64,000 nt of DNA from Planctomycetota bacterium (GTDB lineage: Bacteria; Planctomycetota; GCA-002687715; DRQF01). The notes under the pieces are model-generated. The model did no database searches, was not told the DNA's origin, and worked only from the letters and a program-made list of their open reading frames with translations. A program made the translations under genes and the position numbers. The DNA lies in assembly GCA_027001995.1 (NCBI GenBank), contig JALTLO010000141.1:65336-129335 (forward strand), read 5' to 3'. Numbering within the stretch: the first letter of the stretch is position 1; the number at the start of each line of letters is the position of its first letter. Positions 1 through 64,000 of this stretch are shown one piece after another.

Positions 1-976
1 GCATGGCAAATACGTTCATCCACAGATGCAAACCCTCGCTCGTGCCGGATGCAGCAGCATCAAGCAGATTATCGTGAGCTGGTTTGAATTCGCTATCCAT
101 ACCAGCGCCGGTGGCGCTCTTTTCCGTCTCTGGAATGATCACCTTGGAAATAGCAAACGCTGCCGGTGCGGACATAACTGAGGCAATCAAGAGATGGGGA
201 ATGTACTCACTCCCTCCTCCCTCTGACAGCATGGCGATGTACACCGCCAAGACGCTTCCCGCGACAGTGGCGAAACCACCAGTCATCAAGCTCATCAACT
301 CGGATTTTGTCATATCCGGAACAAATCTTCGAACCACTAAGGGAGCTTCCGTCTGGCCAACGAAGATGTTGGCAGCCATGGCCATGGATTCGGCCCCTGT
401 GACCCCCAAGAGACGATTCATGATTTTGGCAAGAAGCAAGATCACGTAATGCATGACTCGCAGGTGATAGAGAACGGACATAAGGCAAGAAAAGAAGATG
501 ATTGTTGGCAAAGCCTTGAAGGCTAAAGCGGGATAATTCTGATCCCCTGTCACCAAACCACCAAAAACAAGAGTCGCACCTTCCGTGGCAAACTCGAGGA
601 GCTTGGTAATAAAAGTGGAGACTTTGTCAAAGAAATCGTAGCCGATGTCCCACTTAATGAGAAAGAGGCCCATCAAGATTTGCATAGCAACCGCACCCAA
701 AACGAGCTTCCAGGGCATCTTCTTGCGGTGCAAACTCATAAGCCAGGCAAGGCCAAGAAGCGTACTCAGGCCCATAAGACCGCGAAACACGGAGACAATG
801 CTCCAGGGTTTCACAGGAGTGGGCTGATGAGCCGCCTCCGTCGGTATACTTCCGGCCTCAATCGTACTTCCGGTCTCATTTTGGCCAGCTCTTTCTTGAC
901 TCCAGACAGGAGGCACCAAAATGGCTAAAACGAGGGTAATCAGGGCCAATCTGGCCCCCCCTGAAAAACTCTGCAT
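1..976 (-). CDS. nupC: NupC/CNT-family concentrative nucleoside transporter (3' end runs off the window)
   Basis: Not in the ORF track because it is truncated. Hand translation from ATG 976 gives MQSFSGGARLALITLVLAILVPPVWSQ...SIVSVFRGLMGLSTLLGLAWLMSLHRKKMPWKLVLGAVAMQ, the CNT N-terminus. Later CNT motifs include AANIFVGQTEAPL and GGFATVAGSV. Confidence 0.9.
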   Translation of the reverse strand, partial: MQSFSGGARLALITLVLAILVPPVWSQERAGQNETGSTIEAGSIPTEAAHQPTPVKPWSIVSVFRGLMGLSTLLGLAWLMSLHRKKMPWKLVLGAVAMQILMGLFLIKWDIGYDFFDKVSTFITKLLEFATEGATLVFGGLVTGDQNYPALAFKALPTIIFFSCLMSVLYHLRVMHYVILLLAKIMNRLLGVTGAESMAMAANIFVGQTEAPLVVRRFVPDMTKSELMSLMTGGFATVAGSVLAVYIAMLSEGGGSEYIPHLLIASVMSAPAAFAISKVIIPETEKSATGAGMDSEFKPAHDNLLDAAASGTSEGLHLWMNVFAM

Positions 977-1075
977 CAGCAATTCCCTTTCCCCTGGTGA
1001 CAACTCGGGGCGGAATTCTATCATGAGTGCGCCAGGGATGCCCCGTCCCCCAGGCCAGAAAACAAAGGAAAAGCA

Positions 1076-2464
1076 ATGAACCCGTCGATTTTTAGAGAAT
1101 ACGACATCCGAGGCCTTGTTGGAAAAGACCTGGATAGCGAAACCGTCCATCTTGTTGGCCAAGCATTTGGGACAAGACTCATCCGATCCGGCAAGAAAGC
1201 TGTGGTTCTTGGGCGAGACGTCCGAGAATCCTCAACACAATTCGCCCGAGACTTAGCTGCTGGATTGCAATCGACGGGTTTGAACGTCTTTGACACTGGC
1301 GTGGTCCCGACACCAGTTCTCTACTATGCCATTATCAAACACAGCATGGATGGCGGACTCATGATCACGGGATCACACAATCCCGTGGCCTATAACGGCA
1401 TCAAAATCTGTGAAGGGACGTTAGCGATCTACGGTTCGTCAATCCAAGAATTGCTTGCCATGATTGAAGCGAAAGATTTCGTCACCGGAGAAGGCCAACT
1501 CAAGAGCCTGGAAGTGTTGGAGGACTATAAGAACCAACTTCTCGAACGCTTCCAATTCACCAAGAATACCACCGTCGTCGTCGACACGGGTAACGGAGTA
1601 TCAGGTCCTTTGGTTGTGGAAGTTTTGGAGCGGGCAGGGCTTTCCGTAAGCGGCCTCTACATTGAACCAGACGGGACTTTCCCCAATCACTTACCCGACC
1701 CAGAAGTTCCCAAATACATGGCTGACCTCATGGCCAAAGTCGTCCAAGACAAAGCTGCTGTTGGCTTCGGGTTCGACGGAGACGGCGACCGCTTGGGGGT
1801 CATCAATGACCAAGGCAAGAAAATCAGCGCTGACTGGCTCTTGGCTCTCTTTGCCCGAGATCTCTTGGAACGCCATCCCAAGGGGATTGTGCGTTTCGAC
1901 GTCAAGTGCAGTGACTATTTATTCGAAGACGTCAGGAATCATGGTGGTGAGCCCATCATGGGACGAACCGGCCACTCAATTCTTAAGGCCGACATGAAAG
2001 AGCTGGACGCCATCATCGGCGGCGAGCTGTCAGGGCACATTGTCTATGGCCGCGAATACTTCTTGATCGACGATCCCCTTTATTGCGCTCTGAAAATCAT
2101 CGAATTGATGGAGAAGCAAGAGAAGTCATCTTCTGGTCTCTTCGACTCGTTCCCGAAAACATTCAGCACAGCGGAGATCAAAGCTCCAGTGCCAGAAGAC
2201 AAGAAATTCCAAGTAGTCAAAGACTTGGTTGATGTGTTCAGAAAAGAGAAAGACGTCATCACCATGGATGGTGGGCGTGTCGTTTACGAAGCCGGATGGG
2301 GATTGGTGCGAGCCAGCAACACCACGGCCAACCTCACCCTTCGGTTCGAAGCACGCTCAGCAAACGTCCTTTGTGAAATCGTTGATGACTTCCTCAAAAA
2401 GCTCTCCGCCTTTGACTTCATTGACCTCGACAACCTGAAGGAGGCTCGTTCCCAATGCGCTTAA
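1076..2464 (+). CDS. Phosphomannomutase/phosphoglucomutase (alpha-D-phosphohexomutase)
   Basis: FREYDIRG N-terminus, catalytic TGSHNP, metal loop FDGDGDR, sugar loop GELSGH, C-terminal VRASNT. Confidence 0.93.
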   Translation: MNPSIFREYDIRGLVGKDLDSETVHLVGQAFGTRLIRSGKKAVVLGRDVRESSTQFARDLAAGLQSTGLNVFDTGVVPTPVLYYAIIKHSMDGGLMITGSHNPVAYNGIKICEGTLAIYGSSIQELLAMIEAKDFVTGEGQLKSLEVLEDYKNQLLERFQFTKNTTVVVDTGNGVSGPLVVEVLERAGLSVSGLYIEPDGTFPNHLPDPEVPKYMADLMAKVVQDKAAVGFGFDGDGDRLGVINDQGKKISADWLLALFARDLLERHPKGIVRFDVKCSDYLFEDVRNHGGEPIMGRTGHSILKADMKELDAIIGGELSGHIVYGREYFLIDDPLYCALKIIELMEKQEKSSSGLFDSFPKTFSTAEIKAPVPEDKKFQVVKDLVDVFRKEKDVITMDGGRVVYEAGWGLVRASNTTANLTLRFEARSANVLCEIVDDFLKKLSAFDFIDLDNLKEARSQCA

Positions 2465-4251
2465 CTCTCTCTTTGATCCTCCTGAGTCTTGTCACGCAAA
2501 CCCTGAAGGCCCAAGACAACCTCATCGCTAACATGGCCAAAATTGAAGCCCGCGTTCTCCCCATGCCACCTTGGCCATGGGCGAAAGTCGATGGCCAAAA
2601 AGACGCCGATGTGCTTCGAAAGCTCCTTCCCCCGCAATCGGAAGAACGTTTTCTTTATGGTTGGAGGAGCCACCCAAGTTTGCACCCCCTATTTCGAAGG
2701 GAAGCTTGGGAGATCATCGCAAACATCAAGTCTCCTCCTTCACTCAGGCAAGCCGCGGCCTACTTGATCATGCGTACCGCCACCGTCAAAGACCAAGACG
2801 CTCTCATTGAACAAATGAAAAAGGAAGAAGATGATGCCGTTGCAGGGCTTATGGTTCGGGCCATTGGGCGCGTAGGCATTCCTTTCACCTTAGACGCCAT
2901 TGAAGATCAATTCGACGCCCGCGGCGACCTTACTTTTCGCACCCGTTGCCTGCGGGCCATTCCGGGAATTTTCTTGGCTGAAGACAAAGGCAACCCAGAC
3001 GACAGCAAGCAACAAGCCCGCCGCTTGATCGAAAAGAAGTTTGCCCTCCGTCTCATCCTCAATGCAGTGAAGAGTGGCGAACAAGTCCTCAAACGGAGCG
3101 CCTTAGAATCCTTAGATCGAATTGCGTCCAAGCTAAACTTGGAAGCGAATGGCAGACAGGGCCTTGCTCTTTTCCTCTACGCTGTGGCCACTGAAGATCC
3201 CTCCGACACTGTACGTATAGTGGCCATGCAAGCCCTGGCAAAGATCATGCCCACCACCTACGAAACCCTGCTTCCAACCTTACGTCTCCACAAGAATTTC
3301 ATTCTACGAGCCGGTTATGCCAAACCTCTACTGCATGCCTCCTCAATTCCATTCGAAAATGCGAAGATATTCTTGTCAGATCGAGACGCTCGGGTTCGAG
3401 CTGCTGCCATCGAAGGTTTGATTGCCAGTGATCGCAAGGAAAGAAATGAGACCCTCCTCTCTTTGTTGAAGAAAGAAACTGACGAAGTGGCCTTGGCCTT
3501 GGCCCTTGACGGTTTAGCCAAAGGGAGTCCCCCGTCAAAGATGACCGCACCATGGCGGACAAGTTACCTTCGTGCCTATGCCATCATGCCCCCATCTCAG
3601 GCCGAGACCAAACAGAGCGTCTTAAAACTTGCCTTGAAAATCGGAGAAGAGAAAGACATTCAATTCTTGCAAGGCGTCATGACCCACGACCCCGAGTTGG
3701 CCATCCGGACAATGGCCCGTGCCATGTTGATCAAGTCTGGGATGAATGAGAAAGAGATAGCCAAGGTCAAACCCTTGGCCATCGACCTTGAGAAAGCAAA
3801 ACGTGCTCTGGCAATGAGAGGCAACAAAGACTTAGAAGTCTACATCCACACGACACAGGGGACCATCACACTAAGTTTGCGGCCTGACAAAGCTCCTTAT
3901 ACTGTCTTGAATTTCATCGACCTGGCCAAGTCAGGCTACTACGAAGGTATTCGATTCCACCGCGTGATCCCCGACTTTGTTGCCCAAGCTGGTTGTCCCC
4001 GCGGTGATGGTTGGGGAGGCCCAGGTTACACAATTCGCTGTGAGATCAATGACTTAACATTTGAGAGGGGAACTCTTGGCATGGCTTTGGCTGGACAGGA
4101 CACGGGGGGCTCTCAGTGGTTTATTTGTCACAGTCCCACGCCCCACTTAGATGGGCGTTACACCATTTTCGGCAAAATGACCGATGGCTTTGATGTTCTG
4201 GATGCACTCACCCAAGATGACATCATTGAGAGCGTCAAAGTGGTGGAGTGA
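2455..4251 (+). CDS. Exported HEAT-repeat protein with C-terminal cyclophilin-type peptidyl-prolyl isomerase
   Basis: Signal peptide, HEAT-like repeats (DARVRAAAIEGL), cyclophilin motifs FHRVIPDFVAQAG, GMALAGQDTGGSQWFI and HLDGRYTIFG. Confidence 0.88.
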   Translation: MRLTLSLILLSLVTQTLKAQDNLIANMAKIEARVLPMPPWPWAKVDGQKDADVLRKLLPPQSEERFLYGWRSHPSLHPLFRREAWEIIANIKSPPSLRQAAAYLIMRTATVKDQDALIEQMKKEEDDAVAGLMVRAIGRVGIPFTLDAIEDQFDARGDLTFRTRCLRAIPGIFLAEDKGNPDDSKQQARRLIEKKFALRLILNAVKSGEQVLKRSALESLDRIASKLNLEANGRQGLALFLYAVATEDPSDTVRIVAMQALAKIMPTTYETLLPTLRLHKNFILRAGYAKPLLHASSIPFENAKIFLSDRDARVRAAAIEGLIASDRKERNETLLSLLKKETDEVALALALDGLAKGSPPSKMTAPWRTSYLRAYAIMPPSQAETKQSVLKLALKIGEEKDIQFLQGVMTHDPELAIRTMARAMLIKSGMNEKEIAKVKPLAIDLEKAKRALAMRGNKDLEVYIHTTQGTITLSLRPDKAPYTVLNFIDLAKSGYYEGIRFHRVIPDFVAQAGCPRGDGWGGPGYTIRCEINDLTFERGTLGMALAGQDTGGSQWFICHSPTPHLDGRYTIFGKMTDGFDVLDALTQDDIIESVKVVE

Positions 4252-4265
4252 TTCCGACCTTCCTC

Positions 4266-4309
4266 CTCCGAGAAGAAGGCCCTCTCAAGTCGGGCCTTCT
4301 TCTTTGGAG
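4266..4309. terminator. Bidirectional hairpin terminator between convergent genes
   Basis: AGAAGAAGGCCC-N9-GGGCCTTCTTCT perfect 12-bp stem between the stops at 4251 and 4313. Confidence 0.75.
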
Positions 4310-4312
4310 AGG

Positions 4313-5224
4313 TTATTTCTTCTTGGGTAAGGTGAATGCCACCATCGCTGACATACTCACGGTACCGTCGATCACAACGCCAATTTCACCCTGGGGTCCC
4401 TTGACTGTGCCATTGCCTTTGATGGGCCCTTTTACTTCAGCTTTATAAGCCCAAAGATTCTTGATTCCAATGAGGAACTGACCATTGATGTCAGAGGTGA
4501 CATCAAGTCCCCGAGCCTTCATACGGCTCATATCTAGCTCAAGCTTGACATCGAAAACGCCGCATTCGACGCCCAGAAAAGTCTTCTTCCCTTTGAGAGT
4601 CAAGGTAATTGAAGAGAAATTTTTGCCGCCGTCGCCAGCTCCGAAGATTTTATTGGCGTCGTCGCTGGAAACCTTGATGGTCTCTCCCATAAGGACTTCA
4701 CGCTCACCAATGAGAGTTCCAATCCTCTTGAAAGGATCAACGAGGGTACCCTGCTCAACCTTTGACTTCAGGTCTTTTCGAAGAGCGGACATTTCCTTTT
4801 CAGAAATCTCTTCCCCATCAACTGTGGTCGCTTTCACCGCTCCGTCCACCAAAGTGACCAGATAGGTCTTTTCCTCCAACGGTGATTGATCCGAACTCTC
4901 TCGCTCTTGCCCACCTTGATTCATCTTGGTGCTGCTAGAATTTTTCTTGTAGGCAATCTTTGCTTGGGTGACTCCTTTTTCGCCCACTGCCAAGACTGTA
5001 ATCATCTTAATTGACTTCCCTTTGGAGTCTGCCGTCATGGTTTGAGGAGGCTGTCCGGGCATTGTAACCACTTGGGTTGTCTTGTTGGCTGTTGACCTAG
5101 CCACATTCATCACCGTGCCCTTGGTGACCATGGCCTTGGTGAATTTGATTTTCTCTTGCCCCAAGGCCGGAGAAACCAGCAGCGAAAGAAGCAAGAATGC
5201 TGAAGGAAGATGCCGGATGCTCAT
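4313..5224 (-). CDS. Hypothetical exported beta-rich protein
   Basis: Long ORF with signal peptide (MSIRHLPSAFLLLSLLVSPALG-Q); no family recognised. Confidence 0.75.
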   Translation of the reverse strand: MSIRHLPSAFLLLSLLVSPALGQEKIKFTKAMVTKGTVMNVARSTANKTTQVVTMPGQPPQTMTADSKGKSIKMITVLAVGEKGVTQAKIAYKKNSSSTKMNQGGQERESSDQSPLEEKTYLVTLVDGAVKATTVDGEEISEKEMSALRKDLKSKVEQGTLVDPFKRIGTLIGEREVLMGETIKVSSDDANKIFGAGDGGKNFSSITLTLKGKKTFLGVECGVFDVKLELDMSRMKARGLDVTSDINGQFLIGIKNLWAYKAEVKGPIKGNGTVKGPQGEIGVVIDGTVSMSAMVAFTLPKKK

Positions 5225-5257
5225 AGGATTCTCCAATCGTCGTCGATAGGGTTAGGG

Positions 5258-6055
5258 CTAAAGGTCAGCCTGATAAAGTTCAACAAAGGTTTGAAGCGCA
5301 ACATCAATGGCCGAATCTTCAGCTTCAATTTTGCGCGTCGGATCAATAAATTTGTTTGTCCTGCGATTGGCAAAAACAGTGCAAACCGCTCCAGCACGGA
5401 AACCCCGCATAGCACAGAGGGTAAAAAGAGCACTCGTTTCCATTTCCATGTTCTTGACGCCCATTCTTGCCAATTGTTCCGGCAAATCTGGCCAACGAGG
5501 CGGAAAACCAAGGCCTTCCCGACCTTGAGCCCCATAGAACCCAGGAGCAGTAGCGGTGATGCCGATATGGAAGTTCTTCTTCAGTCCTTGAGCAGCGGCC
5601 TTCAAAGCTGCCACAACTTCGTAATGAGCGACTGCCGGAAAACCCTCATGGACGAAAAACGTTGACGTGTTCTCCAAACGCAGAGAAGCAGTAGAAACAA
5701 CGAGATCTTCGATATTCATGTCAGCCTGCAGACCTCCACAAGTGCCGACGCGAATAAACGTCGGATTCTCGACAAGCTGGCACAATTCGATGACAGCGAT
5801 CTCTGTGTTGTCCGGGCCCATGCCAGTCGCCATCACGGTCAAAGGAATCCCTTGAAAAATTCCGCTATGAGTGACGTATTCTCGGTTTCGCACCGTGTGG
5901 TTCACTTGATCAAAACGCTTCGCGATACGCTCTGCTCGGGCCGGATCGCCGCAAGTCAAGATGTAAGGTGTCACCTCTTCAGCCGTTAGTCCAATGTGAT
6001 ATTGGCGGCCATCTTGATCTTGAACGACTTCCGCAGATTCAAATCCCTCACTCAT
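5258..6055 (-). CDS. udp: Uridine/nucleoside phosphorylase (PNP_UDP family)
   Basis: QYHIGL, GDPAR, REY, RVGTCG, FYGAQGR and NMEME motifs. Confidence 0.88.
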   Translation of the reverse strand: MSEGFESAEVVQDQDGRQYHIGLTAEEVTPYILTCGDPARAERIAKRFDQVNHTVRNREYVTHSGIFQGIPLTVMATGMGPDNTEIAVIELCQLVENPTFIRVGTCGGLQADMNIEDLVVSTASLRLENTSTFFVHEGFPAVAHYEVVAALKAAAQGLKKNFHIGITATAPGFYGAQGREGLGFPPRWPDLPEQLARMGVKNMEMETSALFTLCAMRGFRAGAVCTVFANRRTNKFIDPTRKIEAEDSAIDVALQTFVELYQADL

Positions 6056-6061
6056 TCTTGC

Positions 6062-6874
6062 CTACTCCGATACAATCTTGATCCCAGCACTAGCCCCGAT
6101 ACGGGTGGCACCAGCTCTAACCATTGTCAAGAGGTCTTCGCGATTGCGCACACCTCCAGACGCTTTCACCCCCAGAGCATTGCCAACGGTGCTACGCATC
6201 AGAGCCACATCGTCAGGAGTTGCTCCACCACCGGCAAACCCCGTGGATGTCTTGACGAAATCGGCTCCCGCATCCCGCGCCAAGCGGCAGGCCATCGCCT
6301 TTTCCTCATCAGTTAGAAGGCAAGTTTCAATAATGACCTTAACCAAACTACCTTGACGCCTTGCTCCGCAGACGGCGGCGATGTCGTTGCGCACATACTC
6401 CGCCTCTCCAGACTTCAAGCGTCCGACGTTAATCACCATGTCTAACTCGCGAGCGCCGTCATCTTGAGCCCGCCTTGCTTCGAAGGCTTTGACCTCGGGA
6501 GGTGTGGCACCCAAAGGAAATCCGATCACTGTACAAACCACCACCCCACTCCCGGCGAGTTTCCTGGCACAGTGGGAAACCCACGATGGATTGACGCAAA
6601 CGGACTTAAATCGATGTTGCGCCGCTTCCGCGCAAAGCTCGTCAATTTGTTTCCTGGTGGCATCTGGTTTGAGAAGCGTATGGTCGATGAGCGCTCCTAC
6701 CGTAGCTGCAACAGGAGCCCCACCGGGACGAATAGCCACACGATCAGCACCAGCACCAATGAGGTCGGCAATAGCAGATCCTCGGCTCATACGAGAAGCC
6801 TGTTCCTGCTCAATCTGAACCCGTCGATAAATCTCTTCGGTGAGCCTGTCAATGAGGCCGTCGCGGTCAAACAT
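6062..6874 (-). CDS. deoC: Deoxyribose-phosphate aldolase with N-terminal encapsulation-peptide-like extension
   Basis: [15 protein letters not shown] (Schiff-base Lys) and GVKASGG motifs. ATG 6874 has a GAGGA RBS. About 55 extra N-terminal residues. Confidence 0.95.
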
Positions 6875-6977
6875 CAAATTCCTCTTCATTGCCCCCAAAT
6901 CTGGGGTTATTCACAGTCACGTATCCTACTGATTCTCACCAGAACCATCTACGAAGGCGATTGGCCTGTGCTGGTCC

Positions 6978-7250
6978 TTATTCGGAAAGTCGAAAATCAT
7001 CGACGATGGCGATGACCAAACATTGGACCGGACACCTGGGATCTCCCAGGATAATGCGGGCTCCGCCACCTTCTTTCATAACCAAGCAAAGATCGCCTTT
7101 CCCAGCAGAGACGCGATCGAGGGCCAAAAGCGGGGCCCCATCCACGCGGCCCCCTGCGTTCAGCGGCTGACAAATGAGAATGCGCCCCGTGGAGCCATCG
7201 AGAGTCGAAACAGATGCATGAACGCTTCCTTCAATACGACAGAGCTTCAT
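6978..7250 (-). CDS. BMC vertex (pentamer) protein, EutN/CcmL family
   Basis: MKLCRIEGSVHAS...ALDRVSAGKGDLCLV..EGGGAR...IAIVD pattern. Confidence 0.88.
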   Translation of the reverse strand: MKLCRIEGSVHASVSTLDGSTGRILICQPLNAGGRVDGAPLLALDRVSAGKGDLCLVMKEGGGARIILGDPRCPVQCLVIAIVDDFRLSE

Positions 7251-7540
7251 GAACTCTCTCCGCCAAAATCAATGCGGTCAACGATGCCAATAATGCCCGC
7301 ATCAATCAGTGCAGTCTTGTATTGAGGGTTCTGGTCAACCCAAGGAAGAACCGCCTCATAAGCCGTGGTGTAGAAAACGATTTCGCCGAATCCAGCCCCA
7401 ACCATGTCAACCGCAGCCAGGGGGGGGCCACAAGGAACTTTCGCCCCGTCAACAGGCTCAATGATGAGCATTTTTGCTGTGGCAACATGGGGGTCTTTCT
7501 GAGTGGCATGAACCGTGCCTATGACGCGGGCTAAGTGCAC
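7247..7540 (-). CDS. BMC vertex (pentamer) protein, EutN/CcmL family
   Basis: MHLARVIGTVHATQKD...AVDMVGAGFGE...DAGIIGIVD. Confidence 0.93.
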   Translation of the reverse strand: MHLARVIGTVHATQKDPHVATAKMLIIEPVDGAKVPCGPPLAAVDMVGAGFGEIVFYTTAYEAVLPWVDQNPQYKTALIDAGIIGIVDRIDFGGESS

Positions 7541-8299
7541 CTAACGCTCCAACTCGATAATCTTGTCAACTCGTCCTTGATGGCGGCCACCGGCAAATTC
7601 GGTCTTCAGGAAAACAGCAGTAATCGCTTTAGCAAGCAAGTCACCAATCACCCGGCCTCCCAAAGTCAAAACGTTAGCGTCATTGTGCTCGCGGGCGTTC
7701 TTGGCTTCGACGACGTTGCTACAGTGAGCCGCTCGCACCCCGGCAATCTTGTTGGCTGCCATGGCCGAACCGATACCAGCACCGTCGACAATGATTCCAT
7801 GACAGAACTGCCCCTCGGCCACCCCCCGGGCGACCTTGGCTGCGAAGTCTGGATAATCAACAGCGTCTTCGCTGAAAGTGCCCAAATCGACGCAAGACAT
7901 GTGGGCTTCCGATTCGAGGAATTGAATGAGTGATTCCTTCATAACAAAGCCGCCATGGTCCGAACCGATGCCGACTTGGGCTTGATGGCAGGCCCCACTG
8001 CTCTTTTGCAACGACTTCTTTATGCGACGAACCACCGCCGCTTCATCCGGAGTCATTTCCTCTTGGACGCCATAACGCGACATGGCATCTCGAGCAGAAG
8101 GGGTCACAAGAGCATGGGGGGCGACGAAAATCCCCCGGCCTTCCCGGTGAGCCTCCATGACTTCTAACTCAGTAATCAACTCCCGGCCGGCGTAGTTGGG
8201 CTCGTCTGCTAAGGGCTTTCGTTTGCTATCCGATTGGGACAAATCACGATCAACGACGTCTTCTACAATGGCGCGAATCCTGGATCGATCTAAGGTCAT
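7541..8299 (-). CDS. rpiB: RpiB/LacA/LacB-family sugar-phosphate isomerase with about 105-aa N-terminal extension
   Basis: GSDHGG, DYPD, GIGSAMAANK, AREHNDANVL and FAGGRH motifs. The extension includes RIRAIVEDVVDRDL and ALVTPSARD. Confidence 0.9.
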   Translation of the reverse strand: MTLDRSRIRAIVEDVVDRDLSQSDSKRKPLADEPNYAGRELITELEVMEAHREGRGIFVAPHALVTPSARDAMSRYGVQEEMTPDEAAVVRRIKKSLQKSSGACHQAQVGIGSDHGGFVMKESLIQFLESEAHMSCVDLGTFSEDAVDYPDFAAKVARGVAEGQFCHGIIVDGAGIGSAMAANKIAGVRAAHCSNVVEAKNAREHNDANVLTLGGRVIGDLLAKAITAVFLKTEFAGGRHQGRVDKIIELER

Positions 8300-8616
8300 G
8301 AAAGCGCCTCCGGATTCACATGACGGGAATCAAACTCTTCCCAGTCACGTTCTTCAACATGGAAATCGTCGATAATTGCCATGATCACAGCGTCAACCGG
8401 CTTACCCTCCGTAAGGTCGGATTGCCTAGCCGATGAGCCTTGGGCGACCAAAACGAGCTCCCCAGGACCGGCTCCCACGCTGTCTACAGCAACAACGATG
8501 GAGGCAGAATGCTCCCGATTGCTATCAATAGGGCTCACCGCCAGAAACTTCATCCGCTCAAGACGGCTGTCTTTCTGGGTAGCCCAAATTTCTCCGACAA
8601 CTCTTGCAAGAAGCAT
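8296..8616 (-). CDS. BMC vertex (pentamer) protein, EutN/CcmL family
   Basis: MLLARVVGEIWATQKD...VAVDSVGAGPGELVLVAQGSSAR...PVDAVIMAIID. Confidence 0.95.
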   Translation of the reverse strand: MLLARVVGEIWATQKDSRLERMKFLAVSPIDSNREHSASIVVAVDSVGAGPGELVLVAQGSSARQSDLTEGKPVDAVIMAIIDDFHVEERDWEEFDSRHVNPEALS

Positions 8617-8701
8617 ATGGTGGACTCACTCGTTACGTTTATGACAGTACTCAGGTTAGAGTAATCGCCTCCTGAATCAAGACTCAGAAATTGGACCTCA
8701 A

Positions 8702-9658
8702 ATGACTCGCACCTTTACCGGAACCTTGCGTCTCCAACTCGTCTGTCTAACCGCTTTCCTGGCCATTCTGCGCTTCTTGGCCGTGGAATGCGGCTCGATT
8801 CTCCATCAACTTCAATTGCCGAAATTCCTGGTAAAACTCCCAGAATGGCAATTCAAGTTCGCTCCACTGATTGATCGTGCCACTCTGATTGCCGCGACAG
8901 TGGTCCTTATTCTGCTGATTCCCAAGCTCATTCAGACAAAGAGAGGCCAAGAAAAGTCCAAATTAGATGAGTCTTTGGCACTCAGTTTCTTACTTTTCTT
9001 AGGCATATTGGCCATCAATTCCCTGTCAAAATCTTCCTGGTCCCTGGGACTCGCCCATGGCACGCTCACTTTTATATTCCTTCTTTCCGCCTTACGCTTG
9101 GCAAAATCACCTTTGTCTCACCGACACCGATGGCCCTTGCTAGCCCTGACGTTGTTCAGTGCGATTCCTTTGATCTGGCGCATCCTTTTAGATCTAGGAT
9201 TGGGAGCCGGTTCTTCGCCCCTGGAATTGGTGCGCAACATCGCAGACACCACAGTCATCCTGAGCTGGGCGGCCCTGGTTCTCGCCATCAATCCGCCACG
9301 AGCCCGTCCCATGGCTTTTCTTCCCCTTGCAGTGGGAGGCGTTTTGCTTTGGCTGGCCATCACCTCATTCGATGATTTTCGCCATGTGCTCTCCTCGGTG
9401 ACCGGACTTTGGTACACCACTTTCGCCCCCCTTCCTATCAAGATTCTTGTTCCCACCGCCGCCATCAGCCTCATGGCGATTGCTGTTGGCAAGCGTCAAG
9501 GGACGATGGCCATAGGTTTGATCATCATCGCTGGGGCGGCACACCGATCCGGGCAAGTAACAGCTATTGTCTTGCAGGCTTTGGGACTCTTATTTTTATT
9601 GGTGTATGCCCGCAGAAAGAAGCACCAAGAAGGCGATCTATATCGGTTGCTTTCCTGA
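8702..9658 (+). CDS. Hypothetical polytopic membrane protein
   Basis: 318-aa ORF with about 10 hydrophobic segments; no family recognised. Confidence 0.7.
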   Translation: MTRTFTGTLRLQLVCLTAFLAILRFLAVECGSILHQLQLPKFLVKLPEWQFKFAPLIDRATLIAATVVLILLIPKLIQTKRGQEKSKLDESLALSFLLFLGILAINSLSKSSWSLGLAHGTLTFIFLLSALRLAKSPLSHRHRWPLLALTLFSAIPLIWRILLDLGLGAGSSPLELVRNIADTTVILSWAALVLAINPPRARPMAFLPLAVGGVLLWLAITSFDDFRHVLSSVTGLWYTTFAPLPIKILVPTAAISLMAIAVGKRQGTMAIGLIIIAGAAHRSGQVTAIVLQALGLLFLLVYARRKKHQEGDLYRLLS

Positions 9659-9674
9659 TGCAATCAGGGAAGGC

Positions 9675-10136
9675 TCAACAATCAAAGCCACTGTCACTCA
9701 TACCATCATCTGAGTCGACGAATGAAGAAGCATCATCAACTTGATCCAGTACTTCCCGGGAAACATAAAGCTGTGACCTCGTCTTCAGGGCAATGATCAT
9801 GGCATCACTTGCCCGCAGATCGAGTCTCACTTCATTGCGCTCTCCACCGTCTTCCCCCAATTCGGTCAAGAGCAAAGTCGCACAAAAAACATTTTCGATG
9901 ATACTGGAAATGGCCACCATGCGTACCTCGATATCAAAAGCACGAATCATGTTGACAATAACGTCATGGGAAAGGGGACGTTGAGAATCGATGCCTTTGA
10001 GCTCCCGATAGAGGGCCAAGACTTCAGGGCGGGCAACGAAAATAAGAAATGGTTTCTCTGCCGACCTCAAGATCACGGCATAGTAATTATCCGTGGTTGC
10101 AATGACCCGTTCGACAGTAACCTCAACAAGTTCCAT
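9675..10136 (-). CDS. Bifunctional nuclease family protein (DUF151)
   Basis: RPLSHD, FCATLLL and DLRASDAMIIAL match the DUF151 pattern RPxTHD...DARPSDAIALA. Confidence 0.85.
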   Translation of the reverse strand: MELVEVTVERVIATTDNYYAVILRSAEKPFLIFVARPEVLALYRELKGIDSQRPLSHDVIVNMIRAFDIEVRMVAISSIIENVFCATLLLTELGEDGGERNEVRLDLRASDAMIIALKTRSQLYVSREVLDQVDDASSFVDSDDGMSDSGFDC

Positions 10137-10246
10137 GGGTTGAGTCTAACTTGCTTCAGCCAGAGGTCAACATGTTGACAAGCAGGGTTTCGAAATGCAG
10201 CAATAGAAAAAGAGGTACAAAGCAAATACGGTAGAATCACCCCAAC

Positions 10247-10879
10247 TCAACGGCGGATGACTACGGGGGTTCCAACAGGGATGTGCTCGAAGATCTCGTT
10301 GATATCACCGTTACTCAATGCAATCCCGCCATTGGTCGATTTAGCCCCAAGGATCGCAAAGTAATTACCTTGAATGCCCAGCTCGCGACTAATCGACAGG
10401 TTTGTGGGTATCGCACTCCCATTGGCGACAGCATCGTAGTAGCGCTCGTATTCTGTACGGTTGATCAATCCCTGATCCCAAGCATTCTCGATGTCTTCCT
10501 CAGATGGAAAATTGAACTGCAGGAACCTCGAACCATGAAATAACACAGACTCCCGAACCGACTTGCGCGTCACCCGATATTCGCCCAATGGCGTCGCTTT
10601 GCCGTCTTTATCGAGGGCACCTAAGAACTTGCCAGATCCAGTGGACACATCGTATCGCCGAATAACCACCTCGCCATCCTTGATGGTCAGAGTGGAGTCA
10701 CTGACATCAACAAGGATATTCGGATCTTGCAAAGGTAAGGAAATACCCTTTTCACCGCAGGCGCGGATAAAACCGTCTCCGAAGACTGCCACCTCTTGGA
10801 GAAACAAGAGCACAAACAATCCCGTGAAGATTGAAGCACCCACGCTTAGCTTAAAGAGGAATTTGAGTTTCTTGGACAT
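10247..10879 (-). CDS. Membrane-anchored YkuD/L,D-transpeptidase-fold protein with degenerate active site
   Basis: N-terminal TM helix, then ILVDVSDSTL, TPLGEYRV, GIQG..STNGGIALSN and IPVGTPVVI. The catalytic His and Cys are missing. Confidence 0.8.
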   Translation of the reverse strand: MSKKLKFLFKLSVGASIFTGLFVLLFLQEVAVFGDGFIRACGEKGISLPLQDPNILVDVSDSTLTIKDGEVVIRRYDVSTGSGKFLGALDKDGKATPLGEYRVTRKSVRESVLFHGSRFLQFNFPSEEDIENAWDQGLINRTEYERYYDAVANGSAIPTNLSISRELGIQGNYFAILGAKSTNGGIALSNGDINEIFEHIPVGTPVVIRR

Positions 10880-10986
10880 CCGAGTTGGCCCTGCCAGAGA
10901 GAGGAGACGCCCTCCCTTTTCGACAATTGCTAAGCTTTGCCATGAGCATGAATTTTCACCCAACCGCACCCAGGCCAAACCTTCAT

Positions 10987-12129
10987 TTAGAATCTGGAGA
11001 GATGCCCCACAGCAGCAATAATGAGCCGGGTCACCTCTTCGATTTCTTCGGGTTTGAGCTCGGATCCGAGAGAGAATCTCAGGGCACCGTGGATGAAAGA
11101 ATGGGGAACGCCCATGGCTTCCAAGACGTGGGAAGGCCCTTCGTCATGGGCCGTGCAAGCGGAGCCGCTGGCGCAGGCCAAGCCCTTTTGAGACAAGGTC
11201 AAGACAACGCCATGCCCCTCAATTTTGGGAAAACACACACTCAACGTATTCTCGTTTCGCTGAGCATCAGCCCCATTGATCAACATGTCAGGAAACTCTT
11301 GCCCCAGATTGGACTCTAATTCATCGCGCATTCGGCGTAAGCGCGGTCCCACATCAGGCCAAGTCGACGTAGCCACCTCCAAGGCGGCCGCCATGGCCAT
11401 CACCCCAGAGACATTCTCCGTGCCACCTCTTCGCCCAGTCTCATGCTGCCCGCCCCAAATGAGAGGCCGCAAGCTCACACCCCGCCGTACATAGAGCCCA
11501 CCAACTCCTTTGGGGGCACCGAACTTGTGTCCAGAAAAAGACAAGAGGTCAACGGGCAAATCACCCAAACCCCCGAGTCCTTTGCCAACTTTCTGGGCCC
11601 CATCCACATGAAAAGGAACACCGGCAGCCCGAGCTAAGTGACCAATCTTCTCGATGTCGAAAGTGACACCTGTTTCGTTGTTGGTCCACATCAGGCTCAA
11701 GATGGCCGTGTTGTCGTCCAAAGCCGCCTCAACTTCAGCGAGGTTCAATTGCCCGGCAGAATCTACCGCCAAGTAGCAAATGTCGTAACCTTGCTCCCCC
11801 AAATGCTTGGCAACATCCAAGGTCACAGCATGCTCCACCTGGGACGTCACCACCTTGCGACGCTCAGGGTGGGCACCCACGACTCCACGGATAGCCCAGT
11901 TGATTGACTCGGAAGCACCACTGGTAAAAGTCAATTCATCTCCACGAATCCCAAGACAAGCTGCCATCATTTCCCTTGCGTCCTCGAAGTCACCTCGGAC
12001 TTGCTCGGCTTCCAAATAAAGACTGGAGGGATTCGCGTCCCTGTCGCCCAAGAATTCCAGCATGGCTTGGCGCGCTTTGGGATGAAGAGGAGCCGTGGCA
12101 TTGTGATCAAGATAAAAACGGGATCGCAT
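10987..12129 (-). CDS. Cysteine desulfurase (group I, IscS/NifS)
   Basis: YLDHNATAP, NNETG, HVDGAQ, SGHKFGAPKG and catalytic SGSAC. Confidence 0.94.
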   Translation of the reverse strand: MRSRFYLDHNATAPLHPKARQAMLEFLGDRDANPSSLYLEAEQVRGDFEDAREMMAACLGIRGDELTFTSGASESINWAIRGVVGAHPERRKVVTSQVEHAVTLDVAKHLGEQGYDICYLAVDSAGQLNLAEVEAALDDNTAILSLMWTNNETGVTFDIEKIGHLARAAGVPFHVDGAQKVGKGLGGLGDLPVDLLSFSGHKFGAPKGVGGLYVRRGVSLRPLIWGGQHETGRRGGTENVSGVMAMAAALEVATSTWPDVGPRLRRMRDELESNLGQEFPDMLINGADAQRNENTLSVCFPKIEGHGVVLTLSQKGLACASGSACTAHDEGPSHVLEAMGVPHSFIHGALRFSLGSELKPEEIEEVTRLIIAAVGHLSRF

Positions 12130-12144
12130 GAAGAGTCTCGGTTA

Positions 12145-12387
12145 TTAACCTCGGGATAGAATTCGCCGCAAGAACTTGGTCAAGAAACCGCGCCGTTGAG
12201 ACTTATGCTCATCGATCAATTCTTGGATTTCGGGAAGGCATGTACGGCATCCTGTTCCAGCATTGCAAGAAGCCATAACTTGTTCCACGTTTTTGGCATC
12301 TATTTGGGCAATACAAGCCCTGACCGCCCCATACTTTACGTTGCGGCAATAGCAGAGCATCTTGGAATCAGAAGTTTCAGTGGCCAT
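12145..12387 (-). CDS. BFD-like [2Fe-2S]-binding protein
   Basis: CxC (CYC) followed by AGTGCRTC. Confidence 0.85.
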   Translation of the reverse strand: MATETSDSKMLCYCRNVKYGAVRACIAQIDAKNVEQVMASCNAGTGCRTCLPEIQELIDEHKSQRRGFLTKFLRRILSRG

Positions 12388-12458
12388 AAATCAGATTAAC
12401 ACCGAATTCTCACCTTCTCCCAGGTAATTCCAGAGGAGTCTTCCATACTCCCGATCTC

Positions 12459-13553
12459 TCAATCGGACGAAAACGCCCCACTCACCCGCATGATCCCCAT
12501 GGCAATGCAACGCGCTGGGGCCACGACAGATTTCGCCGAGCGGTCGCAAACGTTCTTCAAGAGATCTTCGGACCCGCCGACCTGACGATGAACCTTGTCG
12601 ATCTGCTTCCTTGCGAACAACCAACCCTTGACGAATCGAGGAGCTTGGATGGCCCGATCTAATTCGCTGCTTGCGCAACGAATGACACAATAGGGTAAGA
12701 AATCCTGACCGACTTTCTCGAGCACCCGGGAAGAAACTGGCAATAAAGTGGCAGAGATCGACGCGGAATTCCATGCGGGTCGGTTCCCTGCGTATTGCTT
12801 CATGGTACCACCCAAAGCACTTACCAAAGTGCTCTCTTTGCGCGGGACGATCTGAATAACCAAGTTCGAGGAGCCAACATTCTCAGGAGTCAGGTCTTCC
12901 AAACACAAGACTCCCACAATGAGGGTCTGTCTTGGAACGATTTGAGACAAGAAACCCAAATCCGCTGTAGATTTCCCCATGTGGATATACTCAAGATCAA
13001 AGGGCAAAGGCTCTGTTCGACCCACTGCCCGCCTCTGAATCAAGACGCGCATCACTTCCAAAGCCCCTGCGATTTCCATGGCTGTTGCGCCAACACCAGG
13101 CTCCCTCCTCCGAGGCATAGCGCCGGTGAGCAAGATGAGCCTTTTTGAAGAGTCCTTACCACGCAAAAGAACAGACAAAGCTGGAGATTGAGTCGCAGAA
13201 GCACAGAGCTTCTCGGTGACAACGTATTTTCGAACCACTTTTGGGTCCAGGTCAGCCAAGGCCATGGACTCGGCGACGAAAATAGGTTCGAGAGCATCGA
13301 TTGCCAACTTGCTCCGAACTTGAGTGGCGAAAGGGAGGAGCGCCTCTTCAATCAACTTGGCTTTCCGCATTGCCTGTTGAGCAAAAATCTCTCCGGCAAG
13401 CCCCATCTCCAGGTCATGTTTCTTGACCGATTTTGTCAGTGCGGCCGACACTGATTTCACCAAGGGATGTGGCTTCGCATTATTCAGAGAAGGAGAGTCG
13501 CCACAAGACGATAAGCAAAACACCATGAGCAACATGAAACGCTGCCACGACAT
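12459..13553 (-). CDS. Lipoprotein with degenerate M28-peptidase-like fold
   Basis: Lipobox (FCLSS-C). LILLTGAM..EPGVGATAMEIAGALEVMRVL resembles M28 AHxD..PGAxDNxSGxAxxLExARxL without the metal ligands. Confidence 0.55.
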   Translation of the reverse strand: MSWQRFMLLMVFCLSSCGDSPSLNNAKPHPLVKSVSAALTKSVKKHDLEMGLAGEIFAQQAMRKAKLIEEALLPFATQVRSKLAIDALEPIFVAESMALADLDPKVVRKYVVTEKLCASATQSPALSVLLRGKDSSKRLILLTGAMPRRREPGVGATAMEIAGALEVMRVLIQRRAVGRTEPLPFDLEYIHMGKSTADLGFLSQIVPRQTLIVGVLCLEDLTPENVGSSNLVIQIVPRKESTLVSALGGTMKQYAGNRPAWNSASISATLLPVSSRVLEKVGQDFLPYCVIRCASSELDRAIQAPRFVKGWLFARKQIDKVHRQVGGSEDLLKNVCDRSAKSVVAPARCIAMGIMRVSGAFSSD

Positions 13554-13765
13554 TCTTATTCGTCTGCAATCAAAGATCATGACGCAATCATTGCCTTTGC
13601 AAGAAATGAGTGATTGACCAGTTTGCCCAGACTTCCCCGATCTCCAGGCGCCATGGACAAGGCGGACTACAGACAAGCGTAGCGAATTTTTGCCAATAAT
13701 CGCAGCAGAAAGTCTGGCGAATTCTTCCCAGTGCCCAAAGCGCCTCCACAACCCCTCTATGCGGG

Positions 13766-15454
13766 TTAAGGCAAACAGAGGACATCCAGCTCATCATCAG
13801 GGAGCTGTCCCGACAAGAGTTCTATGAGACGCTGGCAACGACCAGCTTCTTCTTGGTCTTGATTCAAGATGAGTAAATTCAAGAGGATACGGTAATCACC
13901 AGGATAGGTTTTCTCCAAATCCAAAAGGAGCGCCATGGCCTCAGTCTTTGCATCGGTGACCACCAAAGCCCAACAAAGAAGCAAGGAATAACGAACGTCC
14001 GCCTCTTCCTCTTGGCACCAAACTTGAGCCTGCTCCATGAGTTGCTCTGGCTTGCCAGATTTTCGCAGGGCCGCCAAGAATTCGACGCGGAGATTGGGGT
14101 AATCTGGATCTAATTCCAAAGCAGCCTTGTAGTCTTCTATGGCCTGATCGAAAGCACCGACTTCCAGCATGGCTTCCCCACGAATCTCCAATGCCATACC
14201 AAGACGATCTTCTTCCGGTAGTATTTCGAGAGAATCAACCATACGCGGCAAAGAATTCCTGGCATGCAAGTCTTCCATCATCTGCCGTCGATCTTCTGGC
14301 TTTGGGAAAGTACGATCAAAAGTGAGTAAGGGTAGAGGGACATTCACCATATCCGCCTGTTCTAAAGCGCGTAGCAGAAGATCCGAAGAAATAAGCTGAT
14401 CCGTAGCCAACGTTTTTTGCTCCATCAATTCTCTCAGTAGAGCCGTCCGATAGAGCACGGCCCCCGCTGGAGGCAAGCCGTCGGCGGTCATAAGCAAAAG
14501 AGCATAGGGATTCTGACAGGAACCTTCTGGCACCTGAAGGCAATGAGTTTCTAAGGCTTGAGTTTGGAGATCGAACTCAAGAGCCGCGCAAACGGCAAAC
14601 CCAGCTTCTGGTTGATTGAGAAGAGCAGAGTTCAGCTGTTCCGCCCATCGGGGGCTCGGCGATTGCCCAGATTCAATGAAAATAACATGTTCTGTTTCGA
14701 CGTGTTGCATGCCTTCAGTGAAAGCTGCCAGCTGCCCTGCACCCTGAGTGCGGATGAGAGCAGGCTGCGTCGGTGCTTGGGATGCCATGCCCCAAAGGTC
14801 ATCAGGCAAACAACCTTCAGACTCTTTGCCGTCATCGAGAAACAGAACCAAGGACGGATAGACTGACTGGCGAAACAAAAGAGAGACCGCCAACTCATCG
14901 ACGCCTACTGACTCATCGTTGACATAGCAAAGGACGGTGACTGGGAGAGGCTCATCGGCGACCTCCAATGAAAGCTCCCGTCCCATGGCCTTTCGTCTTC
15001 CAGCGATACTTAAGCGATCCCCTTCTGCCCATCCGAAGTCCGGCAAGATTTCTCCCAAGGACACTTCCAAGATCCTCTGCAAGCGAATCATTTGGGCCTT
15101 AGATTCCAAGACGATATCCACCAAGACAAAGCCATCATCGGCGACGCGGGACAAAGCTAAGTCCAAGAATTCTTCTGGATTTTCATGGGAAGGGATGTCG
15201 AATATCATCAGCGATGAGTGGATCTCCAAATCGCCGAGAGCACCCGGTGGGACCGGTTTGGCAAGACAACCCATCCTTGCCAATTCTTCGCAATCTTCAG
15301 TCATGATGTCTTCTGCCTCTCGAGAAACTGAGACATTCATCACGGAAGCGGCAACGCTGCAAAGCAAGTCGCTGCGTCTGGGTTCTACAAGTATGAGGTT
15401 GCCAAAGACTTCAGCAACAATGAGAGCGGAGAGCATTTCATCTGGGTTATTCAT
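13766..15454 (-). CDS. Multidomain protein: methyltransferase-like remnant + GT2-like domain + TPR
   Basis: GT2-like VLFLDDG...AFTEGMQHVETEHVIFIE and TPR RGEAMLEVGAFDQAIEDYKAALELDPDY. Confidence 0.65.
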   Translation of the reverse strand: MNNPDEMLSALIVAEVFGNLILVEPRRSDLLCSVAASVMNVSVSREAEDIMTEDCEELARMGCLAKPVPPGALGDLEIHSSLMIFDIPSHENPEEFLDLALSRVADDGFVLVDIVLESKAQMIRLQRILEVSLGEILPDFGWAEGDRLSIAGRRKAMGRELSLEVADEPLPVTVLCYVNDESVGVDELAVSLLFRQSVYPSLVLFLDDGKESEGCLPDDLWGMASQAPTQPALIRTQGAGQLAAFTEGMQHVETEHVIFIESGQSPSPRWAEQLNSALLNQPEAGFAVCAALEFDLQTQALETHCLQVPEGSCQNPYALLLMTADGLPPAGAVLYRTALLRELMEQKTLATDQLISSDLLLRALEQADMVNVPLPLLTFDRTFPKPEDRRQMMEDLHARNSLPRMVDSLEILPEEDRLGMALEIRGEAMLEVGAFDQAIEDYKAALELDPDYPNLRVEFLAALRKSGKPEQLMEQAQVWCQEEEADVRYSLLLCWALVVTDAKTEAMALLLDLEKTYPGDYRILLNLLILNQDQEEAGRCQRLIELLSGQLPDDELDVLCLP

Positions 15455-15514
15455 GGCCAATCATAGCGCCCATAGGCCCAGGGCCCCAGCCCAATTGTCC
15501 ATTCCGAGACGGAC

Positions 15515-16942
15515 TTATGACAGCACTGGGACTTCCGCAGCTTTTTTCATTCGTTGCCCAATGACATCCAAAGCCGCCACTCGATAGGCTTCGGCCATCG
15601 TTGGGAAATTGAAGATGTTCTCAACGAAGGCATCAACGGTCCACCCAGAACTGACCGCGGCTTGCCCCATTTGGACCAGCTCCGTGGCACCTTCTCCAAC
15701 AGATTCAACACCGAGGAGCTTCTGCCCACAACCATCGCAAATGAGACGAAGCAAGCCCGTGGTGTTACCGGCGATTTGCCCCCGGGCCAGCTCGGAAAAC
15801 TTGGCCGTCCCAACAATGCAGGAACCGGCTTCATCGACCACGGACTTTTCCGTTTGACCGTAAGACGCCAACTCAGGTAGAGAATAGATACCGATGGGGA
15901 TCGTCTTCGCGAACTCAGCGGTCTCAAGACCCAATGCATGGCGCACTGCCCTTCGGCCTTGCTCCATGGCTGAAGCCGCTAAACTCGGTGGACCAATAAC
16001 ATCCCCCACACCGTAAATATGGGGCATCGAGGTTTGTAAGTCATCATTGACTGGCAACAGGCCACGATCCGTCAAACTCAGTCCAGCAACTTCTAAATTC
16101 ATGCCATCTAAATTCGCGACTCGCCCCAGAGCAAAGAGCAACTTCTCTGTCTTGATCACCCGCCCGCACGCCAAGGTCGTTTCCACCTGGGAAACACCAT
16201 CAAAGACTGCAGAAGTCACTTTAGAATTTCCGACCCAATGGCCCCCCATCTCTTCGAAGGCCTCGACGAAACCGTTGACCAATTCCGGAGACATAAAACC
16301 AAGGGGGGTGGGATAGCGATCGACTTGGTAAACGTCCACCCCCAGAGAGGCAAAAATAGAGGCATACTCGCTGGCGATCACACCGCCCCCCAGGACCGTC
16401 AAACTTTTCGGTAGATACTCCAACGATAAGATAGAATCGCTATCGAGAAGATTCTCATGATCGATATCCATTTCTTGAGGATCACGGGGGCGAGAACCTG
16501 TACCAATGACAATCGTCTTGCCACGAATGGTCTCCAAGCACTTGCCAGGGGATTCCACCTCAATCTCGTGAGCAGAAAGGAAACGGGCTCGGCCGTGAAT
16601 CATTTCGATTCCGTTGCGGAGGATCTGGTCTCGCATGTAGTGTTGATGAGCCACAACAACTTCATCCACTCTGGCCATCATCGTTGAAATCGGCAGAGAA
16701 AGGACAGCTTCACGGTCAATTAAACCTGTGTTGCCTCTTTGAATTCGGAGCAAAGAACTGGCGGTGTCGTGCAAAGTCTTGCTGGGAATCGTACCCCGCA
16801 AAACACAGGCACCTCCGGGCAGTCTTTCTCTTTCCACCAAAGCAACACTCTTGCCAGACTTGGACGCTTGAATCGCCGCTTTTTGTCCAGCTGGGCCACC
16901 ACCAAGAATGACAAAGTCAAATGATCTCATGTTATTGGTCAT
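15515..16942 (-). CDS. sthA: Soluble pyridine nucleotide transhydrogenase
   Basis: GGGPAG, GGACVLRGTIPSK (CxxxxT rather than CxxxxC), GGGVIASEYAS and C-terminal FNFPTMAEAYRVAALD. Confidence 0.92.
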   Translation of the reverse strand: MTNNMRSFDFVILGGGPAGQKAAIQASKSGKSVALVERERLPGGACVLRGTIPSKTLHDTASSLLRIQRGNTGLIDREAVLSLPISTMMARVDEVVVAHQHYMRDQILRNGIEMIHGRARFLSAHEIEVESPGKCLETIRGKTIVIGTGSRPRDPQEMDIDHENLLDSDSILSLEYLPKSLTVLGGGVIASEYASIFASLGVDVYQVDRYPTPLGFMSPELVNGFVEAFEEMGGHWVGNSKVTSAVFDGVSQVETTLACGRVIKTEKLLFALGRVANLDGMNLEVAGLSLTDRGLLPVNDDLQTSMPHIYGVGDVIGPPSLAASAMEQGRRAVRHALGLETAEFAKTIPIGIYSLPELASYGQTEKSVVDEAGSCIVGTAKFSELARGQIAGNTTGLLRLICDGCGQKLLGVESVGEGATELVQMGQAAVSSGWTVDAFVENIFNFPTMAEAYRVAALDVIGQRMKKAAEVPVLS

Positions 16943-17754
16943 CCCAGAGCCTCCACCAAGGCGACGATTTTTTCACTCTTGGCATCTAGTTTATCTATGT
17001 CTTCAGAATAAAGGTTGAGAGCCATACATGCCCCATCCGAAATCGAAGCTTCCTGCTCGATTTCAGGTTCGATTGCTCTAGCAGCGAGAAAATCTGCTAG
17101 AGCAACGGTCTGAACGATGTCCTCCAGATCGCCAGCGTCTTTAGGTGTCTCAGCAAAACGAACGGAGGCGCAGAGTTTTTCCGGCAGTCCCCAATCTTCA
17201 AGAACAAAAGAACTTACGGTGAACCGATGTTCAGCGATCGCCTGATGAATCTCAGCTTCGTTCGCTCCGGCTTTTTCCAACTCGAAAATGATGACGGGAG
17301 AACCAATCTCTCGCATCAATCCCGCCAAGAAGGCCACCTCAACATTACTCCGTCGAATGCGCGCAATTTCTTGGGCAAAAACACCCCGGGCCATGGCCCG
17401 CTTGAAAAGGCGACTAACCAATTTCTTGTTCTTTCCAGGCTTGAAGACAGCCCCCTTGCAGGCCGCTGCCACCGCAAGATCTCGCACGGTGGATAGCCCC
17501 AAACGATTCACCGCCAGTTGCAAGGAAACAATGGGGACATCCGGAGCATACATGGCAGAATTCGCCATCCGTAGAACATGAGCCATGAGAGCCTGATCTT
17601 TCTTGATCGTCTCCGTAAGATCACGAACATCACAGTCAGGATCGGCGCAAATCGCCATCACTTGGTTGGCGATTTCTGGCAACAAGGGAACTTCAAAATC
17701 CCCATCTCTTAAGCGCTCAATAATTGTCTTGGTATCCACGACCACGCTGCCCAT
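16939..17754 (-). CDS. HDOD-domain protein
   Basis: PLLPEIA, DQALMAHVLRMANSAMY, AVNRLG, FLAGLMREIG and LEDWGLP. Confidence 0.88.
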   Translation of the reverse strand: MGSVVVDTKTIIERLRDGDFEVPLLPEIANQVMAICADPDCDVRDLTETIKKDQALMAHVLRMANSAMYAPDVPIVSLQLAVNRLGLSTVRDLAVAAACKGAVFKPGKNKKLVSRLFKRAMARGVFAQEIARIRRSNVEVAFLAGLMREIGSPVIIFELEKAGANEAEIHQAIAEHRFTVSSFVLEDWGLPEKLCASVRFAETPKDAGDLEDIVQTVALADFLAARAIEPEIEQEASISDGACMALNLYSEDIDKLDAKSEKIVALVEALG

Positions 17755-17861
17755 CTCCTCGGCTTTGGGGATTTCTAAGAGGCCGGTCCATTTCGATGGA
17801 GCTCAGCGCTTCGGGCAGGTAGAGGCCCAATCCCCGTGTCCTGGTTATCGGTTTTCGGGAC

Positions 17862-18677
17862 TTAGGAGATGAAGGTGGAAATGAGATAGACCAAACCGAC
17901 AACAAACACGTAGGGAGCAAAAAGCCATAACTTACCGCTCTTAACCATCTTAAGTAAGATCGTTAAAGATAAAGAACCGACCCCAAATGCGGTCAAGAAT
18001 CCAGCGCACAAAGACATAGCTGGAACCGAACTATCAGCAATGTTCCGGCTGTGAAGAATCGCAGCACCTAAAACAGCGGGTATGGCCATGAGGAAGGAGA
18101 AAGTCCCCGCTTGCTCGCGGCCGCAGCCAACCAAGGTCCCCGTTGCAATGGTCGACCCCGAACGAGAAATGCCAGGAATGATGGCGATGGCCTGGGCAAT
18201 CCCCATGATCAAGGCCGTCTTCAGTCCCACGTCTCTTGAGATGGCGGAAGCATTTCGCCCTTTCGTAGCCAGAAGAACACACCCAGTCACAAGGAGCATA
18301 GCAGCGGCCAAACGGGCGCTGCCAAAGGCCTCATCAATCTGATCTTTGAGTAAGAGGCCCACAAGGACCGTCGGAATCGTCGCAGGAATCAAGAGAAGCA
18401 AGTGCCGAAAGCCTTGGTTTTTGACGAAAGAAATCGGCCAAGTTTTCCTCTTCAAAAGGAGAGGAAGAGCCGCAACCACCTCCATGACAGCAGGTCGCAT
18501 AACCAAGAGAATACTGGCCAGAGTTCCTAAGTGAACGACAACTTCAAATGCCGGGGACTCTGCCACCTCAAGACCCAAAAGATCACGAGCCAAAACCAAA
18601 TGCCCAGATGAGCTCACGGGCAGAAACTCGGTCAATCCTTGGACCAAACCTAAGACGATTGACTCAAAGAGCCCCAA
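17862..18677 (-). CDS. uppP: Undecaprenyl-diphosphate phosphatase
   Basis: GLVQGLTEFLPVSSSGHL and PGISRSGST motifs. Confidence 0.96.
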   Translation of the reverse strand: MGLFESIVLGLVQGLTEFLPVSSSGHLVLARDLLGLEVAESPAFEVVVHLGTLASILLVMRPAVMEVVAALPLLLKRKTWPISFVKNQGFRHLLLLIPATIPTVLVGLLLKDQIDEAFGSARLAAAMLLVTGCVLLATKGRNASAISRDVGLKTALIMGIAQAIAIIPGISRSGSTIATGTLVGCGREQAGTFSFLMAIPAVLGAAILHSRNIADSSVPAMSLCAGFLTAFGVGSLSLTILLKMVKSGKLWLFAPYVFVVGLVYLISTFIS

Positions 18678-19889
18678 TTAACAGCACTCCCCGGGTTCGC
18701 AGCATGATCCCCCGTCCAAGGCTTCTTGAAACTTCTTTTCCAGTTCTGAACTCAACCCGAGGTGTTCCGCTTTTGGCCCACAATCGAAGGGAATTTTCTT
18801 GGCTTCGTCTTCTAAGGCCGCTGTCACCATGAATTGACCAGCATAAGGAGCGCGCGTCAAAAGATTGGCGGTTTTCTCACAAACACGCTCCCACTTGCCA
18901 CGGACAAAAACATGGCCATCATCGTCAGCAACTTGGCTCATGGGACCTGTATAGAGAGCAGAACGGTAAGTTTCATAACATGGCCCGACTTTTCCCTTAT
19001 AAGCACGAATCGTCACAGAATGAAAATTGATGTCCTCAACCCGTTGCCAAAAGTAACTCTTCACTTCGGTCATGCCATGGAATCCCACAGCGGCAAAGGC
19101 TTGGTGAAATTCATGCCATTGGAAAGCCCCAGAGAGACAGCCTGTCCAAAGATTGTCATCCTTTTTCAGGTGCTCAGGGATAGGACGGTCGGCGACAATA
19201 TCTGAAATGGCAACAGAACCGGTCTTCTTGATGACCCGATAAATCTCTTGCATCAGTTGTTTCTTGCGATCGTCGTCCACCAGATTGAGGACGCAATTCG
19301 AAACCACCAAGTCGATACTTTCGTCAGGAATCATGACACACTGCTCAAGAGCCTGCTCAATTTCTTCCAAGGCATCATAGCTATCGATCTTGCGGTCCTG
19401 CGTTAGGCGAGCAAAGTCGTCCAAATCAACCTTCAGGTTCTCGATCAGACCACGACGAAACTCCACCATCGGTTTGGGGAAGCCCAAATTAACCATGACT
19501 TCAGGAATCGCCGCCCGGGACTTTTCAAGCATGGCAGGGGTCTTGTCGATGCCAATAACTCGGCCGTTGGGGCCGACTTTCTTAGCGATCATGAACACGT
19601 GTTTTCCAGAGCCGCTGCCCAGATCTAAGACTGTTTGCCCTTCTTCCGCATAGACCGTCGGGTCGCCGCAGCCGTAGTCGATGTCCAGAATAGACTGAGG
19701 GATGTGGCTCAAAGCAGCAGCGTCGTAGTCGACCGGACAGCATAGCGCTTCCTCTGATACGTCCGCTGCGGCACCATAGCGTTCTTGAGTGGCATCCAAA
19801 TCTCTTTGGAGATAGGCCACCTCTTTTTGGAACTGGTTCAGGCGTTCAATCCGCCGGGGGTCTAATGACTGAAAATCTTGGTTTGGCAT
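18678..19889 (-). CDS. Arsenite methyltransferase (ArsM/AS3MT)-like SAM-dependent methyltransferase
   Basis: ALCCP, YGCGDP, VLDLGSGSG, SNCVLNL, WTGCLSGA and a C-terminal CCxxxxCC. Confidence 0.8.
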   Translation of the reverse strand: MPNQDFQSLDPRRIERLNQFQKEVAYLQRDLDATQERYGAAADVSEEALCCPVDYDAAALSHIPQSILDIDYGCGDPTVYAEEGQTVLDLGSGSGKHVFMIAKKVGPNGRVIGIDKTPAMLEKSRAAIPEVMVNLGFPKPMVEFRRGLIENLKVDLDDFARLTQDRKIDSYDALEEIEQALEQCVMIPDESIDLVVSNCVLNLVDDDRKKQLMQEIYRVIKKTGSVAISDIVADRPIPEHLKKDDNLWTGCLSGAFQWHEFHQAFAAVGFHGMTEVKSYFWQRVEDINFHSVTIRAYKGKVGPCYETYRSALYTGPMSQVADDDGHVFVRGKWERVCEKTANLLTRAPYAGQFMVTAALEDEAKKIPFDCGPKAEHLGLSSELEKKFQEALDGGSCCEPGECC

Positions 19890-20153
19890 GACTGGGTGCT
19901 CTTCAATTCGATTTCTTGCGGGCCGCTTTCGAGGTCCAAAGGCAGGTTAACGCCCTGATCGAGAAATGGAAGATTGGAATTCTGGCATGGACAGGGAGAT
20001 GTCACCCCCTTGGCAACAAAAACTCGTGGCTGCCCAGGCAGAATCCCATGCAGAGGTTTACCTCAAGGCATCTCGTGAACCGAGCAAATCGTCGTTAGGA
20101 TGACCACCGTTTAGATACCACAATCATTTCAAGATCATTCTGGTGAATTGACC

Positions 20154-21521
20154 ATGGCGAATATCCACGAATCCATCCTGTCCTGCATTGGCAACACGCC
20201 CCTCGTCCGACTCAACCGCGTGACAGACGGCATCGTCACCCCGGTTTATGGCAAATGCGAGTTCATGAACCCAGGGGGCAGCGTCAAAGATCGCATTGGT
20301 CTTCCCATCATCGAAGACGCTGAAAAAAGAGGTGCCATTCGCCCAGGCGGAACGATTGTCGAAGCGACGAGTGGCAATACGGGGGTGGGTTTGGCCCTCG
20401 CCGCCGCTGTGAAAGGATACAAGTGTATCTTCACTCTCCCTGACAAGATGAGCTTGGAGAAGATCCGTTTGCTCAAAGCTACGGGGGCAGAAGTCGTGGT
20501 CACACCAACAGTTGCGCCAGATCACCCCGAATATTACACGACGGTCGCCAAGAACATCGTGAAGCAAACTCCCAATTCGTACTTTGCCAATCAATTCTAC
20601 AACCAGGTCAACCCGGAAGCTCACTACAAGTCCACGGGCCCCGAGATCTGGGAACAAACCAATGGCAAGATCGATGTCCTTGTCGGCGGCTCTGGAACTG
20701 GGGGAACCATCAGTGGCAGTGCCAAATTCCTCAAGGAAAAGAACCCGAACATCCGGGTCATCGGGGCAGACCCAGTGGGTTCACTCCTCAAAGGCTTTAA
20801 GGAAACCGGAGAGTTGGGGGAGGGTGAGATCTACAAGGTTGAGGGCATCGGCAATGACAAAATCCCCGAAACCACCTGGATGGAATATATCGACGCTTTC
20901 ATCTCGGTGGATGACAAGCAGTCTTTCAACATGGCCCGTCGGGTCTCTCGAGAGGAAGGTCTGTTTGTCGGTGGCAGCTCTGGCTCTGCCGTAACTGCTG
21001 CCCTCCAAGTAGCTAAGGAGCTCAATGACCCCAACAAAATGGTGGTGGTCATCCTTCCTTCAACCGGCGAGCGCTACCTTTCCAAATTCCACAATGATGA
21101 GTGGATGCAAGAAAACCGTTTCATGGAAGCTGGGGCCATTGACGTCCGCCGTTTACTCAACCAGAAATCAGAATCAAACCGCGAATTGGTCTGCGTCGAG
21201 AGCAGCAAGAGCATCAAAGCTGTTTTGGAGCTGATGAGTGAAAAGCACATTTCGCAAATCCCCGTCATCGAGCATGGGGAAAGCGTCGGTTCTGTTCGGG
21301 AGTCTCGATTGATGGCTCTTATTATTGAAAAGAATGCTTCTCTGGATGATAGCATTAACCAGCACTTGGAAGCGCCCTTTCCCGTCATTGGCGCCAATGA
21401 AACGATTGAGTTTGTGGGCCGACTCTTAGGTCGAGACAACCATGCTCTCTTGGTGAGGAATGGACCGGAAATCACCGGCATCCTCACCCGCCATGATGTC
21501 ATTCAAGCCATGAACGGCTAA
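20154..21521 (+). CDS. cbs: Cystathionine beta-synthase (PLP domain + CBS pair)
   Basis: NPGGSVKDR, EATSGNTG, GSGTGGT, VEGIG, GERYLSK and C-terminal CBS domains. Confidence 0.9.
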   Translation: MANIHESILSCIGNTPLVRLNRVTDGIVTPVYGKCEFMNPGGSVKDRIGLPIIEDAEKRGAIRPGGTIVEATSGNTGVGLALAAAVKGYKCIFTLPDKMSLEKIRLLKATGAEVVVTPTVAPDHPEYYTTVAKNIVKQTPNSYFANQFYNQVNPEAHYKSTGPEIWEQTNGKIDVLVGGSGTGGTISGSAKFLKEKNPNIRVIGADPVGSLLKGFKETGELGEGEIYKVEGIGNDKIPETTWMEYIDAFISVDDKQSFNMARRVSREEGLFVGGSSGSAVTAALQVAKELNDPNKMVVVILPSTGERYLSKFHNDEWMQENRFMEAGAIDVRRLLNQKSESNRELVCVESSKSIKAVLELMSEKHISQIPVIEHGESVGSVRESRLMALIIEKNASLDDSINQHLEAPFPVIGANETIEFVGRLLGRDNHALLVRNGPEITGILTRHDVIQAMNG

Positions 21522-21524
21522 CAG

Positions 21525-21949
21525 CGCTGACGAAATTGGGATGGCAGAGACGAAAGAACAAGCAGGAAAGGCCTTCGATCTTTTCATCGACAAATACAAA
21601 ACAAAGTACCCCAAAGCTGCGAACTGCTTGGCAAAAGATCGGGACGTGCTCCTGACCTTTTACGACTTTCCTGCTGAGCACTGGGGTCACCTGCGAACAA
21701 CGAACCCAATCGAATCGACTTTCGCTACGATTCGATTGCGTCACAAGCGCACCAAAGGATCAGGATCAAGAAAGGCTTGTTTGGCAATGGTCTTCAAGCT
21801 GGCGCTTTGCGCCGAGAAGAAATGGAGAAAACTCAACGGTGCTGCCCAGCTCCTCAAACTGGTCGCTGGGCATCGTTTTATTGACGGGATTATTGAGGAG
21901 AGGAGCGCCGCCTAATTCAAATCTCAAACACAACTCTTGAACATATCTC
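21525..21949 (+). mobile_element. IS256-family remnant A: transposase C-terminus plus right end
   Basis: KYPKAANCL..LLTFYDFPAEHWGHLRTTNPIESTFATIRLR (ORF 21541-21915). It is followed by CACAACTCTTGAACATATCTC, resembling an IS256 terminal repeat. The 5' two-thirds are missing. Confidence 0.88.
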
Positions 21950-22239
21950 ATCAGCGCCTTCATGACCAACAGTCCCGCTTCACCGCAAAGTGCCTCAATG
22001 GCACCATGGGTTGCAGCGAGAATCTGAGGAATGGGAAAGGCAAGCTGGATGACGCCATCTTGCGCCGAGACTACGCGACCCGATTCCTTCGTTATTGGCT
22101 TTCTTCTGGACTTGGTCGTCTTCTTGCGGTACTTCTTCTTTGACACGGTGGTTCCTCCTTGGGTTTCTGGTTGTGATTCAACTCCAGGTTACCCGGAACC
22201 ACCGATGTCATCTCATTTCAACGGAAATAGGGACATCCC
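21950..22239 (-). mobile_element. IS256-family remnant B: left end plus first about 65 codons of a transposase
   Basis: Left end GGGATGTCCCTATTTCCGTTGAA (minus strand from 22239), RBS GGAGG, and GTG 22146 giving ...IEALCGEAGLLVMKAL. It is cut exactly at the end of remnant A. Confidence 0.65.
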
Positions 22240-22282
22240 CCCGACATGGGCTAGATCCGACACCAAGTGGCCAACCATTCGG

Positions 22283-22726
22283 CTAGCTCGCATGGCTATC
22301 ATTTCCATCACTGGGCAGACTCGGTGTTTCCATGGATTGGGGCGCCTGAGTTCCAGCCGCTGGCTCTATGGTGCGCGTTGGCGACGGCGAATTGTTATCC
22401 CCCGTGGCAGGAATACCGGATTCCAGTTGCAGCTTTTCGTTGCCGGCTTGAACACGCTCTTTCATGAGGCGACCGGCTTTGAAATGCACAACCGATTTGC
22501 TGGGCACATCGACCCGCACACCGGTACGTGGATTGCGCGCTTTGCGCGCGGCCCTTGTTTTGATTTCGAAGACTCCGAATTCCCGAAACTCGAGTCGATT
22601 TCCCTGCGCTAACTCGTCAATGATCTCGTCAATGAAAGATTGGATGATCCTCTTGATCACAACCTTCTTTTGGCCGGTCTTTTCCGAGATGCGGTAGGCC
22701 AGTTCTTTTTTAGTCACCGTGGTCAT
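22283..22726 (-). CDS. HU/IHF-family DNA-binding protein with low-complexity C-terminal tail
   Basis: VTKKEL, GNRLEFREFGVF, RKARNPRTG and FKAG motifs; GGAGG RBS upstream. Confidence 0.93.
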   Translation of the reverse strand: MTTVTKKELAYRISEKTGQKKVVIKRIIQSFIDEIIDELAQGNRLEFREFGVFEIKTRAARKARNPRTGVRVDVPSKSVVHFKAGRLMKERVQAGNEKLQLESGIPATGDNNSPSPTRTIEPAAGTQAPQSMETPSLPSDGNDSHAS

Positions 22727-23001
22727 GCATATCCTCCGCGGCGCGAAAGTTGGTTGGATGGCGGTCACATACCGCCCTGATCTTGGTCCGAACTTTCATA
22801 AGCCCTTGATATCAATAGCACTATACACGAGCACGCGCGGAGGGATCAATTGCCTTTGCAAAATTCTTGCAGAACATCGCTTCGGCCTGATTCACAGAAG
22901 TCCTTAGAGAATCGAGTTTTAGGGCAAATCGGGGTGATCTCAGCACCGCCCACGCCGAGCAGGATCGTTCTAAGTCAATGCAAATGTGAAACTTAATAAT
23001 A

Positions 23002-23475
23002 TTACTGAAACCTGGATCCAAAGAGACCTCGCCAAACATCTTCTGGGGATGCGGCTCCTAAAAGTGCCCGGCGAATCTGAGCATTCGTGAAAGATTCCAC
23101 CGTTTCCGCCAAAAGACCCAGGTGCTGAGCACGCCCACTTTCGTTGTCCGCGAACAACAACATGAGGACAAAGACCGCTGGCTGCCCATCCATGGAAGCA
23201 AATTCCAGCCCTTGAGGAATGATGGCCAAGGCACCCACAGTGTCGATATCTTGCCCAATCATGCCATGAGGGATGGCGATCCCATCCTGTAGCCCGGTAC
23301 TCAGTTGGTTTTCACGATCCAAGACCGCTTGCAGTAAAGCTCTCTGATCAACAAATTCTGCACCTGGAAACCCCTCAGCGATCCGGGTGACCATGATGGC
23401 CAAAAGCTCTTCTTTGCTGCCACAATTCGGTCGCAGAAGGATTCGGTTGGGGCTTAAGATATCGATCAAACTCAT
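23002..23475 (-). CDS. PTS EIIA (Ntr/fructose-type) domain protein
   Basis: RENQLSTG...GIAIPHG with the phospho-His, and FASMDGQP. Confidence 0.9.
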   Translation of the reverse strand: MSLIDILSPNRILLRPNCGSKEELLAIMVTRIAEGFPGAEFVDQRALLQAVLDRENQLSTGLQDGIAIPHGMIGQDIDTVGALAIIPQGLEFASMDGQPAVFVLMLLFADNESGRAQHLGLLAETVESFTNAQIRRALLGAASPEDVWRGLFGSRFQ

Positions 23476-23820
23476 GAATTAGCGGATCCTCTTTTCGTGC
23501 TCAACAAAACATAGCAAAAAGAGGAGATACTCAACTTCCTTCGGTACAATCCCGATGAGAATAAATGTGACGAAACTCTAAACATATTGCGGATTTACCA
23601 AGTTCAGGGGAGGCGAAACTGAACTGAATTCGTTACTGTCACAACGTGTTGGTGAAGGACAAAGCAGCCAACAAGGGAAAATCGCGACTGAAAGTTCTGA
23701 TCTGGTTGGAATAGACCTGCTTCGGCGGCGTCTGACCTCGTTGAAGACATAGTTTTTCTAAGTCTCGTTCCCCAGTAGAATACGCCTCAAAGACCGGAAT
23801 ATCGGCGGAGACATTGTGAG

Positions 23821-26322
23821 ATGAAGATTTTTGGCGGCAGCACCGCTCTCCTCATGCTTGTTGTTGGTTTCTTGAGTTTGCCACTGATGGGGCAAGACGA
23901 AGGAGAATCGAACGAGCTTGCCACGAAGACAGACGACAACCGTTTTATCTTTGCTCTCTCAAAAGACGGCATGCCATTTGAGAAATTCGTTCAGTTAGCC
24001 TCCCAGCTCACTGGCAAAGCTTTTGTCTATGACAGTCGTCGTATCCAAAACAAGAAGATCAATATGATCGGCAAAAAGGTCTTGAAGCGAGAAGACTTGG
24101 TGTCTTTCCTTCAAGTGCTGTTCTACTCCCACGAGATGGCCATCGTGCCGGTGGGACCGCCGGAGACAGAAGTCTTGATGATTGAAGACATCAAGACCTC
24201 CCAATCGCTTAAACAAAAGGCGACCTTTGTCTCTCTGGAGGAGCTCGAACAAAAACGGCGGCGTGTTGGAGAAATCGTCGCGACAACGATTCGACTCCGC
24301 TATATCCCAGTAGAAAAAGCTCAAAGAGCGCTGGCAAATATCGTCACCGATCATCGTGCGGGGTTCGTCCACTCCATCGAAGAATCCAATTCCCTCTTGG
24401 TGGCTAACTTCGCACCCACAGTTTGGGCCATCTACCAGATGATCCAGGCCATGGATGTCCCTGTCCCAGAAAATGAGTTGTATTTCGAGCAGCTCGCTTT
24501 GGAATACCATGTTGCAGAAGACTTGGCCCCCATTATCGAAAACTTGATCGAAGTACGGGCCGAAATCAGCAACAGCGGCGGTAGCCGATCATCTTCGAGC
24601 CGAAACCGGCGCCCCACAAGTAGCGGTTCGAATCAGACGCCCGCACCCAAAATTATTGCCGACCCACGGAATAACACCTTGCTCGTCTACGCAGTGGACG
24701 AATACATGAGTGAGATCAAACGCTTGGTGCAACTCCTGGACACCGAAGTTTCAGAATCCGTCAGCAACATTCACTACTACGAGCTGAAAAACACCAACGC
24801 CGAAGACATCCAAGACGTCCTCACAGATTTACTCAGCAGCAGTAATAACCGGGGCACTCGGGGCTCAGGCTCTGGTGGTAGATCAAGCTCACGGTCCAAC
24901 AGCCGATCCAACACCAATCAAAACAATCAAAACGAAGTCAACATCGTTGCCGACCCCAACACCAATTCATTGTTGATCACCGCCACACGCAATCGCTTTG
25001 AAGAAATCGCCGACATCATTGCCAAGCTCGACAAACGTCGGCCACAAGTCTTGGTTCAGGCAGCCATCGCCGAGTTGTCGGACAACGATTTAGAAAATAT
25101 TGGTGTCGAAATTGCCCAGGTCGAAAACGGTAGCGATGGCCTTTTTGGCGTGAGTAACTTTGGCCTTTCCACCATCGAAGACCGCAATAGCGGCGCGACG
25201 GGAGGAACCGGAACTGGCGGCGGCAATGCCAACGGTGGCACAGCGACGGGCCTCAACATGTTGAGTGACCTTGTTCGTGTTCCCAATTTGGATGCCCAAG
25301 GTTTAGTCACCGGCGTTTTCACCAACTTTATCGAAGTGCCACTTTTGGTGCAGTTGTTCAAGCAAACAGTCAAAGGCAACTTGGTTTCCGTGCCATCTAT
25401 CTTGGTGAACGACAACCAAGAAGCACACATCATCGTGGGCGATGAAATTCCCACAACGGCTACGAACCAGGGTCAGTTCAGTGACCAGACTTCTTTCACC
25501 GGTTACCAACCTGCGAACCTGGAACTTTCGATTTCACCCACAATCTCCAACGACAACTACTTGAGGCTCAATATCTTCTTGCGCGTTCAAGCCTTTGTCG
25601 GAGTTCAGACCAACTCCAACGTGCCACCTCAGAGGTCAACGCGGGAGATTGAAACGAACATCACAGTCCAAAGTGGCCGCACAGTTGTGATCGGTGGACT
25701 CACCACCGACAACCTGCGCCAAACCGTGCAGGGAATTCCTCTTTTGTCGGACATCCCAGTCTTGGGTTACTTGTTCCGCAATACAGGAACCCAACATGAA
25801 AAAACAACCTTGTACGTCTTTATCACACCAACGATCCTCAATGACTTTGACGAACTCGAACGTATCTCCTATGAGCGCAAACTCGAAATCGCCAAGTTGG
25901 ACGGCCAAGTCAACATCGTTGATCCGGATTTCCGACAGTTGGAATTGGATGATGAAGAAATTAACATCGAAGCAATCGAAGCATCAGGCCACTTGGATCT
26001 GCCCCAATACAAACCGAGCATTACTCTGACTGACCCCAATGCTGGAGCTAACGCCGAAGGCATACCGGTCAAGCCCGCCCGACCGCTCAAGAAGTCGAGT
26101 GATGAAGAAGGGGACGATGAAGAAACCCAAGGGGACGGTGTCAAGGCAGGATCAGTTCCTGCGGGGGCCGATCTATTCTCAGCCCCGTTGACCATTGAAG
26201 ACGACGCTACAACAATTGCGGCTCAGAGCAGCAAAGTCGACAAAATGAAGACTAAGGCCGCTACTGCTGGCAAGCGTTTAGCTGGTGCAAAGCCGAAACC
26301 AGCCACGTCTGGTGGGCTTTAG
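23821..26322 (+). CDS. gspD: Type II secretion secretin
   Basis: Signal peptide, N-domain repeats (IIADPRNNTL, IVADPNTNSLLI), RRPQVLVQAAI and GIPLLSDIPVLGYLFR...LYVFITPTI. Confidence 0.92.
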   Translation: MKIFGGSTALLMLVVGFLSLPLMGQDEGESNELATKTDDNRFIFALSKDGMPFEKFVQLASQLTGKAFVYDSRRIQNKKINMIGKKVLKREDLVSFLQVLFYSHEMAIVPVGPPETEVLMIEDIKTSQSLKQKATFVSLEELEQKRRRVGEIVATTIRLRYIPVEKAQRALANIVTDHRAGFVHSIEESNSLLVANFAPTVWAIYQMIQAMDVPVPENELYFEQLALEYHVAEDLAPIIENLIEVRAEISNSGGSRSSSSRNRRPTSSGSNQTPAPKIIADPRNNTLLVYAVDEYMSEIKRLVQLLDTEVSESVSNIHYYELKNTNAEDIQDVLTDLLSSSNNRGTRGSGSGGRSSSRSNSRSNTNQNNQNEVNIVADPNTNSLLITATRNRFEEIADIIAKLDKRRPQVLVQAAIAELSDNDLENIGVEIAQVENGSDGLFGVSNFGLSTIEDRNSGATGGTGTGGGNANGGTATGLNMLSDLVRVPNLDAQGLVTGVFTNFIEVPLLVQLFKQTVKGNLVSVPSILVNDNQEAHIIVGDEIPTTATNQGQFSDQTSFTGYQPANLELSISPTISNDNYLRLNIFLRVQAFVGVQTNSNVPPQRSTREIETNITVQSGRTVVIGGLTTDNLRQTVQGIPLLSDIPVLGYLFRNTGTQHEKTTLYVFITPTILNDFDELERISYERKLEIAKLDGQVNIVDPDFRQLELDDEEINIEAIEASGHLDLPQYKPSITLTDPNAGANAEGIPVKPARPLKKSSDEEGDDEETQGDGVKAGSVPAGADLFSAPLTIEDDATTIAAQSSKVDKMKTKAATAGKRLAGAKPKPATSGGL

Positions 26323-26448
26323 GTACACACTGTCGAAGTGAAGGAACGTTTCCATCACTTGGGCAAACTTGTTTTCGCGTTGCGTCACGGGTCTTTGGGC
26401 TCGTGGCGCCACGTTGCTAAAGATTGATGACCAGGGAGTCATGGGACA

Positions 26449-28158
26449 GTGAACACGCAGATCCTCGACATACTCGAAAATTCCGGGAAACTGGACGAAC
26501 GTACACTTCAAGACTGTCTCCGTATCGAGAAAGACACCGGACAATCGTTAGACAAGATTGTCCAACGACGGGGAATCATGACGGAAGAGGAGTTCAACCG
26601 CCTCTACGCCGAAGCAGCCGGGATTCCTTTTAAGGATGTTCTGGCTGACACCAAGGTTCCTGAATCCTTCATCGATTGCATCCCACAGCAATTCGCCCGC
26701 AACTACACAGTCATCGGTCTCAAGTGCGATGGCGCGATCATGACCGTAGCGACTTGCAACCCACTCGACATTTATCCCATTGACGACATGGCTTCGATGC
26801 TCAATTTAGAGGTCGATGCAATTGTTGCCCCCCGCAATGAGATCACCAACCTGATCAACCGGGCTTACCGGGGCAAGAACGAGGTTGTCGATGAAGTCAT
26901 CGACGACTTAGAGGGCCAAGATTACGACGAAATTGCATCGATGGTTTCGGAGTCAGAAGATCTCCTCAACGTCGCCAACCGTGCGCCCATCATTCGCTTG
27001 GTCAATATGATCCTCTTCCAAGCTCTGAAGATGCGCGCTTCCGATGTCCACATCCAACCATTCGAAGACAAGGTGCAAATTCGTTATCGCATTGACGGCA
27101 TCCTCTACGACATGGAATCACCGCCCAAGAGCGTACAGGAAGCCATCGTTTCCCGGGTCAAGGTCATGGGCAAGATGGACATCGCCGAGCGCCGTATTCC
27201 CCAGGATGGTCGGGCCAGCATCAAGATTGGTGATTCCGAGGTCGATGTTCGTATTTCGTCGGTGCCCACCAACTTTGGCGAGCGTATTGTTATGCGTTTG
27301 CTCGACAAAAGCTCAGGAGTCTTCAAACTCGACGAATTGGGCTTCGATGTGAAGCAGCGGGAGTACATGGAAAAGATGCTCCACCTGAGTCATGGCATTG
27401 TCTTCGTGACCGGGCCAACGGGATCAGGTAAGTCAACCACACTCTACGCCGTTCTCTCCGGTATCGATTCCACCGAGAAGAATGTCATCACCATTGAAGA
27501 CCCCATCGAGTATCATCTTTCAACTATCAGCCAGATCCAAGTTGCTGAGAAAAAGGGACTCACTTTCGCCGCCGGTCTTCGTTCTCTTTTGCGTCAAGAC
27601 CCGGACATCATGATGGTGGGCGAGGTGCGTGATGAGGAGACTGCTCGCATTTCAATTCAAGCGGCTCTCACCGGTCACTTGGTTTTCTCTACTCTACATA
27701 CCAATGATGCCCCCGGTGCTGTGACCCGTATGGTTGACATTGGCATTGAGCCATTCTTGGTGGCTTCATCTTTGGTCATGATTATCGCTCAGCGACTTGT
27801 TCGTCGCATCTGCCCTGACTGTAAAGAGCTTTATGAGCCCACGGAGGCCGATGCCAAGGAAATGGGTGAATTGCGGTTGAGTCAAGACATGCTCCCAGAA
27901 GGCCTTCTCCCCCGCGGGCGAGGCTGCGACATGTGCTACAACACGGGCTATCAAGGCCGTGTGGCGATCTACGAAATGCTTCCAATCAATGAGGAGATCA
28001 AGGTTCTCATCATCGAGCGAGCCAACGCCACAGAAGTCAAGCGGGCGGCCATTAAGGCTGGCATGCGAACTCTGCGGCAAGATGGTGTCGAAAAAGTTAA
28101 GTTAGGTCTCACCACCATGGCGGAGATTATCCGCGTGACTCAAATGGACATCGAGTAA
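26449..28158 (+). CDS. gspE: Type II secretion/T4P assembly ATPase
   Basis: ASDVHIQP, DIAERRIPQDG, GPTGSGKST, LRQDPDIMMVGE, TGHLVFSTLH and a CxxC...CxxC Zn motif. Confidence 0.95.
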   Translation: MNTQILDILENSGKLDERTLQDCLRIEKDTGQSLDKIVQRRGIMTEEEFNRLYAEAAGIPFKDVLADTKVPESFIDCIPQQFARNYTVIGLKCDGAIMTVATCNPLDIYPIDDMASMLNLEVDAIVAPRNEITNLINRAYRGKNEVVDEVIDDLEGQDYDEIASMVSESEDLLNVANRAPIIRLVNMILFQALKMRASDVHIQPFEDKVQIRYRIDGILYDMESPPKSVQEAIVSRVKVMGKMDIAERRIPQDGRASIKIGDSEVDVRISSVPTNFGERIVMRLLDKSSGVFKLDELGFDVKQREYMEKMLHLSHGIVFVTGPTGSGKSTTLYAVLSGIDSTEKNVITIEDPIEYHLSTISQIQVAEKKGLTFAAGLRSLLRQDPDIMMVGEVRDEETARISIQAALTGHLVFSTLHTNDAPGAVTRMVDIGIEPFLVASSLVMIIAQRLVRRICPDCKELYEPTEADAKEMGELRLSQDMLPEGLLPRGRGCDMCYNTGYQGRVAIYEMLPINEEIKVLIIERANATEVKRAAIKAGMRTLRQDGVEKVKLGLTTMAEIIRVTQMDIE

Positions 28159-28161
28159 TCC

Positions 28162-29376
28162 ATGCCGATTTTTGAATATCGAGCCTATGACGAATCGGGC
28201 AATAGCCGTGTGGGTATTGTCGACGCAGACACGCCCGCGGCGGCAAGAACAAAGTTGCGCCAGGACCGGGTTCATGTCTACGAAATTGAAGAACTCAACG
28301 ATTCTAAAGGTACGGACAAGAAAAAGAAAAAGATTCGCTTGCGCCGCGGTGCAATCACGGAGCTATCCATTGTCACCCGGCAGTTCGCCACCCTCCTGAA
28401 CGCCGGTATCCCTGTTGTTGAGGCTCTCAAAGCCCTCATCGATCAGGTAGAAAGCCGTGACATTGAGCAAGTGTTTCGCGATGTAAGGGAGAAAGTCACC
28501 CAAGGCCAGACCATCGGCGAAGCCGTAGGCAACCACCCCGCTTTCTTCTCCAACCTATACATCAACATGATCAAGGCCGGTGAAGCCTCCGGCAACTTAG
28601 ATGCCATTATGATTCGCTTGGCCGACTACATGCAAAAGCAGAATAAGATGCGCAATAAAGTCGGGGCGGCCATGGCTTACCCGGCGGTCATGGTTGGCGT
28701 TGGTATCATCGTGGTCAGTATCTTGCTCACCGTTGTCGTCCCGAAAATCGAAGAAATCTTCCGGGAATCGGAGGCTGCCCTGCCCCCAACAACCGAGCTC
28801 CTCATCGCAACCTCCGACTTCTTGATCAATTATTGGTGGCTCCTCATTGGTTTCTTCGCCGCGATCTTCTTCTCCTTCAAAGCGTGGACACGCACGGAGA
28901 AAGGGATTGAGAAGTGGCACAAGATGCTCCTTCGCATGCCGATTTTTGGCATGTTGATGCGTAAACAAGCGATTTCACGATTCGCCACCACCATGGCAAC
29001 CCTCTTGGCATCGGGTCTTCCTGTACTCAATGCCCTGAAAATTGTGCAAGAAGTCATTCAAAACCGAATACTGGCCAATGCCGTCGGCGACATCCACGAG
29101 TCCATCGTTGAAGGCTCGGATATCTCCACCCCTTTGGCCAAGACCGGCATCTTTCCTCCCATGGTTGGTTATATGATCGCTACCGGTGAGCAATCCGGTC
29201 AATTGGAAGAGATTCTTTTCAAAGTGGCAGAGGCCTACGACGAAGAAGTCGACATCGCCACCCAAAAGATGACATCATTGATGGAACCTCTTATTATTGT
29301 TGCACTTGCAGTCGTTGTTGGCTTCATCGTCATCTCGATTGTGCAACCCATGATCCAAATGAGCGGCATGAACTAA
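28162..29376 (+). CDS. gspF: Type II secretion inner-membrane platform protein
   Basis: TRQFATLLNAG, GEASGNL, AYP, GEQSGQL and MEP motifs. Confidence 0.94.
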   Translation: MPIFEYRAYDESGNSRVGIVDADTPAAARTKLRQDRVHVYEIEELNDSKGTDKKKKKIRLRRGAITELSIVTRQFATLLNAGIPVVEALKALIDQVESRDIEQVFRDVREKVTQGQTIGEAVGNHPAFFSNLYINMIKAGEASGNLDAIMIRLADYMQKQNKMRNKVGAAMAYPAVMVGVGIIVVSILLTVVVPKIEEIFRESEAALPPTTELLIATSDFLINYWWLLIGFFAAIFFSFKAWTRTEKGIEKWHKMLLRMPIFGMLMRKQAISRFATTMATLLASGLPVLNALKIVQEVIQNRILANAVGDIHESIVEGSDISTPLAKTGIFPPMVGYMIATGEQSGQLEEILFKVAEAYDEEVDIATQKMTSLMEPLIIVALAVVVGFIVISIVQPMIQMSGMN

Positions 29377-29509
29377 TCCTTTGCGGAAGGATTTGCCAAA
29401 TTTTGCGTCTATAATGGTGCCTCAGCATTCCAAGTTGTACTCAATCATCTTGGAGATTGCCGAAGCGAAAACGGATGCCTTTCTCAAAGGCAAGTGATTC
29501 GAGAGAAAT

Positions 29510-29920
29510 ATGAACGTTCAAAAGCACGATCGTCAAAGTGGTTTTACCCTTGTCGAACTTATGGTTGTGGTAGTCATTCTGGGGCTCCTTGGAGGCATCG
29601 GTGCCGTCGCATTTCGTCAATTCGGCAAGGATGCCAAATTAGATTTGGCCGCCGTCAAATGCGCTGACCTGGAAAAGGCCATCGACAGCTTCACCATCCG
29701 GGAGGGCGACATTGACCCGGACGACATGTGGGATGAGATGCTTGACAAAAAGAAGATCAAGAAGCGGAAAGACATCAAAGATCCTTGGGGCGAAGAATTC
29801 GTTGTGCTCAAAGATGACGACGGCAATTATTCGGTCATCTCCAAAGGGCCGGACAAACAAGAAGACACCGAAGATGATCTGGGTAGAAACGGTAAACTGA
29901 GCGAACAAGACGACTCCTGA
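29510..29920 (+). CDS. Major pseudopilin (GspG-like)
   Basis: Prepilin site G|FTLVELM and the GspG C-terminal motif KDPWG...ISKGPD...TEDD. Confidence 0.88.
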   Translation: MNVQKHDRQSGFTLVELMVVVVILGLLGGIGAVAFRQFGKDAKLDLAAVKCADLEKAIDSFTIREGDIDPDDMWDEMLDKKKIKKRKDIKDPWGEEFVVLKDDDGNYSVISKGPDKQEDTEDDLGRNGKLSEQDDS

Positions 29921-30579
29921 TGAAGATGATCGGCACAACAACAGAGATGCGAACACCTCTCGCAGGAGGTTTCACCTTGGTGGAACTTCTTGTCGTTGTT
30001 GCCATTTTAGGAATCGGAACAGGTTGGTCGGTGGTCGCTTTCAGTGGCGTGACCGAAGAACAAGAATTATCAACTGCCGTACGAGAAATGGTAGGAGTCT
30101 ACCGTGAGCTCCGAGCCTTTGCAGTGAAAGAACGGCGAGACTGCTTCTTGGAGTTCGATATCGTCAAAGGCAAGTGGCGCCGACAGATCTACCCCACCAA
30201 AGACCGCATGGGTCGCTTCGTCCAGGTTTCCCGGGACGGAGAGTCGGAACTCCTCGACCGAGATTTCATCGAGGAGAAAATCGACCGCAAAGCTTGGTCC
30301 GATCTTCAGTCCTCGGTTTTCATCAAGGATATTCAAGCCCCAGGTCCTCAAGGGAACGACACATTCACCGAAGACTACTGGCTTCAATTCCGAACGGACG
30401 GCACGATCCCTCCCCATATCATTCACTTCAGTACCGCCAATGGTGAGTTGGAGCTGTCTTTAGAAGTGGAAGAAATCACCGGTCAGGTAACCGTCAAGCG
30501 AGGCTACGTTGAATTCTATACCCCCAGGGAAGAAGACTTCGACATGATGGGAGGTGAAAACAATGATGAAGACAACTAA
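29920..30579 (+). CDS. Minor pseudopilin (GspH-like)
   Basis: G|FTLVELL prepilin site; position after GspG. Confidence 0.8.
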   Translation: MKMIGTTTEMRTPLAGGFTLVELLVVVAILGIGTGWSVVAFSGVTEEQELSTAVREMVGVYRELRAFAVKERRDCFLEFDIVKGKWRRQIYPTKDRMGRFVQVSRDGESELLDRDFIEEKIDRKAWSDLQSSVFIKDIQAPGPQGNDTFTEDYWLQFRTDGTIPPHIIHFSTANGELELSLEVEEITGQVTVKRGYVEFYTPREEDFDMMGGENNDEDN

Positions 30580-31324
30580 GTCAACAAACCCTCAGTCCGG
30601 CATGACACTTCTTGAAGTCATGGTGGCCCTCATCATTGTTTCAACCACCGCTCTTCCATTGTTGGTGTCCCTAGGTGATGCCCATCGGCGCGTCACCCGC
30701 GCCAATATCAAGCGACAGATGAAGCAGCTTATGGAATACAAGCTGTCTCACATCCTTCTAGACCGCCCTGCGGAAGACAAAGACCCCATCTATGTTGATG
30801 GGGTCGAAGGCAACTTCGGTGAAGACTTTGAGCTGGCAGACAGCGAAGAGAAGGCTTACTTCTTTGACGAATCCCTTTACAACTACTCCTATCGCATCGA
30901 CTCCCAAGAAATCGACTTAGGAAGTAGCGGCGGCATCACGGGCGATGAAGAAGGGGATCAGGACAACTCCACCAGATCAAGGCAAGACCCGGCTGGCGAC
31001 CCCGGCTTAGGTTTGGGAGGAGCAGAAACGGAAGGGCAAGCCGAAGAATCGCAGGGGCAATTGCGCTACATCGTCACCTTGACCGTGCTATTTCGCAGCG
31101 GTAACGCCAACTTCGATCAAGCCATGAGTGTTGTCACATACGTGCGGCACCCTCATGAAAGCGAGGCCATGACCGGCCCAGACTTGGGCCCAGGCGGAGG
31201 TGGAGGTCTCGGCGGTGGACAAGCTGGAACTGGTGCCAACACCAATGGCCAGCCTCGCCCAGGTACAAACAGCACACCGTCAAACTTGTTGACAGGTGGT
31301 GGTGGCGGCGGTGGTGGGAGATAG
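30563..31324 (+). CDS. Minor pseudopilin (GspI-like) with acidic insert and Gly-rich tail
   Basis: G|MTLLEVMVAL prepilin site; GGAGGTG RBS. Confidence 0.8.
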   Translation: MMKTTKSTNPQSGMTLLEVMVALIIVSTTALPLLVSLGDAHRRVTRANIKRQMKQLMEYKLSHILLDRPAEDKDPIYVDGVEGNFGEDFELADSEEKAYFFDESLYNYSYRIDSQEIDLGSSGGITGDEEGDQDNSTRSRQDPAGDPGLGLGGAETEGQAEESQGQLRYIVTLTVLFRSGNANFDQAMSVVTYVRHPHESEAMTGPDLGPGGGGGLGGGQAGTGANTNGQPRPGTNSTPSNLLTGGGGGGGGR

Positions 31325-32428
31325 ATGACCATGACAATGCAATCCAAACAAAGCGGCTTCACGCTCATGGAACTCCTCATTGCCATTATGATCTCAGGCA
31401 TGGTCTTCATGGGTGTTTTCACCGTGGTGCGAGCAGGTATCAACACCCAGATGTATGTGCGTGAAATGAGCGATGCTGGACGACAAGGCCCTGCCATCTT
31501 GAGCCAACTCCAAGACGACCTGGAAAACGCCTACTTCTACAACATCGTTGAGAACAATTTCTTCCATGGCAAACAGGTCGACATTGGCAATGGCAACCGG
31601 GGTGATCAGCTCCATTTCATCACTTGCCGCCCATCTCTGTTGGATGATGAAGAAATCAGCGTCGTTGAGCCTCACAAAGCTATGCTGACGGAAGTGAGCT
31701 GGGTGCTGAAAGAAAACCCCGATGATGACCGTTACTTCGAGTTACACCGCCGCGAGCAACCCATGGTGAACGACCGCCAGTTCTCTGGGGGTTACTTTCG
31801 CATGATTTCCGATCGAGTGGTGAGTTTCCGCGTCCAATATACGGGCTGGAAATTTGGTGGGGATGATCTGGAAACGCGCTTAGGGCAAGACCTCGCTGGT
31901 AACTCTTCCAGAGGGCGTGAAAGCTCAGAAGAAGATGGGGCCGAAGAAGAAGAGTCCTTGGAGTGGGATGACGAATGGGCATCCCGAGACCTGGGGGCCT
32001 TGCCAGTGGCAGTCAAGATCGAGCTCGTCGTATCCCCAGATATCGACCAGGATGTTATGGACCGCATGAACCGTGATGGACGAGAACAAGAGTTAGACCG
32101 CTCTTACATCCATATCATTCTCCTACCCCAATACCGCGAAGACAAAGGCAACATGCAAGCTACCTCCATCTGGGATGGCACTGTTGCCGAACCTTTCCAG
32201 CAAGGAGGCGGCGGTGGTATCGGCGGTGCTAACCGTGGGGGTGCCAATGGTCCAAACGGCGCACGTGCTGGAGGGCGCAACAATGGTGGACGAAGCGGAA
32301 ACAATCCCAACGGAAGCGGGACCACCCCAACCAACTCCACCAGCAACCCATTCTTGAACATCATCCGTGGGGGCAGCAACAACGCTGGCGGTGCTAACCC
32401 CTTGGGTGTGCTACGGGGCGGCAATTAG
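31325..32428 (+). CDS. Minor pseudopilin (GspJ-like) with Gly/Asn-rich tail
   Basis: G|FTLMELL, LQDDLENA, and GspJ-type WDDEW...LPVAVKIEL. Confidence 0.85.
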   Translation: MTMTMQSKQSGFTLMELLIAIMISGMVFMGVFTVVRAGINTQMYVREMSDAGRQGPAILSQLQDDLENAYFYNIVENNFFHGKQVDIGNGNRGDQLHFITCRPSLLDDEEISVVEPHKAMLTEVSWVLKENPDDDRYFELHRREQPMVNDRQFSGGYFRMISDRVVSFRVQYTGWKFGGDDLETRLGQDLAGNSSRGRESSEEDGAEEEESLEWDDEWASRDLGALPVAVKIELVVSPDIDQDVMDRMNRDGREQELDRSYIHIILLPQYREDKGNMQATSIWDGTVAEPFQQGGGGGIGGANRGGANGPNGARAGGRNNGGRSGNNPNGSGTTPTNSTSNPFLNIIRGGSNNAGGANPLGVLRGGN

Positions 32429-32460
32429 TCAATCCCAAGACTTCCCCGACTTCCAAGCCT

Positions 32461-33738
32461 CTACTTTTTCTTCGGCTCCAAGAGACTTACCCCGCCCATG
32501 TAAGGTCGCAGAGCTTGTGGAATGTGGATACTGCCATCTTCTTGCTGATGGTTCTCAATCAAAGGAATCAAAACACGAGGGGAAGCAATGACAGTGTTGT
32601 TGAGGGTATGACAGAAACGCACCTTGCCCTCTGCATCCCGATATCGCAATCCTAAGCGGCGCGACTGAAAATCATGAAAGCGGCTGGCACTATGAGTTTC
32701 GGAGAACGATTCCCGGGATGGCATCCAGGTTTCGATGTCAAACTTTTGCACCTGCCCGCTACCCAAGTCACCCCCACAGACATTGACCACCCGATAAGGC
32801 AGCTCAAGCATTTGCAAGACTTCCTCCGAGTTCTTCAGGATCTCTTGATGAAACTGCTTCGAAATCTCCTCGTCATTGGGGCAAAGAATGACTTGTTCAA
32901 TTTTTTGAAATTGGTGAATGCGGTAAAGCCCTCGGGTATCCCGTCCCGCAGCCCCTGCTTCTCGGCGATAACAGTTGGACCAGCCACAAAGTTTCGTGGG
33001 CAATTCTGACATGTCCAAGATTTCACCGGCGCGGTAGGAAGTCAAAGGCACTTCGGCCGTGCCAATCAAAAAGAGGTCATCCCGTTCCGTGCAATAGGCT
33101 TGGTCTTCTCCACCAGGGAAATAGGCCGTTCCCTCCATAGCCTCTCGCCTCACCAAGTTGGGCACGATCATCGGAGAGAAACCCTTGGCCACCATATGGT
33201 CCATAGACATCCTGAGCACTGAGAGTTCCAAGAGGGCTCCAGCATTTTTCAGAAAATAGGTGCGGCTCCCAGCAATACGGGCGGCACGCTCAAAGTCGAA
33301 CATGTCATGCATTTGCCCCAGTTCGAGGTGATCACGTTGGTCGAAGTCAAAAGTAGGAATGGTTCCTTCAGATCGCATTTCGACGTTCTCTAAGTCGTCC
33401 TTGCCATCTGGGACTTCTGCTGCCGGTGGATTCGGCAAGGTCAACAAAAGCCTCTGCAATTCTTCGTCAAGAGACTTGACCTGAGACTCTATTGCCTTCT
33501 GCTCCGCTCCCAAAGCCTTCATGGCTTTGATCGTCTCCATCTTCTCGTCGCCTTGAAGTGAAGGAATCGCTTTCGTGGCTTTGTTTTGTTCAGCCTTCTT
33601 GGACTCTGATTCAGCCCGGAGCTTACGCACTTCACTATCCAACTTAAGAACCTGATCAACATCGCAAGCAATGTGCTTCTTGATAGCGCCATCACGAACG
33701 ACGTCGGGATTTTGACGAACAAATTTCAGATCAAGCAT
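32461..33738 (-). CDS. serS: Serine--tRNA ligase
   Basis: MLDLKFVRQNPD, LIGTAEV, YRREAG, GLYRIHQF and HTLNNT. Confidence 0.97.
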   Translation of the reverse strand: MLDLKFVRQNPDVVRDGAIKKHIACDVDQVLKLDSEVRKLRAESESKKAEQNKATKAIPSLQGDEKMETIKAMKALGAEQKAIESQVKSLDEELQRLLLTLPNPPAAEVPDGKDDLENVEMRSEGTIPTFDFDQRDHLELGQMHDMFDFERAARIAGSRTYFLKNAGALLELSVLRMSMDHMVAKGFSPMIVPNLVRREAMEGTAYFPGGEDQAYCTERDDLFLIGTAEVPLTSYRAGEILDMSELPTKLCGWSNCYRREAGAAGRDTRGLYRIHQFQKIEQVILCPNDEEISKQFHQEILKNSEEVLQMLELPYRVVNVCGGDLGSGQVQKFDIETWMPSRESFSETHSASRFHDFQSRRLGLRYRDAEGKVRFCHTLNNTVIASPRVLIPLIENHQQEDGSIHIPQALRPYMGGVSLLEPKKK

Positions 33739-34531
33739 CGGCTAAGTTCTCCCAAGAACGGCATCGATTGAGAAATTCATTCAATCCCCGTTCTGATTGG
33801 TCATCCATGCGGAAGACAATTCTTTCGGTCAAATAATGTTTTGCCAGGCTGTCCTTCAAACCAAAGCTTGAAGCCAACTCCCGGACAATGGACTCAATCT
33901 CTTCCATGCCGGTGTCCAAAGCGGCAAGAAACTTATTCGATAAATCAGGATGGCGAGTTAGAGTTTCATGACGCACTCCCCAAACAGCAAAAACGAAAGG
34001 CAACCCTGTGGCTTCCGTCCACGCCAAGCTGAGATCAATACATTCCCAAGGGCCTTGGGGCACCCGCAAGAGCGCCAAATCGCCGATGACCAAGATGCCA
34101 TCAAATTGCTCCGCCCGTTCTTCATCCTCAAGCAAGGCCTTTGGTGATTCTTCAACAAACTCAAATCGTTCCCAAGGATGGCCTAAGAAACTAACCAAGT
34201 AGATTTTTGTCAGCATCTGAGACGTGCGAGAGTGAGGATCCAGGGCGATTCTGATTTTTCCTTGGCCCCTCTCAAGAACTCCGCTCTTCAGATAGAGCAA
34301 GACACTGTCAACGGCCCCATGGGCACCGATGCAAAGTCCTGGCAAGTAGGTCAAACGAGGGTCCTTAAGCAGGGTGACACAAGGCACTAAGCCCACATCC
34401 GCATCCCCAGACAAAAGAGCCTCTGCTGCTTCTGCAGGTGGCAGATCTCGAACCTCGAAGTCTTCCTGCGACCTCAAGCCCTCTACCAATGGCCTGGCAT
34501 TAAAATAAGAAACAGCGGCAACCCGAATCAC
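33731..34531 (-). CDS. mqnA: Chorismate dehydratase (futalosine menaquinone pathway)
   Basis: VSYFNARPL, GAVDSVLL, SRTS, LVIGDLAL and WTEATGLPFVFAVW. Confidence 0.9.
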   Translation of the reverse strand: MIRVAAVSYFNARPLVEGLRSQEDFEVRDLPPAEAAEALLSGDADVGLVPCVTLLKDPRLTYLPGLCIGAHGAVDSVLLYLKSGVLERGQGKIRIALDPHSRTSQMLTKIYLVSFLGHPWERFEFVEESPKALLEDEERAEQFDGILVIGDLALLRVPQGPWECIDLSLAWTEATGLPFVFAVWGVRHETLTRHPDLSNKFLAALDTGMEEIESIVRELASSFGLKDSLAKHYLTERIVFRMDDQSERGLNEFLNRCRSWENLADA

Positions 34532-34623
34532 GTAAAAAACCCTTCCGAATCAAAATATGGGCTGGATTCACTCCCGTTATGACGAAATCACCCCTGGGGC
34601 AAAAGTAGGATGTGGCCTCTGTG

Positions 34624-34665
34624 AAAAAAAGAAACCCACAATTCACTGAATCGTGGGCTTCTTTT
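34624..34665 (-). terminator. Probable intrinsic terminator
   Basis: Imperfect stem AAGAAACCCAC...GTGGGCTTCTT with a 7-U tail on the minus strand, downstream of the stop at 34684. Confidence 0.6.
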
Positions 34666-34683
34666 GATTTCCAGCGAAGGTGG

Positions 34684-36828
34684 TTAATTCACCCGGGTCC
34701 AGGCGGAGACAATTTTGCCCAGAATCTTGTGGTCATAAACGAGCTGACCAACTCGTTTATCCTTGCTGCTGCCACAATTCTTGATGGTGATGTCCGTGGG
34801 GAACCAAAGATCGATCATCTTCTGCCCTCTCGAATCGACCTTCATGTTTTTGCGCCCCAAGACCTTGCCCTTGCCGTTTTCTTTCCTGATGGTGACGGTC
34901 GGAGCTAGGCGATCTTGCTGGAAGTTAAAATAGACCTCTCCCATATTTCCGATCACTTCTATGTCTTGGCCTTTGACGACGATCTCACCGGGGGCATCCC
35001 CGGAGGAGAGATCGCAATTCATGCGGAAGCCATTTTCCCCAGCCCCACCCAGATTCCAGGTATTGAGCTGACCACTTCGGGCCTCCATCTTACTCTTGCC
35101 ACGACCAATCAAGATGTGTGATTGTTTCTTGCCCTTGCCAAGAGTGATGTATCCGAGGTGGACTGCATAGCGCCCTGGGGGAATCCACATAGGTTTGTCG
35201 ATGGCCTTGGCGATATCAAAATAGGCTTCTGCGTCTTCACCGCTTCCTTGAACGATAAGAAAGTCTGGCCGGACGCCACTGGCGGTCTTGAAGTTCACAC
35301 GAACCGGGGCCAGTGATCCTTTGTAAGGACGGGACCGAACGAGGCCGGTACTTACACCAACCACTTTGAATTCGAATGGATATAGAGCACCATTCTCTTC
35401 CAAGAGAATGAAACGTCCGAGAGGTTCGATGCGCGCCTTCTTCCCTTTGCCAATCATGACCGCGTCAACACCGGTGTCCCGAAAAGATCCGTTGCCATTG
35501 CAATCAAGCAAGGTCACTTTGTGACCGCGAACCGTGCCTTCAAGGCCCGTAGCTCCGAGCCATGCAATCAGTTTTTGGTTGGCAGAATTGGGGTCATTGT
35601 ATTTCTTGCCAAAGAGCTTCAAGGATTCCGCACCGTAGTCCATCACCATGTTGGTAATCGTGCGGCTCTTGTCATCAGGATAGACGACCTTTTTCTTGAG
35701 CTTGATGAATTTCTGCTTCAGCTTTAGCTTCTTGGCAGACTTATCTTTCTTCCCTTTCAAATAGACCTTGCCGTCATAATGCATTTCTGCCCCAGGAAGG
35801 AAGTTCTTGACTGGAACCGGATCTTTGTCCTTCTCAAGCAAGATGTACTGGAGGAAGGGATCTTTCCTGGGGTTGTTTGGACGGCAAACGGCGAAGTTGT
35901 AATAGGGCACCTTGATCTTGGTGAAGAGTGGAAGGGACTTTTCTTTGAATCCCTTGTCATCGACAAAAGTATATTCTGCGGAAGACGTGGGGGCCTTCGA
36001 CGCCCCGACAGACTTCCCACCGGATTTCTCACTTCCCTCAGTGGGGATCTGATTCCGGGCGGCCAAAGCTTTGTCGTAAGCGACTTTGGCATCCGCCATG
36101 GATAACTTGGTATCGATCAGCTCAGGAAATTCCACCTGACGTTTTTCGCGCATTTTGGTGATGGCATTATTGATGTCTGGAAAACGAGCAATGACACCGG
36201 CCTTTTGGGCTGGTCTTGAGGCGGTCTGGTACCAGTAGGCGCTGTTGAAATGGTTCCCGGCCTTGAGCCAACAGCGACCGACAAAATCTGCAGTTTCAGC
36301 CGTCAAGTAGTCGTCACCCAGTTTCATATAACCCCGGGCAGCACGACTGTAGGCGGCGATAGCTTTGGACATGGCTTCTTCATTGCCGTCTGCGGCCCCA
36401 TCGTTGTAGGCCACATAGCCTTCTTCCGCAGCCTTTCTTGCCTCCACATAGGCCTTGAGTTGTTCGGGCGTGTAAGCCGCGACTTTGAGGCGCCTCGCGG
36501 TCAGAAACTTATCATCATGCTTAGTGCGGTAATTTGAGCTCAAATACTGCATATTGAGCATTTGCTTGTCGGCGGCTTCTGCATTGTTGGCAAGGCTGTA
36601 CCCGACCCAGAGCTTCTCGTAGAGGAAGTAAGCGTAAAAGGCTGCGTCTTTGTTCTCGTCCACCATCTTGGCTTGCATTGAGAAATCGTTGGCATCTACG
36701 GCTTTCTCAAATGCGACGCGAAAGACATCTGCCTGGCTTTGCGCCTGTATTTGGCTTACCCCAACTAAGAAGGCAAACAGGGCTGCCAGAAGGCTAGTCT
36801 TGAAAACGATTTGTCGTCGCATGGTCAT
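34684..36828 (-). CDS. Large exported hypothetical protein (helical/TPR-like N-half, beta-rich C-half)
   Basis: 714-aa ORF with signal peptide; no family recognised. Confidence 0.75.
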   Translation of the reverse strand: MTMRRQIVFKTSLLAALFAFLVGVSQIQAQSQADVFRVAFEKAVDANDFSMQAKMVDENKDAAFYAYFLYEKLWVGYSLANNAEAADKQMLNMQYLSSNYRTKHDDKFLTARRLKVAAYTPEQLKAYVEARKAAEEGYVAYNDGAADGNEEAMSKAIAAYSRAARGYMKLGDDYLTAETADFVGRCWLKAGNHFNSAYWYQTASRPAQKAGVIARFPDINNAITKMREKRQVEFPELIDTKLSMADAKVAYDKALAARNQIPTEGSEKSGGKSVGASKAPTSSAEYTFVDDKGFKEKSLPLFTKIKVPYYNFAVCRPNNPRKDPFLQYILLEKDKDPVPVKNFLPGAEMHYDGKVYLKGKKDKSAKKLKLKQKFIKLKKKVVYPDDKSRTITNMVMDYGAESLKLFGKKYNDPNSANQKLIAWLGATGLEGTVRGHKVTLLDCNGNGSFRDTGVDAVMIGKGKKARIEPLGRFILLEENGALYPFEFKVVGVSTGLVRSRPYKGSLAPVRVNFKTASGVRPDFLIVQGSGEDAEAYFDIAKAIDKPMWIPPGRYAVHLGYITLGKGKKQSHILIGRGKSKMEARSGQLNTWNLGGAGENGFRMNCDLSSGDAPGEIVVKGQDIEVIGNMGEVYFNFQQDRLAPTVTIRKENGKGKVLGRKNMKVDSRGQKMIDLWFPTDITIKNCGSSKDKRVGQLVYDHKILGKIVSAWTRVN

Positions 36829-36982
36829 ACGATCTCCTCAATTTTTGAAACAACTTCAAAGTTGTTCACCACGACCTCACCCAGGAGGCCTCATTGCATT
36901 TGTCAGGTGCGCGATGCCCTTTTCACAAAGGAACGCTGGGGGCTGACATCATACTCGATTCGACCAAAAGTCGAACCGCAAA

Positions 36983-38587
36983 TCAGTCTTCCACAGAGCG
37001 GGCATATCGGCTGACAAGAGATTCCGCTGCTCGCCAACCGTCCACCGCGGCGCTTACAATTCCACCGGCATACCCAGCCCCCTCTCCCACTGGGTAGAGA
37101 CCTTCGATGCTCACTGACTCCAACGTTTCGGATTGCCGAAGAATTCTCACCGGGGCCGAAGATCGTGCCTCAGGCCCACAGAGGATAGCATCCGGATGAA
37201 TAAATCCTCTCATTTGGCGATCAAAATGCCGTATGGCAGAGCGAATGCGCTCCATAACATAGGACGGAGCCAATGCTGCAATGTTGGCTGGAATCGCCCC
37301 AGATCGACAGCTTGTGGCGGGAAGGTCGTCAGAAAGGCGATTCTCGACAAAATCGTCCAAACGCTGGGCCGGTAGCAAAAACTGGCTCCCAGCAATCTCC
37401 GCGGCCCGTTTCTCGTATTTTTCCTGCAAACGAAGACCCCCGAGGGGGCCCACTTCCTCGAAATCTTCAGGAAAAACCGTGGTAACCAAGCCGCTATTGG
37501 CGAATCCGGTGGAACGTCCAAAAGAGCTCATGCCATTGGTGTTGAAGTGAGCGGCGTCGTGGATGGCCGGGATAATTTCTCCCCCAGGGCACATGCAGAA
37601 AGAAAAGACTCCCTCGTTCTCCACTTGGGTGGCCAAGCGATAATCCGCAGGAGGCAAATCGACGTTTGTGCTTGCCGAACCATAAATACGCCGATCAATA
37701 AAGGACTGAGCATGCTCCACCCGAAATCCCATCTGGAAGGCCTTGGGTTCGAGATCAACCCCGACGCTCAGGAGGTGGGCATAGAAATCCCGGGCGCTAT
37801 GGCCTGGGGCACAGATCAAAACCTTCGTTGGAATGTCCCCAGAATCCGTCGACACGCCAACCAATGAACCATTTTGAATCTTGAGCGCCCGCACACAGCA
37901 ATCATAGCGAAAAGTTCCCCCTAAACTTTCGATCTCCCGGCGCAGTTTCGCCACCACGGCCCGAACTCGATCTGAGCCCAAATGGGGTCGATAGTAGTAG
38001 CCCACTGTATCCATGCCGGAATTCTTGCGGAATTCGTCCAACACCTCTTTCGCCCGAGGATCCTTGCTGCGGGACGTAAGCTTGCCGTCGCTAAAGGTGC
38101 CTGCTCCTCCCTCGCCAAACAGATAGTTGCTCTCAGGATTGAGCTTGTGGGAACGGTAGAATTCTTCGATCTGCCGGACCCGCATATTCATCTTCGAACC
38201 TCGGTCCACGATCAGGGGGCAATAACCCTCCCGGGCCAAAACCAAGGCGGCGAAAAGACCTGCTGGTCCCTGGCCGAGAACAACAGGGCGATGATCCAGT
38301 TGTTCACTCCCGGGTACCAATGGTTCTAAGCGTGGTGTTTCAACCCAATGAACATTCTTGTTGTCCCGACCACGAGGACGTTGTTTCGCCTGCGGTTCGT
38401 CAATGAGGTGAATGTCAACTGTATAAACGAATTCTGGGCTGCGGCGCCGCTTGTCCATGGATTGGCGCACCAACTCCATCGATTCAACATCACTTTCGGA
38501 CAGCCCCGCAGCTTTCAGAGCCCGAAGCATAACGAGAGACTCATCGTCTGTGAGGGATAAGCGAATCTGGCTTACACGAAGTGGCAT
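36983..38587 (-). CDS. Uncharacterised FAD-dependent oxidoreductase
   Basis: GQGPAGLFAAL, FGEGGAGTFSDGKL, FCMCPGG and GEGAGYAGGIVSAAVDG. Confidence 0.9.
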   Translation of the reverse strand: MPLRVSQIRLSLTDDESLVMLRALKAAGLSESDVESMELVRQSMDKRRRSPEFVYTVDIHLIDEPQAKQRPRGRDNKNVHWVETPRLEPLVPGSEQLDHRPVVLGQGPAGLFAALVLAREGYCPLIVDRGSKMNMRVRQIEEFYRSHKLNPESNYLFGEGGAGTFSDGKLTSRSKDPRAKEVLDEFRKNSGMDTVGYYYRPHLGSDRVRAVVAKLRREIESLGGTFRYDCCVRALKIQNGSLVGVSTDSGDIPTKVLICAPGHSARDFYAHLLSVGVDLEPKAFQMGFRVEHAQSFIDRRIYGSASTNVDLPPADYRLATQVENEGVFSFCMCPGGEIIPAIHDAAHFNTNGMSSFGRSTGFANSGLVTTVFPEDFEEVGPLGGLRLQEKYEKRAAEIAGSQFLLPAQRLDDFVENRLSDDLPATSCRSGAIPANIAALAPSYVMERIRSAIRHFDRQMRGFIHPDAILCGPEARSSAPVRILRQSETLESVSIEGLYPVGEGAGYAGGIVSAAVDGWRAAESLVSRYARSVED

Positions 38588-38623
38588 GGCTGGAGTATAC
38601 GCAGTTCTTGGGCTGGCTTCAGG

Positions 38624-39460
38624 TCAAGGTCGACTCTTGAGACGCTCGCTTTGCCGACGGAGGAAATCTCTTTCGCTTTCAGTCAACTCGCCCATGCCCT
38701 GCTCGCTGATTTTGGCCAAGATTCGGTCCATTTCCTTGTTGTCGGCTTGGCGACGGCTGGCTTCAATCTTGGCCACTTTTCGTTGGCGATTCTCGCGGGC
38801 AGCACGAAAGCGTAACTCAAATTGCGGCCAGAAAAGCCCATAAACAACACCAGCAGCAGCCCCCATGAAATGAACCCCGACGGCGGTCGATGTAGCTCTT
38901 TGGTAGGCGATCACATTCAAGAGGTCCATGCCAATGATGAAGGCCGCCATGGCCGCACCGCTCACCGTCACGATGATCATGTTGACTTGAGCCCTGGGGA
39001 ATTTCGCACCAAAGACTGCCACCAACCCCATGATGGCCCCCGAAGCACCAATGACGGACCTGGGATTGGCATCGATAACCAGGGCCTCCAGGGGAAAACC
39101 GAAGGCAGCGATGGCTCCCAAAGAGAGATAGACCACAACGAAGCGCTTCCGCCCCAAGTGAGGCTCGAGCATACGGCCCATCATGTAGAGAAGAAGCATG
39201 TTCCAGAACAGATGACTGGGGCCACCGTGCAGGAAGAGATAAGTCAGATAGCGCCAAACCTGAAGGCCACGCCAATTTCGCCATTGAAAGGAGAAAATAT
39301 CATTGATGAGAGCGGTGCCCCGGCCAGTCACAGACCCACCTAAGAGCCAAACTAACACGGAAACAGCCACGGTGATGATGATGAGCCAAGCGGTGGCGCT
39401 CCTTTGGGGTTTCCCAAAAAGAGGGCCTTCTTGAGCGTATTGTCGATCACTCCAGGACAT
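38624..39460 (-). CDS. Rhomboid intramembrane serine protease with C-terminal helical domain
   Basis: WRYLTYLFLH, HLFWNM, catalytic GASG, VGVHFMG and DRILAKISEQG tail. Confidence 0.92.
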   Translation of the reverse strand: MSWSDRQYAQEGPLFGKPQRSATAWLIIITVAVSVLVWLLGGSVTGRGTALINDIFSFQWRNWRGLQVWRYLTYLFLHGGPSHLFWNMLLLYMMGRMLEPHLGRKRFVVVYLSLGAIAAFGFPLEALVIDANPRSVIGASGAIMGLVAVFGAKFPRAQVNMIIVTVSGAAMAAFIIGMDLLNVIAYQRATSTAVGVHFMGAAAGVVYGLFWPQFELRFRAARENRQRKVAKIEASRRQADNKEMDRILAKISEQGMGELTESERDFLRRQSERLKSRP

Positions 39461-39491
39461 ATTTCACTCTAAGATTCTGACTACAAACAAC

Positions 39492-40067
39492 TTAGGACTC
39501 GGCGTCGTCTTCGGAAGCATAACATGTTTCCTTTAATACGCCGATATAAGGCAAATTGCGGTAGAGATCGGCGAAATCCAGGCCATACCCCACGACAAAG
39601 AAATCATCGACATGAAAGCCGACGTAGTCCGCTTCAATTTCCACGACTCTGCGGGCTTTCTTGTCCAAAAGAACACAGGTGCGAATATCCCTAGCCCCTT
39701 TTTCTTCCAGTAATGTCTTGACCCGCTTCAAAGTGCGCCCGGTGTCGAGGATGTCGTCCAAAAGAAGAAGACGTTTGCCAGCAAAATCGATCTTGGGGAA
39801 CATCTTGATGTCCACCACCCCAGAAGAGCTGGTTCCCTCGCCATAGCTGGATGGCTGAATGAAATCGATGTCCAGTTTCAAGGGAATTTGACGCATGAGG
39901 TCGCTGATAAAAACAACACCGCCCTTGAGCAGGGCCATCAAGACCAAGTGATCACCTTCATAGTCTTTAGCAATCTCCGCGCCCAGGGTGGCAAGGCGAT
40001 CGCGAATTTGTTCTTCCGTAAACAGGACCTCTTTGATGTCGTCGTGCATAGTGGCAAAGCTTTCCAT
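39492..40067 (-). CDS. hpt: Hypoxanthine phosphoribosyltransferase
   Basis: LKGG, SSYG, LLDDILDTGRTL and FVVGYGLD..YRNLPYI. Confidence 0.95.
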   Translation of the reverse strand: MESFATMHDDIKEVLFTEEQIRDRLATLGAEIAKDYEGDHLVLMALLKGGVVFISDLMRQIPLKLDIDFIQPSSYGEGTSSSGVVDIKMFPKIDFAGKRLLLLDDILDTGRTLKRVKTLLEEKGARDIRTCVLLDKKARRVVEIEADYVGFHVDDFFVVGYGLDFADLYRNLPYIGVLKETCYASEDDAES

Positions 40068-40165
40068 CTGTCTTTCTGTGGCTGGCCATGGCCAGAGGAT
40101 CTCTTGATGTTAGCGTAGCCTCGCTGGAGATAAAATCCACCGCCTACACTGAGGAGAGCAGAAAA

Positions 40166-41026
40166 ATGGCCGAAATCATCGACGGAAAAGCCATCGCGAA
40201 GGCCATTCGCCAAGGAGTTAAGTCCGGGGTTCACGAGCTCATTAGGCAATCTGGAGTGACCCCCAGCATTGTCGCCGTCGCTGTTGGCCATGATGATGCC
40301 AACGCTGCCTACACCCGCAGCCAGGGCAAGACCGCAGGAAGATTGGGCATCCAATATCGCTTGGACGAGCTGGCGGAAGATATCACCTTTGAAGGTCTGA
40401 GGGAGCATTTTGAAGCTCTCTTGGCTGATCCAACTCTCACCGGAATCATGCTTCAAATGCCTTTACCCAAGCATTTGGATCCATCCAAGTGCCGCGCGCT
40501 CATTCCCGTCGACCTCGACGTCGAAGCCATCACCGTCGAAGCAGCGGGTCAGGTCCTGCAAAACACTCACTTGGTTGCTCCCTGCACCGCAATGGCCGCT
40601 ATTCTTTGTTTAGAATCCGCGGTCCCTGAGGGTATCAGCGGCCTCAACGTTGCCATCGTCGGACGTAGTGCCATTGTTGGGCGCCCCTTGGCCATGCTGC
40701 TCTTGCACAAGAATGCCACGCCCACAATCTGCCACACCCGCACTCGAGATCTCAAAAAGACTTTGGCCCAGGCCGATGTGGTCATCGCCGCAGCAGGAAG
40801 AGCTGGGCTCATTTCTGGAGACATGATTGAAGAGGGCACGATTGCCATTGATGTGGGCACCAATTGGGTGGAGTCAGAAGGGCGCTTGGTGGGTGACATG
40901 ACGTTCGACCAAGTGGCAGAAAAAGCCGCAGCTATAACACCCGTCCCTGGAGGTGTGGGACCAGTGACAGTCGCCGTCCTCATGGACAACGCCCTGACTC
41001 TAGCCAAACGCAAGGCCGGTCTCTAA
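40166..41026 (+). CDS. folD: Methylenetetrahydrofolate dehydrogenase/cyclohydrolase
   Basis: MAEIIDGK, QMPLP, PCT, GRSAIVGRP, DVG and TPVPGGVGP; GAGGAG RBS. Confidence 0.93.
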   Translation: MAEIIDGKAIAKAIRQGVKSGVHELIRQSGVTPSIVAVAVGHDDANAAYTRSQGKTAGRLGIQYRLDELAEDITFEGLREHFEALLADPTLTGIMLQMPLPKHLDPSKCRALIPVDLDVEAITVEAAGQVLQNTHLVAPCTAMAAILCLESAVPEGISGLNVAIVGRSAIVGRPLAMLLLHKNATPTICHTRTRDLKKTLAQADVVIAAAGRAGLISGDMIEEGTIAIDVGTNWVESEGRLVGDMTFDQVAEKAAAITPVPGGVGPVTVAVLMDNALTLAKRKAGL

Positions 41027-41051
41027 CCCTTTGCTCATAGGTCAGGAGTGA

Positions 41052-42038
41052 TCAAAGCTGGCGTTCGAGGACGAAGCCAGCGATTTCCTTCACCACTGTG
41101 AAGTCTTTCGTGGGAAGCAAATCACGGAGAGGTTCCAAGCTGTCTTGCACGTATTGGCGGGCCAAAGCCAGAGCATGGTCGATCGATCCGTGAGTTACCA
41201 GAAGTTGGCGAATACCCAAAATCTCTTGGTCAGAGCAGTTGTCTTGGGCAACCAGACCTTCCACCGTTGCTTTTTCTTCCCCGTCCAACCGCGACAAGAG
41301 ATGAATGAGAGGCAATGTCATCTTGCCATTCTTAATATCAGTCCCCAGTGACTTGCCCACAACCTCTTCATCCCCCGTGAGATCAAGGCAATCATCAATG
41401 ACTTGAAAAGCCGTTCCCAGGCTCATGCCGAAGTCGCTGAATGCCTGAACGAGATTTTCTTGAGCACCACCCAAGAGAGCCGCCAATTCGCAACCGGCAG
41501 CATAAAGAGAAGCTGTCTTGCGCTCAATAATCTGCTTGTAGGTGGCAAAATCGACAGAGAAGTCGCCTGAGAGTTGATTCTGTTGGATTTCCCCTTCGCA
41601 GATCGTACTCACCGCTCCGGTCAACAAGTCAAGAGCACGCATATTGCCAATGGTTACAAGAAGACGAATGGCCCGGGCAAACATGATGTCGCCCAAAAGA
41701 ATGGCGTCTTTGTTGTTCCACCGTATATTGACGGATTCGTGATTGCGACGGATAGTAGCCCGATCAAGGACATCATCATGGACCAAAGTGGCCATGTGAA
41801 TCAACTCGACAACAGCCCCCAAACGAACATGCTTGTCCGTCGTCTCGCCGCACATCCCACCGATAATGAATACCAAAGCCGGGCGCAAGCGTTTACCAGA
41901 GTATTGCCCCGCATATTTCAGCATGTCATCGACGCAATCCACATCAGCGCTCAATATCTCACTGAGGAGCCTATCGAGGGATTCCATGTGCGGTTGCACC
42001 AAGCGGTAGCTTTGTTCGATTTCACCGGTCGTAGGCAT
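41052..42038 (-). CDS. Polyprenyl diphosphate synthase
   Basis: GKRLRP, HDDVLD..RR, KTA and FQVIDDCLD. Confidence 0.94.
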   Translation of the reverse strand: MPTTGEIEQSYRLVQPHMESLDRLLSEILSADVDCVDDMLKYAGQYSGKRLRPALVFIIGGMCGETTDKHVRLGAVVELIHMATLVHDDVLDRATIRRNHESVNIRWNNKDAILLGDIMFARAIRLLVTIGNMRALDLLTGAVSTICEGEIQQNQLSGDFSVDFATYKQIIERKTASLYAAGCELAALLGGAQENLVQAFSDFGMSLGTAFQVIDDCLDLTGDEEVVGKSLGTDIKNGKMTLPLIHLLSRLDGEEKATVEGLVAQDNCSDQEILGIRQLLVTHGSIDHALALARQYVQDSLEPLRDLLPTKDFTVVKEIAGFVLERQL

Positions 42039-42156
42039 GCGCCAGAAACCCTAATCACATAAGGACTTACGAGTCTGCAATCTTGTCGCTATTTGCGCAT
42101 CAGGATAACGATGCGCGACTTTCAAGTCAACGCGCTTTTGATGGGCCGCGAATCTC

Positions 42157-42774
42157 TCAACAAGGTTTCCTTCGTTCACTCAGAAACGCTTGGAACTCAC
42201 CCTGGGTGTTGACGTTATGAAAAGTGACTTTCTCCCCCGCCAGGTCTGTCCACGGTACATGGCGACCGGAGCCTTCTTCGAAAAGATCAACAATTCTCCT
42301 GAATCCACGATCCAGGGTTTTCTCCACCGCCGTTGCGACCCAATCCCGGCGCAAGGCTAAAGGCAGAATTTGATCCCGGGAAGTTGTTTTATACAGGCCA
42401 TAATCGTCATCTTCCCCCATGCTCCTTACCAGTCGATCAAGATCCTGGAAAGTCAGCCCAGGCATGTCGCAAGGAACCACAACAAGCCAGGGATCTTGGC
42501 AGGGGCCAATCATGGCCTCGATGCCCGCCAAAGGACCGGCATCTGGCAATCGATCCCCTAATCGTGGAAAAAGAGAAAGAGTTGGAGGAATTTGACGATC
42601 CTCTTGACCAACGGCAAGAAGGACGGCCTGTTGCTCACTCTTGCAGGAGGTCACAACATGTTCAATAAGAGTGGCGCTCCCCACTTGGAGTAGAGCCTTA
42701 TCCTGGCCCATACGACGGCTTCCACCCCCTAAGAGTACACCCAAGGTCCAATCAGCTTGGGCCATCGGGGACAT
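42157..42774 (-). CDS. mobA: Molybdenum cofactor guanylyltransferase
   Basis: LGGGSRRMGQDKA, GPLAGI, PCDMP and FHNVNT. Confidence 0.92.
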   Translation of the reverse strand: MSPMAQADWTLGVLLGGGSRRMGQDKALLQVGSATLIEHVVTSCKSEQQAVLLAVGQEDRQIPPTLSLFPRLGDRLPDAGPLAGIEAMIGPCQDPWLVVVPCDMPGLTFQDLDRLVRSMGEDDDYGLYKTTSRDQILPLALRRDWVATAVEKTLDRGFRRIVDLFEEGSGRHVPWTDLAGEKVTFHNVNTQGEFQAFLSERRKPC

Positions 42775-42970
42775 CCGAAGCAGTATGCCGGCGTCTCACG
42801 TCAATTTGAATAGAATCGCAATCTTCAAAACCTTTGAGGTTCTCAATCATGCCGTAAACAGCACCCCCAAGGATATCGTGAATAAAACCACGCAAGGGTA
42901 AGATTTGATCATCCAACCGTAGTTCAACCTCAAAGCGCGGTTCTTTGCTTGGCAAAGGCTCATCACTCAT
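42752..42970 (-). CDS. Small protein resembling the MobB C-terminal extension domain
   Basis: VELRLDDQILPLRGFIHDILGGAVYGMIENLKG; overlaps both tatA and mobA. Confidence 0.6.
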   Translation of the reverse strand: MSDEPLPSKEPRFEVELRLDDQILPLRGFIHDILGGAVYGMIENLKGFEDCDSIQIDVRRRHTASDVPDGPS

Positions 42971-43206
42971 GAGTTACCGCCATCGCCAGGAAGTTTACCC
43001 TTATCGTCCTTGCTGGGAGGCAGTTGGGCCTCATCATCCTCCCCCTTGATGCCCTTTTTGAACTCGACAAAGGACTCGCCCAAGCTTCTCGCCAGCTTGG
43101 GCAATTTTGACCCGCCAAATAGCAAGATCATGATTCCACCGAGAATCACCCACTCGGACATGCCCAAGAATGCGAAGAATGGTGAAAAATTTGCTGCAAA
43201 GACCAC
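42967..43206 (-). CDS. tatA: Twin-arginine translocase TatA/E
   Basis: EW..LLFGGSKLPKLARSLGESFVEFKKG; GGAGG RBS. Confidence 0.92.
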   Translation of the reverse strand: MVFAANFSPFFAFLGMSEWVILGGIMILLFGGSKLPKLARSLGESFVEFKKGIKGEDDEAQLPPSKDDKGKLPGDGGNS

Positions 43207-43312
43207 GGGAGGTCCTCCACTGAGGTAAATCTGTGCTCATAGGATAGCAATCCCTGAGACTCATCCCACCTGCAATCATTCGACTTCTTGCCTCGGGCCC
43301 TGGGTCAATCCG

Positions 43313-44608
43313 CTAAATGCGCTGGATTTCCGCCCCCAAAGCCCGAAGACGTTCCTCAATCGCCACATAGCCCCGATCAATTTGCCCCACATTCTGAATT
43401 GTGCTCTCCCCCTTGGCGATCAAAGCGGCAATCAAAAGGGCCATACCTGCTCGAATGTCAGGACTGACGATGGTCGAGCCATGAAGCTGGGCTGGTCCGA
43501 CAACCACCGCCCTATGGGGATCACAGAGAACAATCTTGGCCCCCATGGCGCTCAAGCTATCGACGAAGAACATGCGGCTTTCGAAGAGCTTTTCGTGGAT
43601 AAGCACCGTTCCCCGGGCTTGGGTTGACAGCACCAAGGCAATGGAAATGAGGTCAGCGGGGAAACCAGGCCAGGGAGCATCGTCGATTTTGGGAATGGCA
43701 TCATGAATGTCGGTGACAATCTCCAGGTCTTGCCCTCCCGGAACCAGCAAATCATCGCCACTCCACTCCGTCGCCACTCCCAAACGGTTGAAAACCATGT
43801 TGATCATGCGCATATCATCCGCGCGCACATTCTTGATGAGAAGTTCACCGCCGGTAGCCGCGGCCAAAGCCATGAACGAACCGATCTCAATGTGGTCAGG
43901 GCCAATACGATGATGGCCTTGGGAGAGCTTTTCTACCCCATCGACTTCCAAGAGGTTGGTGCCTATGCCGCGAATATTCGCTCCCATGTTGTTGAGCAAG
44001 TTGCAAAGCCCTTGCACATGAGGTTCGCTGGCGGCATTGGCAATCCGTGTCCGGCCTTCAGCAAGAGCGGCCGCCATCACGGCATTCTCTGTTGCCATGA
44101 CGCTGGCTTCATCAAGAAAGACATCGCTTCCCTGAAAGCGGCCATCCAAACTCATATCATAACCATTTTCGTCCAAACGAATCTGAGCGCCAAGAGCTGT
44201 GAGAGCCAAAAGGTGGGTATCAACCCGACGTCGGCCAATCTTGTCGCCACCGGGGCGCGGCATACGAACCCTTCCCAACTTAGCCAACAAGGGGGCGCAG
44301 AAAAGAAACGATCCGCGGATGGTCTTGGCAACGGAGGGATGAGGGGCATCGCTACACAAACTTTGCGGGGAGATGGTCAAGGCCCCTGCCCCATTCCAAC
44401 TTACCCCCGCCCCTAAGCGCGAAGCGATCTCGATCATCACGCGCACATCGACGATGTCTGGGAGATTCTCAAGGACAACATCTTCTGTTGATAGGAGAGC
44501 CGCAGCTACCGCCGGAAGAGCTTCATTCTTGTTGCCAGAAGGAAAAAACGTACCAGCAATGGGGCGGCCACCCGTCACGCGAAATTCTTGTTTGTCAGTC
44601 GTTGCCAT
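43313..44608 (-). CDS. murA: UDP-N-acetylglucosamine 1-carboxyvinyltransferase (Cys-to-Asp type)
   Basis: [31 protein letters not shown] and PDIRAG. Confidence 0.96.
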
Positions 44609-44664
44609 AGTGAGGTCACCATAGCAGGAGGGAGGGCCAGCCAGTTTGGCTCACCACCACAAAC

Positions 44665-47600
44665 TCATCGGTTTGATGGGCCCATGGCGGTTGTAGGAAC
44701 ACCGCAGTAGCGTTTGTTGGCAAGAAGCCTCTCATGCTTCATGACCACGCTGTGATGAGAAACTGTGGTATGGGCCCCTACGTCAGCTCCATAAAGAAGA
44801 ACGGAACCATCGTGGGTCGTTGCCTGAGGCCCAACACGAACCCAATCCATCTTCAGGACACGGTCTTCAAAACTGTGGGCTTGAAAAAGTCCGTTCACGG
44901 TGGCGCCATCTTCCAAGATAATCATATCGGGGTCGACCACCTGGGCGAATCCCCCAGTCAAAATGACGTTGCGCCCGATGCGAACGCCCATGGCCCGAAG
45001 ATACCAATGGATGAAAGGAGTGCCCTCGAAGGTCGTCAGAATTCCTTGGGCCCAAGCCCCCCAAGTCACATAGAGAAAATCCCACCGGCTGCACCAGCTC
45101 GACCAGAACCCATGCTGCCCAGGTTTGACCCGTCCGAGAAGGGACCATTTTACCACTAAGACAGCGCAGCAATGCACCAAGCCTAAGGCCCCGGTGAAGA
45201 GTGGAATCCAAATGAAAGCCGCCTCTGCTATGCTCTCTCTCTTCAAGCACGCCAAGACCGCCATCAACCAAACCACGGAAGTTAGAAGAGAAAAAAGGGG
45301 GAGAGCAAAACGCAAAGACTCCCAGAACAATCGTTGGGCAAACAGAAAAAGCCCTGGTTCATGGGTGAGCGACCTGGGCATGTCGATCACCTCCCGCCGT
45401 GGCAATTCAAAGGCCGGATGCCCAAACCAAGAAGAAGCGACCTTCACACCCCTGTGGCTCTTGGTGCAGATTCCCAAGAGGATGTCTGGGGGTAAGGCAG
45501 CCCCGGATTCGACCACCCCATGATTGCCCAAAAAGGTGTTGCAACCCAACTTGGTCAATGCCAGTGTCACTCGCCCTTGTTGGATCCGTGGTCCTCCCAA
45601 ATAGATCCCATCAGCAAAGAAACTCTGTTCACCGATTTCGATAAGTTCAGGGACAACATCGATGATCGTGCTGACTTCTGAATTGCGCCCAATTTTCATC
45701 CCGGCCGCCCGTAACCACCATGGCCAAAACAAAGTACCACTGAGCCAACCGTTGGCCCTATTCACTGCCGCCGTTTTCGTCCAAACACGGATGTAATCCC
45801 AGGACCATCGGCTGATGCACCCCACAGGAATGGGCCCCAAGAGTCGGCAGTAGAGAGCCTGCATCAGAAGGCCAATTGGACCAGCAATCAACGCCGTCGT
45901 CACCAGGATGAGAATCAACGTAGGCGAGAGATGAGGTGCAGCAAGCCAAGAGAGCACTCTGTCAGACGAGATGGCATATCTATCCACGAAGAATAGGGAC
46001 AAGAGCAGAAAAGGCAGTGCAAAAACGAAACCAACACTCACCCCAAAAGCAATGCTCAGAATCCCGTGAATAAGAGGCGACATCTCCTGAGGGCGATCTA
46101 AGTCAGGGAGAGAGGGTGTAGACCGAAGCAATGTGGCAGGAACACCGTCCCACATTTCATCCTGCCCGACCCGACCGTTCTCCTCCACCACAGAAAGAGC
46201 TGTCAACCAGCCCCCCTCTTCCACCACGCCGAAACCGTTGACTCCAGCCCGGGTCTCAATCACCGCTTTTGCACCGACAACAACAGGCGCCACCACGATC
46301 TGCCCATCTTCATAGTCAATCAAGCGCAATGCCGCATCTTGTCCGATAGTTGCATCGTCTCCAATCTCAAGCAGGTCCCACCCCCCATGAAGCAAGTTGA
46401 CACCTCGATGAATATGAACACGCCGACCAATGGAAGCCCCAAGCAAACGCAGGGCCGTGTTTTGGAAAACCGTACCAGCGATCAAGCCCCATGGAAGGAC
46501 CTGAACAAACCGTTGCACCAACCAATTACGCAGATAGAAACTGCCATAGACCGGACGTCTCATGGCAACGTACTTGCCGATCAAAAGCCATTTCATGGCA
46601 ATGACAAAAGCAAAAGAAAAAGGAATCAAAAGGAGACCGAGGACGGACAGCACCAAGGGCAGCCCAATCAAAAGAGGAATGAGATCCACATGACTGAGCA
46701 CATAGGGCAAGACCCGATCGATGCCAAACCAAACCACCGGCCCAGACAAGAGCAAAGCAAAAAGTAAGATCACTCCCTGAATAATCCCAGCCCCCATGGG
46801 ACTTCGCCGAGGGGCTTCCGTCCTCTGTGTTTCCGAACTCTGAAAGTCCTCTTGTTCTTGTTGCTCAACTCGGTCCGCCAACCCGGCAATTGTTGGAGCC
46901 TGGTAGATGTCTCGAACGGCCAAGTGGCTGGTTTTTGGGTATGAGCGGAGGGCAGATATGACCATCGCTGCCTTCAGTGAGTCTCCCTCCAGGGAATCGA
47001 AGAAATTGGCCGTCGACGAGATCCCATCCTCTCGCCCGAGAACCTCCTTCATCGCCTCTTCAATCAGGCAAGGTATCTCACCTTCGCAAGGGCCAAAGGA
47101 AGCTGAAGTCGCCTCTTGACAAGAGATGCTAGGTAAGCTCTTGCGGTCCAGCTTACCGCCAACACTCTTGGGCAATTCACTCATGAAGTCAAAGCGGGAG
47201 GGAATCATATGAGTGGGCAAGTGAAGAGCTAGCTCATCGCGCAGAGCTCCCCCAGCGGGAAGCTTGTTCCCCTCCGGCACCAGCCATGCAACGAGCATGC
47301 TTGTGCCATTTTGTTTCTGAACTTTGCAGGCGGCTTCCCGAATGCCGGAACAACGGACGAGATGAGAATCCACTTCTTCAAGTTCGATCCGGTGACCACG
47401 AATCTTCACTTGGCTATCGACTCGCCCGAAGCAAGTGAACTGGCCGTTGGGCTCTTGAACAGCCAGATCTCCCGTGCGATAGATGCGCCCCAATTGAGGG
47501 TGCTTCGGGAAGCGAGAAGCTGTCTCTTCCGGAAGATTCAAGTAACCACGGGCTAAGCCTATGCCAGACAAACAAAGCTCCCCAGGATGACCTCTGCCAA

Positions 47601-48633
47601 GCACTTGGCCTTCTTCATCCAAGACAAATGCCTCAATGCCGGCTACAGGCTCCCCGATGGAAATCGGCTCATGCGGTTCGACGCGGCAGCGTAAAGATGT
47701 CACCGTACATTCTGTCGGGCCATAGCCATTTTCCAACCAGAAGGGTTCGCCCCATGTTGCGGCGATGGTGGCATCAAGGGGCTCTCCCCCCACATAGAGA
47801 AGTTTCATGTCTGGCAAGTGACGGCCAGGATCTGAGCATCCGCTGGCTCGCAATAATGTAGGAGGCGGACAAAAAACCGAAATGCGCTCTCTTCTGAGCC
47901 AATCGATCAAATCTGGACCCAGCCGCGTCGTCTCAGCATCAAGAACCACAACTGTGGCGCCCACGCTCAATGCCAGCCAAATTTCTTCCACCGAAGAATC
48001 ATAGGATGGAGAAGATCCTTGAGCCACCCGATCCCTTGGGGTCAAAGAAAACCGTTCCACATCCGTGGCCACAAGATTAGCAATAGAACCATGCTCAACC
48101 AGAACGCCCTTTGGCCTACCCGTGGTGCCAGAAGTGTAGATCACATAAGCCAAAGATTGAGGTCCTACCCAGGCCGGGAGCTCATGTGCTTCCTGCTGCA
48201 AGGGAGAGGCCAAGGTGTCTTCCATCACCACAACCTGCGTGGCGTCCGAGACCAAAGACCGAGCCCGATCAACATGGCTCGCCTCCGTCACCAAGACCTT
48301 TGCTTCGCAATCGGAAAGCATGAACGCCAACCGTTCATCCGGCAATGTTGGATCCAGACAGCAATAGGCACCCCCGGCGTACATCGCAGCGATCTGGCTG
48401 GGCAAGAGGTGAATCGAATCACGCCCCAGAAGAAGAGGAACAATACTCTCCCCGGCAAGAGTTAAAGCGAGCTCCCGCGCCAAAATTTTCGCCCGGCCGT
48501 CTAACTGGGCATAGGTCAATTGCAATCGCCTTGGCCGCCCCAAACCCGGAGGAATCTCTATCGCGATGGAAGAGCCATGCAACCGAACAGTCTCAGCAAA
48601 AAGTTGGGGGAGTATGAGGGGTTCCATGGTCAT
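44665..48633 (-). CDS. Pls/PosA-family membrane-bound single-module NRPS (A-T-TM/C1-C3; homopolyamide synthetase-like)
   Basis: A motifs YTSGTTGRPKG, YGPTE, YRTGD, QVKIRGHRIELEEV and GKLDR. T domain FFDSLEGDSL. Three TM pairs, each followed by an RxxGxxIG hexapeptide domain (RLLGASIG, RAAGMKIG, RAMGVRIG), and QAHSFEDRVLK. Confidence 0.93.
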   Translation of the reverse strand: MTMEPLILPQLFAETVRLHGSSIAIEIPPGLGRPRRLQLTYAQLDGRAKILARELALTLAGESIVPLLLGRDSIHLLPSQIAAMYAGGAYCCLDPTLPDERLAFMLSDCEAKVLVTEASHVDRARSLVSDATQVVVMEDTLASPLQQEAHELPAWVGPQSLAYVIYTSGTTGRPKGVLVEHGSIANLVATDVERFSLTPRDRVAQGSSPSYDSSVEEIWLALSVGATVVVLDAETTRLGPDLIDWLRRERISVFCPPPTLLRASGCSDPGRHLPDMKLLYVGGEPLDATIAATWGEPFWLENGYGPTECTVTSLRCRVEPHEPISIGEPVAGIEAFVLDEEGQVLGRGHPGELCLSGIGLARGYLNLPEETASRFPKHPQLGRIYRTGDLAVQEPNGQFTCFGRVDSQVKIRGHRIELEEVDSHLVRCSGIREAACKVQKQNGTSMLVAWLVPEGNKLPAGGALRDELALHLPTHMIPSRFDFMSELPKSVGGKLDRKSLPSISCQEATSASFGPCEGEIPCLIEEAMKEVLGREDGISSTANFFDSLEGDSLKAAMVISALRSYPKTSHLAVRDIYQAPTIAGLADRVEQQEQEDFQSSETQRTEAPRRSPMGAGIIQGVILLFALLLSGPVVWFGIDRVLPYVLSHVDLIPLLIGLPLVLSVLGLLLIPFSFAFVIAMKWLLIGKYVAMRRPVYGSFYLRNWLVQRFVQVLPWGLIAGTVFQNTALRLLGASIGRRVHIHRGVNLLHGGWDLLEIGDDATIGQDAALRLIDYEDGQIVVAPVVVGAKAVIETRAGVNGFGVVEEGGWLTALSVVEENGRVGQDEMWDGVPATLLRSTPSLPDLDRPQEMSPLIHGILSIAFGVSVGFVFALPFLLLSLFFVDRYAISSDRVLSWLAAPHLSPTLILILVTTALIAGPIGLLMQALYCRLLGPIPVGCISRWSWDYIRVWTKTAAVNRANGWLSGTLFWPWWLRAAGMKIGRNSEVSTIIDVVPELIEIGEQSFFADGIYLGGPRIQQGRVTLALTKLGCNTFLGNHGVVESGAALPPDILLGICTKSHRGVKVASSWFGHPAFELPRREVIDMPRSLTHEPGLFLFAQRLFWESLRFALPLFSLLTSVVWLMAVLACLKRESIAEAAFIWIPLFTGALGLVHCCAVLVVKWSLLGRVKPGQHGFWSSWCSRWDFLYVTWGAWAQGILTTFEGTPFIHWYLRAMGVRIGRNVILTGGFAQVVDPDMIILEDGATVNGLFQAHSFEDRVLKMDWVRVGPQATTHDGSVLLYGADVGAHTTVSHHSVVMKHERLLANKRYCGVPTTAMGPSNR

Positions 48634-48674
48634 TCCTGGGAAGCGTCCGGTCGTTCAGCCCTGGGCCCGATGGC

Positions 48675-49223
48675 TCACAGCGATACTTCTCTATCCTCAC
48701 CCCCCTCACAAGTTGGGTTGGCAAGAGAATTCAAACGCCGGAGATAGTCGGCCAAGATTGGTTCGCGCTGCACCCTTTGGGCATGGGAAAGATAACGAAA
48801 ACCTCGGACCACCTCACAGCAATTCAGAGCTTTGCAACTGCAATGAAAGGGTGTTGCTAACTGGAACTCCGTGGAATTGTAGTCAAAAGTAATCTGCTCC
48901 CAAGCTTCGACATGCCTCAGAGCCACAAGCCTCTCACCACGAAAAGCGGCGTTAGGGTCGCAAGAATGATTGAGACAGCGCCAAGGATAGAGGTCAAGAG
49001 CCTCTTCCGTGGGGACACCAAGGGCTCCATCGACATGTTCATCGATTCCGATTTGTACAGAGTAGCGAGTTGCTTTGGCAACCCTCTCCCCCTTCAATCG
49101 AAGAATCTCATCGCCCTGGGACAGGTCTTGGGCTGCAACCAGACGAAAATGAAAATCGACTCTGATGACTGCCACGAGACCAGCCACCTGGGTCATGGAT
49201 TGATTCTCTTTGTACTCAGACAT
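48675..49223 (-). CDS. Small SET-domain N-methyltransferase with post-SET Cys motif
   Basis: LNHSCDPN, EQITFDY and post-SET FHCSC...C; AGGAAGG RBS. Confidence 0.92.
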   Translation of the reverse strand: MSEYKENQSMTQVAGLVAVIRVDFHFRLVAAQDLSQGDEILRLKGERVAKATRYSVQIGIDEHVDGALGVPTEEALDLYPWRCLNHSCDPNAAFRGERLVALRHVEAWEQITFDYNSTEFQLATPFHCSCKALNCCEVVRGFRYLSHAQRVQREPILADYLRRLNSLANPTCEGGEDREVSL

Positions 49224-49547
49224 ACGTACCTTCCTGTCAAGAAATAAACCCGGTCAGGCACGTACCGGTGACATACACTCTCCTACTCCATTCACTCCGA
49301 TGATGTTGGTGAAACATGACACAGAACTAAAAAAGCAGGCCGAGTGAATAACCCGCTTAGCCAACTTGTGTTCCGAAGAATTATTTTTTTGCCGCGGTCT
49401 TTCAAGTCGAGTCCTCAATGGAGGACTAAGCGAAAAAGATCCTTTTGAAATGCCCCGCCACCAAACCCCGAGATGTGACCATAGAAGGATTCCACATGAA
49501 CCCATCTTTATGGGTTCATGAATAGATCAAACTTGCAGGATAGATGA

Positions 49548-49581
49548 GAACGGTGGCACGCAAATCGGCGTGCCACCGTTC
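49548..49581 (-). terminator. Strong hairpin downstream of the met operon
   Basis: GAACGGTGGCACGC-N6-GCGTGCCACCGTTC perfect 14-bp stem; U-tract weak. Confidence 0.6.
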
Positions 49582-49608
49582 CCAATCCGAATTCCGCAGA
49601 CTCCCTTC

Positions 49609-50775
49609 CTATCTAAGGTTCGCACCCAAGTTGGTCGTGGACCGCTCCAGAGCTTGTGCCAGATCTTCCATGAGATCTTCGGGATCCTCAAGGCCAATGG
49701 AGATGCGCAATAGATTATTCGGGGGCCCCAACTTTCCTTTCAGGTGTTTGGGAATACTCCCGTGGCTCATTCCATGAGGCAAGCTTATGGTCGACTTGGT
49801 ACTGCCGAAACTAACTGTGGTGGCAAATAGTCGAGTGAAGGACAGGACATTCTTGGCAATACTCTCATCCTCCACCTCGAAACTCAAAACTGCCCCTGCC
49901 CCCTCAGCTTGAGACTGATGCAGCTCATACCCAGGATGGTTAGGAAGTCCCACAAAGTGTAGCTCCCTCACATCTTGATTCTTCGACAGCGCCTCGGCGA
50001 TGACCTTGGCACTCTTTTGTTGAGCATCAATTCGAACAGCCAAAGTTTCCAACCCTCGCAAGAGAAACCAAGCATCCATAGGTCCCAAGGCTTGCCCCAG
50101 CGCATTGTGGGCAAAAGCCAAACGGTCACCGATCTCTTGTGCTCGCCACCCCACAATGCCGGCTGTGACATCCCCATGCCCACCCAAGAATTTGGTCGCA
50201 GACTCAATCACTAAATCTGCCCCCAACTCCAAAGGACGCTGTAGCCAAGGAGACATAATGGAGTTGTCGCAAGCCAGCAGGCAATCCCGTCGGCGGCAGA
50301 TATCAGACACTTGGCGGATGTCTGTGACCTGATGAAGAGGATTACTGGGAGATTCAATCAAAAGGAGATCCGTTTGGGATGAGAGAGCGCGGGAAACTTC
50401 CTCCAGATCTCGGGTGTCGATAAACACAACATTCGCCAGATTTCTCTCCTTCAAGTCGCTGAGCAGACGAAAACTCCCACCATAGAGATCTCGCGACACA
50501 ACGAGACGACCCCCAAGGGGAACCAAAGCAAATATGGCAGCCAACGCGCTCATGCCACTTCCATACGACAGGCAACCCACAGCCGACTCCAAGTCAGCAA
50601 CTTTCTCCTCCAGAATCCGGCGAGTTGGATTGCCACTCCGGCTATAGTCGAATCGAGCCGACGAAGAATTTTCACTGAAAGCGAAAGTCGCTGTTTGATA
50701 GATCGGCGTTGATGTCGCCCCGCTTAGATCCTGACGACATCCAGGACGCTGGACAATTCTGGTCCTTAAGCTCAT
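49609..50775 (-). CDS. metC: Cystathionine beta-lyase-like PLP transsulfuration enzyme
   Basis: PIYQTATF, YSRSGNPTR, SGMSA, ESPSNP, DNS, SATKFLGGH and RISIGLED. The beta-lyase assignment is inferred from operon context. Confidence 0.75.
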   Translation of the reverse strand: MSLRTRIVQRPGCRQDLSGATSTPIYQTATFAFSENSSSARFDYSRSGNPTRRILEEKVADLESAVGCLSYGSGMSALAAIFALVPLGGRLVVSRDLYGGSFRLLSDLKERNLANVVFIDTRDLEEVSRALSSQTDLLLIESPSNPLHQVTDIRQVSDICRRRDCLLACDNSIMSPWLQRPLELGADLVIESATKFLGGHGDVTAGIVGWRAQEIGDRLAFAHNALGQALGPMDAWFLLRGLETLAVRIDAQQKSAKVIAEALSKNQDVRELHFVGLPNHPGYELHQSQAEGAGAVLSFEVEDESIAKNVLSFTRLFATTVSFGSTKSTISLPHGMSHGSIPKHLKGKLGPPNNLLRISIGLEDPEDLMEDLAQALERSTTNLGANLR

Positions 50776-52505
50776 GGTCCGACCTCCTGATCAATCCCCT
50801 CACAAAGTTCATCTCGCTGTTCCCTCAGAATCTGCAAGGCATCCCCCAGCACCGCTTCAGCCGTTGGGTTCGGGCCGGCCCCTTGCCCACGCAACTTCTC
50901 CACTTCCCCAGTCTCATAGACAATGACAACCCGGTTTTCAGCGCCCTTACATTGGCCGAGAAACGACTCAGAGGAAACCTCCTTCAAGCGGACCGTTGCA
51001 ATCGGTTGAGATCCTCGAAGTGAAACGGACGCCACTTGCCGTAATCGTTCCCCAGCATCCTTCGCTTTCAAACAACGAGCCCGCGTTTCTTGATCAATCT
51101 GGTCTTCGACCTGGGTAAGGGGCCTTCGCCCCCAAATTTCGCGGCTCATAACCACGAGCTTTCGAGCCGCATCCTCTCCCTTCAAATCGTCTTGAGGGTT
51201 AACTTCACAAAACCCGGATCTCTGAGCCAATCGTACTGCCTCTTCTTGGCTCGCCCCTTCGTGCATCTGATCCAGGACAAAATTCGAAGTCCCATTCAGC
51301 ACACCGTCGATACCCACAACAGAGCGATTTCTTCTTCGAGACGCGACAATCTCGATGATGGGAACGGCCCCGCCCACGGATGCCGAGAAAAACAAACGCC
51401 TGCGATGCCTGCGCGCCACTTCCTTCAGTTCATCCCCATACTGAGCCATGAGTTCTTTGTTCGCCGTGACCACATGGCTGCCGTTTCTCAAAGCCGTCTT
51501 GACGAAATGCCTAGCCTTGGGAACGTCCCCCATGAGCTCGATGACCAAGTCTGTTGATTCGGACACAGAGCCGAGGGTATCCGTGGTGAGAAGATTCTGC
51601 GGAACATCATCCCCCCGGCGCTTTTTCAAATTGCGAACAGCCACCCTCTGGACGCGGAAACGTTCTGGGCTGGCCAGTAGACGGAGCAAGACAGCCTTGC
51701 CAACCTGCCCGCAACCTAGGAGCACAACACTCTTCGGCGACAACCTCTCAGGGGGTGCAAAAAGGACAGTCTTTCGAGCGCCCACATGCGTTCCTTTCCC
51801 GCCGCCCACTTGGCGCACTTCAAAGACCTGCCCTAAGTCGGCCGCCCACCTCACAGCTTTTTCCTGCAGAACATCACCGTCAATCGTGAGAGCATCTTCA
51901 AACGACAAGAATCGGTATTGCCGGGGGTTGTGCCCAGGACAAGATGGGTCTGACTCAAAGACACCATCCGTGTCCTTTAGCAGGATACAAGTGAGGGCTT
52001 CGACTTGGGCTGCCACAAAAATGGCTGTCAAGTCAGAACCACCACGCCCAAGAAGGGTTGGCCGCAAGAACTGATCACGACCAATGAATCCTGGAATAAC
52101 CAGAACATCGTATTCTAAAAAGAACTCACGAATCCGAGAAGCACCGAGGCTTTCGGGCTCTGCATCCAGAAAATTTGATGTCGTGACCAAGCCCAATTCA
52201 TGCCCCAACAACGGGAAAGCTGCTATCCCTGAGTCACAGCAGGCCATGGTCAGAAGGCCAACGGAGCGCGTCTCACCTGTCGACAAGAGTAATGCCAAGC
52301 TTCCTGCGTCCGGCTCGGGCGCTATTGTTCTTGCCTCTTGAATAAGACTATCAGTTGCCTCACCAATAGCGGAAACCACGGCAATGACTTGATACCCCAA
52401 GCGCCGATGACGATAGATTTCTTCAACAGCCGCCCGAATTTGTCCCACATGACTCAACACGGAACTACCGAATTTCAGGACGGCAATAGGTGCAAAAGAG
52501 CTCAC
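50772..52505 (-). CDS. Compact aspartate kinase-homoserine dehydrogenase fusion lacking ACT domains
   Basis: AK motifs VLKFGSS, LGRGGSDLTA and DGVFESDP. HSDH motifs GCGQVG, VTANK, GVLNGTSNF, DAARK and GAGPNPTA. Confidence 0.9.
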   Translation of the reverse strand: MSSFAPIAVLKFGSSVLSHVGQIRAAVEEIYRHRRLGYQVIAVVSAIGEATDSLIQEARTIAPEPDAGSLALLLSTGETRSVGLLTMACCDSGIAAFPLLGHELGLVTTSNFLDAEPESLGASRIREFFLEYDVLVIPGFIGRDQFLRPTLLGRGGSDLTAIFVAAQVEALTCILLKDTDGVFESDPSCPGHNPRQYRFLSFEDALTIDGDVLQEKAVRWAADLGQVFEVRQVGGGKGTHVGARKTVLFAPPERLSPKSVVLLGCGQVGKAVLLRLLASPERFRVQRVAVRNLKKRRGDDVPQNLLTTDTLGSVSESTDLVIELMGDVPKARHFVKTALRNGSHVVTANKELMAQYGDELKEVARRHRRRLFFSASVGGAVPIIEIVASRRRNRSVVGIDGVLNGTSNFVLDQMHEGASQEEAVRLAQRSGFCEVNPQDDLKGEDAARKLVVMSREIWGRRPLTQVEDQIDQETRARCLKAKDAGERLRQVASVSLRGSQPIATVRLKEVSSESFLGQCKGAENRVVIVYETGEVEKLRGQGAGPNPTAEAVLGDALQILREQRDELCEGIDQEVGP

Positions 52506-53734
52506 AGCGTTACCTCCCCTGTGGCGCTTATGGAATCAGACAAATTGAGAAGGCAAAACGCCAAGTCAGCTTTGAGATCATCAAAACTCTCCAAACCAAC
52601 AGAAAGTCGAATAAGACCAGGCGTGATTCCTATCCGTGCTCCATCATGAGGGTTCAAATCAGCATGAGTCATCGACGCTGGATGAGTCACAATTGACTGA
52701 GTGGCTCCTAGATTCTCTGCTAACGTGATGAGCTGCACTGAAGAAACCAAGGAGCGGGCCCCAGCGAATCCGCTCTTCAGTTCAAAGGCAATGATGCCCC
52801 CCCCGGCTTCTTGTTGCTTGGATGCCAGAGAAAACTGAAAATGGGAAGGCAATCCAGGGTAAAAGACATGGGCAATCGCGGGTAAGCCTTCTAACCAGGA
52901 TGCCAACTCCAACGCCGTTCGCGATTGCTGATGAATACGCAGTGGGAGAGTCTGAATGCCTTGAAGAGTCAACCATGCCTCAAACGGCTTTTGATTCAAC
53001 CCCATCGTCTTCAGAAGACGCCTCAGTTTTTTCGCCAACTGTGCATCGTCGAGGGTCAAGGCGCCGCCCACTGTGACATTATGGCCATCGAAATACTTTG
53101 TTGTGGAATAAAGGGCGATGTCCGCTCCGAGTTCCCGGCAATTCTGCAGACAGGGCGTGAGAAAAGTATTGTCAACAGCAAGCAACGTTCCTGCCCGCTT
53201 TGTCACTTCGGCGAGAGCCCCGATGTCAGCTATCTTGAGAGTTGGATTCGCTGGGGACTCAACAAAGACAAGCTTTGTCCTCTTGCTGATAGATCGCCTC
53301 AGTGCGGTGGCATCAGATGTATCGATGAATCGAACTTCAATTCCCAGGGGTTGGAGAACTTCCTCAATCAATCGTGTGGTTCCTCCGTAGACCACATCAG
53401 AGCAAATGAGTTCGTCCCCAGATTGGAGCAAAGCAAAAAACAGAGCCGTGCTAGCTGACATACCAGTGGCAAAACAAATTGCGTGTTGTCGCTGATCAAG
53501 AGAGGCAATGGCCTCCTCCAAGCGCGCTACCGTCGGGTTCGAAGCCCGGCTATAGGTGTGTTGAATAGAATCTCCGATGGAGTTTTGGGCATATGTTGTA
53601 GATTGAAAAATGGGCGAGACCATAGCGCCTTCGGCAATTGGCTTGGTGTGGCCACCATGAACGGCACGGGTTTCGAATCGATGTACGGACGCTGACTGCA
53701 TAACGTTTACTTCCTGCTTCTGCGCGCTGTTCAT
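52502..53734 (-). CDS. metB: Cystathionine gamma-synthase-like PLP enzyme
   Basis: PIFQSTTY, YSRASNPT, ESPANP, DNTF, STTKYFDGH and RLSVGLE; AGGAGA RBS. Confidence 0.8.
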   Translation of the reverse strand: MNSAQKQEVNVMQSASVHRFETRAVHGGHTKPIAEGAMVSPIFQSTTYAQNSIGDSIQHTYSRASNPTVARLEEAIASLDQRQHAICFATGMSASTALFFALLQSGDELICSDVVYGGTTRLIEEVLQPLGIEVRFIDTSDATALRRSISKRTKLVFVESPANPTLKIADIGALAEVTKRAGTLLAVDNTFLTPCLQNCRELGADIALYSTTKYFDGHNVTVGGALTLDDAQLAKKLRRLLKTMGLNQKPFEAWLTLQGIQTLPLRIHQQSRTALELASWLEGLPAIAHVFYPGLPSHFQFSLASKQQEAGGGIIAFELKSGFAGARSLVSSVQLITLAENLGATQSIVTHPASMTHADLNPHDGARIGITPGLIRLSVGLESFDDLKADLAFCLLNLSDSISATGEVTL

Positions 53735-53915
53735 GATCTCCTGAGAAAGAGCTCATGAGCTATGCGTTAAACGTGTTGATGGAATCGAGTCGCTCGTCTG
53801 CAGGGCAATCTGTTTTCTCCACGACGATGTGAAGACGTAGATTGCCTAGCAGGTGAAAGGCTCATGAATTATTGGTGAGTGTGGCCCAGGATCGGGCGCC
53901 TTCAATCGATGCTGC

Positions 53916-53996
53916 TTACTTTGAAGCTCTCAACGACCAAACGCATCCCCGACCTGGGCGGGGCATTTGCATCATGTTGGTTTGCATCGTTGACAT
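53916..53996 (-). promoter_or_regulatory. Met-rich leader peptide ORF (MSTMQTNMMQMPRPGRGCVWSLRASK*), candidate attenuator
   Basis: Hand-translated 27-codon ORF with 5 Met in the first 11 codons, lying between the promoter and metB. Confidence 0.7.
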
Positions 53997-54038
53997 TCTT
54001 GATCTCTGTTTTTTCTGTCCCTATGGTGGGACGGCGAA

Positions 54039-54067
54039 AGTATAGAGGCATTCTCTACATGAACCAA
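54039..54067 (-). promoter_or_regulatory. Sigma70-type promoter for the met leader/operon
   Basis: TTGGTT-17 nt-TATACT on the minus strand. Confidence 0.6.
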
Positions 54068-54313
54068 GCTTTTTTCCCAAATGGCGGACTGCCATGAATT
54101 TCATTTCGGCGTCTTTTGGATTGGCATTGTAATATCGTTCTCAACCAACATAGGGGTCATTGGATCAAAGGCACGATCTGAAGGTGACTCAGTTGAAGGA
54201 AAAAGCAACCCTTGAGAGAAGGGGCGAAGAACAAATCGATCAATGACATTGCGCAGATACTGAAATGTCGGCAGTTAGACCTCAAGGATATTGAAGCCTG
54301 TAGCCCCAGCGCC

Positions 54314-54370
54314 ATCAAGATCAAGATCAAGATCAAGATCAAGATCAAGATCAAGATCAAGATCAAGATC
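54314..54370. repeat. Hexanucleotide VNTR (ATCAAG) x9.5
   Basis: Perfect tandem copies, intergenic. Confidence 0.97.
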
Positions 54371-54466
54371 GTAGGTAGAGCGCAAAGAGCCTCTGAAGAT
54401 TTACCAAGTTGTGACAATCTTTATGTGGAGGTGAAGTAGGATCTTCAGGAAACGAAAGGAGGTTAT

Positions 54467-54997
54467 ATGAGAACACACACATGTGTAGCCCAAGTTTTGA
54501 TTCTCTGTTCTTTGCTCATCTGTTCTTGTGAAGAAAGGAGCACTCCGAGTGAAGCCACCAAACCGGTGGCCTCCAACGAGAAAGTCCTTCGGATCTTAGG
54601 CAGTATGGTCGATGGTTCCTGGGAGGGAAGGTCCCTACCCCAGCTCGATTGGCAGGACGTCGATGCACTCTTGGCGCGAGCTGACAGCACAACCGACCTC
54701 AAGTCATTCCCCGCCAACCCACTGTCTTCCCAGGCACAATTCAGTTGTCCGGAGGGCATCATGGCCCTGTGGTTGGTGGAGAGCATGCGCAACAAGGCCA
54801 AAAGTGGCTATCCGTCCTTGAATCCTCTCTGCCTCGGAGCCCAGAACAAAGACATGTCATGGGAAGAAATGTCCAAGGCGAACTTAGCCAAAGCCGCTCA
54901 GGCCTATCGGTCATGGTGGCAAAAGGTCAAGGACCAGGATGAGGAAAAACGTAAGGAGGTCGACCCTTTGGAGGCAGCCCACCTTCACTGGTATTGA
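54467..54997 (+). CDS. Lipoprotein (DUF4943-like)
   Basis: Lipobox LLICS-C, FPANPLSS..GIMALWLVESMR..YPSLNP and AYRSWW; AAGGAGG RBS. Confidence 0.65.
   Translation: MRTHTCVAQVLILCSLLICSCEERSTPSEATKPVASNEKVLRILGSMVDGSWEGRSLPQLDWQDVDALLARADSTTDLKSFPANPLSSQAQFSCPEGIMALWLVESMRNKAKSGYPSLNPLCLGAQNKDMSWEEMSKANLAKAAQAYRSWWQKVKDQDEEKRKEVDPLEAAHLHWY
54944..54997 (+). repeat. 54-bp direct repeat, copy 1 (3' end of the lipoprotein gene)
   Basis: 52/54 identical to 56639-56692. Confidence 0.95.
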
Positions 54998-55260
54998 TCC
55001 AAGGATGTGACGGCACCTCGGATGGCCACAACTTCTTCCCCTGATTTAGAGCAGATGGGGGTGGCCCATAGGGGCCACATTTTGGCCAGATTTATGAAGA
55101 AAGCTGGCAGGGCCGAAGCGGAATTTCTCCTTGTTCCTCTCCCACTTCAGTGGACGCAACTCAAGTGAACGTGGCCCAAACGAAACAGTATTCGAGCGAG
55201 GGGTGGTGCCCTCGAGACCAAGAAATTGGCGTTCCACTGGAAATCCGGCCCCCCCATTTC

Positions 55261-55310
55261 TATGTAAATCCAAAGTTGAACTTGAGATTTACATAAACCA
55301 TGGCGATAAT
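55261..55310 (+). promoter_or_regulatory. Inverted repeat overlapping a sigma70-like promoter
   Basis: TATGTAAATC...GATTTACATA palindrome; TTGAGA-17-GATAAT ending 6 nt before the ATG at 55317. Confidence 0.6.
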
Positions 55311-55316
55311 CAGATC

Positions 55317-56486
55317 ATGATTCATAGAGATTTGAGCCTTGAGTTATCGAAGTGCGCCGCTGATTACCCTGTTGTCACAATTCTGGGGCCAAGGCAGTCA
55401 GGGAAGACAACCTTGGTGAAAGCGTGCTTCCCAAACAAGGCCTACTTCTCACTTGAAGATCCAGATGTGCGAGCCGCGGCAGAAGCTGATCCGAGAGGAT
55501 TCCTGTCGCAATGCGATGGCGGCGGAATCTTGGACGAAATCCAAATTCTTCCCAACTTGCTTTCTTACATCCAAGGCATCGTCGACAACAAACAGATTGC
55601 TGGCCACTTCATCTTAACAGGGAGCCATCAGACCCTTTTGCACCAATCCGTCACTCAATCGCTCGCAGGCCGGACTGCCATGCTCGCCCTTTGGCCTTTG
55701 TCGATTTCAGAGCTTCGACAAGCCGAAAGAGAACTCGGGGCATTCGAATTGATTGCATCAGGGTTCTTTCCAAGAAAACACAAGAACGAAATCGAGTCGA
55801 GACGGTTCTACAATGATTACTTACAAACCTACGTCGAGCGAGACGTCCGTTCACTCATTCGACTCCGAGACTTGTCCGCTTTTCAGAGCTTTCTCACTCT
55901 TCTTGCGGGCCGCGTCGGGCAGATTCTAAACTACACTTCACTCTCCAATGATGTCGGCGTTTCGGCAACAACGATCAAGGAATGGATCAGCGTCTTGAAA
56001 GCATCCTTCATCGCCTTCGAACTCCAACCGTATTTCGCCAATATCCGTAAGCGCGTAGTCAAATCGCCCAAAATTTATTTTACAGACGTTGGTCTTGCAG
56101 CTTCGCTTCTAGGTATCCATGACAGCAACCAAGCTTCGAGAGACCCTGTGCGCGGGAACCTCTATGAAAACCTCGTGATTGCTGACATCCTTAAAGATGG
56201 TCTCAACCAGGGGATTCGGCCAGAGGCATATTTCTTCAGAGATTCCAACGGCAACGAGGTCGATCTTTTGATCAAAGAAGAAGGCAAGCTCATTCCCATC
56301 GAAATCAAATCCGCCGCGACATTTTCGATCAACGCTCTTAAAGGTCTAACTCACTTTAAGAGTCTAGATATCGACCGAGTCCAGCCCGGCTTCGTGCTCT
56401 ACAATGGCGACCAAGAGCACCAAGTGAATGGAGTTCGCGTATTTAATCCATTGCGTCGTGAAAAAATCTGGAACACCCTCACTTAG
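55317..56486 (+). CDS. AAA_14 ATPase with C-terminal DUF4143 (PD-(D/E)XK-like) domain
   Basis: GPRQSGKTT, ILDEIQ, LTGS, SLAGR, YVERD, KSPKIYFTDVG and EVDLL..IPIEIK. Confidence 0.92.
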   Translation: MIHRDLSLELSKCAADYPVVTILGPRQSGKTTLVKACFPNKAYFSLEDPDVRAAAEADPRGFLSQCDGGGILDEIQILPNLLSYIQGIVDNKQIAGHFILTGSHQTLLHQSVTQSLAGRTAMLALWPLSISELRQAERELGAFELIASGFFPRKHKNEIESRRFYNDYLQTYVERDVRSLIRLRDLSAFQSFLTLLAGRVGQILNYTSLSNDVGVSATTIKEWISVLKASFIAFELQPYFANIRKRVVKSPKIYFTDVGLAASLLGIHDSNQASRDPVRGNLYENLVIADILKDGLNQGIRPEAYFFRDSNGNEVDLLIKEEGKLIPIEIKSAATFSINALKGLTHFKSLDIDRVQPGFVLYNGDQEHQVNGVRVFNPLRREKIWNTLT

Positions 56487-56638
56487 CGGTATCGGTCAAC
56501 TGCTGGACCGGGCCCAGGCCATCGTCCCACCCACCCCTCCTTCGGGAGCGCCCCAATGCGGGACAGCAGCCGCCTTAGTGGGCAATGGCATGAAGTCAAA
56601 TTCCGAGCCATGTGCTACATGTCATTCTTTGCCGTCTT

Positions 56639-56692
56639 GAAAAACGTAAGGAGGTCGCCCCCTTGGAGGCAGCCCACCTTCACTGGTATTGA
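56639..56692 (+). repeat. 54-bp direct repeat, copy 2
   Basis: 52/54 identical to 54944-54997. Confidence 0.95.
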
Positions 56693-56817
56693 AGTGATTG
56701 GCCAACTTGAGGTGGTACAGATGAAGTGACCGCCCGCGGACGGCCACAGCTTCTTCCCTAAGTTTGGAGCGGGTGGTGGTCGCCCGTTCGGCCACATTGT
56801 GACAAGAAATTGAATCG

Positions 56818-57204
56818 CTAAGAATCAGACGATGTGGTGATCTTGATCAACAACGTGAACGAAGCCAAAGCCCCCACAACACCTGATACAAGTCGAGAAG
56901 CAGCTTGTTCGTTTGGAATATCCGGCAGACCAGTGCACCCACAGATTTTCCCTTCCGGCACAAGAAAATGCTGATAGCCGATACCGAAAATTACGAACAA
57001 GAGGGTCAGTAGCGCCGCCAATCTCCAATACCGCGTGAATAGTAGGCCAGCTAAGAGGAATTCCAACATGATAGCTGTATAGTAACTGAGTCGAGACAAT
57101 GACATGACGTCGTCGAATCCGTTCACAATCTTGACAACCGCAGTAGTGATCAAGGAAAGCGCCAGCAGAGCAGACACGGCGACTCGCATTCTTGGCGAAT
57201 TCAT
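56818..57204 (-). CDS. MauE/DoxX-family membrane protein
   Basis: Four TM helices, AVVK, EFLLAGLL and a periplasmic CGC(T)G motif. Confidence 0.75.
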   Translation of the reverse strand: MNSPRMRVAVSALLALSLITTAVVKIVNGFDDVMSLSRLSYYTAIMLEFLLAGLLFTRYWRLAALLTLLFVIFGIGYQHFLVPEGKICGCTGLPDIPNEQAASRLVSGVVGALASFTLLIKITTSSDS

Positions 57205-58829
57205 CGGTGAGATCGCTTCATTTTCAGTTCTATCGTTCTTGACTTCGGGGGATTCTTGAAATCCGCAAAACCGAGCCCAGGAAGATACCCTGGGGCAAAT
57301 GCCTGAAGCTCAATAACTTTTTTGACCGGTAGCCAAAGTTCAATTTCGAAGCTCTGAAGTTTCCTGGGCCAAGGCGCTCGGGGGGCAGCCAATTCCTTAA
57401 CGAGAAGCTTGGTCCCACGTAGTAAGCCATCCTCGGAGCCAACTCTCACCTTCACTCTCCAAATTTCATCAATTAGTTTCAAATTCACCTTGTTCGTCTC
57501 ATCGTCAATTTCAAACGGAATTTCTTGCCGTTTCATATCACAGTACGGCGTGTAGACTCGGGCGAAGTACTTACCGGGCAATAATCGATAGACTTCAGAT
57601 TCATTTGCATGGCTGACAAAAAAGGCGCGATTGCCGTGTAGAGCCTGACGAAAATGAAGGGAGAAATTTCGGAATCCCTTCAACTTGCCCTGCTCATCTT
57701 CTACGCTGAACTGAACAACGCGCGCTGACTTTACGTCCGCAGCAACAATTGTCGGCCTCTGAAACTCTGATAGTGGAACGAAATCAATGCTAGCGCTTTC
57801 GACTCTTTTACGTTCGACATAACTGAGCGACAATTCCTCCGCCATAACCTCATTTGGCAAAGCAACGAAGACAAGGGATCCCGGCCACTTGTTTTCCAAG
57901 GTTTTCTTAATTTCATCTAGCTGAAAGAGACCTCCTGCGAATTTGGTCTTTATCGCGATCTGAAAGCTGTGGGGCACCGCCGTTAGTTTTTCAAATTGTG
58001 CTACTGCGACGACAGGCTCCACCATGTCCACCTTCACGATACCATCATGGGGGATTTGCAAGATTCGGACCGCTGTCCTATCCGCAGGGAGCATGATTTC
58101 ATCTCGACAAAACAGATGCAGCTCACCAGCCCGCAGCCCTTCGAGCTTGACTATGCCGTCAGTATCGCTCACGCCTCCGATAACCCGAGCGGAAACAGAA
58201 GCAAATCTTGAGACAGGCTCAAGATCAACTTCACCGCGAAAGAAGCAGTCCGCCACGGTCGTTCGCGTCGCCAAGACTCGAACCCCCTCAATTGGCTTGT
58301 GCGAATTGAGGGTTCGAAAATCAATACGAAGCGAGTATCCTTTGCTCAGATAAACGGTCGTTCGAGATTGTCTTTCCAGGACCATCAATTCTGAAGAGAT
58401 ATATCCGGAAGCAGAAACGCCACACTCAACCCTCTTTTCGCTCTCCTGAAATTTGTATTGACCATTTTCATCCGTCTTGCCTTCAACGACCACTTTCTTG
58501 CCCAAAACCAAAGAAACATCCGCCCCTTTAACAGGAGCGGATGTTTGCTCATCAAGGACCATGAGTACGATACTCTCATCGGGCTCTGTCGGAACTATCC
58601 GCGAATCGGAAACATTGCCAAGATTCTTACCGACGCCCGAAGGCCTATTCGCATGAGCAATACTCGCTGGCCGTGTTCGTTGATCCGAAGAGTCAGAGAT
58701 TCCAAGCAATTGCCTGTCGTCTTCGCCCTCATCGGACAGAAGAAAACACAAGAGGAGCACACCTCCAACGAGCACAAAGCAACAAGAGAAAAAGATCCTG
58801 AGAGATGAAGTTTCACTGTTCAAGCTCAT
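57201..58829 (-). CDS. Membrane-anchored protein with carboxypeptidase-regulatory-like (transthyretin-fold) domains
   Basis: N-terminal TM helix; repeats VLDEQTSAPVKGADV..KTDENGQY..SASGY and KPIEGVRV..SDTDGIVKLEGL. Confidence 0.75.
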   Translation of the reverse strand: MSLNSETSSLRIFFSCCFVLVGGVLLLCFLLSDEGEDDRQLLGISDSSDQRTRPASIAHANRPSGVGKNLGNVSDSRIVPTEPDESIVLMVLDEQTSAPVKGADVSLVLGKKVVVEGKTDENGQYKFQESEKRVECGVSASGYISSELMVLERQSRTTVYLSKGYSLRIDFRTLNSHKPIEGVRVLATRTTVADCFFRGEVDLEPVSRFASVSARVIGGVSDTDGIVKLEGLRAGELHLFCRDEIMLPADRTAVRILQIPHDGIVKVDMVEPVVAVAQFEKLTAVPHSFQIAIKTKFAGGLFQLDEIKKTLENKWPGSLVFVALPNEVMAEELSLSYVERKRVESASIDFVPLSEFQRPTIVAADVKSARVVQFSVEDEQGKLKGFRNFSLHFRQALHGNRAFFVSHANESEVYRLLPGKYFARVYTPYCDMKRQEIPFEIDDETNKVNLKLIDEIWRVKVRVGSEDGLLRGTKLLVKELAAPRAPWPRKLQSFEIELWLPVKKVIELQAFAPGYLPGLGFADFKNPPKSRTIELKMKRSHR

Positions 58830-58864
58830 GTTCCTCCTTTTGGAATTTCAAGTCCTTTGGTCGA

Positions 58865-59242
58865 CTAACACCCGCAGACCTCGGTCCAATGCTCAGTTAC
58901 TTCCGACAAGACGGTACAAAGTCCAGGGCAACTTAAGTTTGCGCAGTCCGGAATATAGGGCTCAGGCGGCAGAGTTGCATAGCATCCGACGCTACTGGGT
59001 GTGTAGTAGACGCCAGAATCAGTTTGGCATTGGCACGTCACATCACCATTTGGCCAACCGACCATGACGCACAAGTCACTGCCTGGACAAACACCAGCAC
59101 ACTTAGTCCGAATTTTTTCGAACCCGGCATCTTGAACAAACATTGTGCAGCTGCCTACTTTTTTTCTAACACTCAAACTCATGCCCGCAGTCCACGACAT
59201 CACGACGAAGCATATAAACAGAGCGATCAAACATACTCTCAT
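58865..59242 (-). CDS. Small secreted cysteine-rich protein
   Basis: GGAGA RBS, signal peptide, 12 Cys in the mature region, ends in CGC. Confidence 0.75.
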   Translation of the reverse strand: MRVCLIALFICFVVMSWTAGMSLSVRKKVGSCTMFVQDAGFEKIRTKCAGVCPGSDLCVMVGWPNGDVTCQCQTDSGVYYTPSSVGCYATLPPEPYIPDCANLSCPGLCTVLSEVTEHWTEVCGC

Positions 59243-59617
59243 CGTTCTTTCTCCATTCTCAAAAACGAACACAGGGTTCATGGAACCGTTCCAAGGGCTA
59301 TAACTCTCCCTTGGAATGACCTGCGATCCTCAGTGAAACGGTTGCCATCAAAACCCGCGTCCCAACTTTCGATCGACTATGATCCAGATTGGCGGCTTGA
59401 CCGATTCCGAATTCTTACTGCCCGGCAAGCGCAAGTTTTTATTCGATGTCCTGCGATGGGACTCCACTAAGGAGAATTACCTCAAGCAATCTTCCACCCC
59501 GCACAAATTGGAGCAGGCCCACGGTGTGCACAGATTCCCAAGCAAAGACGCAACACGAACAAATGCTGTGCTAATGGCCCGTCCCAATTCTCTACATGTA
59601 CGAAGTATGGAGATTGC

Positions 59618-59666
59618 TCAAGAACAGTCAAGAACAGTCAAGAACAGTCAAGAACAGTCAAGAACA
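59618..59666. repeat. 10-bp tandem repeat (TCAAGAACAG) x4.9
   Basis: Perfect tandem copies. Confidence 0.95.
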
Positions 59667-60396
59667 ATCTTATTTTCAAGCGAACAACCCAAGAGATACG
59701 GAAGTCTATTGAGTCTCACCAAGCGAGTGGCCTGTCGATCAATGAATTTTGCCGCCAGAACGATTTGGCAATCTGGACTTTCGGCTATTGGCGCCGCCAG
59801 TTTCGCCAAGGGTGGAATTCAAGGTCATCATAAACGACAGAGTTTGAAGTTTCTGTCCCGAAGTGCTTCACACAGATTCTTAATCTGGCCCCGAGTTGGT
59901 GGAGGTTTTGTCTTCATGCTAGCTTTATCGCCAATGACAAAGATTTTCGCTTGCAAGGAACCGACCGACCGACATGCGCAAAGGCTTGGATGGTCTGTCA
60001 GAAATCATTCGAGGCGTCATGGAACAAGATCCCTCGTCCGGCCATCGTTCCTTCATGAATCGCCATCGCTACTTGGCAAAAATTTTCTAGTTCGAGCAGT
60101 CCGGATCTTGGATGCTGTACAACTACAAAAGATTGGGGGGCGGCAATTCTCAATTTTCTTGAACACGGTGAAGTCGAGATTGGCAATAACGGCGCAGAAA
60201 GAGCTAGTCGGACAGTCTCTCTTGGGCGAATCCAAGCTTTCTCGCACCTTGTCTTGGTCCACAAGAACACTCAGTTTCTTTCCCGGCCGCACAGACAGAA
60301 AAAGTGGCCCATATGGGCCACCTTTGTCTGGTTCCATGTAAATTCTTGGTCCAAATGGAGCCATTTGTACTAGTAGCGCGGTGGGGGATATAGAAA

Positions 60397-60425
60397 CACG
60401 CAGCAGGATAGCGTCCTGCTGCGTG
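60397..60425 (-). terminator. Intrinsic terminator of sucCD
   Basis: CACGCAGCAGGA-N5-TCCTGCTGCGTG stem followed by TTTCT on the minus strand. Confidence 0.8.
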
Positions 60426-60450
60426 CTTGGTGCGATCATCTCAAATGGAA

Positions 60451-61323
60451 TTAACCTTTGAGAGCAATCTGCATGGTCTTGCCCAAGTCTGCTGGGCTCG
60501 CAGCAACTGGAATGCCTGCGGCTTCCATGGCAGCAATTTTGTCGCTTGCCTTGCCCGATCCACCAGAAATAATGGCACCAGCGTGGCCCATGCGTTTTCC
60601 GGGAGGAGCTGTTTGGCCGGCGATGAAACCGGCAACTGGCTTCTTCATGTTCTCTTTGATCCAGGCAGCCGCTTCTTCTTCAGCAGTGCCACCGATCTCA
60701 CCAATCATGATGACACCTTCAGTGTCGTCATCTTCATTAAAGAGACTCAAAACGTCGATGAAGTTTGTCCCGTTGAGTGGGTCACCGCCGATGCCGACGC
60801 AAGTCGATTGGCCATAACCCAGTTCGCTCAATTGCCAGACGGCTTCGTAAGTCAACGTACCACTACGGCTCAAGACTCCAATGCTTCCAGGCTTGTGGAT
60901 GTAACCTGGCATGATGCCGATCTTGCATTCTCCTGGAGTAATCACACCCGGGCAATTGGGGCCAATCAGCCGTGTGCCTGAGTTTGCCAACGCTTTCTTG
61001 ACTTTCGCCATGTCCATCACAGGAATGCCTTCGGTGATGGCAATGGCGATCCCCATGCCAGCGTCCGATGCTTCTATGATAGCCTCTCCAGCGAAGGGAG
61101 GTGGCACGTAGATAACTGTGGCATCGGCGCCAGTCTCGGCCACAGCTTCTTTCACTGTGTCAAATACAGGCACGCCGCAACAAGTTGTTCCGCCTTTGCC
61201 TGGAGTCACGCCACCAACCAATTGGGTGCCGTATTCGATCATCTGTTCGGTGTGGAACTTACCAGTTGAACCAGTAATCCCCTGAACGATGACCTTCGTG
61301 TCTTTGTTAATCAGAATACTCAT
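60451..61323 (-). CDS. sucD: Succinate--CoA ligase alpha subunit
   Basis: [20 protein letters not shown] and RMGHAGA (phospho-His). Confidence 0.98.
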
Positions 61324-61337
61324 GATATTTCATCCGT

Positions 61338-62498
61338 TCAGGAAACCGCTTTGACAATTTTCGCTGCTGCATCACCCATGTCGGTGGCTGTGGCGATAGG
61401 GAGACCAGAGTTTTCGAGGATCTTGCGACCCTCTTCCACTTCTGTGCCTTCCAAACGCACAACCAAAGGAACATGAAGATTGACTTCTTTAACTGCGGTA
61501 CAGATGCCCTCAGCCAAGGTTGTGCAACGAAGGATTCCACCAAAGATGTTGACCAAAATGCCTTTCACTTTGTCATCCGCCAGGATGAGTTTGAAAGCAT
61601 GAGCAACTTGATCCGAAGTCGCGCCACCCCCCACGTCCAAGAAGTTGGCTGGGGTTCCACCATGATGCTTGATGATATCCATGGTTCCCATGGCGAGTCC
61701 GGCGCCATTCACCAAGCAACCGATGTTGCCATCGAGGTTGATGTAGGAAAGACCGGACGCTGCTGCTTCGACTTCCGCAGGATCTTCTTCTGCCAGATCA
61801 CGCAGTGCTACGATTTCTGGATGGCGATAAAGAGCATTGGAATCGAAGTTCATCTTCGCATCCAAAGCCAAAAGATCACCTCCCCCAGTTACAACCAAAG
61901 GGTTGATTTCAGCCAGCGAGCAGTCATTGGCCAGAAATGCCTGAGACAAGGATTGCAAGAATTTGATGGCTTTGCGATGAAGTGCTGCGGGGATGCCCAT
62001 GCCCTTCGCCAAGCGCAAGGCTTGGTAAGAACGCAATCCGGCTTCCGGATCGATTGGTTCTTTCAGGATCTTCTCGGGGGTGTTGGCAGCGACTGTTTCA
62101 ATGTCCATGCCACCCTCAGAAGATGCCATCATCACGGGCATGCCATAATCCCGATCCATGGCGATGCCAATATAAAGCTCATCTGCGATGTCGCAGCCTT
62201 CTTCCACGAGAAGGGTCTTCACTGGTTGGCCTTCAGGACCGGTCTGATGGGTAATCAGGTTGGATGCCATGATCGTCTTGGCAGCTTCGAAGGCCTCATC
62301 GGCGCTTTTCACCAACTTGACACCACCGCCCTTGCCCCGACCGCCGGCGTGAATTTGCGCTTTGACAACGCTCACTGGTTTCCCCAGGCGTTCAAATGCA
62401 TCCCGCGCTTCTTCGGCGGTGGTGCAAACGATGCCATGAGATGTGGCGACTCCGTTGTCACGGAGGATCGCTTTCGCTTGGTATTCGTGTATGTTCAT
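61338..62498 (-). CDS. sucC: Succinate--CoA ligase beta subunit
   Basis: [30 protein letters not shown] and NFLDVGGG. Confidence 0.98.
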
Positions 62499-62674
62499 GG
62501 AGCGTGGCCCCTAACCTATTGAAAATTATACAGTTGTGAGTTTCGACCTCCAGGTGTGCAAGGCACAAGTCGAGGCCCGGTAGTCTAAGAGGGTCGAGGC
62601 GATCAAACAATGAAGCCCCCGGAATGTGAAGAACACATGTCCGGAGGCTCAGTTTGACCAGGAACAGAGGGATT

Positions 62675-64000
62675 TCAGCGTCTTTCAGGCTTTCGGCGAC
62701 TGCCATGAGCAGCGTAGAGCCGGGCAAAACGTGCTTCCACGGCCTTTCCGTCGGTCATGTCGATATTTCCGACCCGGTGAACCTTAATGCTATTGGTTCC
62801 TCCCGATGACACGTTGGAGCCGGTGACCACAATCGTCAAATCTCCCAGATCTGCCCGCCCACCATCAAGCATCTCTTTTTCCCCCAGGAAGAAGAGCTCA
62901 TCAATATTCTTGCCGCTCTTCAGACGCACCACATCAATGCCCCAGCACAGGGCCAAACGGTTAAAGACTTTTTCATCGAAAGTGGCCCCAATGATGCTCG
63001 AAACTGGGCGGGCAAACGACAGCTTGAAACAAGTCCGCCCGGAGCTGGAAAAGGCTAAGAGGTTACGAGCGTCGAGTTCTTCCGCTGCGGTGCAAGCCGC
63101 ATGAACCGTAGCATCGGCCACATCACGCCCCACATCCAAGAGCATCTTGTCCATCACACGATGATAGAGATTAGAGCCTTCCGTGTGTCGAATGATCTTG
63201 GACATGGTCTCGATCACTTCCACAGGCTGTTTGCCAACAGCGGTTTCCCCTGAGAGCATCACCACATCCGTGCCATCTAAAATAGCGTTGGCCACATCGG
63301 ACGTTTCCGCTCTCGTCGGCCTGGGGTTCATCACCATCGATTCCAACATCTGGGTTGCTGTCACCACAATGCGACCTCTTTTCCTGGCCGCTGCAATGAT
63401 GTTCTTTTGAACGATGGGTAATTGTTCCCCTGGCAACTCAACCCCAAGATCACCCCGGGCCACCATGATGCCATGGGCCACTTCTAGAATGTCATCCAAG
63501 TTCTCAAGGGCTTCTGGTTTTTCGATTTTGGCAATGATAGCTGCATTCGAGCCATGATTGGCCAACTGAGTTCGAAGCTGTTTAATGTCTCGGGCTTTGC
63601 GCACAAATGAAAGAGCGACATAGTCCACTTCGATCTTGGCACCAAAAATGAGGTCTTCTTTGTCTTTCTTGGTCAAGGAAGGGCTGGAGACGTTGACCCC
63701 AGGGAGGTTGATTCCTTTCTTTCCTCGAAGAGGGCCACCGCAGATCACCTCGCAGACCAACTCGTCATTGTTTTTTGACTGGCAACGCAGTTCAAGAAGA
63801 CCATCGTCGAGAAGAATACTCTCCCCCACTTTGACATCGTTAACCAGTTTCTTGTAGACCGTTGAAATCATCCCCGGTTCGGTCAAAGGAAACTTATGAC
63901 TGACCCGAACCATCGTTCCGACTTCAAGAAACACGCTGCCCTTGCCCTTCACTGGCCCAGTCCGAATTTTCGGGCCTTGGAGGTCTTGCAGAATTGCCAC
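62675..64000 (-). CDS. pyk: Pyruvate kinase (5' end beyond the window)
   Basis: DLQGPKIRTG, IIAKIE, MVARGDLGVE, ATQMLESM and MLSGETA. Confidence 0.97.
   Translation of the reverse strand: MAILQDLQGPKIRTGPVKGKGSVFLEVGTMVRVSHKFPLTEPGMISTVYKKLVNDVKVGESILLDDGLLELRCQSKNNDELVCEVICGGPLRGKKGINLPGVNVSSPSLTKKDKEDLIFGAKIEVDYVALSFVRKARDIKQLRTQLANHGSNAAIIAKIEKPEALENLDDILEVAHGIMVARGDLGVELPGEQLPIVQKNIIAAARKRGRIVVTATQMLESMVMNPRPTRAETSDVANAILDGTDVVMLSGETAVGKQPVEVIETMSKIIRHTEGSNLYHRVMDKMLLDVGRDVADATVHAACTAAEELDARNLLAFSSSGRTCFKLSFARPVSSIIGATFDEKVFNRLALCWGIDVVRLKSGKNIDELFFLGEKEMLDGGRADLGDLTIVVTGSNVSSGGTNSIKVHRVGNIDMTDGKAVEARFARLYAAHGSRRKPERR

Follow-up and report, generated by a model that had tools for sequence, protein, structure and literature searches.

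A small SET-domain methyltransferase gene lies beside a relative of the polylysine synthetases in the window analysed here, a stretch of 64,000 nucleotides from a Planctomycetota bacterium, and this adjacency recurs across genomes far beyond chance. The two genes are supported as a functional unit, and because the SET gene is inherited with, and sometimes fused to, a polylysine-synthetase relative, these bacteria probably make an undescribed methylated cationic amino-acid polymer. The preferred reading, held tentatively and somewhat short of an even chance, is that the substrate of SET is a basic amino acid in its free form, which the synthetase would build, once methylated, into a cationic, probably non-isopeptide product.

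The gene pair in the window and in other genomes

The SET/post-SET methyltransferase gene (P0001; 48675..49223, minus strand) encodes 182 aa of a BurB-like stand-alone family, and its open reading frame is intact. It is followed by a 41 bp spacer (48634..48674, minus strand) with a ribosome-binding-like stretch, and then by the Pls/PosA-like single-module membrane synthetase (P0002, 1322 aa; 44665..48633, minus strand), whose probable start is Met3, the database copy having 1320 aa. A purine-rich stretch of this kind precedes each gene. The ORFs, domains and gap confirm the original prediction of an intact, co-oriented SET gene 41 bp upstream of a complete A-T-(TM-C)x3 synthetase, and neither a peptidase nor a racemase is found next to the pair. 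Compared with same-genus relatives, the identity of both genes is 0.37–0.43 at the third and 0.70–0.80 at the second codon position, that is, their divergence is third-position-biased. DNA contigs match the window sequence; the main run may itself be the source of the window, and contig support from a second study consists of short pieces only.

Among 201 Planctomycetota genomes, the SET clade occurs in 9, all of which carry the synthetase clade (the two genes being adjacent in 8), and SET is present in 0/4 genomes with distant Pls homologues. Within the class, SET was found in 8/9 synthetase-positive versus 0/14 synthetase-negative genomes. A Fisher test on co-occurrence gives p = 5e-14, a value that overstates the association because kin are not independent, and no conclusion is based on it. 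In relatives, 8–147 bp separate the SET match from the synthetase match, two proteins (P0111 and P0309) carry an N-terminal SET fused to the synthetase, both genes are found on four related Streptomyces plasmids, and in one genome (G006) they have decayed together. SET and synthetase distances correlate over 25 dereplicated pairs (rho 0.37, reached by 30 of 5000 permutations), and SET is the only neighbour recurring at many synthetase loci. The neighbourhood search suggested with the original prediction thus shows that the adjacency is not unique to this genome, and the proposed functional unit is strengthened by conservation in many genomes, the fusions, the joint decay and the correlated distances.

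The dependence is nearly one-way, of SET on the synthetase. SET lies upstream at only 19 of 50 informative metagenome loci, and after full rescoring G017 (94% complete), G141 (91%), G425, G404 and G347 still showed no gene of the SET clade; SET is accessory and dispensable in part of the synthetase clade. In several genomes SET and the synthetase are not linked, and three genomes (G042, G222 and G434) have fairly close SETs with no synthetase found. No substitute methyltransferase was seen as a recurring neighbour adjoining SET-less synthetases. Sporadic neighbours are APC amino-acid permeases, MFS/spermidine-synthase fusions, PPTases and HGSNAT/DUF418 proteins.

Downstream of the pair lie murA and mobA, and directly upstream, on the same strand, lie methionine-biosynthesis genes in a metB/AK-HSDH/metC block. 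The Met operon was considered as a conserved part of the system and rejected, since it belongs to a stretch of ~11 kb inserted between sucD and SET, and the same-genus genomes G001 and G002 lack this insertion. A terminator-like hairpin between these genes and SET (49333..49358, minus strand) is mentioned as context; such hairpins occur at chance frequency (17 vs 14.6 in shuffles), and promoter and terminator scans reached chance level only. Rfam gave no match at the gathering threshold within the window, only chance miRNA matches in the two intergenic regions checked, and no riboswitch linking the Met genes with SET.

The methyltransferase and its candidate substrates

The SET protein matches PF00856 at 32.5 bits (cut-off 22.4), and its predicted model is a confident SET fold (pLDDT 86). 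The core and post-SET zinc site span residues 28–135 (48819..49142, minus strand), in which the NHSC motif, Y115 and four Cys (C88, C128, C130 and C135) are retained, corresponding to a predicted NH(S)C SAM-binding motif, SET-C tyrosine and post-SET Cys zinc site. Q57, H63, W81, H86, C88, F113, Y115, E119, F126, C128 and C130 are invariant in 47/47 synthetase-linked SETs, while N85 is found in 46/47 and C135 in 45/47. In canonical protein-lysine SET methyltransferases, the SET-N tyrosine (EYxGE) orients the lysine amine; the equivalent position, L43, is L, I, V or F in all 47 and never Tyr, and to judge from its sequence the SET of the window would not be a canonical enzyme of this type. F113 and the non-Tyr L43 presumably favour multiple methylation, by a rule from SET7/9 and DIM-5.

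Proteins like this SET are annotated in databases as protein-lysine N-methyltransferases. A protein-lysine enzyme regulating the synthetase or acting on unrelated proteins, the adjacency being regulatory or incidental, would agree with this annotation and with the existence of synthetases without SET, but it is very improbable given the near one-way dependence, the two fusions, the co-decay in G006, a fold nearer to BurB than to histone methyltransferases, and the SET-N tyrosine missing throughout.

BurB is the top solved match of SET by both sequence and fold (Z 14.0, next 11.8), and is likewise a small stand-alone SET/post-SET fold (PDB 9L4T/9L4V; 27% identity over 125 residues). It has been reported that BurB is a SET-type methionine S-methyltransferase acting on free methionine (PMC12542666, PMC7496086). 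As this closest solved relative methylates a free amino acid, a free amino acid is also a likely substrate for SET, and the small-molecule methylation originally proposed is plausible; N-methylation is not certain, because the nearest characterised SET methylates sulfur. Two main-chain segments with which BurB grips Met align ungapped to T52–Q57 and Y115–F126 of SET. The SET-N tyrosine is missing in BurB too, the only structurally characterised member of the SET family, and this common lack, together with sulfur methylation, would weigh against N-methylation. Unlike BurB, the SET of the window has an extra helix (residues 72–83), as well as W81 and F113 in place of S88 and M122.

If SET were a BurB-like Met S-methyltransferase, it would make S-methylmethionine, and the synthetase would make a sulfonium-bearing peptide or conjugate. 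Besides the BurB match and the missing tyrosine, the Q57/H63 and Y115–E119 motifs are common to both proteins, Glu239 and Tyr299 could hold a sulfonium, the metB/AK-HSDH/metC block adjoins SET in this genome, and a more distant family member lies beside two homocysteine S-methyltransferases (L161). However, the likeness to BurB runs through the whole family and probably does not amount to orthology: the SET of the window (E 2e-7) is a weaker match to BurB than either a chytrid protein (E 4e-12) or a cyanophycin-synthetase SET (E 4e-13). Moreover, H72, S88 and M122 of BurB are Y, W and F in SET, and neither same-genus genome has the Met block next to the pair. The S-methylmethionine side chain is Dab-length, whereas a long chain is indicated by Ser at position 2 of the code and by the order Arg>Lys>Orn>Dab seen with a homologous adenylation domain. 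DMSP-pathway genes do not recur near the loci, and an SMM decarboxylase, transaminase or dehydrogenase is not a recurring neighbour within 5–7 kb of clustered loci. An S-methylmethionine product is therefore considered improbable.

The synthetase, its pocket and the product

The synthetase is intact, with an A-T-(TM2-C)x3 organisation, and profile searches matched AMP-binding, AMP-binding_C and PP-binding. The adenylation domain covers residues 37–500 (47134..48525, minus strand) and the carrier domain residues 524–589 (46867..47064, minus strand), where Ser552 sits within GDSL. The terminal membrane domain (44668..46803, minus strand) has six hydrophobic segments arranged as three TM-helix pairs, a soluble repeat after each, and a Q1251-x-H1253-x-F-E-D-R motif; this predicted layout, a single A-T module and a terminal part built of three TM pairs plus the same number of soluble repeats, is that of the Pls/PosA (CHPA) enzymes. 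TIGR02353 is matched over profile positions 8–694 of 695 (E 2.7e-100) at 336.7 bits, below the curated cut-off of 423.1, as are two other clade members (356.1 and 369.6 bits), and such a full-length match under the cut-off indicates a divergent sister clade and not a curated member. The tree separates this clade with full support from six outgroup enzymes. Terminal-domain residues common to PosA and a Dab-type enzyme are intact (E986, D1008, N1037, E1105, Q1251, H1253, E1256, D1257 and R1258) and may have a catalytic role. At many clade-invariant positions the clade departs from isopeptide-forming enzymes, with D1185 and D1234 where the six outgroup enzymes have E, and Trp/Tyr added at 715, 752, 970, 1011 and 1184. 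A sequence search gave no meaningful solved relative of the terminal domain, for which single-sequence fold prediction reached pLDDT 38; the predicted complex of SET with the A-T didomain scored 0.01.

The adenylation pocket is formed by D212, S213, E216, C255, Y280, G282, G303, V311, T312 and K494, and the resulting code, DSECYGGVTK, is found in 109 of the top 120 synthetase homologues. The mapping is validated by PosA, which reads DMEHNGTVSK, as published (PMC10522769). CHPA synthetases are marked, according to PMC10522769 and PMC12042044, by Asp in the first and Glu in the third position of the code, present here as D212 and E216. The same code occurs in Bdello_A (OFZ39577.1, Bdellovibrionales), which is tied to the synthetase clade by pocket code alone. 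Bdello_A gave values of 2.8–3.2 for Arg, 0.6–0.7 for Lys and 0.2–0.4 for Orn (PMC10522769); L-Arg was activated about 5x better than Lys. Orn, Dab and Dap were barely activated, and Dab and citrulline were near blank. The panel described there has no Met and no methylated substrate; its authors suggested a larger true substrate, left the substrate of DSECYGGVTK open, and noted that long substrates go with a small residue at code position 2 (PMC10522769). The original premise that Lys, Orn or Dab is polymerised through side-chain amines is thus weakened, since a same-code domain prefers Arg and hardly uses these diamino acids.

A product close to that premise would arise if SET made N-monomethyl-Lys or -Orn and the synthetase a side-chain-linked polyamide with N-methylated (tertiary) amides or methyl-capped ends. 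Asp235 and Glu239 are retained, the terminal-domain residues shared with PosA and the Dab-type enzyme are intact, the Lys activity of Bdello_A is low but real (PMC10522769), and the fungal enzyme FlvH is a precedent for N-methylation of free Lys for a natural product (PMC8902786). Yet this pocket makes poor use of diamino acids that carry no modification, and the enzyme is nevertheless intact in SET-less genomes. Phe113, by the rule given above, suggests methylation past the mono state, and the many clade-invariant departures from isopeptide-forming enzymes also tell against a polyamide of this kind, which seems as improbable as the sulfonium product.

The pocket is identical in the synthetases of four SET-less genomes, and in a comparison holding only these four, no residue position cleanly separates SET+ from SET− synthetases. 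As the pocket is the same with and without SET, methylation after assembly fits equally well: an ordinary amino acid (Arg or Lys) would be used everywhere, and SET would act later, methylating the residue while it is bound to the carrier, the end of the chain or the completed oligomer. Initiating methyltransferase domains sit N-terminal to the A domain, as SET does in both fusions. Cyanophycin synthetase, which also forms a polymer, occurs fused to related SETs, and the homologous A domain of Bdello_A already uses Arg fairly well (PMC10522769). On the other hand, a fold like that of BurB encloses an amino acid in its free state, the lack of linkage between SET and synthetase in several genomes agrees with a small product that can diffuse, and a product formed in the membrane domain would perhaps be out of reach of a cytoplasmic SET, so that late methylation is possible but rather unlikely.

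In the preferred reading, in which the free amino acid is methylated, SET would bind SAM together with a free basic amino acid, whose side-chain nitrogen it would methylate. Lys is inferred to be a more likely substrate than Arg, and the first guess is conversion of Lys into N-epsilon di- or trimethyl-Lys, with Arg second. The A domain would then activate a long, bulky cationic alpha-amino acid, as shown for the same-code homologue, accepting Arg and probably the methylated monomer too, with loading on Ser552 after priming by the PPTase of the genome. Judging from the conserved residues, the membrane domain would repeatedly condense the residue held on the carrier with an acceptor that offers a free amine. 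Since Arg and di-/trimethyl-Lys have no side-chain primary amine, an epsilon/delta isopeptide would not be expected, and the residues would instead be joined by alpha linkages or conjugated to some other amine, and SET-less genomes would make an unmethylated Arg-type product. By analogy with the family, the product is likely a secreted or surface-bound polycation. A more far-reaching version, which is unlikely, is that the clade, widespread and undescribed, drops the isopeptide rule and makes a homopolymer in which residues with a permanent charge, supplied by a dedicated small-molecule SET, are alpha-linked, with trimethyl-lysine, methyl-arginine and S-methylmethionine as candidates (a natural poly-onium peptide), and that SET-less relatives make a natural oligo-arginine. 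The characterised Pls-family products in PMC10522769 are all isopeptides of unmodified diamino acids, so alpha-linkage would be without precedent there.

The gene context offers a candidate substrate for the DSECYGGVTK pocket, namely a methylated cationic amino acid from the partner SET. If true, this would give a new polymer type, of interest as an antimicrobial or cell-penetrating material, and a substrate for a large family of small bacterial SETs labelled protein-lysine methyltransferases in databases. As cultured Streptomyces strains carry both genes, among them NBC_00648 and NBC_00060, the substrate question is open to experiment now.

Comparison with known systems

The epsilon-poly-L-lysine synthetase Pls and the delta-poly-L-ornithine synthetase PosA have the same A-T-membrane architecture of ~1320 aa (PMC10522769), and share with the synthetase of the window the Asp/Glu at positions 1 and 3 of the code as well as the conserved terminal-domain residues. 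PosA has ~32% identity over the matched terminal part and a different pocket, and it forms a single-gene operon (PMC10522769), whereas the synthetase clade often has a SET partner. For Bdello_A, identical in all ten code residues, the A domain alone was assayed; a partner gene is not mentioned in the text available, and the word 'methyltransferase' is absent from the main text (PMC10522769).

Cyanophycin synthetase–SET fusions (P0315, P0316 and P0319–P0333) join a related small SET to another non-ribosomal, Arg-using polymer synthetase, whose ATP-grasp/Mur chemistry is unlike that of the synthetase of the window; these SETs form a separate branch, whereas all synthetase-linked SETs fall within one clade of 182 rows that does not include it. 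FlvH is named as a SET-type enzyme in the original prediction. Its lysine N-methyltransferase activity is borne out by a review (PMC8902786), in which it acts in the flavunoidine pathway on free Lys, as proposed for SET; it pairs with a decarboxylase and terpene enzymes, unlike the SET of the window. The partners of BurB are a decarboxylase, a transaminase and a dehydrogenase, and the A domain of its pathway is without Asp235, which the synthetase of the window retains; the methylated amino acid that BurB makes feeds a thiotemplate pathway (PMC12542666, PMC7496086).

Gene pair and surroundings in the window

The SET gene (48675–49223, minus strand) is a 182-residue open reading frame that matches PF00856 at 32.5 bits in a profile search (cut-off 22.4), and it lies 41 bp upstream of a 1322-residue frame on the same strand (44665–48633) with adenylation and carrier domains, so the original prediction of an intact SET gene 41 bp upstream of an intact Pls/PosA-like synthetase is borne out by both frames and their domain matches. 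The synthetase spans the Pls/PosA terminal domain TIGR02353 at full length (E 2.7e-100; 336.7 bits, below the 423.1 cut-off), and its six hydrophobic segments are arranged as three pairs. Third codon positions carry most of the divergence of the pair from its same-genus orthologues; the genome has one carrier-priming PPTase (a 233-residue frame), and murA and further housekeeping genes lie downstream of the pair.

Upstream of SET is a minus-strand block of metB-like, fused aspartokinase–homoserine dehydrogenase (AK-HSDH) and metC-like genes (49609–53734), part of an inserted segment that spans about 11 kb (roughly 49300–60450) and is missing at this place in the same-genus genomes G001 and G002, where sucD immediately precedes SET. 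Beyond the window fusion, tblastn at E 1e-8 gave no match to a second AK-HSDH copy in the genome, and no riboswitch for the block was found in the window. Intergenic DNA upstream of the block (54314–54368) holds a six-base unit in about nine tandem copies.

Conservation of the pairing

The SET–synthetase pairing is real and conserved. Scanning GTDB with a SET profile identified 32 loci, 21 strongest (E ≤ 6e-27) and 11 weaker; a synthetase lies directly downstream at 16 of the 21 (11 of 16 without the five loci whose SETs formed the query) and at none of the 11. Of the five "SET-alone" genomes among these 21, four have a synthetase at another site, and three of the four are close relatives; at class level SET occurs in 8 of 9 synthetase-positive genomes versus 0 of 14 synthetase-negative ones. 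Among 201 Planctomycetota genomes, surveyed with clade synthetases defined by 43% identity or more and up to 17 candidates scored per genome, the clade synthetase is intact in 11 and the clade SET in nine, all within the 11; the pair is adjacent in eight of the nine, while G070 has its synthetase on a different contig. Within the same candidate limit, no clade SET was found in the four Planctomycetota genomes with distant Pls homologues, and no synthetase in the four whose SETs score weakly (E 1e-14 to 6e-20). In the genome G006 both genes are broken: SET is split across two frames (L032:1227-1917), and only a 79-residue synthetase remnant was found, on a separate contig (L024:6878-7126).

The synthetase-side metagenome search gave 69 loci, 19 without a 5' end or sufficient flank; at the 50 informative loci SET is upstream in 19 and convergent downstream in one, and neighbour clustering identified SET as the sole neighbour recurrent across many synthetase loci. 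SET is fused N-terminally to the synthetase in two proteins (P0111 and P0309), which are not grouped together in either the SET or the synthetase tree. Both genes also occur on each of four Streptomyces plasmids that are close kin, with 10 and 14 kb between them in the two inspected. On the Streptomyces plasmids (L149:12316-22182) a PucR-type regulator is followed by the synthetase and several proteins of about 455 residues without a Pfam match, and a SulP transporter gene comes after SET. One 182-row tree branch contains every synthetase-linked SET (SH-aLRT 93), and SET and synthetase distances are correlated (rho 0.42 over 34 pairs; dereplicated, 0.37 over 25 pairs, a value reached by 30 of 5000 permutations), part of which could be explained by shared host ancestry. 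The proposed neighbourhood search for SET beside Pls/PosA homologues thus finds the adjacency recurring across genomes, plus two fusions, and a SET that is unrelated to the synthetase, or regulatory, appears very improbable. No description of the pairing or of the clade product was found in the full-text literature searched, which includes few subscription papers.

The dependence between the genes is mostly one-directional. In the phylum of G045 (Acidobacteria), a clade-like synthetase is present in 4 of 251 genomes and SET in G045 only; fairly close SETs occur in G222 and G434, where this survey found no synthetase. Full rescoring gave no clade SET in G017, G141, G425, G404 and G347, all incomplete genomes (G017 94%, G141 91%). 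The reading that fits best makes SET an accessory gene, for tailoring or for supply.

Pocket code and terminal domain of the synthetase

The adenylation pocket reads DSECYGGVTK, a mapping validated because PosA, the delta-poly-L-ornithine synthetase, reads its published code DMEHNGTVSK in the same alignment (PMC10522769). Of 120 top homologues, 109 share the window code, which also appears in the Streptomyces enzyme and in the four SET-less genomes whose pocket was read; its uniformity in metagenomes is partly built in because the scan pattern included one code residue. Variants among the 120 close homologues (P0018-P0137) are DSECHGDVTK in three and DSESHGDVVK in one, possibly denoting another substrate. 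It has been reported that a Bdellovibrionales adenylation domain with the exact DSECYGGVTK code gives rates of 2.79–3.24 for Arg, 0.58–0.72 for Lys, 0.21–0.43 for Orn, 0–0.10 for Dab and 0–0.16 for citrulline (blank 0.04–0.09), so that a homologue sharing the code has a published preference for Arg; the authors suggested a larger true substrate and associated long side chains with a small residue at code position 2, and the substrate table in the available text lists neither Met nor methylated amino acids (PMC10522769).

The terminal domain retains the residues common to PosA and a Dab-type enzyme, but D1185 and D1234 are invariant in the clade, versus Glu in six outgroup enzymes, and there are extra Trp/Tyr residues; the 78 clade sequences form a single fully supported branch. 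These residues suggest a condensation site that would be working and tuned to a bulkier cation. The N-methylated, side-chain-linked isopeptide first proposed is unlikely. The reading tentatively favoured is that SET would methylate a free basic amino acid, the adenylation domain would load it, or Arg where SET is missing, and the membrane domain would condense the loaded residues into a cationic oligomer, probably without side-chain isopeptide bonds.

One synthetase homologue (P0114) is fused to a PPTase. Some clade synthetases have a HGSNAT_cat/DUF418 membrane acyltransferase-like domain, fused at the C-terminus or encoded by the next gene (L109:4561-5811, L125:4775-6025, L113, L140, L085:4293-5255, L139:1830-2840), hinting at product acylation or transfer.

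Small-SET family and comparison with FlvH and BurB

Relatives of the window SET are fused to cyanophycin synthetases and to ATP-grasp ligases, so serving amide-forming enzymes, of which two are Arg-linked, is a recurrent role of the small-SET family. The SET domain is C-terminal in the cyanophycin synthetases P0315, P0316 and P0319-P0333; P0311, P0312, P0314, P0317, P0140 and P0313 are fusions to D-Ala-D-Ala-ligase-type ATP-grasp and, in one case, to an NNMT/PNMT-type methyltransferase. Trypanosomatid proteins of about 1450–1510 residues (P0288-P0307, P0138, P0139) also match the family, the nine matched stretches being tandem copies in the two inspected. In G222, a SET-CxxCxxCC fusion gene is followed immediately by two homocysteine S-methyltransferase genes (L161:7143-10237), which suggests an S-methylmethionine cycle in that genome.

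In 47 synthetase-linked SETs, Q57, H63, W81, H86, F113, Y115, E119, F126 and three Cys are invariant, and none has Tyr at position 43. Phe113 and the absent tyrosine presumably point to an amine that is methylated more than once, or to a thioether as substrate. FlvH, a fungal enzyme, has the SET fold. Its methylation of free lysine, named in the original prediction, agrees with a report that it is an N-methyltransferase which, with a decarboxylase, turns Lys into dimethylcadaverine (PMC8902786).

The top solved match of SET by phmmer, profile, Foldseek and VIA-align is BurB, a methionine S-methyltransferase (Z 14.0, rmsd 3.3 over 125 residues in VIA-align; next best Z 11.8). It has been reported that BurB grips free Met through main-chain contacts and that SAM binding seals the pocket (PMC12542666). 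The two Met-gripping segments align gap-free to T52-Q57 and Y115-F126 of the window SET, which argues for a free amino acid as its substrate. Methylation after loading or after assembly is rather doubtful. The likeness leaves the amino acid unnamed, because other family members are closer to BurB and BurB H72, S88 and M122 are replaced in the window SET. A SET producing S-methylmethionine is given a low probability. BurB itself supplies a thiotemplate pathway (PMC7496086), and in the favoured reading SET would similarly supply a methylated basic amino acid to the synthetase.

Follow-up and report, generated by a model that had tools for sequence, protein, structure and literature searches.

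The leader in front of a putative methionine operon in the stretch of DNA analysed here (64,000 nucleotides, referred to as the window) is probably a ribosomal attenuator that senses Met-tRNA. A Met-rich upstream open reading frame (uORF) and a switchable hairpin recur before the same methionine operon in related genomes, which makes it likely that methionine is gauged by the reading speed of a ribosome. This agrees with the proposal of the first-pass annotation that stalling on internal AUG codons senses Met-tRNA, which is supported, at the level of sequence comparison, by the conservation of the uORF, by a covarying arm behind its Met codons and by the lack of a SAM riboswitch at the locus.

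Leader ORF, Promoter, and RNA Structure

The features of the leader and of the operon are provided in Table 1. The uORF is present as first described, with five AUG in its first 11 codons together with two Thr and one Cys. It consists of 26 codons, with AUG at codons 1, 4, 8, 9, and 11, so that Met occurs at offsets 0, −2, −3, and −7 from the last Met, and the last AUG is followed by Pro-Arg-Pro-Gly. Such a Met density is rare, being found in 8 of the 45,990 short ATG-initiated ORFs of the genome (at least five ATG in 11 codons). A weak Shine-Dalgarno-like GAGA precedes the uORF, and the 5′ UTR is approximately 36 nt long. The genome yielded no second Met leader, and none was seen by eye before its metX, metH, trpE, ilvB-like, and leuA-like genes. 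When the whole genome was screened loosely for codon-rich uORFs, 440 rows were obtained, for the most part noise among the matches listed, and a genome screen for the P-x-P-G motif gave 90 matches, the top one lying within a gene.

Regarding the promoter proposed at first pass, the −10 hexamer held up in the same-genus comparison, but the −35 hexamer is weak and a generic promoter scanner reported 0 sites at the window leader. Both same-genus genomes have a TTG-starting hexamer 16–17 nt from the −10. Further upstream of the promoter, the intergenic region contains a 6-nt unit repeated in tandem (54318–54370). The stop codon of the uORF had been placed 181 nt before metB. This distance must be corrected to 214 nt, given that the ATG conserved in the relatives is at 53701. 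The metB-like ORF can be extended to an in-frame ATG at 53734, 181 nt from the uORF stop, which lies inside a hairpin in a stretch (53702–53780) that is missing in both same-genus relatives.

Table 1. Features of the leader and of the operon behind it in the window.
Feature	Position	Strand	Evidence
Candidate −35 hexamer, weak (3/6 matches)	54062..54067	−	Sequence; same-genus comparison
Candidate −10 hexamer	54039..54044	−	Invariant in 3/3 aligned same-genus leaders
Small hairpin, presumed transcript 5′ end	54017..54032	−	Fold; transcription start deduced
Leader ORF, P-R-P-G behind the Met codons	53916..53996	−	Sequence and homologues
Internal Met codon cluster (codons 4–11), presumed sensor	53964..53987	−	Met positions common to the family
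Local hairpin 1:2, weak, takes in the last Met codon; rival of the long helix	53940..53972	−	Fold
Segment 2, begins 5 nt past the last AUG	53948..53959	−	Antiterminator arm in terminator-bearing homologues
Segment 3, partner of segment 2, 20–32 nt past the stop codon	53884..53896	−	Fold
Unstructured C-rich, G-poor tract, candidate Rho-loading site	53854..53883	−	Composition
Second strong hairpin, without U tract; possible pause site	53799..53851	−	Fold, z −7.0
metB-like PLP enzyme, cystathionine gamma-synthase family	52502..53701	−	Best match NF005871, below curated cut-off
Aspartokinase-homoserine dehydrogenase fusion, 577 aa	50772..52505	−	NCBIfam match
metC-like PLP enzyme, cystathionine beta-lyase family	49609..50775	−	Best match TIGR01329, below curated cut-off

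Segments 2 and 3 are paired with each other in the minimum-energy fold of the leader. The fold of the whole leader had a z score of −4.2 (0 of 100 shuffles as good) and that of the helix region −3.9 (0 of 200). Two alternative pairings had been proposed for the sequence behind the Met codons. The long helix between segments 2 and 3 was confirmed, with a duplex energy of −25.7 kcal/mol that none of 200 shuffles equalled; the local hairpin 1:2 can form (−11.9 kcal/mol) but is within chance, with 47 of 200 shuffles as good. Neither a terminator scan nor our own script found an intrinsic terminator in the window leader, and the place that segment 4 and the U tract have in the homologues is occupied here by the C-rich tract. 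The sequence of the second strong hairpin is unconserved, yet both same-genus relatives fold a hairpin at the equivalent place.

Operon and Genome Context

The uORF heads three overlapping genes, which encode the metB-like enzyme, the aspartokinase-homoserine dehydrogenase fusion and the metC-like enzyme. The fusion gene is the sole full copy found in the genome. Since both PLP enzymes are below the curated NCBIfam cut-offs, the names metB and metC are likely but unproven. The genome, which is 92% complete, encodes metH and a metX-like gene, and gave no match over the curated cut-offs for thrC, leuA, ilvB, or trpE, for which divergence or auxotrophy may be the reason. Because metH and the metX-like gene are present and no thrC was found over its cut-off, the operon most plausibly serves methionine synthesis. 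Co-sensing of threonine by the leader is unlikely, given its only two Thr codons, their unconserved positions and the lack of a thrC match over the cut-off.

With respect to other regulators, MetJ, SAM-I, and SAM-I/IV were not found in this 92% complete genome. A known SAM riboswitch that might explain the control of the locus, which the first-pass annotation had named as a refuting outcome, was found neither by Rfam (0 matches at E ≤ 5 in 52500–55000) nor with the models RF00162 and RF01725 run on the genome (0 matches each). An ArsR-like gene (C28:13472-14401) lies directly before metH, and we take its start to resemble SahR. There are also two rho-like genes in the genome (G000; C80:4148-5386 and C115:4441-5532), one over the cut-off and the second just under it. 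The minus strand of the window also carries, on the downstream side of the met operon and beyond palindromic spacers, a SET-domain gene and behind it the gene of a Pls/PosA-like single-module NRPS (44665–49223).

Distribution of the Leader Among Relatives

The fusion protein, used as query, matched in 12 of 61 genomes of relatives, 7 of 23 of the class, 24 of 401 of the phylum, and 50 of 251 of one neighbouring class, these sets overlapping. Upstream DNA was compared for all 73 distinct other matches, giving 74 loci with that of the window. The search for Met-rich uORFs before orthologous operons, advised at first pass, found them conserved with their Met codons at 25 of the 74 loci, this class having been chosen from ORFs with at least two clustered internal Met and then by eye. 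A SAM-I/IV-like pattern, defined by our own regular expression, was present at 32 loci (by Rfam, L017 was a sub-threshold SAM-I/IV match only, and L019 and L022 were unmatched), and the remaining 17 had neither. The two types did not occur together at any of the 74 loci, and no uORF with at least three clustered Met was found among them outside the Met class. Beyond the window, Met leaders were found in 24 other genomes of seven families, and all five same-family genomes with the operon carry one. It must be noted that 24 of the 25 Met-rich leaders constitute a single M-x-M-x-M-P-x-P-G family.

The 17 loci with neither type include L037, which is SAM-like and was missed by the pattern, L025, with an Rfam SAM-I further upstream, and some truncated by contig ends. 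They also include L023 and L045, with Thr-rich leader ORFs. The codons thus track the pathway, given that these two loci have no metB-like gene in front of the fusion gene. The L023 leader is at 1427-1347 on the minus strand, and its contig stops inside the fusion gene; the leader of L045 closes with P-x-P-G, has no met gene behind it and is seemingly without a U-tract terminator. The Met leader of L074 is of a different build; a terminator lies behind it, and fusion-metX-asd comes next (gene names assigned by inspection). At L074 and L089, alternating Met codons without P-x-P-G and with a terminator behind them were observed approximately 210–300 nt before the fusion gene. The Met leaders of L020 and L027 begin 8–9 nt past a −10 hexamer and are probably leaderless, unlike that of the window. 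A short palindrome near the promoter, a possible repressor site, was noted at L061, L076, L079, L083, and some SAM and Met loci.

The SAM-I/IV-like RNA precedes the same operon at L017 (2476-2628) and at 31 further loci and is well conserved. Since it scores below the Rfam gathering threshold despite this conservation (31 bits vs. 41.1 at L017), it may be an unannotated variant of the SAM-I clan in Planctomycetota. The sequences suggest that the Met leader and the SAM-I/IV-like pattern are exchangeable sensors of methionine status before one operon.

In a MetB tree of 64 tblastn-derived rows (L043, L065, and L079 left out), the Met label needed 3 changes, compared with 18.5 in shuffles. The six same-family leaders formed one clade, which is terminator-less, and one SAM locus was sister to two Met loci. 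Judging from the tree, the Met leaders are kin that travel with the operon, with few exchanges, and so are not independent observations. The exact leader pattern gave one match in each of four out of nine family genomes, always at the known locus, and a contig search across genomes gave one locus. Metagenome searches with the MetB protein and with a 30-letter leader pattern as queries found no match.

Conserved Anatomy of the Leader Family

Counting from the last Met, the 24 leaders have Met at offsets 0, −2, −4, and −6 in 24, 21, 19, and 11 cases, respectively, and at −1, −3, and −5 in only 2, 5, and 3, the Met at offset 0 being built into the definition of the last Met, as is a nearby Pro. 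The +1 codon is CCC in 22/24, the +3 codon encodes Pro in 24/24 with all four codons in use, and Gly is at +4 in 18/24. Over the ten codons up to and including the last Met, the 24 leaders together contain 96 Met, followed by Thr with 17. These regulatory Met codons are conserved across the homologues and the codons that space them vary. In 22 of the leaders, promoter-like hexamers were observed 50–109 nt ahead of the point where the last Met codon ends.

In the family, segment 2 begins 1–6 nt from the last AUG and pairs past the stop codon, which is located 11–19 codons beyond the last Met. The 2:3 pairing was better than approximately 95% of 200 shuffles in 23 of the 24 leaders, L062 being the exception; in cross-pairing, the own partner ranked first among 24 in just six leaders, so this comparison is non-discriminating. 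Segment 3 is at the same time the 5′ arm of a hairpin with a U tract behind it in 13/24. Among these terminator-type leaders, 92.8% of the cells of the 2:3 helix were paired, with 5 of 15 pairs changed on both sides, and the corresponding values for the 3:4 helix were 97.1% and 4 of 8. Both are far above slid controls, in a comparison whose structures were drawn up from the alignment itself and whose shuffle test is inflated by relatedness. The folding and covariation analysis called for at first pass thus identified the arm after the Met codons as a covarying antiterminator arm in 13 homologues.

Our script found no intrinsic terminator in the window or in the other five same-family leaders. 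Neither L016, where four U follow a later, long hairpin, nor L018, where the hairpin with U residues is weak, was counted as having a terminator. These six leaders retain the 2:3 helix with compensatory pairs. In the three same-genus genomes, a 25-nt block from the last AUG onward shows little or no variation, and the same holds for segment 3; the MetB proteins of the same three genomes are 62–65% identical and their leader spacers are unalignable.

Proposed Mechanism

In the mechanism that we propose, a ribosome would wait on the AUG codons when methionine is scarce, leaving segment 2 free, so that the 2:3 helix would form and the operon would be expressed. When methionine is plentiful, the ribosome would move onto the P-x-P-G codons and melt segment 2, and segment 3 would be freed. 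In the 13 homologues the freed segment would form the intrinsic terminator; in the window, together with the C-rich tract, it might let Rho end transcription in the 214-nt spacer. Considering the sequences and the folding models together, we regard it as fairly likely that the leader is a ribosome-mediated attenuator sensing charged elongator Met-tRNA.

The states of the leader were modelled by constrained folding, at equilibrium only and with about 24 nt kept unpaired per ribosome. A ribosome on the Met codons gave the 2:3 helix in 10–11 of the 13 terminator-type leaders, and in the window at P 0.88–0.98, whereas a ribosome on P-x-P-G gave the terminator in 13/13. Readthrough when Met-tRNA is scarce is, in these models, the sign expected for a biosynthetic operon. 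Once the ribosome was placed at the stop codon, P for the 2:3 helix of the window was still 0.81 and the terminator won in just 5 of the 13 at equilibrium; the protector hairpin 1:2 can form and was dominant in 9 of the 24 leaders in this state. The distance of the stop codon from the last Met, with the stop A-site 46 nt past the last AUG in the window, means that both segments are left uncovered by a ribosome that has reached the stop. By this geometry the OFF state would have to arise during the passage of the ribosome over segment 2 or a dwell there, or else through rapid 1:2 folding in its wake, which is weak in the window, and we infer from the models that it needs either kinetics or a dwell on P-x-P-G.

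The ribosome-free RNA of the window folds into the 2:3 helix (P 0.86), as do only 13 of the 24 leaders. Failed initiation would therefore leave the operon ON, just as stalling would, which we infer for about half of the family. Such a default would suit a sensor of the amino acid that also starts translation. According to the theory of selective charging, starvation discharges the elongator Met-tRNA before the initiator tRNA. A bolder reading can be offered tentatively, and we doubt it more than we credit it: the operon of a default-ON family, its logic inverted, would be shut only while a ribosome that has passed the alternating Met codons dwells on P-x-P-G. As parts of the same tentative whole, the stop codon would be irrelevant and P-x-P-G would act both as an arm of the RNA helix and as a slow or arresting peptide, in a module that could be reused with Thr codons, swapped for a SAM riboswitch in sister operons, and wired to a terminator, a ribosome-binding site (RBS), or Rho.

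Output Step and Alternative Explanations

The C-rich tract of the window is short, and its 30 nt include 10 C and 2 G, a composition that, scored post hoc, is reached by 0.7% of 40,512 upstream sequence windows. It is open in both folds, and the terminator-type leaders also have more C than G at this place. Together with the presence of a rho gene, the tract is a weak hint of Rho-dependent termination, which is the least bad guess for this genome and has, in our opinion, about an even chance of being right. There is precedent for Rho termination unmasked by uORF translation in mgtA and corA, according to the accessible part of PMC12360218.

The same Met-codon sensor could instead have a translational or RNA-stability output in the window, although this seems to us rather unlikely. 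RBS opening energies were computed for all 11 terminator-less leaders. In four of them (L020, L024, L031, and L085) opening the metB start region costs 3–5 kcal/mol more with segment 2 blocked or with a ribosome on the stop codon, which is the repressing direction, and the mycobacterial polycysteine leaders act on translation, as stated in the available text of 10.1101/834739. RBS switching was nevertheless rejected for the window, where the shifts are at most 1.5 kcal/mol with either metB start (10.1–11.6 and 10.8–11.8 kcal/mol) and where two hairpins and 200 nt separate the switch from the start. Other homologues speak against this explanation: L015 and L018 shift by less than 2 kcal/mol, L016 rises by 2.8 kcal/mol in one state only, and in L058 and L062 the change caused by a ribosome on the stop codon has the opposite sign. 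The loss of the terminator could also mean that the leader of this family is a relic that regulates no longer. It is true that all six same-family leaders form one terminator-less clade; the near-invariance of the 25-nt block and of segment 3 at that level of MetB identity, as well as the persistence of compensatory pairs, make a relic very improbable.

Other explanations concern the sensor itself. TnaC and SpeFL arrest ribosomes with their ligands, and plant CGS1 does so with SAM. In the same manner, the nascent peptide M-x-M-x-M-P-x-P-G might stall the ribosome on P-x-P-G at high methionine or SAM and turn the operon off. The alternation of Met and the use of all four codons for the Pro at +3 would fit selection on the peptide, and it is a ribosome parked at P-x-P-G that gives the terminator in every terminator-type leader, the stop codon being too distant for that. 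Reading of codons is favoured by the Thr-rich leader of L045, which has P-x-P-G without met genes alongside, and by the Met leader of L074, which lacks P-x-P-G. Moreover, the Pro and Gly codons are also the helix arm, with CCC at +1 so frequent as to indicate a constraint on the RNA, the Pro is partly built in through the definition of the last Met, and the peptide of the window deviates from strict Met alternation. An arrest peptide is consequently improbable in our view. Finally, a DNA-binding repressor or a riboswitch could be in control, the uORF being incidental. The ArsR-like gene directly before metH and the palindrome at several loci with neither leader type speak for it. The window leader has no Rfam match, no SAM pattern, and no such palindrome, the genome search gave no MetJ, and both the uORF and the helix are conserved, so we give this explanation hardly any credit.

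Comparison With Known Systems

In the classical attenuators (E. coli trpL, thrL, hisL, leuL, pheL, and ilv; the Rfam His, Trp, Thr, and Leu leaders), a ribosome that has reached the end of the leader ORF blocks segment 2. The family described here resembles them in its short ORF rich in codons for the product, in the antiterminator arm just behind the regulatory codons, and in the complete switch between 2:3 and 3:4 plus U tract held by 13 of the 24 homologues. It differs from them in that the regulatory codon is AUG and in that a ribosome terminating at the leader stop leaves segment 2 uncovered. By their sequences, the terminator-bearing relatives correspond to the structural definition of a classical leader-peptide attenuator. 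The window copy has no intrinsic terminator and is therefore not a complete trp-type attenuator; on account of this and of its stop-codon geometry, it was not filed as a member of the classical type. The accessible portion of PMC3766115 names attenuators for His, Leu, Thr, Trp, Ile/Val, and Phe only, and that of PMC1262725 deals with trp, cys, leu, and ilv leaders. Exchanges between sensor types are mentioned in the part available of PMC2965389. In what is accessible of PMC4007540, 14 leader peptides are reported, and the supplementary tables of small-ORF surveys could include Met-rich leaders.

The window leader shares with Salmonella mgtA/mgtL, corA/corL, and mgtCBR the long spacer, the lack of an intrinsic terminator and the presence of rho. 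In the mgtA/corA type, stalling favours a termination-resistant fold and full translation unmasks the Rho site (PMC12360218, accessible part). These leaders signal Mg2+ through Pro codons or ribosome function, whereas in the window the action of Rho is a supposition. Streptomyces lividans metL, before metNIQ, has been proposed as a methionine-dependent leader peptide and is untested; in the portion of PMC8079986 available, it also lacks a typical intrinsic terminator. In contrast to the uORF of the window, metL is leaderless, has 29 aa with 2 internal Met and 3 Cys, and precedes a transporter; the two have no motif in common, and that portion offers no comparative support for metL (PMC8079986).

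Among systems that respond to Met-tRNA charging, SAM-I(Xcc) of Xanthomonas controls a met operon, but it binds the uncharged initiator tRNA directly and possesses a SAM aptamer, without leader translation, as described in the accessible part of PMC7270179. The mycobacterial polycysteine sORFs are similar to the window in that a waiting ribosome senses a sulfur amino acid without an intrinsic terminator, and different in their Cys runs, leaderless start and translational output (10.1101/834739, available text); the window has one Cys, its 5′ UTR and a flat RBS opening energy. The literature within our coverage, which leaves out most subscription journals, contained no tested Met-codon attenuator. 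For the thrA of Pasteurellales, Vitreschak et al. reportedly described in 2004 a Thr/Ile/Met leader whose Met codons were predicted to act in attenuation. That leader also places Met codons before an aspartokinase-homoserine dehydrogenase gene, but in a thr operon, where Met shares the role of signal with Thr and Ile; in the family described here, Met is dominant and the genes are met genes.

Significance

The control of methionine in bacteria is known to involve repressors, SAM riboswitches, and T-boxes, and for several amino acids attenuation by a leader peptide is an established mechanism. Control by ribosome reading is known in kind and is not established for methionine. This amino acid is awkward for attenuation because its starvation can also block initiation on the leader, and the default-ON reading, if true, would account for a leader peptide being able to sense the amino acid required for its own initiation. 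The leader family provides compact, portable test cases of whether internal AUG codons report elongator Met-tRNA. It would also mean that, in an uncultured branch of the Planctomycetota, a ribosome sensor and a SAM riboswitch may be interchangeable on one operon.
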